A stretch of 63,469 nucleotides of DNA, filler included, from Collodictyon triciliatum (taxonomy: Eukaryota), in NCBI GenBank assembly GCA_043381765.1. It is 33 parts of 33 records of this genome, joined end to end, with 100 filler letters (N's around TTAATTAATTAA, not from the genome) between each part and the next. Parts side by side here need not be neighbours in the genome. Positions count along the whole stretch, not along the records: positions 21,245 to 23,073 come from JBHJMP010010117.1; 32 more parts are not named here. One strand, written 5' to 3'. Position 1 is the stretch's first letter, and every line of letters starts with the position of its first letter. The translations under genes were made by a program, and so were the position numbers. Shown here piece after piece: positions 1 to 63,469 of this stretch. Below the pieces are notes generated by a model. That model did no database searches. It saw nothing but the letters and a program-made list of their open reading frames with translations, and was not told where the DNA came from.

Positions 1-1735
1 CGTTTTATTCCAGCCTTCTCTAGTGTTAAGTATTGATAAATGCTACAATAGTATAATTATCATTTTTGAATATAGGATGGTGATATGGTTTATAAAAGGA
101 TTTTGTCGAGATATTATGTTATGACTGAACAACTTTAAAGCCCAAATCATTACTTCAATAAAAGCATAAAAAAAGGTATAGATGAGCAAAAAAGGGCGAG
201 AAAATGAGAAACAAAATATATATATAAATAAAAATATAAAAGAAAACAATAAAAAACAATAAAAAACAATAAAAAAATAATAATAAACAATAAAACCAAT
301 TAAAAACAATAAAAATAATAAAAATAATAAAAATAAAAAATAATAAAAAACAAAAAAAACAAAAAAACAAAAAAACAAAAAAAACAAAAAAAGAAAATAA
401 ACAGAAAGAAAATGAAAACAACAAAGAAAAAACAATAAAAACAATAAAAACAATAAAAACAATAAAAACACAAAAAAACACAATAAAAACAATAAAAAAC
501 AATAAAAAAAAACAATAAAAAAACAATAAAAACAATTAAAAAACAATAAAAAACAACAAAAACAATAAAAAACAACAAAAACAATAAAACAATAAAAAAA
601 CCAATTAGAAAATAGAAAACAACAAAGACGGCATGTTTCTTTTCTACGAGTCATATTTTTTTTTGTTTGTTGTGTTGTGTTGTGTGAGGAAACTATAGGC
701 AAGGTCAATCCATATAGTTGTGTATTTGCCAGTCTGTCATAGCGGGAGAATGTCCTGTGTACAATTATGCATGACAAACAACACATAGGCAATCACGTCA
801 ACAGTGTTTAGCTTCAAGGGCACAGTCGCACAACACCGCTCACACAACTACACAAAGGTCGAAGCAGGTTGACAGAAAAGCCTATAATAATCAACATAAA
901 CGCGAAAAGGGTGGATATTAGCATTCTCAACACAAGCAAAACGCACTTGAGCAGTCTTTTTTTTAATTGATGAGCAGAAATCGCACGAACGAAAGGGTTT
1001 TTTATTGTGTTTTGCTTCTACTGTTTGGCTGTGTATCAAAAGTTATAGTCGCTGATGATAGAAACAAAACAAAACAAAACAAAATAGTGTAATGTTTTTT
1101 AGTTACCAGAATTATAGGCGGAGGATATGAAAAATGATACGGATGGATTGAGAAGCACTTCAATAGATTATAATAGATGCAATAGAAGACGCATAACCTT
1201 TTTTTTCTTTCTACATGTGTCCTAAATGCCAGGTATATAAACATATGATAATCGTTCATTATACTTGTTAAGGTTTAATAACAAGCTTGATGATGTCGTG
1301 AGAAAGTATGCCATAGTCGACCATACATATGATTACTGGACATATAGAACAGGTTTCCATCTTGCATCATTTTATGCATAATGTTGTATTTGAATATATT
1401 TAACAATTAAAGCATACCACCTTTCCTTTCAATATCATTATTTTTTGAAATTTTGTGTTTAATTGCATATGCTTTTAGTTTTGGCTTGAAACATGGAATC
1501 ATCGTAGATTTAACTATTTTCTGTTAAAAGTAGAACCGATGAGGGTGAACGGTTTTCTTTACCAACCTTTTTTTAAAACTTGATTATACAAGCTGACAAC
1601 CTTTTGCTGGGCAACGAAAAGGACTCACAGCCTGGAAAAATTTACTTAATTCATATATATATATAATTGTGAATGCATAATTATATTATAAATGAAAATA
1701 AGGACTGAAATATTTTGAAAATCATACATATCACC

Positions 1736-1740
<5 letters not shown>

Positions 1741-1834
<94 letters not shown>
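1741..1834. repeat. (CTAT)n microsatellite at a contig end; representative of the simple repeats that end most contigs ((TAA)n, (GTT)n, (GATTT)n, (AAAG)n, (TATG)n, (GAGT)n, (GACTAT)n, (GGTTAT)n, (GTTTT)n, (CA)n, poly-A/T)
   Basis: Perfect tandem repeats seen directly next to the N spacers. Confidence 0.97.
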
Positions 1835-1934
1835 NNNNNNNNNNNNNNNNNNNNNNNNNNNNNNNNNNNNNNNNNNNNTTAATTAATTAANNNNNNNNNN
1901 NNNNNNNNNNNNNNNNNNNNNNNNNNNNNNNNNN
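1835..1934. other. Artificial contig-joining spacer (44 N + TTAATTAATTAA + 44 N); first of 32 in the window
   Basis: The same 100-nt spacer with a six-frame-stop linker recurs every ~1.92-1.93 kb; contig lengths fall from 1834 to 1820 nt. Confidence 0.98.
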
Positions 1935-1970
1935 TTTGAATGATAATAACCTTAACACGTGTATTAAGTT

Positions 1971-2070
<100 letters not shown>

Positions 2071-3729
2071 GTAAAAATAAACAGCAATAAATGAAAATTG
2101 AAAAATGGTTTGTTATCGTGTATAGTCACACTGTCCATGGGATTTCTGCACCGAATTCATAGCATTACTAAGATTCGACCGTATGATAACCTCCATTGGG
2201 TTTATGGTTCATTGGCTTGGTTCGCTCTTCTTTTTTACTTTCTTTTAAATAGCATCCGCCCTTTGATTTGTTTGCGTTAATGGCCTTACTGCACCCCCAT
2301 TCACCAACATTCATATCTTTTCGTCAGAGTTAGAATATTTTTTTCTCTTCATGTTGTCTTCTCTTGTACATCTCTTTCATCTTCTTTCTCAGAGTAACCA
2401 TTCCTTCCTTTGGTGTAACAATGCCACAGTACTATTTGAATATGTAAGCAGTGAAATATGTGACACCCTTTTACCCTCCCCACAGTATATTTGCACAGCT
2501 TATGTTCAGCGGGACATCCATTTCCATGTCGTACGTGTCTTTATCTCTGTCTGCAATCCCTTGGCACCTTTATGTTCTGGGGTAAACATATATCATACAT
2601 GCGGCTCGCCATTATCTTATGTCTTTTTCTTTTTCTCTTTCCTTTTGATTTGTATGCCGTGTATCAATTTTGTGTCTCTTCGCCACTTATACTGGAGAGT
2701 TTACCAAATTATATATCTGAAAGCAACAACAACAAAACAACAACAAAACAACAACAAAACAACAACAAAACAACAACAAAACAACAACAAAACAACAACA
2801 AAACAACAACAAAACAACAACAAAACAACAAAACAACAAACAACAAACAACAAACAACAAACAACAAACAACAAACAACAATAACAACAAAAAATAAAAA
2901 AATAATGGAAACAAAAGACAAATAAGATACTTGAGAACAAAGCAAGTGTTGAAAATAAATCGTCAATGCCACAGATTCTGCTGGCCGCTCCTTATCGTCG
3001 CTGTGGATGAGATGGTCAAGAAGCACGACAAGAAATACTTTCTGCGATTCCAGAAGAGACTCAAACTGGAGCTAAACACAAAGCTGGGAATGCACAGCCC
3101 CGTCTGAGACTCGTCTTTGCCAATCAGCTGCAGCGCCACAACGAACTGACTCGCATCCCCAGAGGAAAAGAACCACGACGCAGCAATAAACAACAACAAC
3201 CATGGAATCATCGGCCTTTCCACAGGATTTCAAATACTATTTCTCTTTTTTTTTTTTTTTTCATAATTTATTGTGTGATGTCTTTTTTTTCTTTTCTTTT
3301 TTTTTTGAACTCCAAACATTATTTCATTGCCAAGAAAGACACTTCTAAAATGCCAGTCGATGAAAAGAAATAATCGAGATAAGCGACATAATGAATGGAT
3401 CAACAGGATGGTGCCGGCTTTAGTTCAACCCTGCTCTTTTTTTTTTCTGTTTTTTTTTGTCTGGTACGTAGACAGGTTCTAAACTACGGCCGAACAAGCA
3501 GTCTGCCATACTCCTGGGGGCATGAATGCAATCGCTGGCAGTGCATTGATAAAGGGAAACTATAGCAGCAATGAATATATATAAAAAGGGCGGGCATGGC
3601 TCTCATTAAAATAAAAAAAAAAGAAAAAAAGGATGAGTTCGACCGGTTGTGAAGATGATGTCAGGGTGTAGGTATGAACTAAAGAAAAGAAGGAATAAGA
3701 TAAGATAGGTTGTTATAGACAAAAAAAAA

Positions 3730-3761
<32 letters not shown>

Positions 3762-4450
3762 AAAAAAANNNNNNNNNNNNNNNNNNNNNNNNNNNNNNNN
3801 NNNNNNNNNNNNTTAATTAATTAANNNNNNNNNNNNNNNNNNNNNNNNNNNNNNNNNNNNNNNNNNNNTTTTGTTTTTTTGTTTTTTTGTTTTTTTGTTT
3901 TTTTGTTTTTTTGTTTCTTGTTTCTTGTTTCTTGTTTTTCTTGAATCGTTTGCTTTTACGCTTTGCAATCCTCTAAAGTATGACAAAAAAAAAACATGGC
4001 AAAGGTAAAAAGCCTCTAAAACGCTGTTATTGAGATCACCTAACACCATGCGTAGGCACCACTGTGTTCTTTGCTCCCCTCTTTCATTCAAAAGCCAGAT
4101 CGCCATAGAAAGACTTTCCGTCCAAGAAATCACCATTGCTTCGCCAGAGTCTGTGCAAAGATGATATATACTCGGTTATATAATTGACTACCAAAGGCGC
4201 TGGAGTTAACCATAGAATCAAAAGCTTATGGAGTATAGCGCAACAACACGATGCTTTCGTGTTTAGCTTTATACCACATCAACAGGCAGCCCACTTCTGT
4301 GGCCAGCTAGAGAAAAAAGGAGGAAAACTCGACGCTGAAGTTTATTCTAATCAACTCCCAACTATTCTGAAAAGTATTAAAATGATTATGACCCCATTTC
4401 TTTCCTTTCCTTTTTTTTTTTTTTTTTTTATAATGCTCAGTCCGGTGAGG

Positions 4451-5581
4451 ATGGCTGATACTGGAGGCGACCACAGCTCAACCCCAGATAATGGTATGCT
4501 TATTTATTTCAGCTTCATCGCGCGCTCGCCATCCCTTCATATACTTTCTTTTGCTTGCCTTCGATATTAATGTTGAAGACCTATCGAAAGGGCACTTTCG
4601 GGAGTCATCTAGCGCAAGAGAAGCATCGAAGCAGAGACCGCATCGCCTACCAACTTCTTCCCGGGAGAGTTCTCAACGGAGAGAATCCACAACCCCCGGT
4701 CGAGAGACACGCCGACGGAACTCTCTATACGCAATTATGCCATTGGTCCTGTTCATTAGTTTGATATTCTTGTTTCAGGGATATGTATTTTATTGCAGCA
4801 CAACAGCGCGCGGTAATCATATTGCTTTTGATTCAGGTATTGTGGCATAAATCAAATGTTTTTTTCTCTTTCTCTTTTCTTCCATTCTTTCATTCTTTAT
4901 TTTTATTCTTTATTTTCTTTTCTTTTTTCTTCCATTCTTTCATTCTTTCATTCTTTCATTCTTTATTCTTTATTCTTTATTCTTTATTCTTTATTCTTTA
5001 TTCTTTATTCTTTATTCTTTATTCTTTATTCTTTATTCTTTATTCTTTACTTTTCCCCATCACTGAGCTATATATGTGATTACTATTTTAGTTTCATTAT
5101 TGCCCATTTGAATTTTCCGCCTGTCGTTCTTGTGTGGCAACTGTTTTCCATATAATTAATTTCGTTTATTTCGCATTCATCTTTATATGATTGATAGAAT
5201 CATGTTTTCCATGTCCTCATGGATGGGTATGTGATAAAGGAAGAATGGTGTGTCCAGTTGGAACCCATATGGACGGTGGTGTTTGTATTTTAGGCAATAC
5301 AGAGAGAGTCTACCTGCTAAAGTTTTTAGAGAAGAGTATTTTAGATGAGCTTGAATATACTAAGGTTAATCTTTTAGCAATCAATCAATAGCATGAAATA
5401 AACTATTATATCTGAACTATCTTTGGGTATTATTTTGCATATCATTAACTTAGATTATTGGTGGTTTCTTCAGGAATATTCATTCTGTATGAGGAATTCC
5501 ACAACAGCAAAAATAAGCGACGATAATTTGATTGAAATGTTGCATAGAAAGATGAATATTCCACATCGCTACCTACGACTC
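4451..5581 (+). CDS. Intron-containing membrane protein fragment, possibly Man1/Src1 (MSC-domain) inner nuclear membrane family
   Basis: S/R-rich N-terminus, TM segment LYAIMPLVLFISLIFLF, then Cys-rich CFPCPHGWVCDKGRMVCPVGTHMDGGVC and a later exon EYSFC; GT-AG introns; 3' end missing. Confidence 0.4.
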
Positions 5582-5605
5582 GTAAGCTTCATTTTATTTA
5601 TTATT

Positions 5606-5700
<95 letters not shown>

Positions 5701-6732
5701 GNNNNNNNNNNNNNNNNNNNNNNNNNNNNNNNNNNNNNNNNNNNNTTAATTAATTAANNNNNNNNNNNNNNNNNNNNNNNNNNNNNNNNNNNNNNNNNNN
5801 NTCCATGAAATCGATCCCTTGGCCTTTTTCTGTTCTTTTTCTTTTTCTTTTCTTTTTCTTTTTCTTTTTCTTTTTCTTTTTCTTTTTTTTCCTTTTCCTT
5901 TTCCTTTTCCTTTTCCTTTTCTTTTTCTTTCTCTTTTTCATTTTTCTTTTCTTTTTCATTTCATTTCTTTTTCTTTTTCTTTTTCTTTTTCATTTCTTTT
6001 TCTTTTCATTTCATTTCTTTTCTTTTTCTTTTCTTTTCATTTCTTTTTCTTTTTCATTTCTTTTTCATTTCTTTCTTTTCTTTTCTTTTTCATTTCTTTT
6101 TCCTTTTCCTTTTCTTTTTCCTTTTCTTTTTCTTTTCTTTTTCTTTTCTTTTTCTTTTTCTTTTTCTTTTTCATTTCTTTTTCATTTCTTTTTCATTTCT
6201 TTTTCATTTCTTTTTCATGTCTTTTTCCTTTTCCTTTCCTTTTTCTTTTTCTTTTTCATTTCTTTTTCTTTTTCTTTTTCTTTTTCGTTTCTTTTTCTTT
6301 ATTCCTTATTCCTCGCTCCTCTCTAGTCCATCGCGGCCTGTTTTTCTTTACATTTTAATTGGAGCCTAGAGTTTAACCACGGAGCGACCTGAGCCTCGGA
6401 CTTCGTAATCATCCAGCCTGAAACTTTTTTTTTTTCTTCTTCTTTTCCTTTTCTTCACAAAACCTTTGTCGCCCAACACTCCCTGCACAATTCTAGTCAA
6501 AAAAGTTTGCTGTGCTCACTCACTAGGTAGTGCTCTTTGCATCGCCGCTTTGGCCTTCTGCTTCGTTCCTCAGCAGGGTGAAAGCTTTGGATCTCCGGCC
6601 GCCTTATTCTTTTCTTCACTCATATTTTCCCGGACATATACGGCTTTTGTAAAGGGAAAAAGAAGCAAAAAGGAAAAACAAAAAACAAAAGAGAGAGAGA
6701 GAGAGAGTGAGTGAGAAAAAAAGAAGGCGGGA

Positions 6733-7379
6733 ATGCAGCGTGTTGCTTCGTCAGGGTCGATTGCAGGGCTGTCGTTTCCGATGAAGACAGAGTCCTACGA
6801 ACTGAAGGATATCATCGGCTATGGGGCATCGGCTGTAGTGTGGAGGGCGATATGCTTGACGTAACATAATTTAATTCATCCGTTTACCCGCCTATTTCCC
6901 ATTTTTTTAATCACCCAATATAATTTGCCCTTATTCTAAAGAGTAGTAATATTTATTCATTTTTTTAATCCACCGACTATCCTTGGACAGAAATAAGATT
7001 CAAGTTGCCATAAAGATTATCGACTTGGAGGCATGTACAATCAGCATCGACCAAGTTAGGGTGCGTATTGTACCGAAGCGATGTCTATGTTTCAAATATA
7101 TATATATATATTCCTCTTTCACGATTCCATCGTAGTTTATAGTATCTTGAATATGTTCTTCTTACTCTTTGATATTTTAATGAATGTTTGTGGATTGGAA
7201 TGCTATCTTTTGTGATCATCATCACTTCACGATTTTAAATATCAAGAATCCTCATGTTAATATCGTTTAGAGAGAGGTTATGAGTCTACAGTTCTGTAAC
7301 CACCCCAATGTGGTCAAGTACCACTGCTCGTTTATAGTTGGCCATACACTATGGCTTGTGATGCAATATGTTTCTGGTG
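6733..7379 (+). CDS. STE20-family (OSR1/SPAK/Fray-like) Ser/Thr kinase, N-terminal part; exons 6733-6860, 6991-7060, 7271-7379
   Basis: Spliced translation YELKDIIGYGASAVVWRAICLT-NKIQVAIKIIDLEACTISIDQVR-REVMSLQFCNHPNVVKYHCSFIVGHTLWLVMQYVSG covers kinase subdomains I-V; missed by the ORF track. Confidence 0.85.
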
Positions 7380-7734
7380 GTATGATAATGAATTACCTTT
7401 GAGTATGAGCATTTCATGCAACGCTGATTTAGTGCTCTGTGTGGTGTGAAAATTCATACTCTGCCTTTCTTTAATTAGGAGCGTTTGTTATTATTAGGAA
7501 TATTATCCCATTCTTGATTTGATTTGATTTGATTTGATTTGATTTGATTTGATTTGATTTGATTTGATTTGATTTGATTTGATTTGATTTGATTTGATTT
7601 GATTTGATTTGATTTGATTTGATTTGATTTGATTNNNNNNNNNNNNNNNNNNNNNNNNNNNNNNNNNNNNNNNNNNNNTTAATTAATTAANNNNNNNNNN
7701 NNNNNNNNNNNNNNNNNNNNNNNNNNNNNNNNNN

Positions 7735-8001
7735 GATTACGTGTATTTAGTCAGCCCCAATGTTCAGTCGTCAAGTTTTGCTAGTGGTATCGGCGGCAAT
7801 GGCATCATCGCAAAAATACCGCTGAGTGTTGGTTCACGGTACTCTAGCTACTTTGAGGTGAATGACAATATCTTGGAGAATCTGATGGACTGCTCGTATA
7901 TTCCGTTCAGCTGGAATTTCAGATTGGTGGATAGGCTGGGCAATACAATTAACCAGCTTCAGGACTATTCTTTTACATTGCGGATAATTCCAGATTTTTA
8001 A
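7735..8001 (+). CDS. C-terminal part of a Polinton-like-virus minor capsid (penton) protein, 5' truncated
   Basis: DYVYLVSPN...GIIAKIPLSV...FRLVDRLGNTINQLQDYSFTLRI fits the AKIP...L.D..G..I....D.SFTL pattern of PLV/Polinton pentons; intron-less; 14 nt before the next gene. Confidence 0.65.
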   Translation, partial: DYVYLVSPNVQSSSFASGIGGNGIIAKIPLSVGSRYSSYFEVNDNILENLMDCSYIPFSWNFRLVDRLGNTINQLQDYSFTLRIIPDF

Positions 8002-8015
8002 TTCTTGGCTAATGT

Positions 8016-9566
8016 ATGGGTTTTTTCATAACAGAAGAAAAGGAACTACCGGAATTTTCCAATCAAGACGCAAACAAAGTATTAAAAGTCGATTCAAGTG
8101 GGCTTTATTTACAGTGGCTGCAGGAAACAGTAGCACCGGCTGAGCTTCCAAGTCAAACTGGGAACAGTGGCCGATTTCTAAGCACTGATGGCTCAGTACC
8201 TGCTTGGTCAACTATTTCACAAGTTCCCGGGCAAACCGCAGGAAATAATGGTCAATTTCTTACATCTAATGGCTCCAGTTCTTCGTGGGCGAGTGTTTCT
8301 CAGGTTCCAAGTCAATCATCACAAAGTGGGCGGTTTTTAACAACCAACGGTACCGCAGCAAGCTGGGCTGTTATTTCTCAAGTACCTTCAACAACAGGAA
8401 ACGATAATCGAGTGCTTGCTGTCGCTTCTGGAGGTAATGCTACTTGGACCAATAACTTAACGGTATCCAGTTCATTAGTCACAGTGCCTCATCTTCAAGT
8501 AAGTACAGGCACAGCAGCAAGCAATGGTATTTTTACATCAGGTGGAACAAATAGTGGAATCAGATGGCAGTCGGGATCAAATGTAAGAATACTTAGTAAT
8601 GGCACAACAGTGATTGATTTTTCGAATGCTAGTTCAGACCCACTTTGTTCAATAGAAGAAGCTATTGTTATGAAAAAATCTGTAAGACAACTTGTAAACA
8701 CCGTAGCTTCTTCTTTTAGTTTAGCAGTTGACAGCGCTAGTATACATCGAATAAATTTAACAGGAGCCGCAAATGATGTAACCATAACATTGACCGAGCG
8801 CGCAAATGGTACTAGATGTACATTTATTCCGTATAGAACAGCACCAACAACTCGTAAAACATTTTTAACAGTAGCCAGTTCTACTATTTTTATTCAGATA
8901 ATGCACAATCAAACCAACACACAGATTATATTTCCAAATACCTACGAAATGTTTGAAGGGGCGGTTTATCATTGTATTTATGTAGCTAGTGCTCTTACTT
9001 GGTATGTTTGGATATCCGGACTAGCAACAAATATTTCGGATCCGTTTGTAATTGGTACAACTATAGATTTTCAGGCAGCAAGTTCAGGCGCTAGAATACA
9101 AGGGTCAAATAATGGAGCAAACTCTAGTATAATTTTAATTTGTAATAACACAACAAGTTGTAATTTTACAGTTAATGATACCGAAGTTCAAAATTCGCTA
9201 CGACTATTCAAAGCGCCGCTTACCGATTTTATAATACACGACAGCGGAACGCACACTGTGAGTCGAAATTCACCAAATAAAATCGTATTGACAATACAGC
9301 AATCGGGAACTTCAAATGCAGTAATTGTATTTCCAGTAAGTACTGATGTCCCGAATGGACTAGAAATTCAAGTATTTGTCTGGAGGTTGTCAGGTAGAAC
9401 TGGAACAGGTGTTCAGCAAATCAGATTTGATTCAGCCAGTCCAACAAATAACGCCTTTGTCCTCGGGTCTAGCGGCACAGGTATCGCACTTGGAGGCACA
9501 ACGTACACTGTCACAGAAGGTACGATGTTTAAAGCTACTAATTTCCGTACAACGATAGGACGATGG
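8016..9566 (+). CDS. Viral fibre/spike-like protein, 3' truncated, intron-less
   Basis: More than 510 codons open; five ~26-aa tail-fibre-type repeats (e.g. LPSQTGNSGRFLSTDGSVPAW) then two related beta-rich S/T/N/G domains. Confidence 0.7.
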
Positions 9567-9666
9567 NNNNNNNNNNNNNNNNNNNNNNNNNNNNNNNNNN
9601 NNNNNNNNNNTTAATTAATTAANNNNNNNNNNNNNNNNNNNNNNNNNNNNNNNNNNNNNNNNNNNN

Positions 9667-11385
9667 ATGTTGTCTTTCATTTGTCCGACATTCACATGCG
9701 CCACCACAAACAGTCCGCCTTTCTTGATGTCGTTGCAAAACGTCGTCATATTTTCATGCTTCTTGCTTCTACCAGACAGGAAAAGAAGCACCTGCGTTTC
9801 ATGCCAGTATGTGTATGAGGAGTACCGTGAGTATATCAACAGCAATATGCCAGACGTCTGACCGACTTGAGACATGAGGACGTTGGCATAATCAAGTATA
9901 AGACTTGAACAGCGTGGGAGACACATATCTATCAACAAGTCTTGTATACTTGACATTCTCACTTTTAACATGATAATCACGCGTACCTGTGGTCTCCAGA
10001 ACTTGACGTGCTCCTTTCTGCTATCCAATCGCAGGAGATACTTGCGAACCTACGTCATACGTGTGTTTGAGCACGAAGCACAAGCGATAGTTCCGCATAC
10101 AGGCCATTTAAACCAGTCTCACTTAGGGCTGGGCATCAGCCGTTCATCATATTGGTTTCTTATTGTATAAAATGGATGGCTTTGTATGCAAAATCAATCA
10201 ACAAACAAAATGTTTACCTGATGATATATTATTGCCTGACTAATGTCACCCCAAGTGTTCTTTGGCTTTGTGTATGATATCAGAAAGAACACTCCAAAGG
10301 CAAACTGAAAAAAAACCATTCAGCTAAAATTTTATCAACATAGGGTTTTTTTTTCAAACTAATACATGAATGATTGTTTGCGACTGTGTGCTTCCGCTTG
10401 CATACTAATTGATATTCTCACTTATGGCGTGGTATCATAAATGTCTCACCAGCACAGATAGTCCTGCTTTTAGCGGATCCAGTACAAACATCACCACTAC
10501 AGAGAGAATCGCACCTATAAGCGCAACTGGCCAGGAGTAGAATCGAAACGTGGGCCGGAAGTTCGGCATCCCTGTCACATCCAGTAAGAAGCACGCGAAG
10601 TTCAGCGTCATGAACGTCAGCAGCATGAAGTTGGATATGAAAGGTGCAAGTCCGTTGACGTTCCCAAACAACAGGATTATCTGTGCCAGTCCGTATGTCA
10701 TCCCTATCGCACGACTGCACACACCACATGCATTAAGATCATTTAATAAAAGGCTCCTAGGGAGAGAAAAAGACGCAGGAGCAAAAGGCTGATAATCACA
10801 ACCAAAGAGATGTATTGGGTGGTAGTAGTAGAAGATAAAAAGAAAAAAGCTCCAGTGGAGCTATGGTAAGTACATCAAGAAATGCTTGTCTAAGTTTCAT
10901 TCCTGTAGACTATAAGAAAAGAATCACATCATAAACCCCTTACTCACATCGGCTCCCTGTCTTTACTCAGCACTCCAAAGTAAGACAGGAATGGAAAGCA
11001 CGAGTCCTCTCCTATCGCCTGTGGTGTTCGTCATCCGAATATTGTTAAACACAGCCAAAACCGTATGCTGAACTTCGCAGAAGTTTTAAAATAAAAATCA
11101 TATATCATAAATTATAAATGATAACAATCGTGAATGTATGAACAAGAAACATAACTATGGATTCGGATCAAATAAATAGACATCCATTCAACAATTTCCA
11201 TTCTTTTTCTAATAATGTCCAGCACATCCTCAAAAAGATATACCCAAAAAAACTTGCGTAGTGGCTATATGATTGAATATGTACCTGTAGAATCTTTGCA
11301 GTTCCTACTATCCCACCCAAAGCAGAAGAGAATGTGCTGCACATCGTGCCAATAAAGACGATGATAGGAAGAAAGCATGACTCCT
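9667..11385 (-). CDS. SLC12 cation-chloride cotransporter (SLC12A9/Vhc1-like), internal multi-exon fragment
   Basis: Exons [108 protein letters not shown]. Confidence 0.9.
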
Positions 11386-13332
11386 ATACAATCATGAGTG
11401 CTGTCAGTAACATTAATACATGTCTAAATTATGTGAAAGTCATTTAATTAGGTTTTTGTTAAGGTCGACTGAATGGTTATTATCAGCTGAAATGATTGNN
11501 NNNNNNNNNNNNNNNNNNNNNNNNNNNNNNNNNNNNNNNNNNTTAATTAATTAANNNNNNNNNNNNNNNNNNNNNNNNNNNNNNNNNNNNNNNNNNNNAA
11601 ACCTAACCACATACACACAACCCCCCCACCACACACTCAAACCCACACAACCAAAAGCATGCTATCAAGCAAAAAAAATAAAAAAAAAAAAATGGCCAAA
11701 AAACAGAAAAAAAAAACACCTTCACAAGTTTCGAGTGTTTGGTACGATTTTTATTTCGACCGGAGAAAAACTAATTATATATATTGCATTCTACTCGCAT
11801 ATTTTAATAAACAATTCTTGAACCTTGATCAGTTTTTCTTGTCGTATTAGGCAGAGGACAGTTTGAAAAATGCTTCTTTTTTTTATTTTATTACTTATTT
11901 AACATTATTAACAAAATATGATGATAAATCTGTGAATTGAGTATAGGAAAGATAAAAAAGATACAACGATGAATAAATAAATGAATCGTGATCAACTATA
12001 AAATATGGATGCGACATCACACCCAAAATCAGAGCATCTGTCACCCTGCAGAATAAAATACGTATATATCACTGTTGTGTTTTCTAAAGGTATGCGCGTC
12101 GAGATTTCATCTCATTAAAAGAGACAACCGAAATAAACATATTCGAATGTTTACAGGTTTTTCTTATAACCAAAGCTTCATTTCGATTTCACACGCCAGG
12201 ATATATTACACCAAAGTTTACTTAAGGATTTAGTGGAGCCTGATATCAAATATTTTTCACAAACTAAAAGATGAATAAATCTGGACACTTGCATTCAAAA
12301 GAATCATCATACTTTGTTGATTTTTTTATTTTGATTATTCATTGAGCTGTATATCTATTATTTTTTTTATAGGTAACTAAATGCCAAAATTATAGAGAAT
12401 GTAGCAAAAGACACAGAAGAAAATCTATATGTTTTGAAAAGTCTCGCTTGAGCTTGAACGGTGGCCATTTTCTTCCGCACTCCGAGTGGTGTTCGTTTGC
12501 AAGAAGCTAGAATTTCTGAACAAAGGATAGGATTAGTACATGACAAAGTCTTTCACCTACTCACAAAACAAATAAAATTGATACAGAAAACCAGAATTTG
12601 TTCGAGCTAAATATTTATACAATTAAGTGAAAAGGCGCTAGTTTGAAGACGATAAAGAAAAGCAACAGAGTCACGAGAATGTATTTTTCATTGTACGCAT
12701 GAATGAAATTTGAAACAACGATATCGCTACTATATCTTAAATTTAAGAGGAAAATAGGACAAGCATGAAAAATCATGTTTCAGAAATAAATCTTCAACGA
12801 ATTGGAACGATGAAAATATTTATTTATATAGGAAGGAGATATGTGGTACCGTGCTCCAATAAGCGGTTTGTACGATTTGTAGTCACGAGTACGATAAAGT
12901 AACAGCGCACGGTAACACATGTAAGTATCCCTTGTGGTCAAAAATACCAGAAATACTATTAACCCCTACGATTTAATTATTCATCTTCAATCATGGAGAG
13001 ACAGATTCTACAAAAAAAATCCAATAATTCACAAATAATAGTCGAACATATGGTTAATATATACCGCACATATAGGTGGATTTCAAAAGAGTAAAATAGA
13101 CAACGATTGGTCCGCCTCTACCTGTCCAAAAACTGTCGCTTTCGTGAAAACAGTAAATGAAAAAGGTACCACGACATCGTATGAGCATTCAGAGAGTTGA
13201 CTGCCAGTAAATCCAAATATACATGCAAAATATTGCTCGAGTTCTTGTTCGCTTTCAGACTAGCGTGATTTGTTGGTGTAAATATACATGTAATAATGCT
13301 TCGGAATGATGTTCTCTATGAAATGCTCATAC

Positions 13333-13428
<96 letters not shown>

Positions 13429-13739
13429 NNNNNNNNNNNNNNNNNNNNNNNNNNNNNNNNNNNNNNNNNNNNTTAATTAATTAANNNNNNNNNNNNNNNN
13501 NNNNNNNNNNNNNNNNNNNNNNNNNNNNTTTTGTTTTTGTTTTTGTTTTTGTTTTTGTTTTTGTTTTTGTTTTTGTTTTTGTTTTTGTTTTTGTTTTTGT
13601 TTTTGTTTTTGTTTTTGTTTTTGTTTTTTTTTCTTTTGTTTTTTGTTTTTTGTTTTTTGTTTTTTGTTTTTTGTTTTTTGTTTTTTGTTTTTTGTTTTTT
13701 GTTTTTTGGTTCTTTGCTCACGTACCGCCTTATTGACAG

Positions 13740-15218
13740 AGATTCAGCTTCTGGATGTGAGCAACTGCGGTATTCGTGAAATCGAGCCCTGGTCTAAGGA
13801 CGAACTCAAATCGTTGACAGAACTCAATCTGGAAAAGAATGCACTAGAGAATTTATCTGGACTTGTTGGCTTCCCTCAACTTGTTGTTTTGCGTCTATCC
13901 CATAATAGGATAGAAGCCTCTGGGTGCTGTCGATTCGATATATCCTTATGATATATCTTTTTACTTCAAGATTATCCAAACGATATATATCATATCTGTT
14001 GAAGTCTTTGCCCTTTTTTTAAAAAATTTTAAAGACAAGAAATTAATTAAAGCGCTTTGAGGTTACCATCCCTTAACATCCTACGAGAAGCCCAATCGAA
14101 GCTGGGGTTTCTGTAATCTGCAAAATCTGCGATACCTTCACATGCAATACAATCTAATATCAAGCATCAGCAGCGCACAGTTTTCATATCTTCTCAACTT
14201 GCGTGTTTTGGATTTGGAAGGAAACAACATCACTAAGGTTGGTATTTATTTATCCTTGAAAACCCCTCCCATCATCCTGTATCGTAAAGGACTTCTTTTT
14301 TTTTTCTAGTCTTTTGGTAATGTATTTAAAGTCAAAACTTTCTCAGATATATTCTCTCATCCACTTCCAGATTGTGAATTCAGGCTTTAAGCAGTAATAA
14401 ATGAGCCAACTGTTCATGGATATTTTCGTAAATCTTATTTTTCTAAATTTATTTTTTCCAAGATTGAAGGATTGGACGATTTGCAGTTACTCCAGGAACT
14501 TAACTTATCAAAGAACAAGATTAGATTGTTTGATGGGCAATCAATCCAGCACTTACCCCATCTGCACAAATTATACCTAGAGTATGGCCATATCAATCAC
14601 AATTATATTTTATCTTTGCACGTATGAGCGGCATCATGCTGTTGTATCGCAAAGATATCTTCATCAGTACATTTTCCATTTGCCATCGAGAATTTACTTC
14701 GGTATCGTGAATTGTATTTATTTATATTCACATGATGTACTATTACTAAAAATGAATAATGGCCGATACTAGTGAAAACTCCATCAAAGGATGTAACAAT
14801 ATGCAGCTTATTACACAACTTACGACTCTATCTCTATCCAATAATCGAATCAGCGACCTGTCTGAACTTGAGGCAATTTATTTTGATTGCTGATAGTTTT
14901 TTTTTTAAAAAAAAAACAACAACATATCTCTGGTTCAGCAAATCTGGCTTTGAATAATTAAAAATAATTACATTTTACCTCATTATTTTGTATTATTATA
15001 TGTTTTTTTTCTCTTCGTATTCCAAGGTAAAGCAAAATATTTATTTCTATTGCTTATACCCTAGAACTTTGAATTCTGCTCTATCAACGACATCTTCATC
15101 TCACAAAACGCTGTCACAAGAAAGCCCATGTTTCGCTTGGTTTTCTTGTGCAAGGCACCGCATTTAATGTCCATCGACGGTAAACCTGTGACGCTTGAAG
15201 AACGTGAGCGCGCAGAGG
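13740..15218 (+). CDS. SDS22-type leucine-rich-repeat protein with LRRcap, LRRC9-like; multi-exon fragment
   Basis: LTELNLEKNALENLSGLVGFPQLVVLRLSHNRI; LRVLDLEGNNITK-IEGLDDLQLLQELNLSKNKI; NAVTRKPMFRLVFLCKAPHLMSIDGKPVTLEERERAE. Confidence 0.7.
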
Positions 15219-15262
15219 TTCGTGTTTATTTTGAATGGTGTCAGTCAACAACAAAAAAAAAA

Positions 15263-15358
<96 letters not shown>

Positions 15359-15745
15359 NNNNNNNNNNNNNNNNNNNNNNNNNNNNNNNNNNNNNNNNNN
15401 NNTTAATTAATTAANNNNNNNNNNNNNNNNNNNNNNNNNNNNNNNNNNNNNNNNNNNNTGTATGTATGTATGTATGTATGTATGTATGTATGTATGTATG
15501 TATGTATGTATGTATGTATGTATGTATGTATGTATGTATGTATGTATGTATGTACTCTTGAATGATGAAAACGAGTCACAAAAAGTAATTTATATGATTA
15601 TAAACTATCTAAACTACTGATAAGAAAATAAGGAGAGAAAATAAGAACTTTTTTTTAAAAAAAATCCTTCATCTGCCAGCACCTCCACCACCCTGCACAA
15701 AATTGAGAGGAATAAAATAAAAAAATCCTCCATCTCTTTCCAGAT

Positions 15746-15786
<41 letters not shown>

Positions 15787-16549
15787 TTATCTGTCCTACA
15801 TACAACGCTTATTTTTCAAAATATTCAAATTAAAAGAGAAGCAGCCCGAGATATCGGAAGCAACCTCACAGATCCCACAGTTCTTTCGTTTTTATTGTTT
15901 TTGAACAATTTCACCTGGGCTGTGGAACCCATTTGAAAGTGGAGCACTCTTCAAAGTTCCATAGGAAAGATTAGGATGATATTTAGTCACTTTGGAATAG
16001 CTCCATTGGTATCCTCTCAACAAATACGGAGGCATCATACCGATAACTTCCCTGAGAGCGCAATACATAGAACTATTGCGTGAAGTTTAGCATTTGCATG
16101 GTCATATGCCACAATTGGTTTAATGTTTCTGGAAAAAGGTGTAATCATTACCACGCCAAGGGAAAGTTTTCAACGAGGGATTTGAAGTCCCAGGTGTCCT
16201 GTTGATGAGTTACCTGTCGATAAAGCCGGGAAAATTATTTACTTTACCCATATTTTTTTGGGCAAACCGTCATTATTGCATGCGTTATTGATAATATTTA
16301 TGTTATATAAGTAAAATCGTTATTTCGGCCAAAGTAGTACTTTCGATTGGGAGTCCAAAATGCAAACAGTGAACATTCTTAAGCAGAAAGTCATATTTAT
16401 CCACAAGAGCTAAACATATTTCATTTTATAACCCAGTAGAAAAGGGCATCCCACTTTTATATGGATGTAGCAAGTTTCTCCTTACAATCAGGGAGCTAAA
16501 ATGTCCAAGATAACATCTTATTTTTATATAAGAGCGTTTTTAGGGCAAA

Positions 16550-16817
16550 CCTTCATATTAAATTCTAGAATCATATCCAACGTCAATCTACTCTTGCTCT
16601 TATTTCCAAATGCTTGATATTCCTTGACTCGCACTCGGTGAAAAATGGATGAGAGTCCAAGAAAAGTTGAACGAATATTATCCACACCTTTGATCCGCAT
16701 AACCGGATTCTCGTAAATGGCATCTCCACGATAACTCTCAAAGGTTTTTTCCAATTCAGCACAGTCGTCACATGGGCTCTGGTATAACCCAACTACTCCT
16801 TTTGCAAGTGCATCCAT
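16550..16817 (-). CDS. SnoaL/NTF2-like fold protein exon
   Basis: YRGDAIYENPVMRIKGVDNIRSTF fits the Y..DA.F.DP....G...I motif of SnoaL-like domains. Confidence 0.6.
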
Positions 16818-17388
16818 ACTGATTTTCTATAATGCAAGATTGAGAGAATGATAGCGACTATTCTTAAAAGTTGATATTACATTAAAGCAGCAATGCACAG
16901 TTATTTTCGTTATTCTCATAATGATAAATAGAGGCCCCACACTACTTAATTGTTTACTTTTGTATAAAATAGCAGTGCATAAAATATCCAGCAAGTTGTT
17001 ATATTTTATACTGTAATCTGAAGCATTTTAAAACAGCCATCGGTGTCATACTCACTGAATGTTATATATTATTCATGATTTTTTTCCTTCAAAATATCTA
17101 CGTTCATTCCTTGTGCAAATACCCCTTATAAACCCCAAGCTTTCTCGTAGCTTGCCCATCCACAAATAATCATACGGAATTACCGACTTCCTAATTTCGA
17201 TAGGCGGCCAAAAAACCAAAAAACCAAAAAACCAAAAAACCAAAAAACCAAAAAACCAAAAAACCAAAAAACCAAAAAACCAAAAAACNNNNNNNNNNNN
17301 NNNNNNNNNNNNNNNNNNNNNNNNNNNNNNNNTTAATTAATTAANNNNNNNNNNNNNNNNNNNNNNNNNNNNNNNNNNNNNNNNNNNN

Positions 17389-17474
<86 letters not shown>

Positions 17475-19479
17475 TTTTTCTTCTCTTTTCTTTTGTTTTC
17501 TTCTCTTCTCTTTTTTTTATTTTTTCTTCTCTTCTCTTTTGTTTTCTTCTCTTTTCTGTTTTGTTTTCTTCTCTTCTCTTTTCTTCTGTTTTCTTCTCTT
17601 CTCTTTTCTTCTGTTTTCTTCTCTTCTCTTTTCTTCTGTTTTCTTCTGTTTTCTTCTCTTTTTTCTTTCTTCTTTTTTCTTTCTTCTTTTTTCTTTCTTC
17701 TTTTTTCTTTCTTCTTTTTTCTTTAATATTTTCATCTTTCATTATAGTCCTTTCAATTTGCGCGACATAGTGAAGGATTTGGCTTGGATTGGTAGCCATC
17801 GATTGCATGGACTCTACTAGGTTGCTATTTATCCAGTGAAGCAAACTGTAATAAAAAATTGTTCCATGTGCATAGGCCTGTAGGCTGGATCTTGTGCTTG
17901 CATGAGAGAGGCAAGGTCTATTCTCTTTCCCGGTTTTTATTTTGCATAGGTTATTCAACACCAGATGTCTTCATATGCTTCGCTTCACGTGTATGTATCC
18001 CTGGAGGAATAAGCATGCTTGACTAATATCACTTTGATATGTATATATCCCTACTAAATCTCAGTGTGTAGTCTATGGCCAGCTTTGTATCCTTCACAAA
18101 GGATTAGCGATCATCGATGCATTATATCCAACAGCGTGCATTTAGTGATATGTTTCATATATAGGTACACCGGTTCATTTATTTTAAAATTATTTACATT
18201 CCTGTGTATGTCTTTCTCTGCCTCTTATAAGATTACTTTCTTTTTTCTGTATGTCATTCTTGCTGATTTTATTTTATTTTATTTTCGACTAATTTTTATT
18301 TTATTTTCCACTCTTTTTTTTCTTTATTACGAACCACAATATCTACACTCACAAAAGCAAGGTTTTCTTTCCTCATTGTCTTTGATATCCCACAAATTTG
18401 TTTCCTCATAAGCCTTTTCCAAAAAAAAAATAATAAATGATTTACTATGCTTAAGTCTCTCAGAATAATAAATCATTTGAAATATCTTATTGGAGTATGA
18501 ATAATATTTTGGTAATTCATAGATAAAAGATTGGTTTTGTTGCACAAGCCCTTGATGCTTAAAGATTATTAGTTGTGTATTGCTCTTGCTGCTTCATTTG
18601 AACGGTACATATCAAGGTTGTCCTCTATCCCTTTGCTACTTTTATTTATTTTGTCTTATTTTTTTGCTTGAAATAGTAACAGGATATGTTTTTATTCAAT
18701 CAGAGCAAGCATCGCTTTCCTACATGATAATCTTGTAGTAATATGAGCTGTAAAGTGGATCGTATCCCCAGAGAAAGAGACCCACACTATTATTCGCGTA
18801 AATTGTATACGTTAACGATTGCACATAAAGCACAATTTTTTTTTATAATCAAATTTCTGCTTTCTTTAATTTCGTGTGCTTATGTCTTAATTTAACGCAT
18901 ATTTTATTGCACTATCGTGTTTTCCCTTTTTATGTACAACAATATGTATTGTGCACTCAGCCTTGTTTGTTCCATTACGCTGTCTTCAACTTCATTACGC
19001 TATTACTAAATAATTTTTGGTCAGTCGGTCTCGTTTCCTGATTGTTACCTTGACCTGATGACCTTCTTTTATCGCTTTCCATCGCCTTCCATCGCGCTTT
19101 GGCTTCAATTGTTTCTCATTCAATCATTTTACCCTTGTTAAAACAGGGGCTTCTATAATCAAAAAATTAAGCAAAATCAATGTATGGACCTTTGCTATAA
19201 CAAAAAACTGCGCATNNNNNNNNNNNNNNNNNNNNNNNNNNNNNNNNNNNNNNNNNNNNTTAATTAATTAANNNNNNNNNNNNNNNNNNNNNNNNNNNNN
19301 NNNNNNNNNNNNNNNTTATTTTTTGTTTTTATTTTTTGTTTTTATTTTTTGTTTTTATTTTTTGTTTTTATTTTTTGTTTTTATTTTTTGTTTTTATTTT
19401 TTGTTTTTATTTTTGTTTTTATTTTTGTTTTTATTTTTGTTTTTATTTTTGAGAGAAACGAAGTTATTGTTAGATAGTG

Positions 19480-21000
19480 CTTACGCTGGAAGTAGACCCT
19501 TGGGGCGGTTGTGACTGCGCTTGGGTTTGTGGTCGTTGCTGTATGTTATTTTACATCAAAGGATATGAAATGAAATGACAATCAAAAATATGAAAACAAA
19601 TAACCTTATGTAAATGCCACAGAGGATGTAAAATACGATTTTAGCTCTTAATATTAATGATACGAAGAAATGGTTCTACATCGGCCGGTTGGGTCGAGTG
19701 TGGGGCGGTCTGGGCGTTGCCTGTCGCTCCGGTAATAGGAAAAGGAAAGTTGAAGTTGACTTGAGCCTGAGTTCGTGTTTGTGACTGTGGCTGTGATTGC
19801 GATTGACCTAACATTATACACATAAAAATGATGTCGATGAGCGTTCCATTCGAGGGGATGAATACTTAAATATGCAAGCTTCCGTTCTTATAGCCTGCTT
19901 TGTGAAAACACGGTCGGAAACAATTATTTCCATAAATAAAATGTACTCCAAGTTTTGTATTCGTGGTCCATCATATACCTGCTCTGATTCCTTGAGCCTG
20001 AGCCTGAGCCTGAGCCTGAGCTACAGCTTGCGCATGAGCCCTGGCATGTGCTTGGGCGTGAGCTTGGGCGTGAGCTTGAGCGTGAGCTTGAGCTTGAGCT
20101 TGGGCACTTGTGTCAGGAATCGGCTGGACATGGGCTTCTATTCCCACAGACAGCGTCGGGATTGACGCAGTGACAACCTGGAGATGCACGGTAAATTAAA
20201 TGTTTATACAAGATGTACAAATTCGTGTATGAAAACGAAAATGAGCTTGATCAGTGATTACAGTGGCACGTCGAGGAACAGGATTGGTCACGTATGGTGC
20301 GAGGCTGGAGAATGCTGCGCCCATATTGCCCATCGCTGGCCCTAAATGACTTAAAGTAGAAGGGATATTACAAATAGGTTGAATAAGAATGTATGTGAAT
20401 GTCTCATGTATGTGTTATGCGCGCTATATTATATGTCATCACGCGTGCAGAGGAAAAGAAAAATACACTCAAAAAATGAAAATAATGATAGAAAGTATTT
20501 TTGGTGTTCATTCTTTTGAGAAGTAGAAAAAATGACTTTGGTCTAAAATAGAATGGTCAGTACCTGGAAAGCATCCTCATCTCATATCGCTCATCAGATG
20601 ACAGGGTCTCATTGTTTCGAAGAAGAGTCATGAGACGGGGCACATGATTCTATACGAAAAGGGTGTTAGTAAAAATCATTTCAGGATATCAAATGCTGAA
20701 GGAAAATAAATCAAGAAGAGCCCAGTGAACATGCATGAAAGATCCAGACAAACCAGCAAGGCGTCAACCGAGTGAGTCAAGTGACTTAAAACGCCATTCA
20801 AAGTGTTCTGGAGCAAATATTAATGAGGGAGGTGATATGTCTTCATTAAAATGAAATGTGTCTTAAACATGCCTATGAAGAACATATCAAGAAAAATAGA
20901 CAGGCTGGTCTAGAAAAAAATTGTGGAGATTGCATAACACAACCGCACCTCCTCATGCTCATCTTGCATTTCCTCCTATAACATGTGAATGTATCGAATT
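19480..21000 (-). CDS. Multi-exon low-complexity (Gln/Ala-rich) protein fragment, possibly BAG6-like
   Basis: Exon-like stretches HVPRLMTLLRNNETLSSDERYEMRMLSR; PAMGNMGAAFSSLAPY; AQAQAHAQ repeat. The family call is weak. Confidence 0.3.
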
Positions 21001-21244
21001 AGTTAAACATCACTCATATAAGATCGCCATCGATTTGAGTGAGAAAGAGAGTGAGTGAGTGAGTGAGTGAGTGAGTGAGTGAGTGAGTGAGTGAGTGAGT
21101 GAGTGAGTGAGTGAGTGAGTGAGTGAGTGAGTGAGTGAGTGAGTNNNNNNNNNNNNNNNNNNNNNNNNNNNNNNNNNNNNNNNNNNNNTTAATTAATTAA
21201 NNNNNNNNNNNNNNNNNNNNNNNNNNNNNNNNNNNNNNNNNNNN

Positions 21245-23055
21245 CGCTGCCAGGAAAGACCCGACAGCCTGTTTTTTAGAGGAAGGTGTATGCATATTTT
21301 GAAGGATTAAAAGAACTTTGTTGAGTATATTCTTAGCGCTGTTAAAGTCCCTTGTTGAGAATGCATTTTGTTTGCTCTATGAGCGATAGCATTCTTTACA
21401 TATGAGACATATAAAACTTTTTTTTTGTATTTTCTTTCGGCTTCATATATTCCAGTTCTTATTCGCAGTTGCAGCACATCTTGGAGGTTCTAAATCCATC
21501 TACACTAACTGGTTCAAAACGTTTGATAGTATTTTTCGTAATCATCTTCTGATTGTTGGCATAAAATGTTTCATCGGACATTTTCTGCTCCAGTCTCCAT
21601 ACGCCAGTAAAACATCCTTGCCAAATGTCTTTTCGATTCAGTCCATAAACAACTGTTCGCTTCTATTTGTATTAACATGCTGTCTCCATCTCATCTTTCG
21701 AAAAGTCACGTGTTCATAAAATCTGGATAATTCTATCTGGTACCTCGATTTCATATACATATTTTTGAAACTTTTTTTCATAATCGACCGTGCATGAATT
21801 ATGTCTATTCATTTCTGTCTCTAAATCGATTAAAGATACTCTTGATGCCTCAAACTGCTGATTTTCTTCAAAAGTCATTTGAACAAAAGAAACAGCACTT
21901 TGTAAATCTGTTGCCATATATACCCCTGAAGTCTCGTATTTTTTTCTTTTTTCTCGCGCAAGAGTATTTTGTGATTTTAAAGAGTTTGCTATCATGTCTT
22001 CTTTGGTGTGTCGTGTAATGTAATTTCTTACCTGTCTCATCCATCATGTAAACCAAATTAAACTTGCCTGCATCCACTACAACTATTTTTTTTCGCTAAT
22101 AAAGATAACTGCTCTTCAGAAGTTCATGTATATAGATAAATTCTTAGGTTTTTTTTTGATTATATTGGAATTTGAATTTGAAATACATTTCTTTTCAAAC
22201 GATTATAACACTACCGAGCCGTCTGTTTGTATCATGTATTTAAAATTGTAGTCTCTTTGATTATAGACTCTCTTCTTCATTTCAAAGAAATCATCCCATA
22301 GCGTCTCTTTGCATCTTGATATATTCTTCATTAATGTTGTTTTTCCAGATGGTACTAACAGATCTATCAAACATGCAGTATCTAGACTAATATGACATGA
22401 TATATTGTTAGCTCTTATAGAGATTGGTTGAAACAGTTTGGTTCCAATGCCTCAAAAATGTGATTCATGTAAATAAGACATGGAATGTACTTATTTGGAT
22501 TGACTTGATATCGTATTCGATACCATTTACAATATCGCTGGGAATGATATGATGCAAATGCGTTTTAGCCCATCCTTTATATTGTTATGGTATCTCGAGA
22601 TTCTTGAAGATAGCTTTTTTTTAAGTTTCGTAACTCTGCTTTTTTAATAGCTTCCGTCATATTCTTATCTACAGGAACTGTTTGGTTTATAAAGCGCAGT
22701 AATCTCTTTACAAAATGTACCTTAATGTTATTATGATAAGCTGCTAACATTTGCTTCGCCAAGTACGGTAATACATGGGACAGTCCAACCAACGGAAAGC
22801 GTCCTTCTCGGGACAAAAGGAATCGAAAATCATGGAGATACAAAAATCATTATGTCATCTCTCATTTCTGATTTTTTTTTCTTTTTTTAATCTTGCGAAT
22901 CTACCTTGTGAAACTATTCCGGCTGTCTTAAAAGCGTGAAAAAAAAAAACATTTAATCGATTGTTCGGAGTTGTTGTGATTTCATTATGTAACATCTTGC
23001 AAACAGATAAGTGTCGGTAACCAAATTACGACACAATAAAACCGCATCGTTTTTT
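21245..23055 (-). pseudogene. Fanzor1-type (TnpB-family) RNA-guided RuvC endonuclease pseudogene
   Basis: Read across frameshifts: NDAVLLCRNLVTDTYLFARCYI...KLFQPISIRANNISCHISLDTACLIDL...FKYMIQTDG...IVVVDAGKFNLVYMMDETGKKLHYTTHQRRHDS (RuvC-I D at 22072-22074)...FYEHVTFRKMRWRQHVNTNRSEQLFMD*IEKTFGKDVLLAYGDWSRKCPMKHFMPT...VSVDGFRTSKMCCNC...CLICKEC...RDFNSAKNIL (RuvC-III D at 21347-21349). Several stops and frameshifts. Confidence 0.9.
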
Positions 23056-23173
23056 TTTTTTTTTCATATTAATNNNNNNNNNNNNNNNNNNNNNNNNNNN
23101 NNNNNNNNNNNNNNNNNTTAATTAATTAANNNNNNNNNNNNNNNNNNNNNNNNNNNNNNNNNNNNNNNNNNNN

Positions 23174-24718
23174 AGTTCACAGAGCATATTAGACTCAGCA
23201 GGTGGGGTATCGGCTCTGGCATCACAAAGTTCGAAGAGAATATAAACAAATTATCGGATTGCTTCGAAAATACACAATTCTTGGACATTGAGTTAGTTTC
23301 AAAGATTCCTGATTCCGCAAGATACCATCCCATCGTGGGTATTCCAGAAAGCAACGCTCTTTTTTCAAAATTTTACAAGGAGTTTCTGGAAAAAGTAATG
23401 AATGGTGACCAAATTACCTTTGACTCTATCCAAGGGTTTACAAAACGCCTCGATAAAAATTGGTTTGAGCCACTGGTGCCAGAGCTAAACACGTTCATGA
23501 CGCGTATTTCTGAATTGGATATTGACGTCATTCTATTTAATGAATGGAGCCAAGACAGTATTGACGTTATGGCAAATTTCAAGAGCATTCTGGACTCTTG
23601 CCGACATTGTCTGCCTGAAAGTATCGCTAATGTTCCTGTAAATCTTAGGGAACTCTACAGCAATTTCCATAATCTCTACGAGCGCTCACAGAAGATTATG
23701 GGGATTATAGACACAATCAAGACTCACAAGCTAATGCAGCTACCTGCAGAAGCTGAAGAGGCAAGTAGTATAATCAGAATGTGGATAGAACTTTACCAAA
23801 AAATACCTGAAGAATCAAAGTATGCTTTGTTTCCACCACGATGTTCTCTAACACTTCGTCAAGTAGGAAGAGAATGGAAGATATGGATGAAAGATGACTT
23901 GGCTATTGAAACACAAACCATAGAGACAGAAAAGTTTAACTCCATATCTGGGGTTGTAGAGTTTTTTGGAAGTTTGCACTCTGAGAGTAAAGATGGAGAT
24001 ATTTCAGATTTAATTAATTTTTGTCGCTCCAGATTGGATGATTCAGATAATGAAAAAAAGGATTTGATCGAAAAGGCCAGAGAAGTATGGCCTGAAGTTC
24101 GTTTGATAGCTGAATATAATGGGTCCCCGGATAAGACCCTTCCCCAAATGTTCCGAGCGTGGTCGTCCTTGACAAAAATGTCACAAAATCCTAAACTAAA
24201 CCTAAGTAGCGAGGAACTAAATGTTCTGGGTGAACTTTTGAGAGGGGTGTTTAATGCAGAAGCAAAGAAAGCCATGGATAGCATGAAACAAATAAAATCG
24301 GTGACAATTCTTGATTATCTCTACATAATCATCAGACTTCGTGCAACTCATTTTATTTAAATTTTCTTTAGCTTCAGTCGCTTTATTTGCTCTATTATTC
24401 ACCAAAGATAATTTAATAAATTAGACATGCAACTTTTGCATCGATATGCAATATGATGCCGAAAAGGGTGCACCTCTTCGAGTCAAACGCAAGGAAGAAT
24501 ACTCATCCGAAAAAGAGAGCCTGCCCATATCTGATATTCATCAACTTCGTCAGCTTTACGAAAAAGTGAACCTAATCATTAGCGCCGGAACAAAAGTTCA
24601 TAAGTCGGAGGATTCTGGAGACCAGGAAGCAGAGAACTTTATCAGAGTACTGGAACCACTTTTTGAATACACGATCATTCTGGTAGATTTGAAGAAAGAT
24701 GGCCATCCTCATTACCAG
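23174..24718 (+). CDS. Internal fragment of a large helical protein, possibly RNF213-like
   Basis: 359-aa open exon plus a second exon ending FIRVLEPLFEYTIILVDLKKDGHPHYQ|gt. The L..L...GHP.Y motif recalls the region before the AAA+ domain of RNF213-like proteins (inference). Confidence 0.4.
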
Positions 24719-24738
24719 GTTTCACTTTGCTTTATGAT

Positions 24739-24814
24739 TTTATTTTTTATTCTTCTTTTCAATTTTGTGCAGGATGGTGAAGATGTTGGCTTTGGTTCGC
24801 TAGCCATCGTTTGC
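24739..24814 (-). mobile_element. 76-bp 5'-truncated LINE copy with a perfect 16-bp target-site duplication, inside an intron
   Basis: Matches the 3' end of the LINE at ~47965-48040; CACTTTGCTTTATGAT flanks it at 24723-24738 and 24815-24830; A-rich tail. Confidence 0.9.
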
Positions 24815-25101
24815 CACTTTGCTTTATGATATTCTCAATAGATAGATAATACCCTTATATGCAAATTCAGTTTTATGTGTTTGATGTAGCAGATATTGGA
24901 TGAAATAAGTTCAAATATGGAGTGATTAAACTTCGCATGAATAGGCCCACAGCGAAGTGATGGAAGGGAATATGAACCCACACTATATCGAAAACAAGAT
25001 TNNNNNNNNNNNNNNNNNNNNNNNNNNNNNNNNNNNNNNNNNNNNTTAATTAATTAANNNNNNNNNNNNNNNNNNNNNNNNNNNNNNNNNNNNNNNNNNN
25101 N

Positions 25102-25192
<91 letters not shown>

Positions 25193-25683
25193 AAAAAAAA
25201 GGGGAAAAAAAGGGGAAAAAAAAAGGAAAAAAGCGCGTTGGTTGGTTCGATTTTCAATATTTTAACACGATTTGGTGAGCGCGTCAAAAAAGTTTACTGT
25301 TATCGAGGGTCTTCAATTCGACATGAACGCTCGCGCCTTCTTTTTCTTCTTTTCTCATACCCCTCCCACGTTTCCGGGTCGCGCACGCCCAATGCGAAGC
25401 AGATCAACCCGCAAACGCGTTTGCATCCGTGTCAATTTTCTTTTCCTCTTCGCCCAACTTCCGTCCCATTCCATCTCTTTTGGTAGCACCACTGCCACCG
25501 TGCGCTGTGAAGCATGGAATCGGATAAGGCTACGCATTCCCCGCGCATTCCACGAAAGCGCCGCGGAACTACTGCGTCTTGTTCACACCCTCAATTGGAA
25601 ACCGAGCGAAACCAACGGCAGATGCGCGCCTTCAGGAATTAGCCTGTGGTTTCTGGAGCGGGAGGCAGGAAGTGTTTATCGCT

Positions 25684-26645
25684 CTAGACAGAGGGTGCTG
25701 GACTTTCTTTGGGGAGGAAAAGCGAGAGATAGACTTGGGCATCAGCATTGGCCGGGATGGGTACGGTTGCAAGCACAGCAGACTCTGCTGTGCGGGTGCG
25801 CTTCGGCGCCTCGGATGCCTCTGCTGCGTCTGGATTGGGTCCCGCCGAGTCACGTCTCTGCTTGTCTTTGCCTTTCTCCTTCTTGCTCTTTTTTTCGCCG
25901 GCCTTTTCTGCCTCCAGTTGCTCTCGCAGCTTCTTGACCTGCGAAAAAGCGCAAACAATGTTTTCTTTTTCTTCCATGGTACTCTACTTTATCTTGACTA
26001 GTTTTCAGGCATGTTCATTACGCTGATCCACAAGATGGGGCTCGAAATAAACCGATACCTCTTCCTCGGGTCCGTTGACTGTCCACACGTCTTGCAGGGC
26101 GAACGGGGTCTGGCAGACAAGGCATGTCTCTGTGGGAACACAACGCAGAGCCTGGTCCAGAATGACATGTCCACATGACTTCAAACAAACCACGCGGTGT
26201 TGGCCAGTGAGTTCCCGTTGCGTAATCGGGCAGATCCACTCACCTCCTTTGCCATCTGCAGAGTGCGGGTGAATCTCCACAACATCCTGGCGACGCCGGT
26301 GGTCATTCAAGAGGTGGGGGTACGAGAAGGCATTCAACATATATGAATAGGAAATTAAATATAAAAGAGACAAGAGGAATGTAATACAAATAATAGAATA
26401 CACTGACTGAAAATTAAAACCAGAGTAAAATAGCAGAATGAGAAAGAGAAAGAGAAAGAGAAAGAGAAGTTTCTGAACAAACCTTTAATTTTGTAATGTG
26501 ACTCAGTTCTGAAGGTAGGGACTTTTTCAGAAGACTTTGGATGACTGCTTCCTTGTTATACAAAAAACCCAAGCGACATACAACAATTGGGTGGCGCAAA
26601 TGCTCCTGAGAGATTTTGCATACCGTCCAATTCGCTCGTTTCTGT
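25684..26645 (-). CDS. RTF2: Replication termination factor 2 (Rtf2), 5' end missing, multi-exon
   Basis: RANWTVCKISQEHLRHPIVVCRLGFLYNKEAVIQSLL...LSHITKLK-DVVEI...WICPITQRELTGQHRVVCLKSCGHVI...CLVCQTPFALQDVWTVNGPEEE and a Lys-rich tail ending PANADAQVYLSLF. Confidence 0.9.
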
Positions 26646-28972
26646 TTGGTATAAATGAAAGCTTAGTTCGTCGGCTGCCTTCAGTTTCCGGCTGATGGAG
26701 TAGCTGGAGGATTTCTTCTTACTGACCCATTGCGCCGAGAAGAGAATGAATAGGTGCATCAGCAAAAATAAATAGGTAAATTAATTGATTGAATATGAAG
26801 ATATTCTTTCATACCTAGTCAAATCACTTAAGAGAAAAAAGAAAAAGAAAAAGAAAAAGAAAAAGAAAAAGAAAAAGAAAAAGAAAAAGAAAAAGAAAAA
26901 GAAAAAGAAAAAGAAAAAGAAAAAGAAAANNNNNNNNNNNNNNNNNNNNNNNNNNNNNNNNNNNNNNNNNNNNTTAATTAATTAANNNNNNNNNNNNNNN
27001 NNNNNNNNNNNNNNNNNNNNNNNNNNNNNGACTATGACTATGACTATGACTATGACTATGACTATGACTATGACTATGACTATGACTATGACTATGACTA
27101 TGACTATGACTATGACTATGACTATGACTATGACTATGACTATGACTATGTTTATCATCACCATTACCATCACCATCACCATCACCATCATAAAAGAGCA
27201 CTTAAAACTCATCAAACCGCAATCAAAACCACGCCAGGCCCCCGAGCCTGACTCTTCAGCAAAGAAAGGGAAGCCGACACCCAAAACAGCAGGAAAGGGA
27301 GCCGGAAGCAGTAGCGGAGGGAGAAAGTGAGCTTTGCCAAGCGGCTTTGATGAGAGTGATGGTGATGTTTACCGCACAGAATGATGAAAACCACATACAA
27401 ACACGCTCAAAGAGGAATCCACAACGAAGGGAAGTACTAGTGTTTGTATTGTCGTTACACGACACTGTCTACTTTTCCTTTCCTTTCCTTTCCTTTCCCA
27501 GTCTTGCAAATAATAACAATAATGAACGCAACAAATTGGATACCAGAGTGAAATAGCAAGTTAAATCCGTGAAAGCCAAAATCTAAAAATCCTTCCTTCC
27601 CGTGTGTCGGATGAAGGAAACAAAAAATCCATGAAAGCCAGTTGTTTCAGACAACAGAAAATATATAGTTTGATAGAGTTTATGGTGGGCAGCAAGGCGA
27701 GTGTGCTTGGAGTTGTCAATCATCTTTCGCACAGGCAGTCCAGCGAGGGCGGGAGGAATAAGAGAGGAAGGAATAAGAGAGAAAGGAATAAGAGAGAAAG
27801 GAATAAGAGAGAAAGGAATAAGAGAGAAAGGAATAAGAGAGAAAGGAATAAGAGAGAAAGGAATAAGAGAGGGGAAGATGGAAGAAAGAGGGTTGGAAGG
27901 AAAAAAGGGGTCATTCTCTTTTTAAGGTAGCGGAAGAAAAAACAAAGATAAAAAAAAACAACATGAGAGCATCAGAAAATCAGGAACGAAAAAAGAAAAC
28001 AAAAACAAAAAACACAGAAGCGAGAGAAAGAAAAAGTGTATCGTAGCTAAGAGTCAGCCTGGGCCGGGGAATGAGACCGAGACGCCACCAAATCCTGGCC
28101 TTTGAGTCGCATCAGCTTCACCCGAGCAATCTCTGCTTTCAACTGGAAGTACTTTTCAAAAGCCGAGTCGGGCCCCAAAGCCACGTCGATTTTAGCTGAT
28201 ATTTCCTAGCATCGGATTGATTAGTCGATTGGGTGAATCGGATTCGGCAGAGAAAAGAGGGCAGTTTGCTCATTCTAAAAAAAACAACGAAATGAAGAGA
28301 TACTTAAGAGAGATAACGGAGTGAAAACACGGATACGAAAGAGCACAAAAAGAGACAACAAACACCAAGTAAGAAAAGGGAGAAAAAACAAAGGAAATGA
28401 ATAATAATGATGAACTCATAAAAACCTTAAGGGTCTCCACGATAGAGTCCTCGACAGGGCGCTTCTTTGAGGAGGCCGAGTTTTGTTTGAGAGGTTGTTT
28501 GTGTTCGTACGGAAGAGTGAGTGGTTGCGTATGTATGCGTGAGTGCGAATTCGGGCTCAAGTTCGATAGTGTGTTTGTGTTTGAGTTTGAGTTTGAGTTT
28601 GTGAGGGGGCGGGAAAGTATGTGGCTCTGGGCGAGGGAGACAGACGCAGATGCCGAGTGGGATGTGTGGATGCTGTGCGACAAATCGTGCGGCAGGGAGA
28701 ATTCGGGACAGCTGTTTTCGTGAGAGTTGGAGAGGGGAGGGTGAGGAAAAGAGAAGAAAAGAGAAGAAAAGAGAAGAAAAGAGAAGAAAAGAGAAGAAAA
28801 GAGAAGAAAAGAGAAGAAAAGAGAAGAAAAGAGAAGAAAAGAGANNNNNNNNNNNNNNNNNNNNNNNNNNNNNNNNNNNNNNNNNNNNTTAATTAATTAA
28901 NNNNNNNNNNNNNNNNNNNNNNNNNNNNNNNNNNNNNNNNNNNNTTTTGTTGGTTTTTTTGTTGTTGTTTTT

Positions 28973-29031
<59 letters not shown>

Positions 29032-29629
29032 TGTGTCTGAAAGTGTCGGTGCAGTAAATTCGGTCCTGTGTTTTTCGATTTTTGCGGTTCTTGTTTACCT
29101 CCTGACAAATTTGGTAATTTTGTGGAGAGGAGCTGGGGCTTGACCTTTGACAAGTGGGGCTGGTCGTCTGTCAGGGATGTAAGAAAGCTGGGGAACTGTA
29201 AGAATGGTTGGGATATACCAGAATATATTGGCTGGTGAGTTGGGGGCCTGATTTTGCTGGGTGGTCGACAACGAGAGTTCAGAACTGCTGCTCAGGGGAC
29301 TTGTAGACGGTTTAGGGACAACCTTTTGAGAAAATGGTGTATATAAGATTTATATTCTAATTTATTTATTTATTTATTTTCAGTTGAAAGAACTTCTTGC
29401 TTGTGAATTGAAACGGCGAAAGATTTTTAAACCTTCTCAGTACAAACCTCTGAGAAATAGTTTCCATACAGACCAGAATTCTTCAGAATATCACCAGCTG
29501 TTGTCTATGTTTCATGGATGGTAAGATATCGGTATTTTGTTATGTGAGGTGACAAGTAGAAGATATTCAATAAAATTTTATATCTTTTTCTTCAATTTGA
29601 TATCTATCAGTTTTATATAATTTGTGAAA

Positions 29630-30525
29630 TTTTACACACTTGAAGATTTGTTATAAAGGTGTTGAGTTTGCAAAATGTCTCCATCATGCCATGCTTGGTA
29701 TCAAAAATTCCCAAATAATCGAGTAATGACTGATACTTCTTGGAGATTTCAACTTGTTGAACATCGAATTCCTCTTTGGTCGATGCCAAGTATTTTTCGT
29801 GAATCTGAGTCCCGTAATTAAATAAGTTAGACCTTCCCCAGTAGAACACAATAATTTAGGAATGAAATGTGATAAATATATAATACCTCCAAGTTTCGGA
29901 GTAGAATCTCCATTTCCCCATTTTGAATATCTTGGCTTAAAGTTTTCCGCAGGGATGAAATGGCCTTCATACCCTTATCAAATTCATTAAGTGTATCCTC
30001 CAATCGATCTTTGTATGTCTCCTGTCCGCCAGTCTCCATCGAAATATCTTGAAGAATGTTAGCCGTTGGAGATAAGTGATATAAATCCATGGTGAGATTT
30101 AAAGGACCTTTCATGCCAATTACACAAATATATTGGGGATATAAAGAACTGACTGGCCATGACTATTTGTAGGGAGGGCATATCTTTCTTAAAATCGACG
30201 ACACTACTAAAGTGTTTCATGTACAGTATGATGGCCTTGGACATATTGAATGATGAGGCCGATATTTCATTGACCTTGATTTATGACATTATTCAAGAAG
30301 TACTGTTAGACAGCGTCAAACTTTTCATACTTTAATTATGAGTGGGAGATATTACTAAACATATATGATAAGGTTAATTTTCCTTGACATCCCTCGAGTT
30401 CATTAGACTGTAAACAATGGCTTTTATGGATCAATTCAAACCTTTGTGAGAGAATTGAGGTCTAAGCTGTGCTTTGCCTTATTTTTTTGCTGCAGGTAGT
30501 TCACATGCGCCAATACGACCTTAAA
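29630..30525 (-). CDS. Divergent formin FH2-domain C-terminal fragment, multi-exon
   Basis: KVVLAHVNYLQQ...LDLNSLTK (like the GNYMN...LSSL.KL motif), LNLTMDLYHLSPTANI, KYQSLLDYLG...METFCKLNTFITNL. Confidence 0.5.
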
Positions 30526-30871
30526 GAGATTGAAATAAATAGAAACCCTTCTCAATTATGTTGACTCTGAATCATTCCAGAATTTGGATAGATTTTAGTG
30601 CCGAATTTGTTCGCTCTTAACTTTAATTATATATATATATATTATCTCTGATTTTCCTCCTTTTTTTGGTTTTGGTTATGGTTATGGTTATGGTTATGGT
30701 TATGGTTATGGTTATGGTTATGGTTATGGTTATGGTTATGGTTATGGTTATGGTTATGGTTATGGTTATGGNNNNNNNNNNNNNNNNNNNNNNNNNNNNN
30801 NNNNNNNNNNNNNNNTTAATTAATTAANNNNNNNNNNNNNNNNNNNNNNNNNNNNNNNNNNNNNNNNNNNN

Positions 30872-30965
30872 CAATTTTTTCTGTTGTAAATTTAATTCCT
30901 AGGTCACGATAATTAGTTATTGTAAAAACATAATCTCCAGTCTCGAATTCTTGAACACTTGTCAT
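30872..30965 (-). CDS. Start of an unidentified ORF on the viral contig (MTSVQEFETGDYVFTITNYRDLGIKFTTEKI...), running into the gap
   Basis: ATG at 30965, open to the contig end, same strand as the upstream capsid gene. Confidence 0.4.
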
Positions 30966-31037
30966 TTTGCAGGGGTTTTTAATATTATTATCTATACAAT
31001 TGTTTTTAAGTAGGTAATTACAAAAGTATTATTTAAA

Positions 31038-31242
31038 TTCACACCTTCACACAATCACACCATTGCAAAAGGTCCGTTGTAGGTTGGGCCTGAAATTTTA
31101 TTTTTATTTTTTTATTTTTTATATATTAACTTCAAAAAATGGTGTGAATGGTGTGAATGGTGTGAATGGTGTGATTTTAAAGTAAAAACCATAGCAAATA
31201 TTATAGTAACCGACAATAACAAACCACACCATTCACACCATT
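31038..31242. repeat. Iteron-like 9-bp repeat cluster in both orientations downstream of the capsid gene
   Basis: TGGTGTGAA x3 plus TGGTGTGA at 31140-31174; reverse-complement copies at 31038-31064 (three, imperfect) and 31225-31242 (two); AT-rich spacers. Confidence 0.8.
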
Positions 31243-31427
31243 TTTTTTTATAAAAAAATTAAACAGAATGAAGCAAATCCTTTTCACTTTTAAATTCGAC
31301 GGTACCCCCGCAACACGAACTCCGTTTCAAATGATCGACGGTATATTTCCACACACGCTCTATAACTAACACACAAGTCATAAGTAATGATATTATCGTA
31401 ATAGGTTCCATTACTTATATAAATATT

Positions 31428-32698
31428 TTATTCTACTCTGAAAGTCTGTTGGTTGGATTGAATTTCAAGGACGGCATCGTACAAACTTGCAATAATAACC
31501 TGGTAGTCCTTTCCAACAGCACCACTAAACTCTAGCCGCAAACTCATCAAGCCGCTGCCGGATGACTGGATGTCTGATCCGACGATCTCCCCCTCAACTG
31601 CATCGAGGACTTTGCGCAGATTGAAGCCAAGCATGAATTCAGAACATCCTTGTGCGGCTTCACGTAAACAACGAATTACATTCGTAGCGTCAGCATCAGC
31701 AAGAGCATTACCTGCTCCATCTTGATAGCTGTTGTAATTAGTATTTTCAAATCTAACAGCATCAGTTCCATATACTGCGCTAATAGGAACACCATTTTCA
31801 GTTCTAGCTGTTATTTCACAACTACTTGTTAAATTAAAAGTAGTTCCATATTTTGGTCCTCTGAATTCAGTTCCATCAAATCCAAACGGCCCAGTGTATT
31901 CCCCACGAACAAAAGTAAGACCTAGTGCCTTTTGTAATTCAATAAATACCTGACTTGCATCATTTTCACAATCCATAGGTTGAAGAGGGTAATAAAATGA
32001 GCCCAGTTGTAGCTGGGCAGTTTTGAGGTTTGTTGGAAAATGTTTTCTGTCACGGCCTGCTACTGTAAATTTATTTTGCTCGGCACTGTCGAAAAAAGCA
32101 ACATAAACAGCGTTTAATGACTTTACTGTATCATTAATATTATACACAATATTTGAAGTTGTTGTCGCTGGCAATGAGTAAAGTGAAGTCCTCCACGTCT
32201 TATAGGGAATTTGCAGGGGAATTCCTCTTTGAATACTTGACTGCAATTGTTGGTGATATTCAGGAGCCATTCTCACCAAATCATAAGACATATAACAATT
32301 AGATAAAACATATGAAGCTGTAGCGTCTGGAAGTCCAATAACAAGTCTTGAGTTAGTTGCTTCAACATCACTATGATAAGCTTGCATACACTGAGATGCT
32401 GGTGCGAGCTCTATTTCAATCTGAAAGGCAGTAACACTATCGATTAAACTTGTAGAAATCAAACCCGAATACTGACTTATACCAGATAATCGCAAAGGAA
32501 TACAATAATTTTTCTTTTTTAATGGTGAATTCAACGTTTGTTCTGATCTATGGTACCGAATTCTTTCATATGCAGAACCAATACCCATCGTAGCTTTGCC
32601 TACTGTATTATTAAAATCATCTGAAACATAATTCATAAACATAGAGTCCAAATAATTATATCTTTGTATATCTTCGAGTAAAAAGGACGTTCCCTTTC
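31428..32698 (-). CDS. Polinton-like-virus major capsid protein (double jelly-roll), paralogue A, 5' truncated
   Basis: Intron-less and open to the gap (LLEDIQRYNYLDSMF...); colinear motifs with 34746-36524 such as IPLRLSG...IEIELAPASQC, YVLSNC, LQIPYKTW, SLNAVY, QLQLGSFYYPLQPM, ELQKALG, FMLGFNL, YDAVLEI. Confidence 0.8.
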
Positions 32699-32929
32699 NN
32701 NNNNNNNNNNNNNNNNNNNNNNNNNNNNNNNNNNNNNNNNNNTTAATTAATTAANNNNNNNNNNNNNNNNNNNNNNNNNNNNNNNNNNNNNNNNNNNNAA
32801 ACAAACAAACAAACAAACAAACAAACAAACAAACAAACAAACAAACAAACAAACAAACAAACAAACAAACAAATAAATAAACAAACAAACAAACAAATAA
32901 ACAAGTAAATAAAAGCGATGGAAATCTAC

Positions 32930-34372
32930 CCAACCAGCACACTTGCAAATTTCAATAAAGTTTCTTCCGAGGGAACTCCGAGCTTTCATCATCGTTGTGA
33001 CGCTTCCACGCCCTCCTATGTACTAGTCAAATATTTCAGCCAAATGTATTGACGAATATTGTTGTTTGTTCGCTGGAATTCTTCAATATATAATTGGATG
33101 TATTGTTTCGAGTTGTTTGATTATTTTTTTTTAAAAAAAAAACAACAAATAATATCATCACGGAGGTAGGACAGGTTGGACAATTACATCAGCATGGTAT
33201 TTTGCATTTATCCATGCCAGTGCAGATAGCAGATAGGGGCGGTGGGGAAAAGAAACAACTAATTACAACTGTCGAGAAAAAAAACGAGTGTGTAAATTTA
33301 ACATTTAGAATGTAAGAACCTCATTTGTATGGGCCAGAATAGTCTCGCCAGGAGCAATCCATATGATTCTCTCGTTCGGAGAAATATTGTCCAGCTTAAT
33401 ACCTGTAGGAATGCAATAGGGGAGGAGCAAGTTAAAACAAAGTAAATTAGATGGCTAGGTTCGAGTAAAATTAGTGGATTGATTAGACTCATGAACTCTT
33501 GGCTGAAGCAGACAAGTCGAACAAGAAATGCTACCTGTCCTTTTAGACCAGTCAGCGCTTAGTTCTGCCTCCTGAGGATTGCCCCAGACTCGCCTCACCA
33601 TTTCTTCACTATAGGGATTATATATTCCCTTGTTTTTTTTTTTAAAAAAAAAGGGAATATCAACATATGTGAAACGGAATAGGATTACTTGGAAAAACGA
33701 TAATGATAATGATAATGATAATGGTAATGATAATGATAATAGTAATGGTAATGATAATGATAATGGTAATGGTAATGATAATGATAAAAGGATTAATAGG
33801 AAAATCATGATGATAAAGGCAATTAAATAATAGAGAATAACAACATTCAATTGATATTTCATGTTCAAGAATAGATATTGGCATGTATTTTCACGATATA
33901 TGGTATAATAAGAAAGATGTGAATCCATCCCAGCACATCCTTTGAGAGCGACGAATCATTATTGGCTGCTAACTGAAAAGCTCAAAAAATCTTGAAACAA
34001 TTTTTACTCACAAGACCTGGCTCGGGAGTGCTTTCTCGGTAGAAAAATGGACCCAGTGTTACATCGTACGACGACGTGCTGAGGTGTTCTCTCGAAAAAG
34101 GCTCGATTACAACTTTGCCTGTACCCCAGTAATGATTAATACTTGGGGATAGACTCATAACAAATCACGCTACAGTGTGCTATTCTTTTACTTCATCCAT
34201 CAGAAAAGGGCATGTCCTTTGACATTCTGCCTACTCAGAAGTCCCCATAGGCAAATAAAGAAGGAAAAAACTACTTAAATTCTTGGTTTCATGGCAGTGT
34301 ACCTTGTTCCATGGAGCGAAGGATTCCTTTGTCACTCAGCAACGAAAAATGAGGTTCAGCTTCTTGGGCCAT
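32930..34372 (-). CDS. dcd: dCTP deaminase (trimeric dUTPase-like family), 3' end missing; exons ~34372-34303, 34118-34012, 33628-33535, 33402-33320, 33022-32930
   Basis: Spliced translation FSLLSDKGILRSMEQGKVVIEPFSREHLSTSSYDVTLG...IWIAPGETILAHTNEYIGGRGSVTTMMKARSSLGRNFIEICKCAGW contains LSD..I, SYDVTLG, PGE..LA.T.E and ARSSLGR motifs. Confidence 0.85.
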
Positions 34373-34745
34373 TATTTGTCTCTTTTTCCCCTCGCTTCGT
34401 GATTAATGTGTAGACGCGTGCCCAAAATGATTGGATGTAAGTCCAACAAAATAGCTCATCACCAGAAAAAAAAGAACGGAAAAGTACATGAATTTGATTC
34501 AGTCATTTTTTTTTGTTTTTTGTTTTTTTGTTTTGTTTTTGTTTTGTTTTGTTTTGTTTTGTTTTGTTTTGTTTTGTTTTGTTTTGTTTTGTTTTGTTTT
34601 GTTTTGTTTTGTTTTGTTTTGTTTNNNNNNNNNNNNNNNNNNNNNNNNNNNNNNNNNNNNNNNNNNNNTTAATTAATTAANNNNNNNNNNNNNNNNNNNN
34701 NNNNNNNNNNNNNNNNNNNNNNNNTTTTGTTAATGAAAAAATAAT

Positions 34746-36524
34746 TTAGTAAAGTACCTGGGCATTGTCTTTGCCAATATCCAACACACGAGTGTGCTCG
34801 ATGATGACCCAGCAGGTATAGTTATCAACTGGTGCTACATTTGAAAGTGCTGCTGCAGCTGATTTTGCACTTGTATTTATTCCTCCTGCTGTAACACGAT
34901 GAGCTTCTGGGCAAGAATTTCCAAACTGAAGTCCGACCTGGACGATACCACTGTTGCTTGACGCATTATAACCACTGAGCTCAAACTCGTCACTATAATC
35001 TGATCGGGTCATACTCCAACCTAATGCGAAATATGTGGGAGTTTTCCAATAGATCTCTTCACATTCTAATGGTGAAGCTCCAAAATTGGCTGGCATTCTA
35101 TTGGAATCATTAGCGGCGGCAACCGCAGCAGTTTGAAACATGTTTGCCATTACTGCTTTATTCTGAGCATAATATATTCCAGCACCTGATACAGGGCAAA
35201 CTGTAGGTACATCAGCGCCAGTTACTATTACATTTCTTCCACAAAGTTGTCCAAAATTCACCTGACCAAGCATTTCAGCACTTGTGTTATATCCCAGCGC
35301 TTTCATTAAATAATTAAGTGCCTCAGGTTGTTGGCACCCTGCTTGTCCATGAAGTCCAGATGTTAAATATCCAGTTGCAGGAGCAGCAACACCTGATAAA
35401 CTTGCATTAGTATCTGGATAAGTTAAATAATTTGGACCATTTAACAAAATTGGGACACTTGGCAGTACTTTGCCATTTACTGTAAGTCTAGCTTGTGCAA
35501 GTCCCTCAATGGCGTGCATTCGGTCAGTACCAAGATAAGATAATGTGCCTTGCTCACAATTTCTAGTAAATATACAATATATAGCGTTAATGTTTGAGTA
35601 CTGAATTGATATATTTTGTGTAATCCACCCAGATGAATTTTTTGGAATAGGAAATTGCGTCATAAAATAAGTCTCAATTGGAATCTGCAAATTGTTGGAA
35701 ACCAAGTATTGGGAAAGAGCATTATTATAACTAGGTTCTGTTTGAATATAATTAATATTCATTCGTATATTTGAAAGTGTATAATTCAGAGTTGTTGCAG
35801 TAATACCAGTAAAAGCAAAATAGTTTCTTACAGTGTTTGCTGCAACGCTAACTGATCCATGTGTAAAACACTCACTAGCTGGTGCCAACCAAATACGAAT
35901 TTCAAGAGAATTGGGACCCAGTAAGTAAGCAGGAAGCAATGTTTTAATATTCATCAACCCCAAGTAACGAAGTGGAAATCCTATTTGAATAGTGTTTGAT
36001 TGAGTTGCATTATTAGCAAGTCCACTTAACAATAATTTGGATTTTTCTAAAATAGATTGACCCAACCCCATTCCTCCTGACATAAGATTGACCCAATTCT
36101 GATTATTACACCAGTTATGTTTAAAAGTCTCAAGGTAACTGTAATTATCTATACGCTCAAGCTCACTGCCATTGAGATAGACGGCAATACGATAAATAAA
36201 ACTTTCATAACTCTCACAGGGAGCAAGAATTGGAAGTTCAACACCCGCATCTATATCTATTTGTGTTCTTTTAAGATTATTATATGAGTCTTCATTAGAC
36301 AACCCCTTAACAGTCAAATCCGCTATGATATGGGCTGAGTCCATTTGAATAGACCACTCGTTGTCTATAGGCACACGAAACACGATCTGCGGCCCTGACG
36401 AAAAATTGGCAGTCTGCTCAGTTCCATTACTGGGTAAAACCTGTCTTTGTTGTTTTTCAAGGATAGTTTTTTTCTTGGATGAAATATTTCTGAATTGCAG
36501 TTCTTCGGGTAGTGAGTCCATCAT
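34746..36524 (-). CDS. Polinton-like-virus major capsid protein (double jelly-roll), paralogue B, complete 592 aa
   Basis: Intron-less ORF filling the contig; N-terminal SLPEELQF...VLPSNG...FSSGPQIVFRVP...MDSAHIIADL, FIYRIAVYLNGSELERIDNYSYL, LTVNGKVLPSVPI, C-terminal EHTRVLDI; typical PLV MCP layout. Confidence 0.85.
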   Translation of the reverse strand: MMDSLPEELQFRNISSKKKTILEKQQRQVLPSNGTEQTANFSSGPQIVFRVPIDNEWSIQMDSAHIIADLTVKGLSNEDSYNNLKRTQIDIDAGVELPILAPCESYESFIYRIAVYLNGSELERIDNYSYLETFKHNWCNNQNWVNLMSGGMGLGQSILEKSKLLLSGLANNATQSNTIQIGFPLRYLGLMNIKTLLPAYLLGPNSLEIRIWLAPASECFTHGSVSVAANTVRNYFAFTGITATTLNYTLSNIRMNINYIQTEPSYNNALSQYLVSNNLQIPIETYFMTQFPIPKNSSGWITQNISIQYSNINAIYCIFTRNCEQGTLSYLGTDRMHAIEGLAQARLTVNGKVLPSVPILLNGPNYLTYPDTNASLSGVAAPATGYLTSGLHGQAGCQQPEALNYLMKALGYNTSAEMLGQVNFGQLCGRNVIVTGADVPTVCPVSGAGIYYAQNKAVMANMFQTAAVAAANDSNRMPANFGASPLECEEIYWKTPTYFALGWSMTRSDYSDEFELSGYNASSNSGIVQVGLQFGNSCPEAHRVTAGGINTSAKSAAAALSNVAPVDNYTCWVIIEHTRVLDIGKDNAQVLY

Positions 36525-38296
36525 ATTTTTAAAAAGAAAATAATTTTCACNNNNNNNNNNNNNNNNNNNNNNNNNNNNNNNNNNNNNNNNNNNNTTAATT
36601 AATTAANNNNNNNNNNNNNNNNNNNNNNNNNNNNNNNNNNNNNNNNNNNNTATTTGTTTTTATTTGTTTTTATTTGTTTTTATTTGTTTTTATTTGTTTT
36701 TATTTGTTTTTATTTGTTTTTATTTGTTTTTATTTGTTTTTATTTGTTTATTTGTTTATTTGTTTATTTGTTTATTTATTCGCTCAGGATTTTTTTCCTA
36801 TTTTTTCGTTCAGGATATAAATGAACTCTCCAACGGAGCAGGATCGCGACAAGGATCGCGCCTCGAGTTCGGCACCCGTGAGAGAAATGCCGCTCTTTGG
36901 TGGCCTGCAAGAAAGCAGCGACGATCAGGACGAGGACCCTGGAAACATTGACGGAAATGAAAGCAGCAGCAACAGTGATAGCGGCAGCGAGGACGTAAAA
37001 GATTGCGATAATCCCAAGCCCCGCGATCACGCAACAGACTCGTCAACTGTTTTCAACCCAGACTGCGTCCCTCAAACACGCCCCCACAACACAGGTCTGC
37101 TTCGATGGTGTGGATTTAGCGGATGGAATGATATAACCACAGAAATCGACATTACAAGACAACATAAAAGTATCAGCACATGGCCACGTATTTTCTGTCT
37201 TGCTGAACAATCTAACCTCTGACTAACATACACCACAAAAACAAAACAAAAAAAAAAAGGTAACGACTCAGTATTCCAAGATGACACCCAGCAGTATAAA
37301 AGAGGGGAAACCCCACTCGCGGGCATCCAGTCGGCTGGTCACCCACAACCAGATGGTGTAATGGACGATTCACATGCTTTGGACGTTCAGCTACCAAGAG
37401 TGCTTTCTCCGCGCGACCAGATTAGCCTAGACTCAAGCCAAGGTTAAGGCTCTTCTGTATACATCCTCGTGTAACGAAATACGATTTAACATTAACACAT
37501 TGCAAAAAAAAAAAAAAGTTGATAGTTATTTGAAAAAATACTGGTTTAGTAGAAAGTGGATATCGTAATTTAGATATGTAGTCATTTATTTATTTCAATG
37601 AAAATGAACAGCAAGAAGACAGCCCATCCATCTTTTATCTTACACATAATGAATAGAATTGCTTTGTCGTTTTTAAAATAATTCCGTGCTGAAAATCTAC
37701 CCGCTCGCATATATACCAAACTTTGTTTATCTATCTATGAATATACATCGGCCGCATTAACTCCACATTGGTTTTTCACATGGATGTATTTCTTTTTAAT
37801 CATTCTCCAAAATTTATGGTAAGCTCTATTTTTTAAGTTTTTCTGTCATCAAATGCTCTCGAATGTAGGCATTTATAATGTACAAATGAATCATGTCAAA
37901 AAAAAAACTTAGGAACCTATCGAAAATGTTTTACAATTCTCGGGACGGATTTGTGTATAAATACAGGGTTCCTCAACCACCCTTTTGCGTGTGAATATCC
38001 CATCAGCGACCCAAAGTAATCATTCTCTGATATGTTCATTGTTTATCTATTATCTTGTTAAAAAAGTATTGTTTTGTCCTTTGCCCAAAATCGTTTGGGT
38101 GTATTTTATTCTGTCATTGTCATTATACGTAAAGGGTTATTCTCTTAAATTTAAAATATGGCGCAGGGAGAGCCTAGCAATCGCAAAGCGTTGTATGAAT
38201 CCGGTTCCGAAGAGTGATATAAGGTTTGTTGACATATTGATAATTAATTTCATCGAATATTTTGTTGTTTTATATTTTGTATTATGTTTTTCGTTT

Positions 38297-38381
<85 letters not shown>

Positions 38382-38575
38382 ATTGTTGTTGTCGTTTGTC
38401 GTTTGTCGTTTGTCGTTTTTTGTTTTATATTTTTTTATTGTTTTTTTTAAGAAAAAAAATTATTTTTTATTATATNNNNNNNNNNNNNNNNNNNNNNNNN
38501 NNNNNNNNNNNNNNNNNNNTTAATTAATTAANNNNNNNNNNNNNNNNNNNNNNNNNNNNNNNNNNNNNNNNNNNN

Positions 38576-38696
38576 ATCCAAATGAGATCATCCACACCAA
38601 CGAACACCCCAGAAATGTCTCAATATCAGAGCTATCGCGTTGCCAATCAGGTCTCAGTGGGTGAGACAACCCCACGGTTTGCGCATATGAATGCCA
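38576..38696 (+). repeat. 121-bp exact duplicate of 40280-40400 (overlap in a mis-ordered two-piece scaffold)
   Basis: ATCCAAATGAGATCATCC...CATATGAATGCCA is at both ends of the contig, which has an internal ~195-N gap. Confidence 0.9.
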
Positions 38697-39814
38697 CGGC
38701 AGCACATTCCGCTTTGCATCAGTCTCCCTTGAGACAATATCAAGCCCAGATTCCACAAACTCTGCAAGGCTATGACGAGGTGAATGCAGGACACGCAACA
38801 CCAAGGTTGGCGATATCATACATTCTTTCTTCTCTACTATTCATGTTAATGTAATCGGAATAAAAATAAATCGAAATGCGAGAATGGTACTGTTGGTCAT
38901 CGGAACATCATCGTAGTGCATGTGCCGTCAAGGTCATCTCTGAGACTAACGAAAAGCACTCTTTTCACGGGCAGGAATCACCCCGGGGCACTTATTCAGC
39001 TTTCAAACGACCCCAGCCAGAGAAACATGTCAGTCCCTCTTCGAAAGACTCGCTCCTACGAAGCCGCCCGCACAATCACTTCGCACGTGACAAACTCCAT
39101 CATGAACCCACCCAGAGTTGCAATGACCCCGTCTTCCATACCCACAGACCCTTCATCAATTCATGGAACAGAAAAAAAACACATGTCGATTACTCCAAGA
39201 CACTTGTCCAGTCCTTCTCCCCAACCTTTCAGCTCCACGTTAGTGTCGGTTCCACCAAGCAGACAGCAGACTGTTCCGGTCGCGAATGGGAACCAAACGC
39301 AGCCAACGCAAATTCCCTCACACCCATCATTTTCATCCATGGCAGCCATGTCCTCATCACCCCGCCCTAACAGCTTCTATATACTCAACTCCAGGTCGTG
39401 ATTGTGTCCTGCCGATGTGATTTGGTCTTTCCCTTTCCCTTTCCCTTTCCCTTTCCCTTTCCCTTTCCCTTTCCCTTTNNNNNNNNNNNNNNNNNNNNNN
39501 NNNNNNNNNNNNNNNNNNNNNNNNNNNNNNNNNNNNNNNNNNNNNNNNNNNNNNNNNNNNNNNNNNNNNNNNNNNNNNNNNNNNNNNNNNNNNNNNNNNN
39601 NNNNNNNNNNNNNNNNNNNNNNNNNNNNNNNNNNNNNNNNNNNNNNNNNNNNNNNNNNNNNNNNNNNNNNNNNATTGCTGTTATAGATGTTCCTGCAACA
39701 TTTATCGATATCAAATATGAAACACTTCATTTAATGTAAAGTATATACACCACCCCACAATTTAATTTTAAAAGAGAAATATAATATCACTAGACAAGCT
39801 ATGAAACCGAACCT

Positions 39815-40400
39815 ATGGCAAGCGCGAAGCGGTGTCCCGCTCTAGATGAAGCTGTAACAGAGATGAATGCAAATTCTAGTAGAAAAACATCCGAAGACTG
39901 GCTTATTGATGCTGCTGAACGTCTTAGTGATCGCACTACATTAACTGGGCTCTCTAATTTGAGTCAAGACTCTCCACTAGATGCAGCCAAGAACCGTGAG
40001 AACGAGGTGACTCCAAAGAAGCCAACAGCCATCCATAATCAACCAGAAACCCCACAAATAGCACCCCCATACCATGCAACAGCACCCGATCAGCAAAACA
40101 CAGGACAGCAGAAATTGGTCGCTTACTTGGAGCCTATGAACCATGTCTCTGTAGCTTCTGTCATAACATCATCGCGATACCGGTCCTCTGCAGCAGACCA
40201 CTCCCAATCTGTAGGATTTGTTCATCCTCTTCACCAAAACAGCCACCCCGTCTCAAGTTTGTACCACTCGCCATCAATGATCCAAATGAGATCATCCACA
40301 CCAACGAACACCCCAGAAATGTCTCAATATCAGAGCTATCGCGTTGCCAATCAGGTCTCAGTGGGTGAGACAACCCCACGGTTTGCGCATATGAATGCCA
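39815..40400 (+). CDS. Low-complexity S/T/P/Q-rich protein exon of unknown function; continues at 38697 once the scaffold is re-ordered
   Basis: Long open frame sharing SMIQMRSSTPTNTPEMSQY with ORF 38582. Confidence 0.5.
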
Positions 40401-43076
40401 NNNNNNNNNNNNNNNNNNNNNNNNNNNNNNNNNNNNNNNNNNNNTTAATTAATTAANNNNNNNNNNNNNNNNNNNNNNNNNNNNNNNNNNNNNNNNNNNN
40501 CATGAGAGCGGCGCAATACGTATAAACTTGAGCTGATAACCTAAAAGGCATAAATTGCTCACAGATACCGAGATGGCTTTGCGGAAAAACAATGACCTGC
40601 CAGCGACTTCCGCTACGGCACCCAGATATTCACTCAAAGCGCTCCTATTGGCCCATGGGTAATAATCTCATAAATTCATATAAAGGTGGACTAGGCCATA
40701 TTACTAGCCATTCACGCTATTTTTCAGTATTTGTTCGCGGGTCAGCGAAAATCGGCAAATGCAGAGTAACAACAGAACCTTAAGGGGTACCTTTTTTCAT
40801 AGCGAGTAAATATATTTCCCCTAGGGTTTCGCCCTGTTGCCACGCCTGGACAGAACGCCTATTTTTTTGGCCAGGAACGCAGGCGACCCCTGTGATGGAA
40901 TCAGCATGACTACAGACGCCATTTACTCACTCACCGCTTGGATGGCTTGGGTATGTGGGGTGTTTCGAGAGTCATCACAAGTATCGTGTACCTCTTAATC
41001 AAGTCAGAGTTTGCATGACCGGCCAATTAATTGAGATGCGTTTTCCTGAACGTACCCCAATACGCCATTTGAAATTCCTGCATGATCGAACACTATCTTT
41101 TAACAGAAGGAAGTTGTAACGCCAATATCCATGGAGGTAACCCGAGCTTCTCTCACTCTGACAGTACAGCAAGGATATTTTGATATTCACGGAGCCCGGC
41201 ACATAACCAAGCAAGCGCATATAATATGTCTCACTGATATACCCCTATAGGCTAGTGTGCTGCACATACTTCTATTTTACTCACGACGAGTGAGCATTCT
41301 GGGATAGTGAAGCTCGGTTGCTTGGTTGCTTGGCCATGCCGCAACACCTGTTATATGACATACCCTTTTTTTAAGCATATTTTCGAAAAACTTTATTTCA
41401 GAATAACTTGCATTAGTGCGGGACTGCAGACCTCGTATATACAACAGATAGCCAAGCAGAAACCACAGCGAAATGCCTTCGCTCTCCTGACCTTCTGTTC
41501 CCTCCCTTTTTTTTCCCATCATCCCCTGCTTTTGCGACATGCCTCTCATTTCTTAAACCAATTTGTCTTTCTCCTTCTCGCTGCTGCCCTTCCCTTCTTT
41601 ACGGGCCTCATCTCGCCCAAAGCTTTTTTTTTTAAGGAATTGGATAATGTGATACTATCACAATCCTCTCCACACGATGAGAGCTATTTCTACACTTGTG
41701 TATGGTCAGCATGATTCTGAGGTGAGTACTTCGAAATTCCTTCGAGCATGTGAGATTTTATTTTTGCGGACCAATTTTTTTTTTTTTTGCACATTGGAAC
41801 TGTCAGACTTTTTTGCGTGAAACGATTGAGTATGCCGTCGAATTCCTCCCTGGGGGCTTATGTGTTTCGCATTTTCAATACAAAGTCGACATTGCGAATC
41901 ATTAACAGGCTGAAAAGTGCAACGTCATTGCCACAGGACAGTCTGCGAAATACGTATTTGCGTTGCGGTGGGCAAAGGAGAAATGAGCCTTTAGATTCAA
42001 ATTAATGTGTCGCCCGTTCATTCATTTGACTCTTTTATTTTTTTGAGTTATTCCTTTTTTTTTAATTATTTAAGTATCACTCCATTCTCAATTGACACGG
42101 TGTTCTTCTGAACATCAACATTTGATGAAAACGTAGCGTTTTGCAAACCATCTTGTAGCAATTTTTTTGGCGCAATTAACAATCTTGGCTCATTGTTTTC
42201 TATTTTGGAAGGAGATGAGGCTCAAGAGACAAGTATACAGCGATGATGTCAACAAACAACCGTGTATGTATGTATGTATGTATGTATGTATGTATGTATG
42301 TATGTATGTATGTATGTATGTATGNNNNNNNNNNNNNNNNNNNNNNNNNNNNNNNNNNNNNNNNNNNNTTAATTAATTAANNNNNNNNNNNNNNNNNNNN
42401 NNNNNNNNNNNNNNNNNNNNNNNNTTTCTCTTATTCTTTTCTCTTATTCTTTTCTCTTATTCTTTTCTCTTATTCTTTTCTCTTATTCTTTTCTCTTATT
42501 CTTTTCTCTTATTCTTTTCTCTTATTCTTTTTATATCTTTAATGCACTTTAAATAATAAAATATATACTTCGTATTTCCTCTTATTCACGCTCTTTTTTT
42601 TCAAAGATCGCTCGTGTAATAAGTATTTGCCTGTTTTGAATTTTCTTTTGGCACCAAGAAGAGACTTAAAATGAACAGGATAGTGGAACTATATATCAAA
42701 GATGCATACAGCCGAAATATTTCTTACGATAGTGATGGTAATGATAATAATAAATAAATAAAAAGAATCCCAACTAACCAAAACGCGATCGGAAGGCACG
42801 AACATACACATTCCAGAGAAAATATGGACCAAATGTTAAGATTAGACACAGTCTACGATTATATTTTATCTGTATGTATCCAATCAACGCACTCCTGTAT
42901 TTCATTCAGATTTTGATTTTGACTTTCTTCGGAATTATCTTGCGCTTATTCTCTATAAAAATAAAATGGCATTCAAAGAATGACTGCTCCGATATTTAAT
43001 CATTTGGATAGAATCCTTTCGTACAAAGAATATTTGAAGCCGCACAACACAATTGAGCCTCTTAACAATGTATAGC

Positions 43077-44070
43077 TCGACAGTAAAGAAGAGACCACCT
43101 ATGCGGGTTACAACGCGAATATGATAAATCTTGTTGGAGCTTCCACAATAACATACGGAGTTTTTTACATCTTCAACTACTATCTTCTAAGTAGCCTTTG
43201 GGCTCATTTCCGTAACCACACACGGGTCGGGAAAGTGGAATGGTTGACAAGGTTCATCTGAATCTACTAATTGAACAAGAGAACCCCAGAGATGCAATAT
43301 GATTTGATTTATTATTGTACTATAGCACCAGTTTTTTTTCTTTATACGGCACTGTATATCATGTCTATAATGTTACCCTGTCACTGTGACATGCTTACGT
43401 TCTACAAACGTTTTAGGATCAACTCGAACTTGAATGCCATTTTTTCTGTGATTGTCCCTATTGCTATTTTGTTGAAAGAGGACGAATTGTGGTTATCTTT
43501 GCGGGGTAAAAGTGCGGCCTCATCCGCCACATTGGCTATATTTGTGGGATACATTATTATTGACTTGATAGCGATTCTTTCTGTTGTGAAAGAAATGAAG
43601 AATGCTGGACCGATGCTAGTCCACCATGGAATGGCTTTCTTGGGACCGCTTTTGGCAATTGTACTGCTCATGCTTGATACTCTGAAAGATATATTCATTT
43701 TGTTTATTCCTATCAATTTGCATAAGATGACATCAGTTATTCTTGGGTTAATGGAAATATTTATGCAATTCCCCATAGATATTAATTGGTTGAAATACAA
43801 ATTTTCAATCTCTATGGAATTTATATAATTTTTTTAATCATATACCTAATCCGAAAACAATTACTGTCACCATCATTAATTCATTAAATCGTATCAAGAA
43901 AATATGATGCTAAATATATCATATCTGTATAGCACCACAATAATTACCTACTTGTTTTGACGCTGTATTTGGTGACTGAGGCATCCACTCCTTTTGTAAA
44001 TACAAATTGGATGATTAATGACCTAGGCCTCCGAGACACTTTTTTGAATTCAATAAATGGAGTTATTGGG
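43077..44070 (+). CDS. TLC (TRAM/LAG1/CLN8) domain membrane protein, TMEM56/TLCD4-like, multi-exon, 3' end missing
   Basis: KVEWLTR-INSNLNA...IFVGYIIIDL...MLVHHG...YLVTEASTPFVNTNWMI. Confidence 0.85.
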
Positions 44071-44348
44071 GTAAAGCACTTTGCGTTGCCGATGTTGATT
44101 ATCCGTTTTAAATTACCATATCATATCTTTTATTCATCTTATCGTTTGCTTCTTTTTTTTCTTTTTTTTCTTTTTTTTCTTTTTTTTTCTTTTTTTTCTT
44201 TTTTTTCTTTTTTTTCTTTTTTTTCTTTTTTTTCTTTTTTTTCTTTTTNNNNNNNNNNNNNNNNNNNNNNNNNNNNNNNNNNNNNNNNNNNNTTAATTAA
44301 TTAANNNNNNNNNNNNNNNNNNNNNNNNNNNNNNNNNNNNNNNNNNNN

Positions 44349-44400
44349 CGCAATACCAAAATCTCCTGTTGTTTTAAATGCTTAGGTCGAGCTTCGAATC

Positions 44401-44497
<97 letters not shown>

Positions 44498-44730
44498 GAA
44501 AAACAGAAAATTAAATAAACATGGACATAAAAGATGCCATTTTTAAGATATCGATGAATGAAATTGAACGAACCTAGCTTTACTGTGGCGTTGTTGGTAA
44601 GAAATATATTCTATGATAATGTCGTTAGATTTGACTGTGATTTGCGTGGAGGGATGTTGACCACATGGATTTTTATATTTATAGCATAAATAAAGCACAT
44701 TCTTGGGCCATAGTTTGTTCATTTTCTTTT

Positions 44731-44823
<93 letters not shown>

Positions 44824-45853
44824 CCACTATCGCTATCCAGTGATAATACTTGTTTCAAGACTATTACATCGGCAGGGTCTTGAGAAATGCAAATATTGAT
44901 AAATACCTGAGACTTAAGGTCACGATGAAGGATTTTCTTGGAATGGATATAATCCAACGCCATAGTTATTTGCGTGAGCCAGTCAACAATTTGCTTTTTT
45001 TTTTTTTTTGGAAAAAAATAACACGCCAATTTTTGAAACAAACGGAGGTAGAAAATCAAATAAAAAAGTTTAACAATATAATTAAAGGTTTTATGTGGTA
45101 TTCAAATAATTTTTGGCACATATCTAAGTGTGTTTATAATTCATAATGTAGACTTTTTCAGGCAGATATATAAACTTAGTATTTTCATCGAGCCCTTACT
45201 GATTCATCAATTGGCCTTCCTTTTCGCTGTTTGATATAGTTTGATAAATCGCCCATTTCACAATACGCCATAACTATGCATAACATTTCTTCTTTTGTTG
45301 AAAATGACTCCTAATCGAACCAGTAACAACAAAACATCATTGTCAAATCAATATAATAATGAATCATAGGAACAAGTGCATATAAAGGAAAATTAATCGA
45401 GAAGGCTCGATATTGATATATATATAAAGAGACACTCGATACAATTATTTGATGATGTAGAAAACCTTGTAAGCAACGATGTTTGGGTGGAGTAGTTTTG
45501 CCAATAAGTTAACCTTTTATGAAAATAAACGGGTTGGTATGTAGGATGTATACGAGTAATTGGTAAACAAAGCGGTGATGGTATCGCAGCATATGCTCTT
45601 TTTGAATTCAGTTGAAGACGATATAATAATTTAGTTAGGAAGAAAGAAGAAAAACAAAACAAAAAACAAACAAACAAAAAACAAACAAACAAAAAAAAAC
45701 CTCTAGCTTTGCGGACTCGCGTTCCTTCCTGGACGCAGCACGAAGGTTCATCTTCTTTATGACATACACCTGACGCTCAACTTTGTGCCGTGCAAGAAAG
45801 GCTTCTCCGTATGAGCCTCTCCCGATCTGCCGTATCAACTCATAGCGCTCCAT
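44349..45853 (-). CDS. NIMA-related (NEK1/NEK4-like) kinase, N-terminal kinase domain, multi-exon
   Basis: MERYELIRQIGRGSYGEAFL...YVIKKM...LE-VNLLAKLLHPNIVAYK-ESF...IVMAYCEMGDL...[46 protein letters not shown]. Confidence 0.92.
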
Positions 45854-47301
45854 CCAAGTCTGCTTATACTGAGAACCTTAAGTAATAATAATAAAAATAA
45901 ATAGAAAAAAAGAAAAAAAAGGTTGAACAAATGAGCCAATCAAAGAGACAAAAAAAAAGAAGCCAGGAGTAAATGAAAGAAAAAAACATCGAAAATGAGG
46001 TACGATTACACAAGCATGGATGAAGCATAAAATACTTTCACTGTACATATAATTTGGTACTTTCTTGTATACAAAACACAAAACAAAACAAAACAAAACA
46101 AAACAAAACAAAACAAAACAAAACAAAACAAAACAAAACAAAACAAAACAAAACAAAACAAAACAAAACAAANNNNNNNNNNNNNNNNNNNNNNNNNNNN
46201 NNNNNNNNNNNNNNNNTTAATTAATTAANNNNNNNNNNNNNNNNNNNNNNNNNNNNNNNNNNNNNNNNNNNNGGGAGTGGAAGCTTATAGCCATAGGTTT
46301 CTTTTGCAAGCAAGAGGGAGAAATCCCTTCGACAACCCCTACTGAAAAGACCCTAATACGGTCTGGAAGGAAGTGAGTTAATCATGCAGAGAAGTCCTCT
46401 TTGCACTCGACCTAGTGCTTATCAAACGAACCTCACTTCTCTTTTCACCATCCTTATCGACACCTTGCGCCATCAAAGCAGTATTCCCCCTCCTCCATCC
46501 AATCAATATCACCCGTCCCTTTTTTTATCATGCTCGTGGGACACTATCACGCGTCCCCAAAAGAAATCCATGCATCTCTTATCAAGCCTCAAGGACCTCT
46601 CTTTTTCCTTTATTTTCTTTTTAAATATCCCTGATTTTATTTTTCTATCTCCCACACATCCCCACCTACTTTCGAACTACTTGCCTGATGGTTGAATGAA
46701 AGATTGTTGAGACGGGCTCAACAGCTAACACTTTTAGAATAAAAAAAAGTATGCATGAAATGAGCAGCGAACGGATATGTTTGGATGAGGTTTTTTCTTC
46801 ATTGCCACTCAATGGAGTCGAACAGAGCGGTTAGGGTCGAGGAGGTTTGTGTTGCAGACTCTGGGAGTATTTGTGTCAAAAACTATTAAATGATACAGAT
46901 AATTATCTTGCTACTTTAAGATTGTTTAAGCTGCTGGCAACCTGGGTAGTGCAGCTTGCGGCGCGTGGTGGATGCATTTTTCTGCATCAGCCTTTCAACC
47001 CTGCCATTTCTGCACTTTTTATCTAGCACCCTGCACACGCAAAAAAAAAAAAAAAACTTGGACAATCTGCTGCGTTTTATCTTCGCTTTTGCTTTTTTGG
47101 TTACCGTCGATCCTTTCTTTGTTTTTTCTTTTTTCATAACCTATCTATTCAACCTGTTGCTTCATATCGCGATATATACAAGGTGGGTTCCATTAACATC
47201 CTACTATGACTCAGATATAGTATTGTCATTCAAAGGTTTAAAGTGCGGCCGTATTGCGTTGTTTTGGCGCTTTATGTGTTTAGAGAGATATATGTACATA
47301 G

Positions 47302-48047
47302 ATGAGGCTTCCCACCGCAAGCTGGAGACAATCGCGAACCCCGCAAGTCCTTCCAAATCACCGCTCTCTAATGCATAATATCACCAATAGGGAGCTCTGG
47401 ATAGGCACACGCGCGGCAAAAGCTGGCAAAGTCTCCCAACAATGCACACTTTGCAGCGACGGTGATGAATCCATTGAGCACACATATGTGCAATGTCTCT
47501 TCGCTCAAAACCTGCGCGAAACGGCCGGTGAGATTCTTCGGCTGACATTCAAGACGGGTGCAGCTGTTTGTCCAATCCAGGCGATATTTGGGCCTCTGCA
47601 ACAACAGCTGCGTCCAGATGCAAAAACACTATGGACAGTGACGCGAGGCCATTTGCTATGGACTATGTGGATAGCACGCATATACTTACGCAAACCAAGA
47701 CTCAACAACAACCCACCCATTCCTGATAACAGGCTGGATGACATCATACAAATCTCTTTCCTCAATGGCTTTCTTCGCCACCTGCACGTTCTCTACTACT
47801 CCGACCCCGTGAGAAGAGACATGTGGAAAGAGGCTGAGAAAGTGATTCAACCTCGCCTTGCCTCTCTCATGCAAGCACAAGACCCAGGCTACAGGCCAAA
47901 CCACAGGATGCAATTCCTGATTACCGGCTACTTCTCCGCCAACCAGCCACCAAGTAGCGTCCATGCAAACGATGACTAGCGAACCAGAGCCAACAACCCT
48001 ATCATCCTGCACAAAATTGAAAGGAAGAAAAAAAGACAAAAAAAAAA
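47302..48047 (+). mobile_element. 3' part of an L1/Tx1-like non-LTR retrotransposon (ORF2 C-terminal zf-RVT, short 3' UTR, A-rich tail)
   Basis: CTLCSDGDESIEHTYVQC (CCHC) followed by LWTMWIARI; stop at 47979; A-rich tail; homologous copies at 24739 and 61294. Confidence 0.88.
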
Positions 48048-49011
48048 TGAACCCCGAATAAGTCATACGCCGCATCGCGCATATTACAAAGTCTCNNNNN
48101 NNNNNNNNNNNNNNNNNNNNNNNNNNNNNNNNNNNNNNNTTAATTAATTAANNNNNNNNNNNNNNNNNNNNNNNNNNNNNNNNNNNNNNNNNNNNGCTTG
48201 ACGCAGCAGCCAGCAACCAACCAAGCAAGCAGCAGTGTTTTTTGTCTCGACTGCCTTCCTCAAGTCGTCTTTCAAGCTTCACTCACACATGTGCGAGCAC
48301 ACACGAGACTCGAACAGCCTTCAACTTACTTTCGGCTGAATAATGCAGTGTTTTTACTATGACACGCACGAAGCCTCTCAAGTAAGTCTTTGCTTTGCTT
48401 TGCTTCTTCATTATGTTTTTTATTTTTCTGTCTTCAGAATTCTCCTTTTTATTTTGTTACAAAAACAGACACGCACGATGATTTCTCTCAATTCTTTTAT
48501 CTCACTTCGCCATTTTTCTTTAGAATTTTGGCAAAATTTCCGCTTCTTTCTGCTGCCCACACGCGAAGCTTCTTGTAATTTTTATTGTTATCGAATCATA
48601 ATTTGTCTTATGTTTTTTTTTGATTTCGTCGAACTTTGCTAAACTTTTTTATTTTCCAGTTATTGTGTTTTTCATGTTATTTTCAATAGAAGTCTTCCAA
48701 ATCAACCTTTTTTTCTTGCCAGCCGTCTAGTTTTTGCCGCTATCTCCGCTAACCTTACTATCGACGCTAAAAAACCCCGATTGCACCTCCGAATCTCTGC
48801 TATTTATTTCGCAGCTGATTCGTCCCTCTTCACTTTCCTGCTTTTCTTTCAGCCGCAGCCAGTTATCTGCAACCCGTCACCTTCACCCATTCCCAAGCAA
48901 TACGACACCAAACAAATAATCACTGCGCAACCTGCCCACACAAAACTCGACTCATTCGTCTCCGGTTTCCTCAGACAGCGTCACAACCACCTTCCGTCCC
49001 CCTCCGCCGCC

Positions 49012-50018
49012 ATGGCTGATCGCGCCGCCCGTCTCGAAGAGCTGCGAAAAATCGTCGGTTACGGCAGCATCGCGGAGCTCGAAAAACGCACAGAGCTGAA
49101 ACTCAATAACAAAAAACTGACTTCTTTGCCGCCCGGTGTCTGGGATCTGCCAGGCTTGGTGAAGTTGTCGCTCTGGGAAAATCAGCTTTCGTCGCTGCCG
49201 CCGGAAATATCGAAGTTGACGGGACTCGCGGAGCTTCGTGTTAGTGTAAACCAGCTTTCGTCGCTGCCGCCGGAAATATCGCAGTTGACGGGACTCGAAG
49301 TGCTTTATGTTGGTAACAACCGGCTTTCGTCGCTGCCGCCGGAAATATCGCGGTTGACGGGACTCGCGTTGCTTAGTGTTGGTGTCAACCAGCTTTCGTC
49401 GCTGCCACCGGAAATATCGCAGTTGACAGGCTTGGTGAAGCTTAGTGTTAGTAGAAATCTGCTTTCGTCGCTGCCTCCGAAAATATCGCAGTTGACGGGA
49501 CTCGAGGAGCTTAATGTTCATGGCAATCAGCTTTCGTCGCTGCCGCCGGAAATATCGCACTTGACGGGACTCACGGAGCTTTGGGTTTACAGCAACCCTG
49601 TAAGTGTTTTGTTGTTTTTGTTTTATTAAAGAAAAGTGACTAACGATGTGTGCAGATCAAGGAGCTTCCACCGCAAATCACGGCACTCACGAATCTGAAG
49701 TATCTCAACATCGAGTATGATGGGAATATAAGCATCAAGCGCGCACCGCGCGGAATCACGAACCTGCCGTGCTGGAAAGAAAAAGGAAGAGAAAGAGAAC
49801 ACATCCAAAAGCTGCAGTTATACGAAGTACCAGTAAGTCATATTAATACAATAATAAAATAAAAATAATTTTTTTTTAAAAAAACGAAGAATACTAAAAA
49901 TAACAAATAGGAAGCAGAAATGCTGAAGCCAGGCTGGACACCGAACGCAACCCAAATCCACTTTGAATCGCTGAATTTTTACGGAATGAACATCTCTGCG
50001 CTTCCACCCAACATCACG
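49012..50018 (+). CDS. Leucine-rich-repeat protein with near-identical 23-aa (69-bp) tandem LRRs; exons 49012-49599, 49656-49832, 49911-gap
   Basis: Seven units of the type LSSLPPEISQLTGLxxLxVxxNQ; GTAAGT donors and a GACTAAC branch site; 3' end missing. Confidence 0.9.
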
Positions 50019-50689
50019 NNNNNNNNNNNNNNNNNNNNNNNNNNNNNNNNNNNNNNNNNNNNTTAATTAATTAANNNNNNNNNNNNNNNNNNNNNNNNNN
50101 NNNNNNNNNNNNNNNNNNCCAGAATCCTTTCGGATGGGTAAGCATATCTGTCCACCATCTCATCGTGAGCGATGTCCATGCAATGCCAGGCGTTATGAGT
50201 CCCAGTCCTCCCTCCGTGGGTGGCTTAGAGAGTATCTTGATTTTATATTTTTGATTATTCGTAGTGATGAAGTTGCGGCAGATGTCTTCCAGCTCCTTCA
50301 GCCCTCTGAGGATTCAGCAGAGTTCTTTTCATGGTTTATTCCCATTCCGTCTAAAAAATATTAAAAGAAAAAAGATGAGGAAACCACCTTCGCCTTTGAG
50401 ACAAAAATGAGCTGTGGACAAGACAGTGGAAAACCCCGGATTGTGTGGTTGGGGGTTTTGTGTTTTGGGTATAAGAAAAAAAAGAAATACAGAAAGGAGA
50501 GAAAGTGTTGTCACACGCAGACTATTCTACCCGAGGTTGAGCTCCAACGCGGTTTCTGGTTGTATTCGACACTTGTAAAAGAGCAAATAAAGTTGTTGGG
50601 TCGATGAAAGTACGCACATGGCAATTACTTCGAAAACCGATTCAGACGAGTCCTTTCATCCTTCTATCTCAGACAAGGTTGACGTCCTA

Positions 50690-51560
50690 TTTCATTCCAC
50701 AGGATGAGTCTTTTGAGGGGACAACGGGTCACTTTCCTTGCGTTTCTTGCTGGGCGACTCAAACAGAAAGCGATACATCGTTGTTTGTCTGGTATTATCG
50801 GAAGTGGCGCTTGACTGTCCCCTGGCATCGGGGCCATGCGTAGCCAGCAGCGGACTTCACTTAATCAGAGTATGGATACGCGTTTGTGGTTTTAGAAACA
50901 TACGCTCCTGCTTACTCGGACTGTCTTTATTATATCGAGTTCCAAGCTTGGATTCGACTTGTGGTGTTTGCTCTTGCTCCTTGGTTATCGGTGCGACGGG
51001 CTGGGGCATGGATAAACAGACTATCTTTGGTGGGCGCTGGTTCTTGTGTTGGCTTCTCTTTGGAGTATCCTTTCGGATAAGTAACGAACACTGCCTTGAG
51101 GCCTCCTGTATTAACCATATTCACGTCAGTCTGAATGGGTAGTTTAAGGGGGGATTTCTTTCGGGGTTTGGAGATGCGCTGCTCTTGGGTCTTGCAATGT
51201 GCGGGCTTGTCCGGTGTTGGCGATGGTGGGCTCGAGTGCGAGGATTCTGAAGAGGAACCGAGATTTCCTTCCATGTCGTCGCTGTCGCTGTATGCGCGTA
51301 TCTGCTGTGAGTCATGCGGGCTCTGTTGTTGCCTGGCCTTGGCTTCCTTGACCCCGTTGCTGCTTGCCTGCTTGGTAGGTGTATTCTTTTGCGGGGCTTT
51401 TACTTGTAGTTCGTTGTTCGCGACTTGCGGACGCTCTTTGAGGATGCTTTGGACACTTTTTGCCCATGACCGTAAACTTTGCAGGGAGCTGGTTCTTGTG
51501 ACGAAGATACTTCATACTGGATTGCTTTGACATACCATATTCAAATTCTATTCCTTAATT
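50690..51560 (-). pseudogene. Degenerate intron-less S/P/K-rich reading frame, possibly a decayed retroelement ORF1
   Basis: Long partly open frame (SILKERPQV...SSPPSPTP...ESPSKKRKESDPLSP) broken by stops; no diagnostic domain found. Confidence 0.25.
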
Positions 51561-51875
51561 GGAAATGGCTGGAGATCTGGAGTCTCAATTTCGCCGAAGC
51601 CGAAGCGATGCCTGTGTATCAACCACGGATTGGCCCCCAAACAATCGGAACTGCAACCAGAATCGCAGCCACCGCGCCCACCAATAGCGAGTAACGAGCG
51701 CAAGTCACGCGCCACACGAGATTCATCACCGCCATGGGTCTAGATCTTCAATTCCTTTTCCTACCAGAGAGTCTCAGAGCAACCGTATTGATCTGCTGTC
51801 ACGCAGCAGAGACCAGTGGCAAGACTGAAACGTGAAACATGCTACCCGTGATAACCACAGAAAGCATTCAGCTAA

Positions 51876-51940
<65 letters not shown>

Positions 51941-52193
51941 NNNNNNNNNNNNNNNNNNNNNNNNNNNNNNNNNNNNNNNNNNNNTTAATTAATTAANNNN
52001 NNNNNNNNNNNNNNNNNNNNNNNNNNNNNNNNNNNNNNNNAAAAAAAAAAGAAGAAGAAAAAGAAGCCAGATATGCATATAAATGGTTCTTCTATTTTTT
52101 TCTATTTATTTTGCATTTTAGAATAAATTTCCTGGTAATTTTAAGATTTGTGCTGTGCTTGAATGTTCATTTATCGGTCTAATTTCTAACTTG

Positions 52194-52298
<105 letters not shown>

Positions 52299-52305
52299 TT
52301 CACAG

Positions 52306-53760
52306 CTTGTCATATCGGAAGAGTTAGGAGAAAAAGGATCCGAAGTCCTATTTACACTCCTTCATACATACCCATACCTTATGACCTTGTGTTTGTGGCG
52401 CATTCACTGCGGAGACCGAGGTGCAGCAGCATTGGTATACATGAGTTCATAAGTTCCGAACATAGCTTGACACTTGTTACAACATTAAAGTGTAATTGGA
52501 TTCGTCAAACTCTATTATTTTTTTCATTTTCCTCCAAAGCGATTTAATATGCTCTCAGCTTTTTCATTTGTCAAGGGTTCAAAACCTAATGTTAATGATT
52601 TCATGTTATCTTTTCGATAATTTAATGATTGGCTTTATGAAACATCATCCCAGGCGAATTACCTTTGTTTAAATCCCCTCCTTTCCCACCTGGAAATGAT
52701 GGATTGTCACGTAACTGAAGCATCTTGTGATTCACTTGGTCGAGCATTCCGGTTGAATACGCACATAAAAACTCTGATGCTTGACCATAACACTGTATGG
52801 CCTCTCTTTGTATCTTTTTTTTTTTTTTTTGCATAAACCTGGAAACAAATATTTATTGCATGCGTATATATACGAGTGAATTTAATTTTCATGTTCAACA
52901 CACATAAACCAATCATCGACAAGGTACTGACAAATTTATTACACAGATATCAGATGACGGTATTGTATCGTTATTCGACAACGGGTTGAAATACAACAAA
53001 ACACTCTGCCATTTAAAACTTAAGGTAAATTTGAGCTCTGTGAGGGGTAAATAATCATAAAAATTTTCAAGGGGAGTATGAGAACAATAATAATTTATTA
53101 TTTTGCATAATAGTTTTGTGGCATCGGAGACCACGGAGCTAGAGCCATAGCAGAGTATCTCGTTTCGGGTTCTACTCTGCAGTAAAATAAGATTCTCTAT
53201 TAAGATTATGAAGAAACCTGACGAAAAATGCATAAACCAGAGCCTTACGCATAACTGCTTACAGTAATGTATTTATACAATCCAGAGAGTTGGACCTTCA
53301 AGGCAATAAAATATCATCTCGAGGAATTGTTGTTATCGCGGAGGCCTTGAAAATATCTACAACACTCACGCACCTGAATCTGGCCTTTAACGAATTCGGT
53401 GTTGATGGAATGGCTTGGAAGACTTTATTGGAGGGTGTCCAAATGAGTCCCTCATTGAAAAGTCTGGACGTCAACAATAACACAATCACAGACGAAGTTG
53501 GGTCCATGATTCTTGAGCTGCTTCAAAGTAAAGAAAAAAAATACATTTCAAGTTAATATATTTACATGCCTGGAGTTTATTGTGAATTTCTCTCACATTG
53601 TTTTTTTTAAATGTACAATTATTGACGAAATGAAATATGAATGGAATAAATTTTAGACAAGGAAAGCTTGAAAACTGTCATTGTTTCAGACCGTGTATCA
53701 GTTCCCATCTACCGTGATATCATCCGGCTCGTTGAGACGAGAAATACCGTAAAGAGAAAG
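52306..53760 (+). CDS. RNI-like (28-aa) leucine-rich-repeat protein fragment, multi-exon
   Basis: LGEKGSEVL...LMTLCLWRIHCGDRGAAAL; ELDLQGNKISSRGIVVIAEALKISTTLTHLNLAFNEFG...LKSLDVNNNTITDEVG. Confidence 0.75.
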
Positions 53761-55263
53761 GTTTTGTTTTGTTTTGTTTTGTTTTGTTTTGTTTTGTTTT
53801 GTTTTGTTTTGTTTTGTTTTGTTTTGTTTTGTTTTGTTTTGTTTTGTTTTGTTTTGTTTTGTTTNNNNNNNNNNNNNNNNNNNNNNNNNNNNNNNNNNNN
53901 NNNNNNNNTTAATTAATTAANNNNNNNNNNNNNNNNNNNNNNNNNNNNNNNNNNNNNNNNNNNNTGTTTTGTTGTTTTGTTGTTTTGTTGTTTTGTTGTT
54001 TTGTTGTTTTGTTGTTTTGTTGTTTTGTTGTTTTGTTGTTTTGTTGTTTTGTTGTTTTGTTTTGTTTTGCCTCTTTTTTCTCTTTTTCTCTCTCTCCCTC
54101 CCACTCGGAAGAACAACATCGAAGACCGATTCCAACAGAAAAACCACGCCCGCCTTCGTCCCTTCTCAGCCGCAACCGACTCTATCTTTGCCCGCGGTTT
54201 GCTTTGCGGTCCGATCAAACGGGGCGGATGTTTTGGCGATGCGCAGAAACAAATACGCAATGTTCTGTTCTTTGTTCAGAGACAAAACCAACCCACACAA
54301 AACCAAAACCGCACTCGTCTGGTGGGTAACGGAAAATCGCACACAATTCGCATAGGGAAGAAGCAAGAAATCAAATAGATCAAAGGCAAAATGAAGCAAA
54401 GAGTGATGGTTGTGGATTGGCAGAGGATTCAGTCGGATTGTCTATTATTGGAATAAAACACACGTCGATTATCTATTACGAGGCAAAGAGAAGATTTTCA
54501 ATGAAACTATACCTAATCCAATGTGTAATCGGAGATTCAGCCCAGAAAAGTCGGCATATTGACATACTCTTCATACAAATGTGGAGTTTATTATAAATAA
54601 TCAATTTTGGTTCGCTAGTATCTTATTTTGCTTCATAATAAGATGTTGCGCGCACACAACAGTCAATATGAATCTAATAAAATATCAGAACTGCCATAAT
54701 TGTTCTTATTCATGTAAGTGGATGAATCAGAGGCACATGTGATGAAGGTACGTGCGGTTATGGGAAGCGTTTGAAGTTTATCCTTTCATCAGCCCGATCA
54801 GATCAGATCAGATCAGATCAGATCACACCATAATCAAAACCACAAACGCCTTTGTCGCAGAAGAGAAGAAAGTTTCCGTACGGTGCATTCCGAACAGCCC
54901 CATGAGGTCGTTGCCTTTTACCGCCGCTCTCTATATCTCAATCTGACCATTCAAAGATTGCTTCGTGAAATCCTTTTCCTGCGCTCCTTCGGCAAACTCA
55001 CGGATTCTCTCTATCCACTGACAAAGCGCCTTCCGACATAGATATTTATGAACTTATTGCCTCTTACCCCATCTCTTTCTTTCTCTCTTTCTGTCCTTTG
55101 TTTCTTTGTTTCTGTCCTTCTGTCCTTCTCTCCTATTCAACCGGTTAACTCATCATATTTTCAGGAAAGCTCAAAGAATCGGAGCCTAAAAGTATAAGGG
55201 AAGAGAATAAAGACGGAATAAAGACGGAAAAACAAGAACAGGGAAAGAAAAAAAGACAGAAAA

Positions 55264-55450
55264 ATGCAGAACACGACGCCCAAAGCAGCATCGTCAAGCG
55301 GTTTCTCAAACCGCCTTCTTCTCCTACTCGTGCTTGTTGTCCTTATCCCGTCACTATTCTTCAACCTGGCTTTCATGTCACGCTTTGAAAAGGGCGGCGT
55401 AACACAGTCGCAAGTGGACGATCCTCTGAAACACCCGAAACCAGCCGTTG
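55264..55450 (+). CDS. First exon of a probable type II membrane protein of unknown function
   Basis: MQNTTPK...RLLLLLVLVVLIPSLFFNLAFM signal anchor followed by a GTGAGT donor. Confidence 0.4.
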
Positions 55451-55666
55451 TGAGTCATTTGCATTCCGTACAATATCCTATATGTGTTTTGGCTTTGCAA
55501 TCTGGTTAATTATGTGCGTGCCCAGGCAGATACAGATCTTGATGAAAAGCCGAAGGAATACAAAAAAGTCCCCATTATCCCTGTATGATCCATTTCACAC
55601 CCCTATGATATCAGAAATGTTTTTTCTTGGTCTTGCCTTTGCAATCTTTATATTTACCCATACGCA

Positions 55667-55786
<120 letters not shown>

Positions 55787-55886
55787 NNNNNNNNNNNNNN
55801 NNNNNNNNNNNNNNNNNNNNNNNNNNNNNNTTAATTAATTAANNNNNNNNNNNNNNNNNNNNNNNNNNNNNNNNNNNNNNNNNNNN

Positions 55887-56050
55887 TGTCCCGCTTACTT
55901 GATATTCCATGTACTCTTTGTTGACAACCCAGATGTTTGTGTCGATGTTCCTTCCGTTCATGAAGCCAATCTGCTCTTTGGATATGAGTTTGTCAGTGAT
56001 GGGTGATATACGATTTCTGAGTAGCGTCTTAAATATCTTGTCTTCACTGA
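55887..56050 (-). mobile_element. Non-LTR retrotransposon reverse-transcriptase fragment
   Basis: EDKIFKTLLRNRISPITDKLISKEQIGFMNGRNIDTNI fits the L1-type D.KI....L.NR......I...Q.GF..GR...NI RT motif; runs into the gap. Confidence 0.8.
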
Positions 56051-56278
56051 AGAAAAAAATTGAAAAAAAAAAAATAAGAGGCATGCATCGGTACCAAATC
56101 CACGAGTTTTAATTGGTTTTTACATCAATGAGACATATGCCCGAAAATTCAAGCCACATAGCTATATTGAAGATGATCTATTGTAAAGACTTTATTTCGG
56201 TGATGGGTTCTGGTATAAGATATATATTTTGTGGGACCAAAAGGATAAAGAGGCATTCTCTGAAAAAATTAAGATTTC

Positions 56279-57550
56279 TTATGCGACGTTATCAGGTAGG
56301 TGATTAGATGGAACGTAAAATGGAGAGCGCTTGCAAAGTGGGCATGTAGGGTTTCGAACAAGCCAATCTTCGATGCAGCCTCTATGAAAGTGGTGTTGAC
56401 ATTGAAGCGTAACCAGTTCTATGCCATAATCATATTCCGCCAGACATACGACACAGCTAATTATATACATACATATTTAAAAGAAGCACATGATTATACG
56501 AATATTCCTGAAATCTAATCAAATTCACACGTGTTATCCTGCAGTTGTGAGCGCATTCTTTCATCATATATCGATGAGGGGAGCATTTCCAGCTGCAGCC
56601 GGGTCAATCCAACAGGGTTACGTTGGTTCTAGGGGAGCAAATATCATTAATTTAAAAGCAAGTGAGTAGAAGTTAGCCTGATGCCTGATATATAGCTAAG
56701 GGGATTCTTTCTATTTTTCTATATAAATCCATTGTGATATGATGTTATATCATAGCTCACACTCGTAGGAGTAGGACCCTCGGGATTGAAATTAAAAAGG
56801 GTGTCATTTGCATTTTGGTGCTGGAAATTACTATCTGGGGTCAAGAATACCACTTTGAAAGCTGCAAATCCGATGATAGAAACATAATTGTAAGAAAATA
56901 TCCCGATTATGTAGTAGTAAAGTGATGGAGACAGCGCCCTCTATAACATCGTCTCATTTAGTATGTAGTTCATGTTTTCAAGATACGTAAAACGTAAGCA
57001 AATCCATTAATAGACTAAAAAAATGTATCACACAAAAGTTTTTATTTTAATTCGTAGATATACAATCCAAAGGCACACTCTTACGCATTCTGGAGAAGAA
57101 AAGATAACAAGGCTGCCATACAGAACCCAGGAGAAGGTAATAGTTTGAGTAACATTCAACGACTTGCGAGCCAAACGCCGGTCTTCAAGCTCCTCAAAAC
57201 TCAGTTCGACCACCGGTCTCAAGTTGAAGATGACCTTCATTAGTCTAACTTGGACATATATGGAGATCATATCCAATACAGACATGATAATCAGCCAGCG
57301 TTGCATGTTTATTCGGCAAGTCTTGTCCCACGAAAACCACAGGATGATGCCGTCAGCAACAAAGCGCAGGACATGGAGGGCGACCCAAGTCGCACGTGTG
57401 GAGGCTTTTGAGAAGAAAAGATCCCAGTCCATGAGCGACCTGTCTTTTGGTTTGAATAAGCTTCCTTTGGGGACTTTCAACCCTTGATCTTGGCAAGGAA
57501 AAACTACGAAGGCAAAAAAGTCTTCCTTTCGGTCGATTATTCACAAAACA
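56279..57550 (-). CDS. Transmembrane RING-H2 E3 ubiquitin ligase, multi-exon, 5' end uncertain
   Basis: TM exon (WDKTCRINMQRWLII...SWVLYGSLVIFSSPEC) and C-terminal CVVCLAEY...LQCQHHFHRGCIEDWLVRNPTCPLCK. Confidence 0.88.
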
Positions 57551-59577
57551 GTAAGAAAAAAGGAGAATAGAAGAAAAAAAAAAGGAAAGAAAAAGAAAAT
57601 AACAAAAGAAAGTAGAAAAGAAAATAGAAAAGAAAATAGAAAAGAAAATAGAAAAGAAAATAGAAAAGAAAATAGAAAAGAAAATAGAAAAGAAAATAGA
57701 AAAGAAANNNNNNNNNNNNNNNNNNNNNNNNNNNNNNNNNNNNNNNNNNNNTTAATTAATTAANNNNNNNNNNNNNNNNNNNNNNNNNNNNNNNNNNNNN
57801 NNNNNNNATGTATGTATGTATGTATGTATGTATGTATGTATGTATGTATGTATGTATGTATGTATGTATGTATGTATGTATGTATGTATGTATGTATGTA
57901 TGTATGTATGTTATTGGCGCTTTATGTTTGGTTTATTTTGGTCTGTTGTTACTATTGCATGTGGGCTGATAAAGAAAAAAATAATTCGTGGCACAATAGG
58001 CAATAGTAATGGCAAAACAGTGGCTCACGCAGAAAACTCCACTTCGTTGTATTTCGCAGCCGAGCGGTCCACATCAGCGCCCCAGTGCGGCCGTCCGATC
58101 AGATTGGAAGTGCTCTGTATGCGAAACGGGCCTTTCCCTCCGCCTTGTTTGCTTTCTGGCTGCATATGCCCTGCGCGACTATTTCCTTCTTATTACTCAG
58201 TATGCGGCAACTCGGGTGTATTGCGCGGCCTCCATTCGATTCCGCCACCCGCGAGGTGCGCCTTTCTTTGTTAGGGATGCAGGCGCCCAGTGATTATGCG
58301 TTCGTGTGTTTGGCTAATTTTAATTCGCTCAGAATAGGAAATTAATCCAGATGAGGAAGTATTCGTTTAGAAAGGCTGCGAGATTGTTCTCCGTTTTTGT
58401 TTTATTGAGAATAGCTTTTCATCTTTTCATGCATTTGCTCACGCCAGAAGAATTTTATTCTTATTTCCTTGTCTTCGTTGCCTTGGTGGCCAGTTTGCAA
58501 AGCTGTGCAATGCCGAAGGATACGCTCTCAACATCTCATCAGATGATGATGCGGGGTGGAGGGGAAATCTTGTGTGTGCGCATGTAGGAAAGGAACTGGG
58601 CAGCGATTGAGACAATTATGCGATTATTGGGATGAAGAAAAAAAAAAGTATTAGGGTGTCTCTGTTGGCGGATAAAGGCGAAGTGCAGAAATGTTATAAA
58701 TTATGAAGAGGCTGACCTGGCCGGGGATTTCGGCAAGTGTATACGCTGCGAGTGCTCCAGGGTCGCTCAAAGGCATTTCACGAAGCGGAACGAACTAATT
58801 GTTGTGGCATTTAGTATGGCTGATGGTATTCGCTTCATTCTTTTAAACACGGCGTACATTTAAAGCCTACACTGATATAGCGAACGAGGCTATAAAACCA
58901 AAAAAAAAAAAAAAATGAAGGGGAAGAAAACGGAATAAAAAGAAGTGAAAAGAAATTGATATAATTACTTGGACGATATCACGAGAGGCGGCAACCCCAC
59001 GCGAATTGACAAGACCTTTTTCATCTCCATCCAAAGTATTCATATTGGCAAAGTCTGCACTACCAATACTGCGAAGATTGTGCATCATATAGGGGAGGGA
59101 GGTGAGTGTTACTATTTGCGCTGAAAAAAAAAAAAGCATAATCCAGTCAGCCAAGAACATCAATACCCTGTAATGATAATGGAGATAGGAAGAGTGGAGG
59201 CATCCACGATGGCGTCTATCGTCCTGTCCATGTCTATGGAAAAAAGCAGTGTTAGTGACTTTTCCTTCATTATTTTTTATTTATGTAGGTATTCAATTTT
59301 CAACTATTTATTATTATGGTAGCTGTGAGTGTAAACCTGTAATTTCGCCATCAGTGAGAATCTGTTCAATTTAGAGATGAATCATCAAATGAATTAAGTA
59401 TTTCCAAATAATGGGCAAATAAATCTGACAAAAGATATTCGCAATTACCAGGAGGATGAAATATTTCAGCTCTTCACGAGACAGAGATTCCCGGGCGAGT
59501 TGTGAAACGTACGATATTACCTAGAACAATTGTAGAATATTCGTACCGCTCGATCAACAATAGACAAGATATAGCTC

Positions 59578-59628
<51 letters not shown>

Positions 59629-61293
59629 NNNNNNNNNNNNNNNNNNNNNNNNNNNNNNNNNNNNNNNNNNNNTTAATTAATTAANNNNNNNNNNNNNNNN
59701 NNNNNNNNNNNNNNNNNNNNNNNNNNNNACCTATATCAGAAAGTCAGAAGACTTGATCGAGAATGGGGTAGTCTATCAAAAGCTGGCAAATAAAAATAAA
59801 ATGAAAGAAACAAGAACGGGCCAAAGATGAGTCCCTTCAGCAAAACTTCATGTGATCGGCTCTAGGCTTGCCCAGCATAATCCCTGGGTTATGTTGCGCA
59901 CGAACCGACCAAAACTCAAAACCCATGAAAACTTATCTACATACCCAAAGAACAATAAATTCGACTATTCCTCCTTCCTGCAAAGGTTTTAGGGCCCTTA
60001 TCATTACAAATATTCGCAAGCCAAGGAGAGCTGGGGTCTTCCGGATTTCCGAGCCTTTCTGTTGCAAAGCATTGTTGGCCATGCATCCACACTATATGAA
60101 ATATCCTTGATTCTATTTTTATTTTTTATCGAAGCTTTAGCTGACTATTCATTTTGTTGTTACTAAGAATTTTAAGTGAATTCTATTCCAATCTCATGCG
60201 GTCTGTGATGCTTTCTAGGAGCTTCGGGGCGATTGAATCTCTGGTTGCTCTGCCCACAGTAAGATCACTTCGATGGAGATCCTTCAAACATAGACTTTAA
60301 GAACGTCTCTTAGATCTTGGATTTGCTTTCAGGTTGGTTTTTGATCTGTTTGCTTTTCTCTTCTCAACTCGACCTTTTTCATGGGATTGGCCTATTGGTG
60401 GAAAAAAATAAATCCCTCGTTTATACATATTTTCCTTTATTCGATACAAGTGAATGATGGGGGTTTTAAAAAATTTTTACAGGACGCCGTGGTTGTTGCA
60501 TGTTGGTTGAAAGCAGTGACACGTGTCGGTTAAGAAGTTCAGGCCAGCAGCGTATGGAATCTGGATTTTTGGCTCATCAATATGCAACTGATAGGGTCGA
60601 GAATAGTTGCAACCTTTAAGAGGTGCGACTACCAAGGGCTCTGACTTCAATTTGATCGGAGGCCAAATTCTCCCTGGGGCGAAAGTGCACGCGACTACCC
60701 CGCTCTCCTTTACTGTCAGATTCCTTATATTCGTTCATTCTATTCGACTCCAAATTCAATACCATTGACTTATATATGTCTAGTATGTAACAGATAAAGT
60801 ATAACAGCCGGCAAACCAGCATAACTTCTTCAGCATAGGCATTAGCGGAACCGGCAAGAATATTGTAAAATTATTTTTGCAGACTCTGAAGAAATATACC
60901 ATTATTTATTTTTTGAATTAGCAACTACAGTATTACTCAAAATTTTGGAAACATAAATAATGAATTATCCATTCTAATAGTCGGAAGATAGTCGTCCGTT
61001 CAACTTTACTCTTTGAAACTCAAAATCATACTTTAATCAACCAGATTCAGGTATGACACATATTTGGGAAAATTTCTACAGGTATTTTTATGACTAAATA
61101 AACGGTAGATTCTGATTCTCTGCTATCTTGGTTAATTTTTACGTTTACTTTTCATAGGCCATAGATGATATTGAATGATGTATGAATTAAAAATAGCCTA
61201 GTTGGAAAAAATCAATCATAAGTTAATTTAACGTCATTAGAGAGTTTCATGGAAATAAAAAATATTTATGTAAGTAATACACCAATTTCGACT

Positions 61294-61474
61294 ATTTTTT
61301 ATTCTTCCATTCCATTTTGTGCAGGACGGTGGAGATGTTGGCTTTGGTTCGCTAGTCATCGTTTGCATGGACGCTACTTGGTGGTCGGGTGGCGAGAAGT
61401 AATCGGTACTCAGGAATTGCATCCTGTGGTTTGGCCTGTAGCCTGGGTCTTGTGCTTGCATAAGGAAGACCAGG
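61294..61474 (-). mobile_element. 181-bp 5'-truncated copy of the same LINE, with an imperfect 15-bp target-site duplication
   Basis: Encodes MQAQDPGYRPNHRMQFL, identical to 47869 onward; flanks ACACCAATTTCGACT (61279-61293) and ACACAAATTTCAACT (61475-61489). Confidence 0.88.
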
Positions 61475-61679
61475 ACACAAATTTCAACTCTTTAAATATT
61501 TTGATTATTTCTCAGGATGAATTTAAAAAACCGTTTATAATAGCACTTGNNNNNNNNNNNNNNNNNNNNNNNNNNNNNNNNNNNNNNNNNNNNTTAATTA
61601 ATTAANNNNNNNNNNNNNNNNNNNNNNNNNNNNNNNNNNNNNNNNNNNNTTTTGATTTCACGAGACTTACGGTTTTCGT

Positions 61680-62575
61680 ATCCGGGCATAGTGCAGAGCC
61701 TTTGCGGTTCTTTTGTGCGTTAGGCTTCGTCTACGTTCGGCATAGTGGAGAGCCTTCGAGGTCTTGTGTGAAGCAGACTGCGTCGTATTCCGGCATAGTG
61801 GAGATCCTTTGTGGGTCTTGGGCGAAGCAGACCTCGTCACAGTCCGGCATAGTGGAGATCCTTCGCGGGTATTATGTGAAGCAGACTTCGTCGACGTTCG
61901 GCATAGTGCAGAGCCTATGTGGGTCTTGAGAGAAGCAGACTTCGTCGTATTCCGGCATAGTGAAGAGCCTTCGTGGGTATTATGTGAAGCAGACTTCGTC
62001 ATATTCCGGCATAGTGAAGAGCCTTCGAGGTATTATGTGAAGCAGACGTCGTCGACGTTCGGCATAGTGCAGAGCCTTTGCGTGTCTTGTGTGAAGCAGA
62101 CTTCGTCATATTCCGGCATAGTGAAGAGCCTTCGTGGGTATTATGTGAAGCAGACCTCGTCATATTCCGGCATAGTGCAGAGCCTTCGCGGGTATTATGT
62201 GAAGCAGACTTCATCATATTCCGGCATAGTGCAGAGCCTTTGCGTGTCTTGTGTGAAGCAGACTTCGTCATATTCCGGCATAGTGAAGAGCCTTCGAGGT
62301 ATTATGTGAAGCAGACGTCGTCGACGTTCGGCATAGCGCAGAGCCTTTGCGTGTCTTGTGTGGAGCAGACCTCGTCATATTCCGGCATAGTGAAGAGCCT
62401 TCGTGGGTATTGTGTGAGTGAAGCAGACTTCGTCGACGTTCGGCATAGTGCAGAGCCTTTGCGGGTCTTGTGTGAAGCAGACTTCGTCGACGTTCGGCAT
62501 AGTGGAGAGCCTTCGTGGGTCTTGTGTGAGGCAGACTTCGTCGACGTTCGGCATAGTGGAGATCCTTTGCGGTTA
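61680..62575. repeat. Tandem array of 17 units of ~54 bp (unit like GTGAAGCAGACTTCGTCGACGTTCGGCATAGTGCAGAGCCTTTGCGGGTCTTGT)
   Basis: GGCATAG anchor recurs from ~61685 to 62549, mostly at 54-nt spacing, with three 53-nt units and one 58-nt unit. Confidence 0.95.
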
Positions 62576-63469
62576 TCGGCCCTCATGTGTGCATGTGTGT
62601 GTACGTGTGTGAGCGTGCTCGTGCGTGCAGGTGTGCCCGTGAGTCCACGTTGCGTTGCTTGTGCGAGTGGTTGCGTGTTTCAGACGACAGTTGCAGGTCG
62701 ACTCGATATTCGACACTGCTTGGCGACCGACCGGCTGTGGAAAAAAATTGGGTCACGCGTGCTAAGCGAGCGGTTGCCGAAGCCGCCCGCCTTTAATGAG
62801 GACGGAATGAAAGGGTACGAAACTTGAATAAACGGATAACTCTGATCACCCAGGCTTAGCGTTACCGAAGTTTGCATACAGCCTTATCCCGGCACTTAAT
62901 GTACAAAGGCGTTGCCCGAATGAGGGGCAGTTTGTACGTGGGTCCAGCAAGGGTTGCCTGGTAGCAGTGCCTAGATGAGGGATTGGAAAGGGATTCGGGT
63001 CAGATTGGTTTCGATGCATAGATTCGATGTGATTGATAGATGATTCATTATTGTTGTGAAAAAAATTGGATCATAGATTGCATCTATTGATGAAATAAAG
63101 GAAAGAAATATTTTATTTTCCACATATATGAATTCGATGTGGAAGTTGCCTTATCGTATAAGGAAGAAATGAGTTAAATAAAATATATTTATATTAATAC
63201 TTGATTCGTTTATTGTTGGTTTATTATAAAGCAGAATGCCAAAATAGGAAATTCGACAAAGAGAGCGAAGATAGGTGCGGACAAGATATTTGAGGGCAGA
63301 GTATGCATATGAGGGCATGCCTGTTGGGTGCGTTGTATCCCACATTAGGTTCTACTGCCAGGAGCCGTGCTGAAGCCACGAAGCCGCCCCCACCGAGTCG
63401 GGATACGGCACTACGTATAACGGTGGGAAAAACCTCGCCAGTTTACGTAGTGGTTCCCTTTTGTGGTTC

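Follow-up and report, generated by a model that had tools for sequence, protein, structure and literature searches.

The decayed remains of a Fanzor1-type nuclease gene on a short contig of the Collodictyon triciliatum assembly

A short unplaced contig in the genome assembly of Collodictyon triciliatum (GCA_043381765.1) almost certainly contains a near full-length and long-dead copy of a Fanzor1 gene (positions 21260-23051, minus strand). The copy is homologous to Fanzor1 genes and colinear with them, its reading frame is broken by stop codons and frameshifts, and conserved residues have been altered. The contig is one part of a stretch of 63,469 nucleotides, filler included, which is referred to here as the window; all positions are those of the window.

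The contig and the decay of its gene

The window is made of 33 short unplaced contigs in size order, one of which has an internal N gap and so gives 34 ACGT blocks. There are 32 copies of the linker TTAATTAATTAA, ~1.93 kb apart and with N runs on each side (0.04 occurrences would be expected by chance), and the ACGT blocks between the linkers fall gradually in size from 1834 to 1820 bp. The Fanzor1 relic occupies exactly one of these contigs, 21245-23073, and is its sole content; the first-pass annotation had ended the block at 23055, which is incorrect, as the contig runs to 23073. The following features define the contig and the gene.

21245-23073, no strand: whole unplaced contig of 1829 bp, with an artificial linker (N run, TTAATTAATTAA, N run) on both sides
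21260-23051, minus strand: decayed Fanzor1 coding region, colinear with residues 42-610 of a 634-aa relative, P0003; 540 matched codons, 44% identical
23050-23067, minus strand: possible start remnant, an ATG (23065-23067) followed by 15 A

Because artificial linkers flank 21245-23073, the neighboring sequence in the window provides no genomic context. Likewise, the gene fills the 1829-bp contig, and so the element ends, the guide RNA and any partner transposase lie off the contig. The ATG at 23065-23067 may be the old start of the gene, with ~35 codons deleted after it; one extra A would join Met-Lys5 to the start of the alignment in a single frame. At the other end, the limit of the contig at 21245 lies ~24 codons before the expected stop, and these codons plus everything downstream are missing. 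In Fanzor1 systems, the omega-RNA is encoded where the 3' end of the gene meets the right end of the element. Therefore, with the 3' part of the gene missing, the zone in which this RNA and the right end are expected is absent. There is no noteworthy inverted repeat within the contig (21245-23073), and Rfam and tRNA scans across the window gave no match. A mutation bias of the RIP type is not apparent: the TpA/ApT ratio of the contig is 0.74 and its (CA+TG)/(AC+GT) ratio is 1.33, both inside the range of the other contigs.

For the alignment of the gene, we used a custom program for local protein-to-DNA comparison in which the frame may change (BLOSUM62, gap 11/1, frameshift 12, stop -6). Residues 42-610 of P0003 align with 23051-21260 (minus strand) with a score of 826, and 239 of the 540 matched codons are identical (44%). 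Six controls scored between 35 and 53 (plus strand 36, reversed protein 40 and four shuffles 53, 35, 47 and 37), and a chance origin of the alignment is excluded. Thus, the frameshift-aware alignment that the first-pass annotation had proposed as a check of its reading is colinear and scores far above the controls. The tblastn HSPs of P0003 are also colinear, and they are spread across three frames.

22840-22448, minus strand: P0003 residues 111-242
22445-22218, minus strand: P0003 residues 244-320
22092-21988, minus strand: P0003 residues 366-400
21751-21260, minus strand: P0003 residues 445-610

The number of defects varies with the frameshift penalty and the reference protein. With P0003 and a penalty of 12, there are 15 frame jumps, six stops in matched columns and three more in inserted codons; a penalty of 20 gives 10 frame jumps and 15 stops, and a penalty of 30 gives eight frameshifts and 16 stops. 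When P0012 replaces P0003 as the reference, the numbers are 11 frameshifts and 11 stops. Across these settings, the frameshifts range from 8 to 15 and the stops from 9 to 16. The first-pass annotation had mentioned four or more in-frame stops along with several frameshifts; these defects are real, and it had undercounted them. Six stops, spanning 21377-22587 (minus strand), are common to all four alignment runs.

22585-22587, minus strand: TAA, facing P in P0003
22144-22146, minus strand: TAA, facing Y in P0003
21638-21640, minus strand: TGA, facing K in P0003
21542-21544, minus strand: TGA, facing G in P0003
21459-21461, minus strand: TAA, facing D in P0003
21377-21379, minus strand: TAG, facing E in P0003

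One could argue that the gene is intact and that sequencing errors in homopolymers, introns or an unusual genetic code account for the breaks. Fragmentation of the assembly is high, six of the 15 frame jumps are no more than 5 nt away from a homopolymer of at least six, and introns are known in Fanzor genes (PMC10530073). Given their proximity to homopolymers, some of the frameshifts may indeed be sequencing or assembly errors. However, the other nine frameshifts are away from homopolymers, and the six recurrent stops lie inside well-aligned blocks in four of the four runs. Codon reassignment was rejected as a cause: TAA, TAG and TGA are all present and face six different residues of P0003, and so reassignment cannot account for the stops; furthermore, no stops interrupt the long ORFs on other window contigs when the standard code is used. 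Introns were rejected as the cause of the stops as well, because matching residues flank every recurrent stop. Finally, two columns that are invariant in 46 of 46 relatives are altered, including that of the catalytic Glu. No uninterrupted reading frame is found in the relic, and an intact gene is thus a very improbable explanation.

Identity of the gene and the state of its active site

As judged from the sequences, the strong evidence for a Fanzor1 identity comes by way of the relatives of the relic and not from its own frames. The direct PDB matches of these frames are weak (E 1.1e-3 to 0.72). A read-through frame with stops written as X (P0001) matches PpFz1 with an E of 1.1e-3 and SpuFz1 with an E of 0.029, both at the GDWS region, and the RuvC-I piece matches the RuvC-I site of SpuFz1, upstream of the GDWS match, with an E of 0.72. 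A PDB search with the 82-aa WED piece produced chance-level matches only. Pfam searches with nine single-frame pieces and three longer read-through frames of the relic revealed no relevant family; the silence on the single pieces is due to their short length and high divergence. Word-index searches gave no candidate for the 82-aa piece among near-length proteins, and none of the 1022 candidates scored when a 246-aa read-through was compared to longer proteins.

P0001 was also compared exhaustively by HMMER to 1.84 billion representatives. Of the 576 proteins that matched at E<=1e-3, 69 passed E<=1e-10, and there were no matches at E<=1e-30. Many of the matches are proteins of 600-700 aa that align at their C-terminal third. 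The top match is the 634-aa P0003 (E 4.6e-28, 39% identity). When P0003 is compared at full length to solved structures, it matches SpuFz1 (9.2e-37), PpFz1 (7.2e-34) and GtFz1 (7e-16), and these three Fanzor1 proteins are the only three PDB chains at E<=1e-3. A family profile, A1, built from 37 full-length relatives gave still stronger matches to PpFz1 (5.1e-101), SpuFz1 (3.3e-98) and GtFz1 (9e-78). The other five of its eight PDB matches at E<=1 have E values of 0.0034 or weaker and include LaTranC, a cellulase, UnCas12m4a and a chain named 'Transposase'; no chain named Fanzor2 is among the eight. An hhalign comparison of A1 with P0001 has a probability of 99.8% and an E of 7.8e-29 over 158 columns. 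The first-pass annotation had called the gene Fanzor1-type, and the full-length match of P0003 to SpuFz1, together with the A1 matches to three Fanzor1 proteins, bears this out. It had also said that the reading should be given up if there were no significant profile match or if the motifs were not colinear; the hhalign match is significant and the motifs are colinear. We regard a failure of homology to Fanzor1 as excluded.

A prokaryotic TnpB or a Fanzor2, either from a contaminant or from an IS607-type element, must also be considered. Seven of nine relatives match the Cas12f1-like_TNB family of Pfam (PF07282) at E<=0.01 in their C-terminal zinc ribbon, which is common to TnpB, and one of them reaches the curated cut-off. 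On the other hand, the A1 matches to the three Fanzor1 proteins (E 1e-78 to 1e-101) contrast with E values of 0.0034 or weaker for TnpB/Cas12-like chains, and the alignment of the relic covers the long N-terminal half typical of Fanzor1. This full-length similarity, along with the structure and profile matches, separates Fanzor1 from Fanzor2 and TnpB, and we attach practically no probability to the latter two as the source of the gene.

The state of individual residues was read from a table in which the read-through of the relic, with an X at each break, was aligned with 46 full-length relatives. The latter are all of the matches and cluster members of 560-720 aa, with shorter and longer proteins excluded. 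The motifs listed in the first-pass annotation are all present on the minus strand in the order given there, and their coordinates were verified; the pieces that bear them are spread over three different frames of this strand.

22413-22439, minus strand: KLFQPISIR of the WED-type region; seven of nine columns have the commonest residue among the 46 relatives
22218-22238, minus strand: YMIQTDG; T in 46/46 relatives, D in 41/46 and G in 45/46
22063-22077, minus strand: RuvC-I VDAGK; catalytic Asp retained (GAT 22072-22074), D in 45/46 relatives
21587-21604, minus strand: AYGDWS; Gly (21596-21598) at the canonical RuvC-II position, G in 46/46 relatives
21480-21509, minus strand: VSVDGFRTSK; GGA (Gly, 21495-21497) at the relocated catalytic Glu, E in 46/46 relatives
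21389-21476, minus strand: zinc-ribbon remnant, CCNC (21465-21476) and CKEC (21389-21400)
21326-21352, minus strand: RuvC-III RDFNSAKNI; catalytic Asp retained (21347-21349), D in 45/46 relatives

The two deviations in KLFQPISIR are an S where P is usual and a second I where L is usual among the 46 relatives. The residue after the RuvC-I Asp is Ala in the relic (GCA 22069-22071) and Pro in all 46 relatives. The Cys columns of the zinc ribbon, which are C in 38-40 of the 46 relatives, are retained, and the ribbon is interrupted between its CxxC pairs by the TAA at 21459-21461 and a frameshift near 21428.

Bao and Jurka (2013, PMC3627910) described a motif for the Fanzor/TnpB superfamily, D-X(125,275)-[TS]-[TS]-X-X-[C4 zinc finger]-X(5,50)-RD. 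The relic contains all of its elements, with the D at 22072-22074, T-S-K-M-C from 21488, the CxxC pairs at 21465-21476 and 21389-21400 and the RD at 21347-21352. The spacing from the D to the TS is ~195 codons, and 12 codons separate the last Cys from the RD. The motif can be read in the relic only across frame joins, and two stops and one frameshift lie within it.

According to PMC10530073, all Fanzors have Gly or Pro in place of the canonical RuvC-II Glu, an alternative Glu is located ~45 residues downstream, and mutating this alternative Glu abolishes cleavage. An extremely conserved G and E had been reported for Fanzor1 by Bao and Jurka (PMC3627910), and the active site of SpuFz1 consists of D383, E541 and D606 (PMC10432273). 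The first-pass annotation had stated that the relocated-Glu layout characterizes Fanzors, in agreement with PMC10530073. As read from the residue table, the Gly at the RuvC-II site of the relic is this Fanzor hallmark, with the canonical Glu lost. No alternative Glu precedes the zinc ribbon; its codon reads GGA at 21495-21497, exactly as had been noted. Judged by its column in the alignment, the Gly in place of the relocated Glu argues against activity, and not against descent. As had been concluded at first sight, the copy is dead: stops and frameshifts break it, and the Glu has been replaced at a column that is E in all 46 relatives.

Siblings, carrier transposon and origin

Two sibling fragments of the relic are present in a public collection, each from a source contig of ~0.5 kb. 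P0004 has 84 aa and is 68% identical to the relic; P0078 has 59 aa and is 74-79% identical in two frames. Each of them has stretches equal to out-of-frame readings of the relic contig, and so their source copies must be frameshifted too, at partly different places. For example, P0078 passes uninterrupted over the junction near 21528, where the relic contig and P0004 share a wrong-frame reading, which hints that some of the defects are older than the last duplications. These protein comparisons would suggest that the two siblings, with defects of their own, and the relic belong to an old multi-copy family. No second relic copy was found on the other window contigs by blastn or tblastx, and a word-index search with P0004 against near-length proteins returned only P0004 itself. 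The first-pass annotation had proposed that the genome carries such a family; the two public fragments, which may or may not stem from the same assembly, support this only in part.

The nearest intact relatives, P0003 and its kin, come from 10 metagenome loci and five viral-collection loci. Their contigs include ones of 254, 173, 82, 67 and 57 kb, and one is named as a giant-virus MAG. At one locus (L003), the shared unit occupies 1637-4952 (3316 bp) and ends in perfect 32-bp inverted repeats. It contains a gene for a 346-aa transposase (DDE_3 E 1.3e-13, HTH_28 E 2.9e-5) on the opposite strand to the gene for the 634-aa Fanzor1. Similarity among eight loci begins at the left inverted end and ceases at the right; in two shorter loci, it reaches the right inverted end only. 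At the DNA level, the relic and these loci share only 64-390 nt with 64-78% identity. A quick maximum-likelihood tree was built from 53 rows (the relic, 46 proteins and six locus translations). In it, the relic is sister to the P0003/L003 clade with an SH-aLRT of 90, which is below the tool's star at 95, and the relic branch is long (1.33). A tblastn search of the other window contigs found no homologue of the L003 transposase.

By analogy with these loci, the ancestral carrier of the relic was probably a Tc1/mariner-type element. The evidence for Tc1/mariner comes only from relatives whose proteins are 44% identical to that of the relic. Fanzor1 genes occur in at least five transposon superfamilies (PMC3627910), which makes the carrier of the ancestor uncertain.

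The history that we propose begins with an ancestral gene for a ~630-aa omega-RNA-guided DNA endonuclease. The N-terminal half of this protein was of the WED/REC type, and it was followed by a split RuvC and a zinc ribbon. RuvC catalysis depended on the Asp residues of RuvC-I and RuvC-III and on the relocated Glu that immediately precedes the ribbon. By analogy with the relatives, its gene would have been a passenger in a cut-and-paste Tc1/mariner (DDE_3) transposon with terminal inverted repeats. In such elements, the DDE transposase mobilizes the DNA, and a guide RNA transcribed at the 3' end of the element directs the nuclease. By extension from TnpB, the nuclease would cut sites resembling the place of insertion and so help the element to persist. 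The relic itself is incapable of these steps, with at least eight frameshifts, at least nine stops and a catalytic Glu changed to Gly, and its decay presumably took place neutrally in the genome of a eukaryote.

We tentatively suggest, as one possibility, that the relic and its two siblings derive from a Tc1/mariner-Fanzor1 element borne by a giant virus, or from endogenized giant-virus DNA carrying such an element, which entered this ciliated/flagellated eukaryote, multiplied and died. If true, this would provide an example, open to dating, of an RNA-guided nuclease transposon passing from virus to host.

It could also be that the relic is simply a fragment of giant-virus DNA, either endogenized and decaying or co-assembled, and that the Fanzor element was resident in the virus. 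This explanation draws on the fact that the closest intact relatives were found on viral-collection contigs (five loci, 57-254 kb), with which the relic groups in the quick tree, and on the argument of Bao and Jurka (PMC3627910) for a viral origin of a Hydra contig's Mariner-Fanzor1 element. In addition, a 600-aa ORF on another window contig (34746-36548) has viral capsid proteins as its nearest protein-atlas clusters; the top cluster has a score of 0.98, and Capsid_N is present on 24% of its members. Two capsid-like ORFs on other window contigs had no PDB sequence match, and we treat the capsid-like ORF only as a lead to virus-like DNA in the assembly. However, a replicating virus would not keep a gene with at least eight frameshifts, and the relic could therefore be at most an old viral insertion. 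Two siblings with different defects are consistent with an element that amplified, or inserted repeatedly, and then decayed in the genome of a cell, and the GC content of the relic contig (0.33) is inside the 0.28-0.49 of the other contigs. Furthermore, since the contig contains the Fanzor relic alone, no viral neighbor gene can be demonstrated. We consider a mere viral fragment doubtful; 1.8 kb of DNA is insufficient to decide between a host transposon and an integrated giant virus.

As a side observation, no RNA run was listed for the sequence; six sequencing runs share only 5-11% of the sampled words, and four of them are freshwater, lake or subsurface metagenomes; we give this no evidential weight.

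Comparison with known systems

TnpB proteins (IS200/IS605 family, e.g., ISDra2) are prokaryotic, have ~400 aa and are paired with TnpA. The relic resembles them in its RuvC and zinc-ribbon core and, as a feature of the family, in dependence on a guide RNA; a subset called 'TnpB2' even has the same relocated Glu as the Fanzors (PMC10530073). Unlike TnpB, the relic can be aligned with a Fanzor1 of 634 aa, N-terminal half included.

The solved Fanzor1 proteins are SpuFz1 from Spizellomyces punctatus (8gkh), PpFz1 from Parasitella parasitica (9cf0) and GtFz1 from Guillardia theta (9cer). The relic shares with them the WED/REC-type half, the RuvC-I Asp, the Gly at the RuvC-II site, the [TS][TS]xxC zinc ribbon and the RuvC-III RD. 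It differs from them in that it is distant (direct E values of 1e-3 to 0.03) and broken and has a Gly where SpuFz1 has E541 (PMC10432273). The host of SpuFz1 contains 42 full or partial loci (PMC10432273). Fanzor1 genes and decayed copies are already known across eukaryotes and giant viruses; the relic alone matters little, and neither an active nuclease nor a guide RNA or element ends can be obtained from it. For annotators of this assembly, the practical consequence is that the Fanzor1 family should be masked.

Another parallel is with the Mariner/Tc1-type Fanzor1 elements PGv-1, PUl-1 and HMa-1 from giant viruses and some eukaryotes (Bao and Jurka 2013, PMC3627910). By their description, they have the same layout as the relatives of the relic (the P0003 clade and L003), with a DDE_3 transposase and a Fanzor1 between inverted ends. 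The relic contig differs in having no transposase, inverted ends or target-site duplication, as both ends of the element lie off the contig. That viruses spread Fanzors between eukaryotes is an old suggestion (PMC3627910). The relic has a modest value as a marker of a past Fanzor1 invasion by a family that has its nearest living relatives in giant-virus transposons, and such an invasion fits the idea of viral Fanzor spread put forward in that paper.

Composition of the window

The window (1-63469) is made up of 33 contigs of about 1.82-1.83 kb each, which are ordered by size and joined by linkers of the form N-run/TTAATTAATTAA/N-run. It is no chromosome stretch, and therefore, arguments from neighbourhood across any linker are void.

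Other open reading frames in the window

Several of the contigs carry ORFs other than the decayed Fanzor1 gene:
8013-9566, plus strand, 518-aa ORF that runs open to the contig end
23176-24360, plus strand, 394-aa ORF on the contig after the decayed Fanzor1 contig
31428-32696, minus strand, 422-aa ORF that runs open to the contig end
34746-36548, minus strand, 600-aa ORF that occupies an entire contig
47302-47979 and 48643-49629, both plus strand, two separate ORFs with Pfam domains (zf-RVT and LRR)

The 600-aa ORF had no match in the Pfam or PDB sequence searches. Its nearest clusters in the protein atlas are viral capsid clusters (score 0.98), in which Capsid_N is present on 24% of the members and which include Preplasmiviricota and Nucleocytoviricota. 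This ORF may encode the major capsid protein of either a virophage or a polinton-like virus. The 422-aa ORF, two contigs away, resembles it in composition; neither Pfam nor PDB gave a match to this second protein.

The 518-aa ORF repeats a 'SQVP...G.FL..NG...W' unit within its first third and looks like a fibre or an adhesin; the Pfam scan gave no family. The 394-aa ORF is also without a match in the Pfam scan; in the protein atlas it lies closest to clusters of dynein heavy chain tail fragments (0.95, DHC_N1). As a lead only, this points to a eukaryote with cilia or flagella. One ORF of the last pair has the zf-RVT domain of a LINE-type reverse transcriptase tail (E 5.6e-7), and the other encodes a leucine-rich-repeat protein (LRR_8, E 2.3e-26).

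Relatives of the decayed Fanzor1 gene

Two short sibling fragments bear on the age of the Fanzor1 defects. The decayed contig (21503-21560, minus strand) and the sibling P0004 have one and the same out-of-frame reading after LRKILS, whereas the other sibling, P0078, keeps the true frame past this point. Therefore, some of the defects may predate the last duplication of the family. The 378-aa Fanzor-like fragment P0005 is called '6-pyruvoyl-tetrahydropterin synthase' in one source, which is probably a mis-annotation because the Pfam scan detected no such domain at E<=0.01.

An intact relative resides in a 254-kb giant-virus metagenome contig (locus L003):
L003 1637-4952, intact Tc1/mariner-type element of 3316 bp

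The element has perfect inverted ends of 32 bp and encodes a 346-aa DDE_3 transposase together with a 634-aa Fanzor1; a search for a target-site duplication revealed no clear one. Copies with 73-80% DNA identity are present in other contigs, both viral and unclassified.

Follow-up and report, generated by a model that had tools for sequence, protein, structure and literature searches.

Two divergent double-jelly-roll capsid protein genes on short contigs of a Collodictyon triciliatum draft assembly, probably from two separate polinton-like viruses

The window, a 63,469-nt stretch of the draft assembly of Collodictyon triciliatum (GCA_043381765.1), consists of 33 contigs, each of ∼1.82 kb, ordered by length and separated by spacers of the form N44 + TTAATTAATTAA + N44; an internal run of 195 Ns in one of them brings the number of contig pieces to 34. 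Because these spacers are artificial, adjacency of contigs in the window carries no meaning and is uninformative on their linkage. The virus-like contigs carry two genes for major capsid proteins (MCPs), one penton-like fragment, one fibre-like gene, and the small open reading frames (ORFs) that follow the first MCP gene (Table 1). The product of the first MCP gene (P0001, family F1), on the contig at 30872-32698, comprises 422 codons and a TAA stop and is 5'-truncated by the contig end, so that about 93 N-terminal residues are missing; most of its full-length relatives are 507 to 530 aa long. The second MCP ORF (P0002, family F2) occupies nearly all of its own contig, 34725-36550, and both reading frames are intact. 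Scoring of the 815 ORFs from the 34 contig pieces with MCP profiles matched these two ORFs only, with no third MCP among them. The sequence-only reading had stated that the two genes lie on separate contigs and that the window is unable to decide their linkage, and this was the case.

Table 1. Virus-like features in the window (positions along the whole stretch)
Feature	Position	Strand	Remarks
MCP gene, family F1 (P0001)	31428-32698	-	open from contig end 32698 to TAA at 31428-31430
MCP gene, family F2 (P0002)	34746-36524	-	complete ORF, 592 aa
Conserved 50-aa protein directly downstream of F1 MCP	31259-31411	-	N-terminal hydrophobic helix, SSCCGG-VEF motif
Intergenic repeat	31138-31242		AATGGTGTG, 4 tandem 9-nt units at 31138-31173
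Start of next viral gene (MTSVQEFETGDY...)	30872-30965	-	31-residue fragment, truncated by contig end
Penton-like (minor capsid) protein, C-terminal end	7735-8001	+	on third virus-like contig, 7735-9566
Fibre- or spike-like protein	8016-9566	+	Ser/Gly/Thr-rich repeats, 3'-truncated by contig end

Ten related loci extend beyond the stop codon of the F1 MCP, and 8 of these (L001, L003, L004, L005, L007, L009, L010, and L011) encode the 50-aa protein 3' of it; locus L002 extends just 60 bases past that stop, and L006 and L008 stop within the MCP. The window copy is 96% identical to the one in L003, though the respective MCPs are just 56% identical, and the DNA differences in this gene fall mostly at synonymous sites. 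The 50-aa product is a putative small virion membrane protein. In the adjacent AT-rich spacer, inverted copies of the AATGGTGTG unit at 31221-31242 oppose the tandem array; the repeat search over this region returned the repeat families D1 and D2 and the inverted pairs I2 and I3, and the repeat is a putative promoter or terminator element. By eye, the N terminus of the MTSVQEFETGDY... fragment resembles those of a 129-aa ORF of L001 (1724-2110) and a 142-aa ORF of L003 (2034-2459), which take the same place after the MCP.

The penton-like fragment on the third virus-like contig is 32 to 36% identical to the products of two tandem genes of L004 that adjoin its F1 MCP region (E values of 6e-10 and 1e-7). 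It is a putative penton protein, judging from its position, size, and atlas look-alikes, which belong to viral clusters (DUF5901 is found on 13% of the members of one of them). The product of the downstream gene is weakly similar (25% over 370 aa, E = 4e-9) to a 359-aa ORF located after the two penton-like genes of L004, and it matches a PHROG of unknown function, phrog_26190 (E = 1e-7); it is a putative fibre- or spike-like protein.

Double-jelly-roll MCPs (Bamfordvirae) consist of two consecutive eight-stranded jelly rolls in a single chain. The F1 fold was modelled with AF2 on P0030, the closest full-length relative, which is 93% identical to the truncated P0001 (pLDDT 78.7, pTM 0.82), and the F2 fold was modelled on P0002 (pLDDT 76.8, pTM 0.82). 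Foldseek searches matched the F1 model to the MCPs of SGIV, PBCV-1, mavirus, and Sputnik with E values of 1e-16 to 1e-11, as well as to MCPs in BFVD, and the F2 model to those of SGIV, Sputnik, PBCV-1, and mavirus with E values of 1e-14 to 1e-11. The top match was in both cases the MCP of an iridovirus (SGIV, 8hif; 1e-16 for F1 and 1e-14 for F2). Structural matches at E ≤ 0.001 included more than 240 PDB chains; among the matches listed are the double-jelly-roll MCPs of SGIV, PBCV-1, EhV-201, mavirus, Sputnik, faustovirus, and ASFV. In these models, both families have the double-jelly-roll MCP fold of the Bamfordvirae, which agrees with the earlier assignment of both ORFs as capsid proteins. 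The best structural matches are to MCPs of nucleocytoplasmic large DNA viruses (NCLDVs), namely SGIV (8hif), PBCV-1 (Vp54, 5tip/6ncl), and faustovirus (5j7o), with TM scores of 0.45 to 0.59, but the sequence identity to them is only 7 to 10%, there is no match to the Pfam Capsid_NCLDV family, and the contigs of the new families are small (up to 25 kb).

Sequence searches did not connect either protein to a named family. The Pfam capsid families considered (Capsid_NCLDV [PF04451], Capsid_N [PF16903], Sputnik_MCP, and DJR-like_dom) did not match P0001 or P0002 at E ≤ 1 and occur only on 10 to 29% of the members of look-alike atlas clusters. Nothing was found in PHROGs with either MCP, the PDB sequence search with profile A5 returned chance matches only (E > 0.1), and the copy of IMG/VR searched with profiles A1, A2, and A6 and two back-translated motifs contained no relative. 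Cluster look-ups of the MCP relatives gave "hypothetical protein" as the sole name.

The sequence-only reading had described P0001 and P0002 as aligning along their length with low identity and had quoted six pairs of matching motifs, and both observations hold up. BLASTP aligned the two proteins with 65 identities in 240 positions (27%, E = 6e-20); profile A2, which represents the P0001 family and contains no P0002-type row, scored P0002 at E = 6.7e-32; and the MAFFT alignment A1 gave 24.6% identity over 398 aligned columns. Five of the six motif pairs share columns in A1, and the sixth (LLEDIQRYNYL/ELERIDNYSYL) is offset there, yet it is matched up by BLASTP; all six are homologous positions. 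Given the BLASTP result, the profile score, the shared motif columns, and the 398-column alignment, full-length homology is far beyond chance, and P0001 and P0002 are true but distant homologues.

Each protein belongs to its own family of metagenomic sequences. Family F1 includes 43 relatives (clusters) that are 39 to 93% identical to P0001, mostly of the above length, and family F2 includes 27 relatives (clusters), 29 to 94% identical to P0002; beside them there is a third sister family, F3. The representative clusters retrieved by an exhaustive profile search (28 at E ≤ 1e-30) fall into three clades with a between-clade identity of 21 to 31%. In a 60-row tree from a quick IQ-TREE run, each of the three clades has an SH-aLRT value of 99, with P0001 placed in F1 and P0002 in F2. 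Neither F1 nor F2 has a name. The three clades together make up a superfamily of double-jelly-roll capsid proteins that is represented neither in Pfam nor in the searched IMG/VR copy.

The genomic context of these MCPs was assessed in 16 related loci, comprising about 60 kb, whose six-frame ORFs were scored with profiles A1, A2, A5, and A6 (E ≤ 10). Exactly one MCP was found in each of the 14 loci that contain an MCP (read as two pieces in L016), and no locus has a second one; L011, which contains only the last 37 MCP residues, L028, and L029 gave no matches to the MCP profiles. The F1 loci from the metagenome scan (at least 11, each of up to 6.3 kb) share a conserved cassette, made up of a 114- to 124-aa protein, the MCP, the 50-aa protein, and one more small ORF (∼100 to 140 aa). 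There is no second MCP beside the F1 MCP up to 4 kb upstream (in L004) or 1.9 kb downstream (in L010). The partial penton-like gene at the start of L004 is followed in turn by another penton-like gene, a fibre-like gene, the gene of a small protein, and the F1 MCP gene. Within the 6.3 kb or less that was read for the F1 relatives, MCP and penton-like genes were seen but no ATPase.

The F2-type locus L027 (12,945 nt, from genome G001) encodes an MCP that is 31% identical to P0002, an ATPase of the A32 type, which passes the Pfam cut-off for Pox_A32 (2.2e-13), and a D5-like helicase (DUF5906, 2.2e-13). The genes are arranged in the order ATPase, small protein, MCP, and a presumed penton-like gene inside which the contig ends; no second MCP was found in its 12.9 kb. 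All three F2-type MCP loci of G001 (C579, C550, and C473) have one common gene order, in which the A32 ATPase gene adjoins the MCP gene in C579 and C550, while C473 ends before that position; they are read here as orthologous loci of co-binned strains. Genome G001 contains no F1- or F3-type MCP, only F2-type ones. Comparisons of the flanking genes were negative: homology between the small proteins that precede the MCP in F1 and in F2 loci was unsupported (hhalign probability of 6%, E = 0.006), the 634-aa protein of L027 showed no significant similarity to the 467-aa protein of L004 or the 1015-aa protein of L005, and neither the L004 penton-like protein nor the fibre-like protein from the window gave usable matches in G001.

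Polinton-like viruses are recognized by the combination of an MCP, a minor capsid (penton) protein, and an A32-like ATPase on a genome of ∼15 to 40 kb. In the 12.9 kb of L027, the MCP and the Pox_A32 ATPase are accompanied by a putative penton gene. The gene set of this locus, in which a D5-like SF3 helicase joins the double-jelly-roll MCP, the A32-like packaging ATPase, and the penton-like gene, resembles that of the single-MCP polinton-like viruses. A further likeness is that the genes occur in freshwater samples, and no protease or integrase was detected in the L027 proteins scanned. Single-MCP polinton-like viruses from aquatic protists include Aquintoviricetes-type groups, among them TsV/TVS and PgVV/Gezel (PMC7805220; 10.64898/2026.06.19.733378). 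The likeness to such named groups is one of gene content; Pfam capsid families, PDB sequences, and the searched IMG/VR copy provided no sequence match.

Co-occurrence of the three families on one contig was evaluated indirectly from the "longest contig" values recorded for 90% clusters (43 in F1, 31 [27 + 4] in F2, and 39 [35 + 4] in F3, 113 in all), a comparison that uses one contig per cluster and only those proteins retrieved by word-limited searches. The only exact coincidence across families (2780/2780) was discounted because 2780 nt is too short for two MCP genes. Pairs of values within 1 nt of each other across families numbered 3, compared with 1.15 expected by chance, and one such pair, 6735 (P0069, F1) and 6734 (P0091, F2), was considered as a possible common contig and put down to chance. 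Of the contigs of at least 8 kb, 0 of 33 (12 F1, 11 F2, and 10 F3) are common to two families; neither the longest contig overall (24,938 nt; P0010, F2) nor the ∼17.2-kb F1 contigs (P0044, P0047, and P0049) have counterparts in the other two families. Among the contigs that were actually read, those of F1 were 6.3 kb long at most, and F2a was not represented.

Freshwater, sediment, subsurface, and wastewater metagenome runs from 9 studies contained parts of the F1 contig, with the best run containing 0.54 of its sampled words; there were no RNA runs among those listed. Four runs (X1 to X4) picked for containing the F1 contig were also searched for the F2 contig, pieces of which were present at ≥99% identity in two of them (X3 and X4). 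Run X1 gave two short pieces of <95% identity, covering 4 of 30 bins, and X2 gave no cover; missing cover does not count as evidence here. The reads of X1 to X4 revealed no joint or loose end linking the F1 and F2 contigs.

P0001 and P0002 are probably the MCPs of two separate single-MCP polinton-like viruses. Two ordinary viruses are the most likely source because the two genes occupy separate contigs and the genomes that carry F1 relatives differ from those that carry F2 relatives; the F1 and F2 contigs of the window itself are probably not linked to each other. Since the sister lineages F1, F2, and F3 are old and carried by different genomes, the relationship is best viewed as orthology between virus lineages rather than paralogy within a capsid, and "orthologous MCPs of separate virus lineages" suits the pair better than "paralogue." The sequence-only reading had offered paralogues of one heteromeric capsid as one of two options, to be given up if each MCP sat in a single-MCP element. 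This option found no support: the 113 clusters have no common contig long enough for two MCPs, and the related loci that were read have one MCP each, at least as far as the relatives are concerned.

The base composition of the two window genes speaks against the two-virus assignment. They are nearly equal in GC content (38.2% and 38.5%) and GC3 (27.0% and 27.4%), with a codon usage (RSCU) correlation of r = 0.82; in F1 MCP genes from other sources, GC3 lies between 9.5% and 34.7%. Such matching composition fits one genome, or two viruses with a common host.

A single genome carrying both MCP genes, and perhaps a third, with heteromeric capsomers, broken by the assembler into ∼1.8-kb pieces, is an unlikely source. 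Viruses of this kind do exist, as the sequence-only reading had correctly stated: all 39 Trimcap members are described as encoding three MCP genes (PMC7805220), and multi-MCP polinton-like viruses are also treated in a preprint (10.64898/2026.06.19.733378) and in PMC11502894. That preprint attributes the three-MCP observation to Yutin 2015 (PMC4642659), in which a term search found no such passage. F1, F2, and F3 are deeply diverged sister MCP lineages of small aquatic double-stranded DNA (dsDNA) viruses, and their pattern of three roughly equidistant clades is also the one described for Trimcap/group X (10.64898/2026.05.28.728513). Two tandem penton-like genes, as in the F1 locus L004, are a feature that 10.64898/2026.06.19.733378 reports for "several Trimcap B members" sampled in Austrian lakes. 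The near-identical GC, GC3, and correlated codon use of the window genes and the near-identical pieces of both contigs in runs X3 and X4 also favor a common genome, and the L027 and L004 fragments could, speculatively, be joined into one consistent map.

However, three MCP genes on one genome, the hallmark of Trimcap/group X, were not found when the relatives were tested. No contig is common to F1, F2, and F3 among the 113 clusters and 33 contigs of at least 8 kb, including several of 15 to 25 kb that should be near-complete genomes; one MCP per locus was seen across about 60 kb of related DNA, 12.9 kb of it in L027; and G001 has F2-type MCPs only, each within the same cassette. In addition, the similarity between F1 and F2 is visible by plain BLASTP, whereas the three MCPs of Trimcap genomes are described as highly divergent and far apart in trees (10.64898/2026.06.19.733378). 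The more specific proposal that a freshwater group akin to Trimcap B has F1, F2, and F3 as its three capsid lineages, with the window contigs coming from one such genome with heterotrimeric capsomers, is quite improbable. Were it true, the tandem penton-like genes of L004 and the matching codon usage would be signs of that architecture, the missing common contigs would result from assembly fragmentation and from the longest-contig-only view, and these viruses would represent a new freshwater lineage among the multi-capsid (Trimcap) viruses, an architecture already described in the literature.

It is similarly improbable that the contigs are endogenous viral elements derived from polinton-like viruses that had inserted into the genome of the assembled eukaryote. 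Many protist genomes do contain integrated polinton-like viruses, which are widespread (PMC10120064), and the remaining contigs of the window have a eukaryotic appearance, with microsatellites, low coding density, and an ORF with LRR repeats. But the three virus-like contigs lack host-like flanks, the one at 34725-36550 being nearly all ORF and the one at 30872-32698 running on into conserved viral genes, all their reading frames are intact, and parts of the F1 contig occur in metagenome runs of 9 studies. The intact frames, absent host flanks, and metagenome occurrence are also compatible with integration in a common freshwater protist.

Virophages are marked by a virophage-type MCP, a cysteine protease, and an FtsK-HerA ATPase. 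It is very improbable that the two genes encode virophage (Maveriviricetes) MCPs: although the fold and similar length are shared with the MCPs of mavirus (6g43-6g45) and Sputnik (3j26), which Foldseek matches at E values of 1e-11 to 1e-13, and virophage MCP clusters are among the atlas look-alikes, sequence identity is about 10%, the NCLDV MCPs score equally well or better (SGIV 8hif), the Pfam virophage MCP domain is not matched, and the 9 scanned proteins of L027, a genome read in part (12.9 kb), include no Pfam cysteine protease or integrase (E ≤ 0.01), with a Pox_A32-type ATPase and a D5-like helicase instead.

If the assignment to two single-MCP viruses is correct, two small dsDNA viruses of the polinton-like kind (Preplasmiviricota) would be present in the material behind the draft assembly, likely free-living and not integrated. 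By analogy with solved double-jelly-roll MCPs, each MCP can be expected to assemble into pseudo-hexameric trimers, and these would tile an icosahedral shell closed at the vertices by the penton protein and filled by the A32-type packaging ATPase. The window, and probably the whole assembly, includes environmental polinton-like-virus contigs amid eukaryote-like ones.

The two capsid ORFs of the window are homologous, as the sequence-only reading had proposed from six pairs of motifs. BLASTP aligns their products, P0001 (family F1) and P0002 (family F2), at E=6e-20 with 27% identity across 240 residues, and profile A2, built from the P0001 family and free of P0002-type rows, scores P0002 at 6.7e-32. 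The MAFFT alignment shows 24.6% identity over 398 aligned columns and places five of the six motif pairs in the same columns; the sixth pair is aligned by BLASTP. The F1 gene is cut at the 5' end; most full-length relatives of P0001 consist of 507-530 aa, so with its 422 codons it lacks ~93 residues.

Coordinates of the capsid ORFs and of associated genes
Feature	Position	Strand	Description
F1 MCP ORF (P0001)	31428-32698	-	Open from contig end 32698 to TAA 31428-31430; 422 codons
F2 MCP ORF (P0002)	34746-36524	-	Complete, 592 aa
50-aa protein gene, 3' of F1 MCP	31259-31411 (window)	-	Also in related loci: L003 1649-1804, L005 5395-5547, L001 1525-1668
Tandem penton-like genes of L004	1-1081 (L004)		Two, diverged, adjoining the fibre-like gene; F1-type virus fragment

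Searches of Pfam and PHROGs gave nothing meaningful for P0001 or P0002, and searching PDB sequences with a profile returned chance matches only. Structural models were made with AlphaFold2 from family alignments, using P0030, a full-length relative 93% identical to P0001, for F1 (pLDDT 78.7, pTM 0.82) and P0002 itself for F2 (pLDDT 76.8, pTM 0.82). In Foldseek, Singapore grouper iridovirus 8hif was matched at 1e-16 by the F1 model and at 1e-14 by the F2 model. Both models also match the solved double-jelly-roll major capsid proteins (MCPs) of PBCV-1, EhV-201, mavirus (6g43-6g45), Sputnik (3j26), and faustovirus, and the F2 model matches the ASFV MCP as well. Matches in a viral-model library are MCPs of NCLDVs, virophages, adomaviruses, and adintoviruses; the look-alikes in the atlas are viral clusters, the commonest phylum of several of them being Preplasmiviricota. 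On the strength of these fold matches and viral look-alikes, both proteins are identified as double-jelly-roll MCPs, which bears out the capsid assignment made from the sequence.

The window comprises 33 contigs of 1,815-1,834 nt, arranged in descending order of length (determined by a script over the N runs), one of which is interrupted by 195 internal Ns. The spacers between contigs (e.g., 32699-32798) are artificial and consist of N44, 12 A/T bases (TTAATTAATTAA), and another N44. Given these spacers and the sorting by length, adjacent contigs are unrelated pieces of a draft assembly, and any findings that rest on linkage of adjoining contigs are unfounded. Most contigs are low in coding density, rich in microsatellite-like repeats, and eukaryotic in appearance; long ORFs of the viral type fill only three of them (7735-9566, 30872-32698, and 34725-36550). 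The only two other long ORFs, one of 394 aa without obvious repeats in 23174-25001(+) and one of 328 aa with leucine-rich repeats in 48196-50018(+), look like eukaryotic host genes.

Word-limited searches found 43 relatives of P0001 (39-93% identity, contigs up to 17.2 kb) and 27 relatives of P0002 (29-94% identity, contigs up to 24.9 kb); every named one is annotated "hypothetical protein." A joint F1+F2 profile, run against 1.84 billion representative proteins, matched 2,255, 584, and 28 of them at cut-offs of E≤1e-3, E≤1e-10, and E≤1e-30, respectively. The core set splits into three clades, F1, F2 (P0002 together with a deeper F2b branch), and a new third clade, F3, with 21-31% identity between clades and SH-aLRT values of 99 for each in a quick IQ-TREE analysis with 60 rows.

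At least 11 F1 loci, the longest of 6.3 kb, are present among the metagenome matches listed. They share a cassette of a 114-124-aa protein, the MCP, a 50-aa protein, and an ORF of ~100-140 aa that is of two kinds, differing by locus. Window contig 30872-32698 keeps this order, and the gene following the 50-aa gene starts at 30965. The 50-aa protein has an N-terminal hydrophobic helix and an invariant SSCCG..EF motif, and its copies in different viruses are 85-96% identical, as against only 54-73% for the MCPs, the DNA changes being mostly synonymous; it may be a small virion membrane protein, possibly acylated. Four tandem copies of AATGGTGTG, with inverted copies ~60 nt away, lie in AT-rich DNA separating the 50-aa gene from the gene that follows (31138-31242) and are a possible promoter or terminator element or protein-binding site. 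In locus L004, the tandem pair of penton-like genes lies upstream of the cassette, along with a fibre-like gene and an opposite-strand gene of 467 aa. Homologues of the L004 penton-like C-terminus and, more weakly, of its fibre-like gene are found on window contig 7735-9566. The fibre-like ORF there, 8016-9566(+), contains about five N-terminal repeats of a ~30-aa unit (..G.FLT.NG....W..ISQVP..) and matches phrog_26190 (unknown function) at 1e-7.

On the F2 side, a scan of genome contigs yielded MCPs of the F2 type, sharing 31-37% identity with P0002, in one genome from a pond, G001, where they lie on contigs C579, C473, and C550; G001 has no F1-type or F3-type MCP beyond these loci. Because G001 is labelled a Bacteroidetes MAG, its viral contigs are presumed to be mis-binned. 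In all three, a small protein of 134-143 aa is followed by the MCP; past the MCP, C579 and C473 have an opposite-strand ORF of ~135 aa and then a penton-like N-terminus, and C579 and C550 carry an A32 ATPase gene on the far side of the small protein. We interpret the three loci as orthologues from co-binned strains rather than paralogues within one genome. At least five contigs of G001 are of the polinton-like-virus type and represent about three related strains (C579, C473, and C550, read as L027, L014, and L016, plus C425 [L028] and C354 [L029]). Beyond the MCP module, L027 (12,945 nt, with a single MCP) encodes ORFs of 634, 470, 465, and 313 aa and a 732-aa D5-like helicase; its Pfam matches are Pox_A32 and DUF5906, each at 2.2e-13. 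With an MCP, a penton-like protein, an A32 ATPase, and a helicase, and with neither a protease nor an integrase detected, L027 has the gene set of a polinton-like virus. At 12.9 kb, L027 constitutes a near-complete replication and morphogenesis module, and its 465-aa ORF, which has an "HTDC" motif, may be a small polymerase.

Three divergent MCP genes per genome are well documented for Trimcap/group X polinton-like viruses (PMC7805220, 10.64898/2026.06.19.733378, 10.64898/2026.05.28.728513, and PMC11502894). The preprint 10.64898/2026.06.19.733378 also describes "Trimcap B," a group from freshwater, and reports a pair of penton genes in certain members; the duplicated penton-like gene of L004 resembles these. 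The multi-MCP idea therefore deserved a serious test. Searching all six-frame ORFs of 16 related loci (~60 kb) with profiles A1, A2, A5, and A6 at E≤10 gave exactly one MCP in each MCP-bearing locus and a second in none. In the window, only the two known ORFs, among 815, match MCP profiles. An indirect comparison used the longest contig per 90% cluster (43 F1, 31 F2, and 39 F3 values), as families residing in one genome should give the same values across lists; it sees only that contig, and the underlying searches were word-limited. The sole exact cross-family match, 2,780 nt, could not accommodate two MCP genes of ~1.7 kb each, and matches within 1 nt numbered 3, versus 1.15 expected by chance. 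Among the 33 contigs of at least 8 kb, not one recurs across the lists; the longest overall (24.9 kb, F2) is unmatched in the F1 and F3 lists, and for several F1 contigs of ~17.2 kb the only possible F2 partner is one single-sequence cluster. Because family members as distant as 29-40% identity were picked up, a partner residing in the same genome should have shown up many times.

The likely source of the two genes is thus a pair of separate polinton-like viruses, each carrying a double-jelly-roll MCP of its own, from sister lineages F1 and F2, and assembled beside eukaryote DNA; of the two options raised from the sequence, separate viruses are favored over one heteromeric capsid. A single Trimcap-like genome carrying both genes is improbable, although their composition is nearly equal (GC, 38.2% vs 38.5%; GC3, 27.0% vs 27.4%; codon use, r=0.82), whereas other F1 genes range in GC3 from 9.5% to 34.7%. 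Stretches of the F1 contig turn up in metagenome runs from 9 studies, covering freshwater, sediment, subsurface, and wastewater (best word share, 0.54), pieces of the F2 contig are present at ≥99% identity in two of the four F1-contig-bearing runs examined (X3 and X4), and the L027 and L004 fragments can be chained via their penton-like genes without contradiction. Composition, co-occurrence, and chainability suit one genome, but they suit equally well two related viruses that share a habitat, and perhaps a host, and the contig evidence was weighed above all three. Integration of the viral contigs in the host genome, a question separate from that of one genome or two, seems doubtful.

The F1 and F2 families have no match in Pfam or in the copy of IMG/VR searched; they are unnamed and new to both, and their viral type is already known. 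Judging from the fold and the neighbouring genes of relatives, each MCP of the two separate viruses would form trimeric pseudo-hexamers, with pentons at the vertices and packaging by the A32 ATPase.

Follow-up and report, generated by a model that had tools for sequence, protein, structure and literature searches.

A complete double jelly-roll major capsid gene, very probably of a polinton-like virus, among unplaced contigs of the Collodictyon triciliatum assembly

Polinton-like viruses (PLVs) occur as insertions in eukaryotic genomes. Sixteen integrated elements, some of which carry terminal inverted repeats (TIRs) and 5-7-bp target-site duplications, are described in PMC7805220, where the gene for the penton, or minor capsid protein, is given as a PLV core gene. 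Large-scale integration in protists is reported in PMC10120064, and TSV is mentioned in a recent preprint (10.64898/2026.06.19.733378). In virophages, an adenain-type protease serves as a required marker (PMC9952930). Here we analyse a stretch of 63,469 nucleotides from the C. triciliatum assembly GCA_043381765.1, referred to as the window, which contains an open reading frame (ORF) that very probably encodes the hexon-type double jelly-roll (DJR) major capsid protein (MCP) of a small dsDNA PLV, from a clade widespread in fresh water. In the main, the finding correctly adds a further capsid gene to those known from PLVs.

The window is made of 33 unrelated contigs of about 1.8 kb, arranged in near-perfect descending order from 1834 to 1820 bp and separated by 32 identical 100-nt linkers (N44-TTAATTAATTAA-N44). 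Where unplaced contigs are chained by such linkers, with stops in all six frames, adjoining "genes" are uninformative about one another. Between the MCP contig and its neighbours lie N-linkers and microsatellites, which extend over more than 100 bp. The initial annotation had set an intron-less ORF amid heavily spliced host genes. This contrast could not be confirmed, because the spliced genes, as well as the microsatellites, sit on other contigs that are physically unlinked to the MCP contig in a non-contiguous window. A 394-residue frame on the contig at 23174-25001 has neither a homologue nor a Pfam match. The features of the MCP contig are as follows.

34725..36550, no strand: unplaced contig bearing the MCP gene, 1826 bp (linker map)
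34625-34724 and 36551-36650: artificial linkers on either side of the MCP contig, 100 nt each
34746-36524, minus strand: complete MCP gene, 592 codons (ATG-to-TAA frame, fold, dN/dS)
36535..36546, minus strand: AAATTATTTTCT element, the TTATTTTCT core of which starts 19 nt before the MCP ATG (comparison with relatives)
35340..35429, minus strand: codons 366-395 in the second jelly-roll, an Ala/Gly/Thr-rich insertion and the largest of the clade-specific ones (alignment; pLDDT 56-59)
35109..35135, minus strand: codons 464-472, the second clade-specific insertion, QTAAVAAAN (alignment; pLDDT below 50 at residues 465-473)
MCP residues ~19-279 and ~280-592: first and second barrel, respectively (AlphaFold model and fold matches)

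The ORF spans 1779 of the 1826 bases (97%) of its contig. The frame is complete from ATG to TAA, with 592 codons and no introns or internal stops, and no tandem repeats were found inside it, as anticipated from the sequence when the absence of microsatellites was first pointed out. At the GC content of the contig (37.7%), a stop is expected about once every 15 codons, and our own arithmetic from this value sets the chance of a 592-codon open frame at ~1e-18. Homologues start with either MDSLPEEL or MMDSLPEEL, and the true start of the MCP is therefore the ATG at 36524 or at 36521.

The family has 27 representatives among 1.84 billion proteins. The 27 homologues share 94 to 29% identity with the MCP, and query coverage is 100% in 24 of them, 99% in one and 74% in another. 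The dN/dS ratio is 0.077, 0.196 and 0.089 in comparisons with the relatives L001, L003 and L004, respectively. In a quick IQ-TREE phylogeny of the family, the MCP has a terminal branch of 0.017 within a clade of 100% support. Taken together, dN/dS values of 0.08-0.20 and the short terminal branch argue, at the level of sequence comparison, for a functional gene; the signature of purifying selection agrees with the earlier view of a virus that is recent or still functional. None of the 29 family members matches a Pfam capsid family. Searches with the MCP in PHROGs and among PDB sequences returned only noise, and no relative was found in IMG/VR when the family alignment and two close homologues were used as queries. 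None of three peptide words specific to the clade turned up in supplements of PMC7805220, PMC12220804 and PMC10120064, files which may contain no sequences.

The AlphaFold model of the MCP (pLDDT 76.7, pTM 0.83) is beta-rich and features a double jelly-roll, with two eight-stranded barrels in succession in one chain, as in the MCPs of Bamfordvirae. When the model was compared by VIA with 48,161 PDB representatives, ranks 1-15 were all occupied by DJR capsid or scaffold proteins, aligned over residues ~19-592 with Z-scores of 20.1-8.6. The top match is PBCV-1 (Z 20.1, 357 aligned residues, rmsd 2.9), and the list includes faustovirus (18.5), ASFV p72 (17.7), Sputnik (15.8, 3j26_A), mavirus (14.4, 6g45_A), STIV (12.4), PM2 (12.2), PRD1 (11.9), hexon (9.2) and FLiP (8.6). 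From rank 16 onward, Z-scores are 7.9 or lower, and matches involve ~100 residues of unrelated proteins. The best Foldseek match in the PDB is the SGIV MCP (E 5.7e-15). The best match in BFVD (E 2.1e-19) is followed by capsids of adintoviruses, virophages, TVS1 and NCLDVs; no paper was found to mention the UniProt accessions of the best matches there, which are unnamed. As judged from the predicted model, the ORF encodes an MCP of the double jelly-roll type. The initial annotation had proposed this fold and a beta-rich protein, and would have yielded to another fold or to best matches among cellular proteins. Neither was observed, as all strong matches are viral capsids.

Ala, Gly and Thr make up 28% of the C-terminal half of the MCP vs 17% of the N-terminal one. 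At least 75% of the members of the distant clade lack residues 366-395, 464-472 and 561-566. Sequences also vary within the close clade, in which identity to the query falls to 0.36 at residues 361-380 and to 0.54 at residues 381-400. The Ala/Gly/Thr-rich insertions noticed at the outset in the C-terminal half are thus visible both in composition and as clade-specific gaps. They map to loops of the second barrel that are variable and modelled with low confidence, in keeping with the suggestion that they are lineage-specific, and codons 366-395 presumably correspond to a surface loop. In the assembled particle, the pseudo-hexagonal capsomers would be MCP trimers, penton pentamers would close the icosahedral shell, and the hypervariable loops of the second barrel would face outward.

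Upstream of the gene, the AAATTATTTTCT element is found 19-20 nt before the MCP ATG in eight of the ten relatives for which upstream sequence is available, and it also precedes three other genes. This distribution suggests a family-specific promoter-like signal, which may drive (late) transcription of the MCP gene from its position 19 nt before the ATG. Among the literature matches listed for the motif strings, none concerned a virus promoter; these were unrelated primer and sequence listings.

The context of MCP genes was analysed in 15 metagenome loci carrying relatives, where the homologues sit in compact viral gene modules. A gene encoding a protein of 291-330 residues is present next to the MCP gene in eight of the 13 loci examined. 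This protein has a penton fold, as indicated by matches to the pentons of PBCV-1 (Z 14.2) and mavirus (11.4, 6g41_A), the adenovirus penton base (10.9) and Sputnik (10.0, 3j26_N), the next match being at 6.8. A Pox_A32 ATPase, which would package the viral DNA, is encoded in four loci (L006, L009, L010 and L015; E 6e-14 to 3e-13), and L006 features a DUF5906 (D5-type) helicase domain. L009, a distant relative with an MCP only 35% identical to the query, looks like a complete genome of 15.6 kb (15,603 bp). Its TIRs, each 69 nt long, occupy positions 1-69 and 15486-15554 and are 91% complementary. PLV genomes measure about 14-40 kb and are circular or carry TIRs. An rve match in L009 (22.8 bits) falls below the Pfam cut-off of 32.6, and no pPolB match was found among the neighbour proteins of relatives. 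PDB sequence searches with the 1262- and 357-residue proteins of L009 were uninformative, and its 399-residue protein gave no usable match in the Atlas search. No adenain-type cysteine protease was detected at E <= 0.01 among 31 neighbour proteins of seven relative loci, a search that took in 11 of the 13 L009 ORFs of at least 80 residues, leaving out the MCP and one 86-residue ORF. Penton and A32 ATPase genes are not found in the whole window, and the MCP contig ends 21-26 nt past the ORF.

Two further contigs of the window are PLV fragments. Hence, three of the 33 contigs are PLV-derived, and at least two MCP lineages are represented.

31428..32698, minus strand: second, divergent MCP gene, its 5' end lost at the edge of contig 30872-32698
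8016..9566, plus strand: fibre/spike-like gene, its 3' end lost at the edge of contig 7735-9566

A 422-residue open frame is left of the second MCP gene (31431-32696). Its product shares 29% identity with the first MCP over 178 residues (E 5e-18), has P0047 as best relative (540 residues, E 1.6e-150) and belongs to a separate deep clade in the tree. A multi-MCP ("Trimcap"-like) arrangement was considered for the two genes and finds no support, because each of the 13 relative loci examined carries exactly one MCP-family ORF and the two contigs are unlinked. The fibre/spike-like gene is homologous to the penton-adjacent gene of L001, L002 and L013 (E 4e-22 and 3.3e-26). Its best homologue (533 residues) is 94% identical, which equals the identity level of the best MCP homologue, and on these similarities the fibre-like and MCP contigs probably derive from the same virus genome.

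The DNA flanking the MCP ORF (26 nt upstream and 21 nt downstream) is collinear with the viral flanks of relatives. No host DNA was found on the contig, which is viral to both edges and too short to reach junctions further out. Read comparisons with sequencing runs covered the MCP contig. Twenty rows from 13 studies contain the MCP stretch or part of it, and DNA nearly identical to it is present in metagenomes of fresh water and drinking water. Apart from four runs without a recorded organism (X5-X8), the listed runs are metagenomes of water, sediment and aquatic origin, and no run in the list derives from a named organism. The best DNA run, X1, has a share of 0.67 and contains four pieces (222, 580, 175 and 151 nt) with no differences; the parts of the stretch that are uncovered in X1, X15 and X16 are not evidence of anything. 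In X2, a run of 2329 million letters, a relative ~96-97% identical is present at a word depth of 183-216, a measure that does not equal copy number, and its contigs extend beyond both ends of the MCP contig. Two metatranscriptomes contain a 476-nt piece (7 differences) and a 430-nt record matched over 423 nt (12 differences), in contigs that may be carried-over DNA. A larger viral genome, of which the MCP contig is one piece, extends past both edges of the contig.

Alternative origins of the gene can be weighed against these data. A cellular gene, or a domesticated capsid gene with no virus behind it, is extremely improbable. Presence in a eukaryotic genome assembly is all that speaks for it, against viral capsids as the only strong fold matches, homologues embedded in compact viral gene modules, viral flanks and an ORF devoid of introns. 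It is also quite unlikely, if less so, that the gene comes from a virophage (Maveriviricetes), a small NCLDV-like virus (Mriyavirus/Zora/Zephyr-type) or a giant virus rather than a PLV. The best matches among solved structures are NCLDV capsids, headed by PBCV-1; among the nearest Atlas clusters, the share of members with Capsid_N or Capsid_NCLDV is 11-24%, and Sputnik MCP families occur in one cluster, at rank 17. Moreover, "PLVs" of 15-45 kb with an NCLDV-related capsid module are described in the preprint (10.64898/2026.06.19.733378). However, the Z-scores obtained with DJR proteins of NCLDVs, virophages and phages grade into one another, and therefore no lineage can be assigned from Z. The Pfam models Capsid_NCLDV, Capsid_N, Sputnik_MCP_1st and MCP_V20_C match none of the 29 members at E <= 0.01, no adenain-type protease was found among the 31 neighbour proteins of relatives, and L009 is TIR-bounded at 15.6 kb.

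A PLV origin leaves two settings for the MCP contig. The gene had been called endogenous to a protist host, a label that found no support, as the contig contains no host DNA and its two ends match the viral flanks of relatives collinearly; for viral fragments among chained unplaced contigs, "endogenous" needs junction evidence. A free or replicating PLV, co-sequenced while outside the host genome, has roughly an even chance of being the source; it would have infected the sequenced organism itself, or else some other protist present in a field sample or in a culture that was not axenic. Low or heterogeneous coverage would then have left fragments among the unplaced contigs. Consistent with this are the same or near-identical sequences in water metagenomes of 13 studies, the high depth in X2, the metatranscriptome pieces, the place of the MCP contig among the smallest unplaced contigs and its viral sequence to both edges. 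Two unrelated MCP lineages in one bin resemble an environmental virus mixture, and PLVs are reported to be enriched more than 100-fold in the virus-size fraction of lakes (PMC7805220). On the other hand, good coverage should yield one contig of 15-25 kb rather than pieces of 1.8 kb, the metagenome matches would also be expected if a cosmopolitan host living in fresh water carried the element, and X1 could be related to the source sample. Somewhat short of even is the likelihood that the PLV is integrated in a chromosome of the sequenced eukaryote, recently and still intact, as a multi-copy element that broke up into small contigs. PLVs are known to integrate (PMC7805220), and repeated insertions would look much like three PLV-derived contigs in 33 with at least two MCP lineages. 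Contigs that break at gene borders beside conserved intergenic motifs are expected if several related copies exist, and L009 has the weak, sub-cut-off rve-like integrase. Yet the MCP contig carries no host base and its flanks are viral-collinear, the listed runs are environmental metagenomes or have no organism on record, with none from a named one, and a word depth of about 200x for the relative in X2 would be hard to obtain from a single-copy insertion. A virus in active transmission would account at least as well for the strong purifying selection and the short terminal branch.

In a more specific and rather doubtful reading, contigs 34725-36550 and 7735-9566 would be fragments of a PLV that sits in the genome of the sequenced eukaryote or infects it persistently, from a clade with TIR-bounded genomes of ~15 kb and a promoter-like AAATTATTTTCT element at a fixed position, 19-20 nt ahead of its structural genes; a helper giant virus, or a host factor dedicated to it, may recognise this element. 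If true, a cosmopolitan PLV clade of fresh waters would for the first time be linked to a host, and its lifestyle (lytic, virophage-like or integrated) would become testable. Reads behind the assembly itself that join the element to host DNA, or that reveal replication in culture, would tie this widespread clade to a host.

Among known systems, Maverick/Polinton elements proper encode a protein-primed PolB and an RVE integrase; relatives have no pPolB match among their neighbours, and the rve signal is the sub-cut-off one in L009. NCLDV MCPs (PBCV-1 Vp54, ASFV p72 and faustovirus) give the highest structural Z-scores (20.1-17.7) but share 8-12% identity with the MCP; Capsid_NCLDV or Capsid_N is found in none of the 29 members, and the genomes of relatives are ~15 kb, not larger than 100 kb. 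Virophage MCPs (Sputnik V20 and mavirus; Maveriviricetes) have the same fold, the neighbour gene product shares their penton fold, and genome size is similar. In contrast, Sputnik_MCP_1st or MCP_V20_C matches 0 of 29 members by Pfam models, as distinct from the HMMs of the ICTV study group, and a cysteine protease was not found beside the MCPs of relatives. Proteins of Tetraselmis viridis virus S1 (TVS1), which we take to be a PLV, are among the BFVD fold matches to the MCP (M4QM72 and M4QQD3) and to the penton-like neighbour (M4QZG2, rank 2, E 4.1e-10, TM 0.62), at 10-15% alignment identity in both cases and with no sequence-level homology detected to either protein. In the searches above, no sequence link between the clade and a named PLV group was found, nor was the clade found in IMG/VR. 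The clade shares a DJR MCP with the described PLVs (Yutin 2015 groups; PMC7805220; Aquintoviricetes and allied groups, 10.64898/2026.06.19.733378) and, through its relatives, a penton and an A32-type ATPase adjoining the MCP, a TIR-bounded genome of 15.6 kb, a replication gene of the SF3/D5-type helicase kind, freshwater metagenomes as a source and AT-rich compact genomes. Since relatives combine PLV core genes with a TIR genome and the family has no capsid Pfam match, the MCP gene is therefore attributed to a PLV in the broad sense and to no narrower group; in this sense the original assignment stands, with MCP, penton and A32 ATPase brought together in the small genomes of relatives.

Three of the 33 contigs in the window are fragments of polinton-like viruses (PLVs), with the following genes:

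34746-36524, minus strand: major capsid protein (MCP) ORF, ATG to TAA, 592 codons, contig 34725-36550
31431-32696, minus strand: second MCP, 5'-truncated, double jelly-roll (DJR), different deep clade, contig 30872-32698
ATG at 8016, plus strand: fibre/spike-like gene, contig 7735-9566

Of the 1826 bases in its contig, the MCP ORF takes up 1779. By arithmetic, the probability of a 592-codon open frame at 37.7% GC is approximately 1e-18, and the frame is not a chance event; no tandem repeats were found within it. Homologues start with MDSLPEEL or MMDSLPEEL, so that the MCP start is either the first or the second ATG. The protein matches no Pfam family at E <= 1, and the only matches in PHROGs and among PDB sequences have E values of 0.32 and at least 1.4, respectively. 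A collection of 5.8 billion clusters contains 27 homologues, 94% to 29% identical, all of which are unnamed or "hypothetical"; query coverage is 100% in 24, 99% in one and 74% in one. Among 1.84 billion proteins searched, 27 MCP-family representatives were obtained at E <= 1e-3.

An AlphaFold2 model of MCP was obtained from a 29-row alignment (mean pLDDT 76.7, pTM 0.83). Foldseek searches matched the model to capsid proteins of SGIV, PBCV-1, ASFV, faustovirus, Sputnik, EhV-201 and mavirus in the PDB (E 5.7e-15 to 1e-10). In BFVD, the top match (E 2.1e-19) is followed by NCLDV, adintovirus, adomavirus, virophage and Tetraselmis virus capsids. VIA structural alignment against 48,161 representative chains, which is independent of Foldseek, ranked DJR proteins in all of the first 15 positions, aligned from approximately residue 19 to 592 (Z scores: PBCV-1, 20.1; faustovirus, 18.5; ASFV p72, 17.7; orf virus scaffold, 17.2; Sputnik, 15.8; mavirus, 14.4; STIV, 12.4; PM2, 12.2; PRD1, 11.9; hexon, 9.2; FLiP, 8.6). 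From rank 16 onward (Z <= 7.9), only unrelated proteins are found, with approximately 100 residues matched; most of these matches fall on residues ~280-592, thereby delimiting the second barrel. On the predicted model, the DJR fold of MCP is established, in agreement with the initial annotation, which had called the product a capsid protein and had named a different fold as grounds for abandoning that view. The protein would work like any DJR hexon-type capsid protein.

Alanine, glycine and threonine account for 28% of the C-terminal half of MCP versus 17% of the N-terminal half. At least 75% of the eight distant-clade sequences lack residues 366-395 (30 aa), 464-472 and 561-566. Blocks 361-400, 421-480 and 541-560 are the least conserved in the close clade too (identity to the query 0.24-0.55, versus ~0.7-1.0 for the majority of the remaining blocks in that half), and the variable blocks largely match low-pLDDT stretches of the model. 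All variable or inserted blocks are located in the second barrel. The Ala/Gly/Thr insertions initially noted in this half are real and include clade-specific segments; by likeness to other DJR capsids, they may reasonably be regarded as outward-facing tower loops.

The dN/dS ratio of MCP is 0.077, 0.196 and 0.089 relative to the metagenome contigs L001, L003 and L004, respectively, comparisons in which synonymous sites are near saturation (dS 1.2-2.5); relative to L005, dS is saturated. In a quick ML tree of 55 rows, from which seven of the homologous proteins P0001-P0050 (<420 aa) were left out and in which P0051-P0069 are not included, MCP lies inside a five-member clade (100% support) on a terminal branch of 0.017, and P0001 (94%) is its nearest relative. 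Neither dN/dS nor the terminal branch gives any sign of decay, and the description of the gene as complete and intact holds. Two metatranscriptome runs from two studies contain pieces 97-98.5% identical to the MCP contig (476 nt with 7 differences; 423 nt aligned, with 12 differences, from a record of 430 nt), a weak hint that MCP-type sequence may be expressed, as RNA libraries can carry DNA.

Relatives of MCP, 83-33% identical, are encoded by 15 metagenome contigs (L001-L015), in which the gene order around MCP is compact and conserved:

~140-aa gene: directly upstream of MCP, 8 loci
MCP: 13 loci
130-170-aa gene: after MCP, other strand, 9 loci
291-330-aa gene: after the 130-170-aa gene, 8 loci
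large gene: after the 291-330-aa gene

Pfam searches detected a Pox_A32 packaging ATPase in four loci (E ~1e-13), a DUF5906/D5-type helicase domain in a 736-aa protein of L006 and, in the 1262-aa product of an L009 gene, an Endonuclease VII domain. Neither an adenain-type protease nor pPolB was found among the 31 neighbour proteins scanned. The top structural matches of the 291-aa family, modelled from an 8-row alignment (pLDDT 70.1, pTM 0.57), are capsid vertex proteins, i.e., the pentons of PBCV-1 (Z 14.2) and mavirus (Z 11.4), EhV-201 (Z 11.3), the adenovirus penton base (Z 10.9) and the Sputnik penton (Z 10.0), after which Z falls to 6.8; BFVD matches are concordant (TVS1, mavirus minor capsid, adomavirus LO5). 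In L009 (15,603 bases, 35% MCP identity, 24% GC), inverted repeats of 69 nt with 91% complementarity occupy positions 1-69 and 15486-15554, near the two ends, and L009 is therefore probably a complete linear genome. Three families conserved in the capsid module of this clade have no recognisable function: the ~140-aa family just upstream of MCP, the 130-170-aa family on the opposite strand and a 274-399-aa family adjoining the ATPase in 3 loci (examples at L001:2-415, L001:2251-2763 and L009:6762-7961).

The 26 nt remaining upstream of the MCP ATG include AAATTATTTTCT, the TTATTTTCT core of which starts 19 nt before the ATG. Of the 10 relatives with upstream sequence, 8 have the element 19-20 nt from the MCP ATG, among them L012 and L015 despite a protein identity of only 33%; in L009 and L010, it is absent before MCP. 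It also precedes three other genes:

L009:5552-5929: 25 nt before the ATG
L014:1911-2375: 22 nt before the ATG
L012 upstream gene: ~20 nt from a start codon near position 44, read by eye from sequence context

Across the 65.6 kb of loci, 12 copies of the 9-mer core were counted versus 4.4 expected (maximum 10 in 200 shuffles). The element is a candidate promoter or initiator signal specific to the family; a literature search for the exact string returned only unrelated entries among the matches listed. Downstream, the 21 nt past the MCP stop are collinear with L004 and L005. Since the upstream element and the downstream stretch are both shared with relatives, both contig edges lie in viral sequence, and the viral genome extends past the contig, which contains no host DNA.

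The second MCP is 29% identical to the first over 178 aa, and its best relative is P0047 (540 aa, E 1.6e-150). Beyond it come a 460-nt spacer containing AATGGTGTG/TTCACACC repeats and the start of a small ORF, at about 30967 (minus strand), which the contig end cuts off. In L001, L002 and L013, a homologue of the fibre-like gene adjoins the penton gene (E 4e-22 and 3.3e-26). The fibre-like gene has 62 homologues, the best of which is P0070 (533 aa, 94% identical). Because the best homologues of this gene and of MCP are both 94% identical, contigs 7735-9566 and 34725-36550 probably come from one virus. The fibre-like product features repeated G.FL.T.G....W..ISQVP motifs; its N-terminal repeats recur in many longer proteins encoded by large contigs, and several of these proteins carry Pfam families that we take to be phage tail-fibre repeats.

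The 33 contigs, 1834 down to 1820 bp long, follow one another in almost perfectly descending length order and are separated by 32 identical 100-nt spacers (N44-TTAATTAATTAA-N44, a six-frame-stop linker; e.g., 34625-34724 and 36551-36650). Rather than contiguous chromosomal DNA, the window is a set of unplaced contigs strung together, and findings based on adjacency across linkers are consequently unsafe. Spliced genes, microsatellites, an LRR gene and a retrotransposon fragment all map to contigs unlinked to the MCP ORF; they are uninformative about its neighbourhood, and the initial argument from an intron-less frame among spliced host genes is not supported. Region 32799-34624 (minus strand) carries a spliced dCTP-deaminase-like gene, with exons assigned by eye, which contains a 24-nt minisatellite and has (GTTT)n and (AAAAC)n microsatellites on its flanks; this gene marks most of the assembly as eukaryotic. 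Contig 23174-25001 carries a 394-aa intron-less frame (23176-24357, plus strand), cut at the 5' end by the contig edge, which is an orphan: no Pfam family matches it, and a search of 5.8 billion clusters yielded no homologue. In contig 38576-40400, a 195-N stretch (39479-39673) adjoining a (GA/TC)-type repeat, which translates as poly-KG or poly-FP, is a scaffold gap distinct from the 100-nt linkers.

The stretch, or part of it, was found in 20 sequencing-run rows from 13 studies (best shares 0.67, 0.54 and 0.50), mostly freshwater, drinking-water, aquatic or sediment metagenomes; four rows (X5-X8) have no organism label, and no run of a named organism is among those listed. One run (X1) contains four pieces with zero differences (222, 580, 175 and 151 nt; depth 2.8-4.1). 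Another (X2) contains a relative about 96-97% identical, the contigs of which extend past both ends of the MCP contig; one has 28 differences in 831 nt and a word depth of 216, and another a word depth of 183.5. Although word depth does not equal copy number, such values would hardly be reached by a eukaryotic single-copy insertion in a run of this size (2329 million letters), so that at least the X2 relative exists as an abundant virus, probably free or replicating.

The term "endogenous" is not supported for a contig that is viral at both edges and has near-identical DNA in water metagenomes. That the MCP contig derives from a PLV co-sequenced with the organism is an even proposition, and a mixture of viruses, thinly covered, would account just as well for the small viral fragments. 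Integration of the PLV in the genome of the sequenced eukaryote is plausible, if somewhat doubtful: many small viral fragments that end at conserved intergenic motifs are consistent with repeated integrations, as is the presence of PLV-derived sequence in three of the 33 contigs, but the MCP contig lacks host DNA and the close relative reaches a high word depth in X2.

According to PMC7805220, MCP, penton and A32 ATPase are the three PLV core genes, and terminal inverted repeats (TIRs) are the usual mark of completeness. In PMC9952930, virophages are defined by virophage-type MCP, ATPase and protease profiles, to which PLVs show no sequence similarity. None of the 29 MCP family members matches Pfam NCLDV or virophage capsid models; by profile, the family falls in neither group. 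Of the markers of Polintons proper, no pPolB was found among the 31 neighbour proteins scanned, and the rve match in L009 is below threshold (22.8 versus a cut-off of 32.6 bits). As shown in 10.64898/2026.06.19.733378, the name "PLV" covers several deeply separated lineages, and some of these have capsid modules resembling those of NCLDV; that MCP belongs to one of the latter is quite improbable. The relatives carry the PLV morphogenetic module, and with TIRs in L009 and no virophage or NCLDV capsid profile matches, the best label is "polinton-like virus in the broad sense", with no assignment to a named group; the identification as a PLV capsid gene was right, given the DJR fold and the PLV core genes beside the relatives. 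As recent surveys report thousands of PLVs, MCP adds one more representative of a known virus type.
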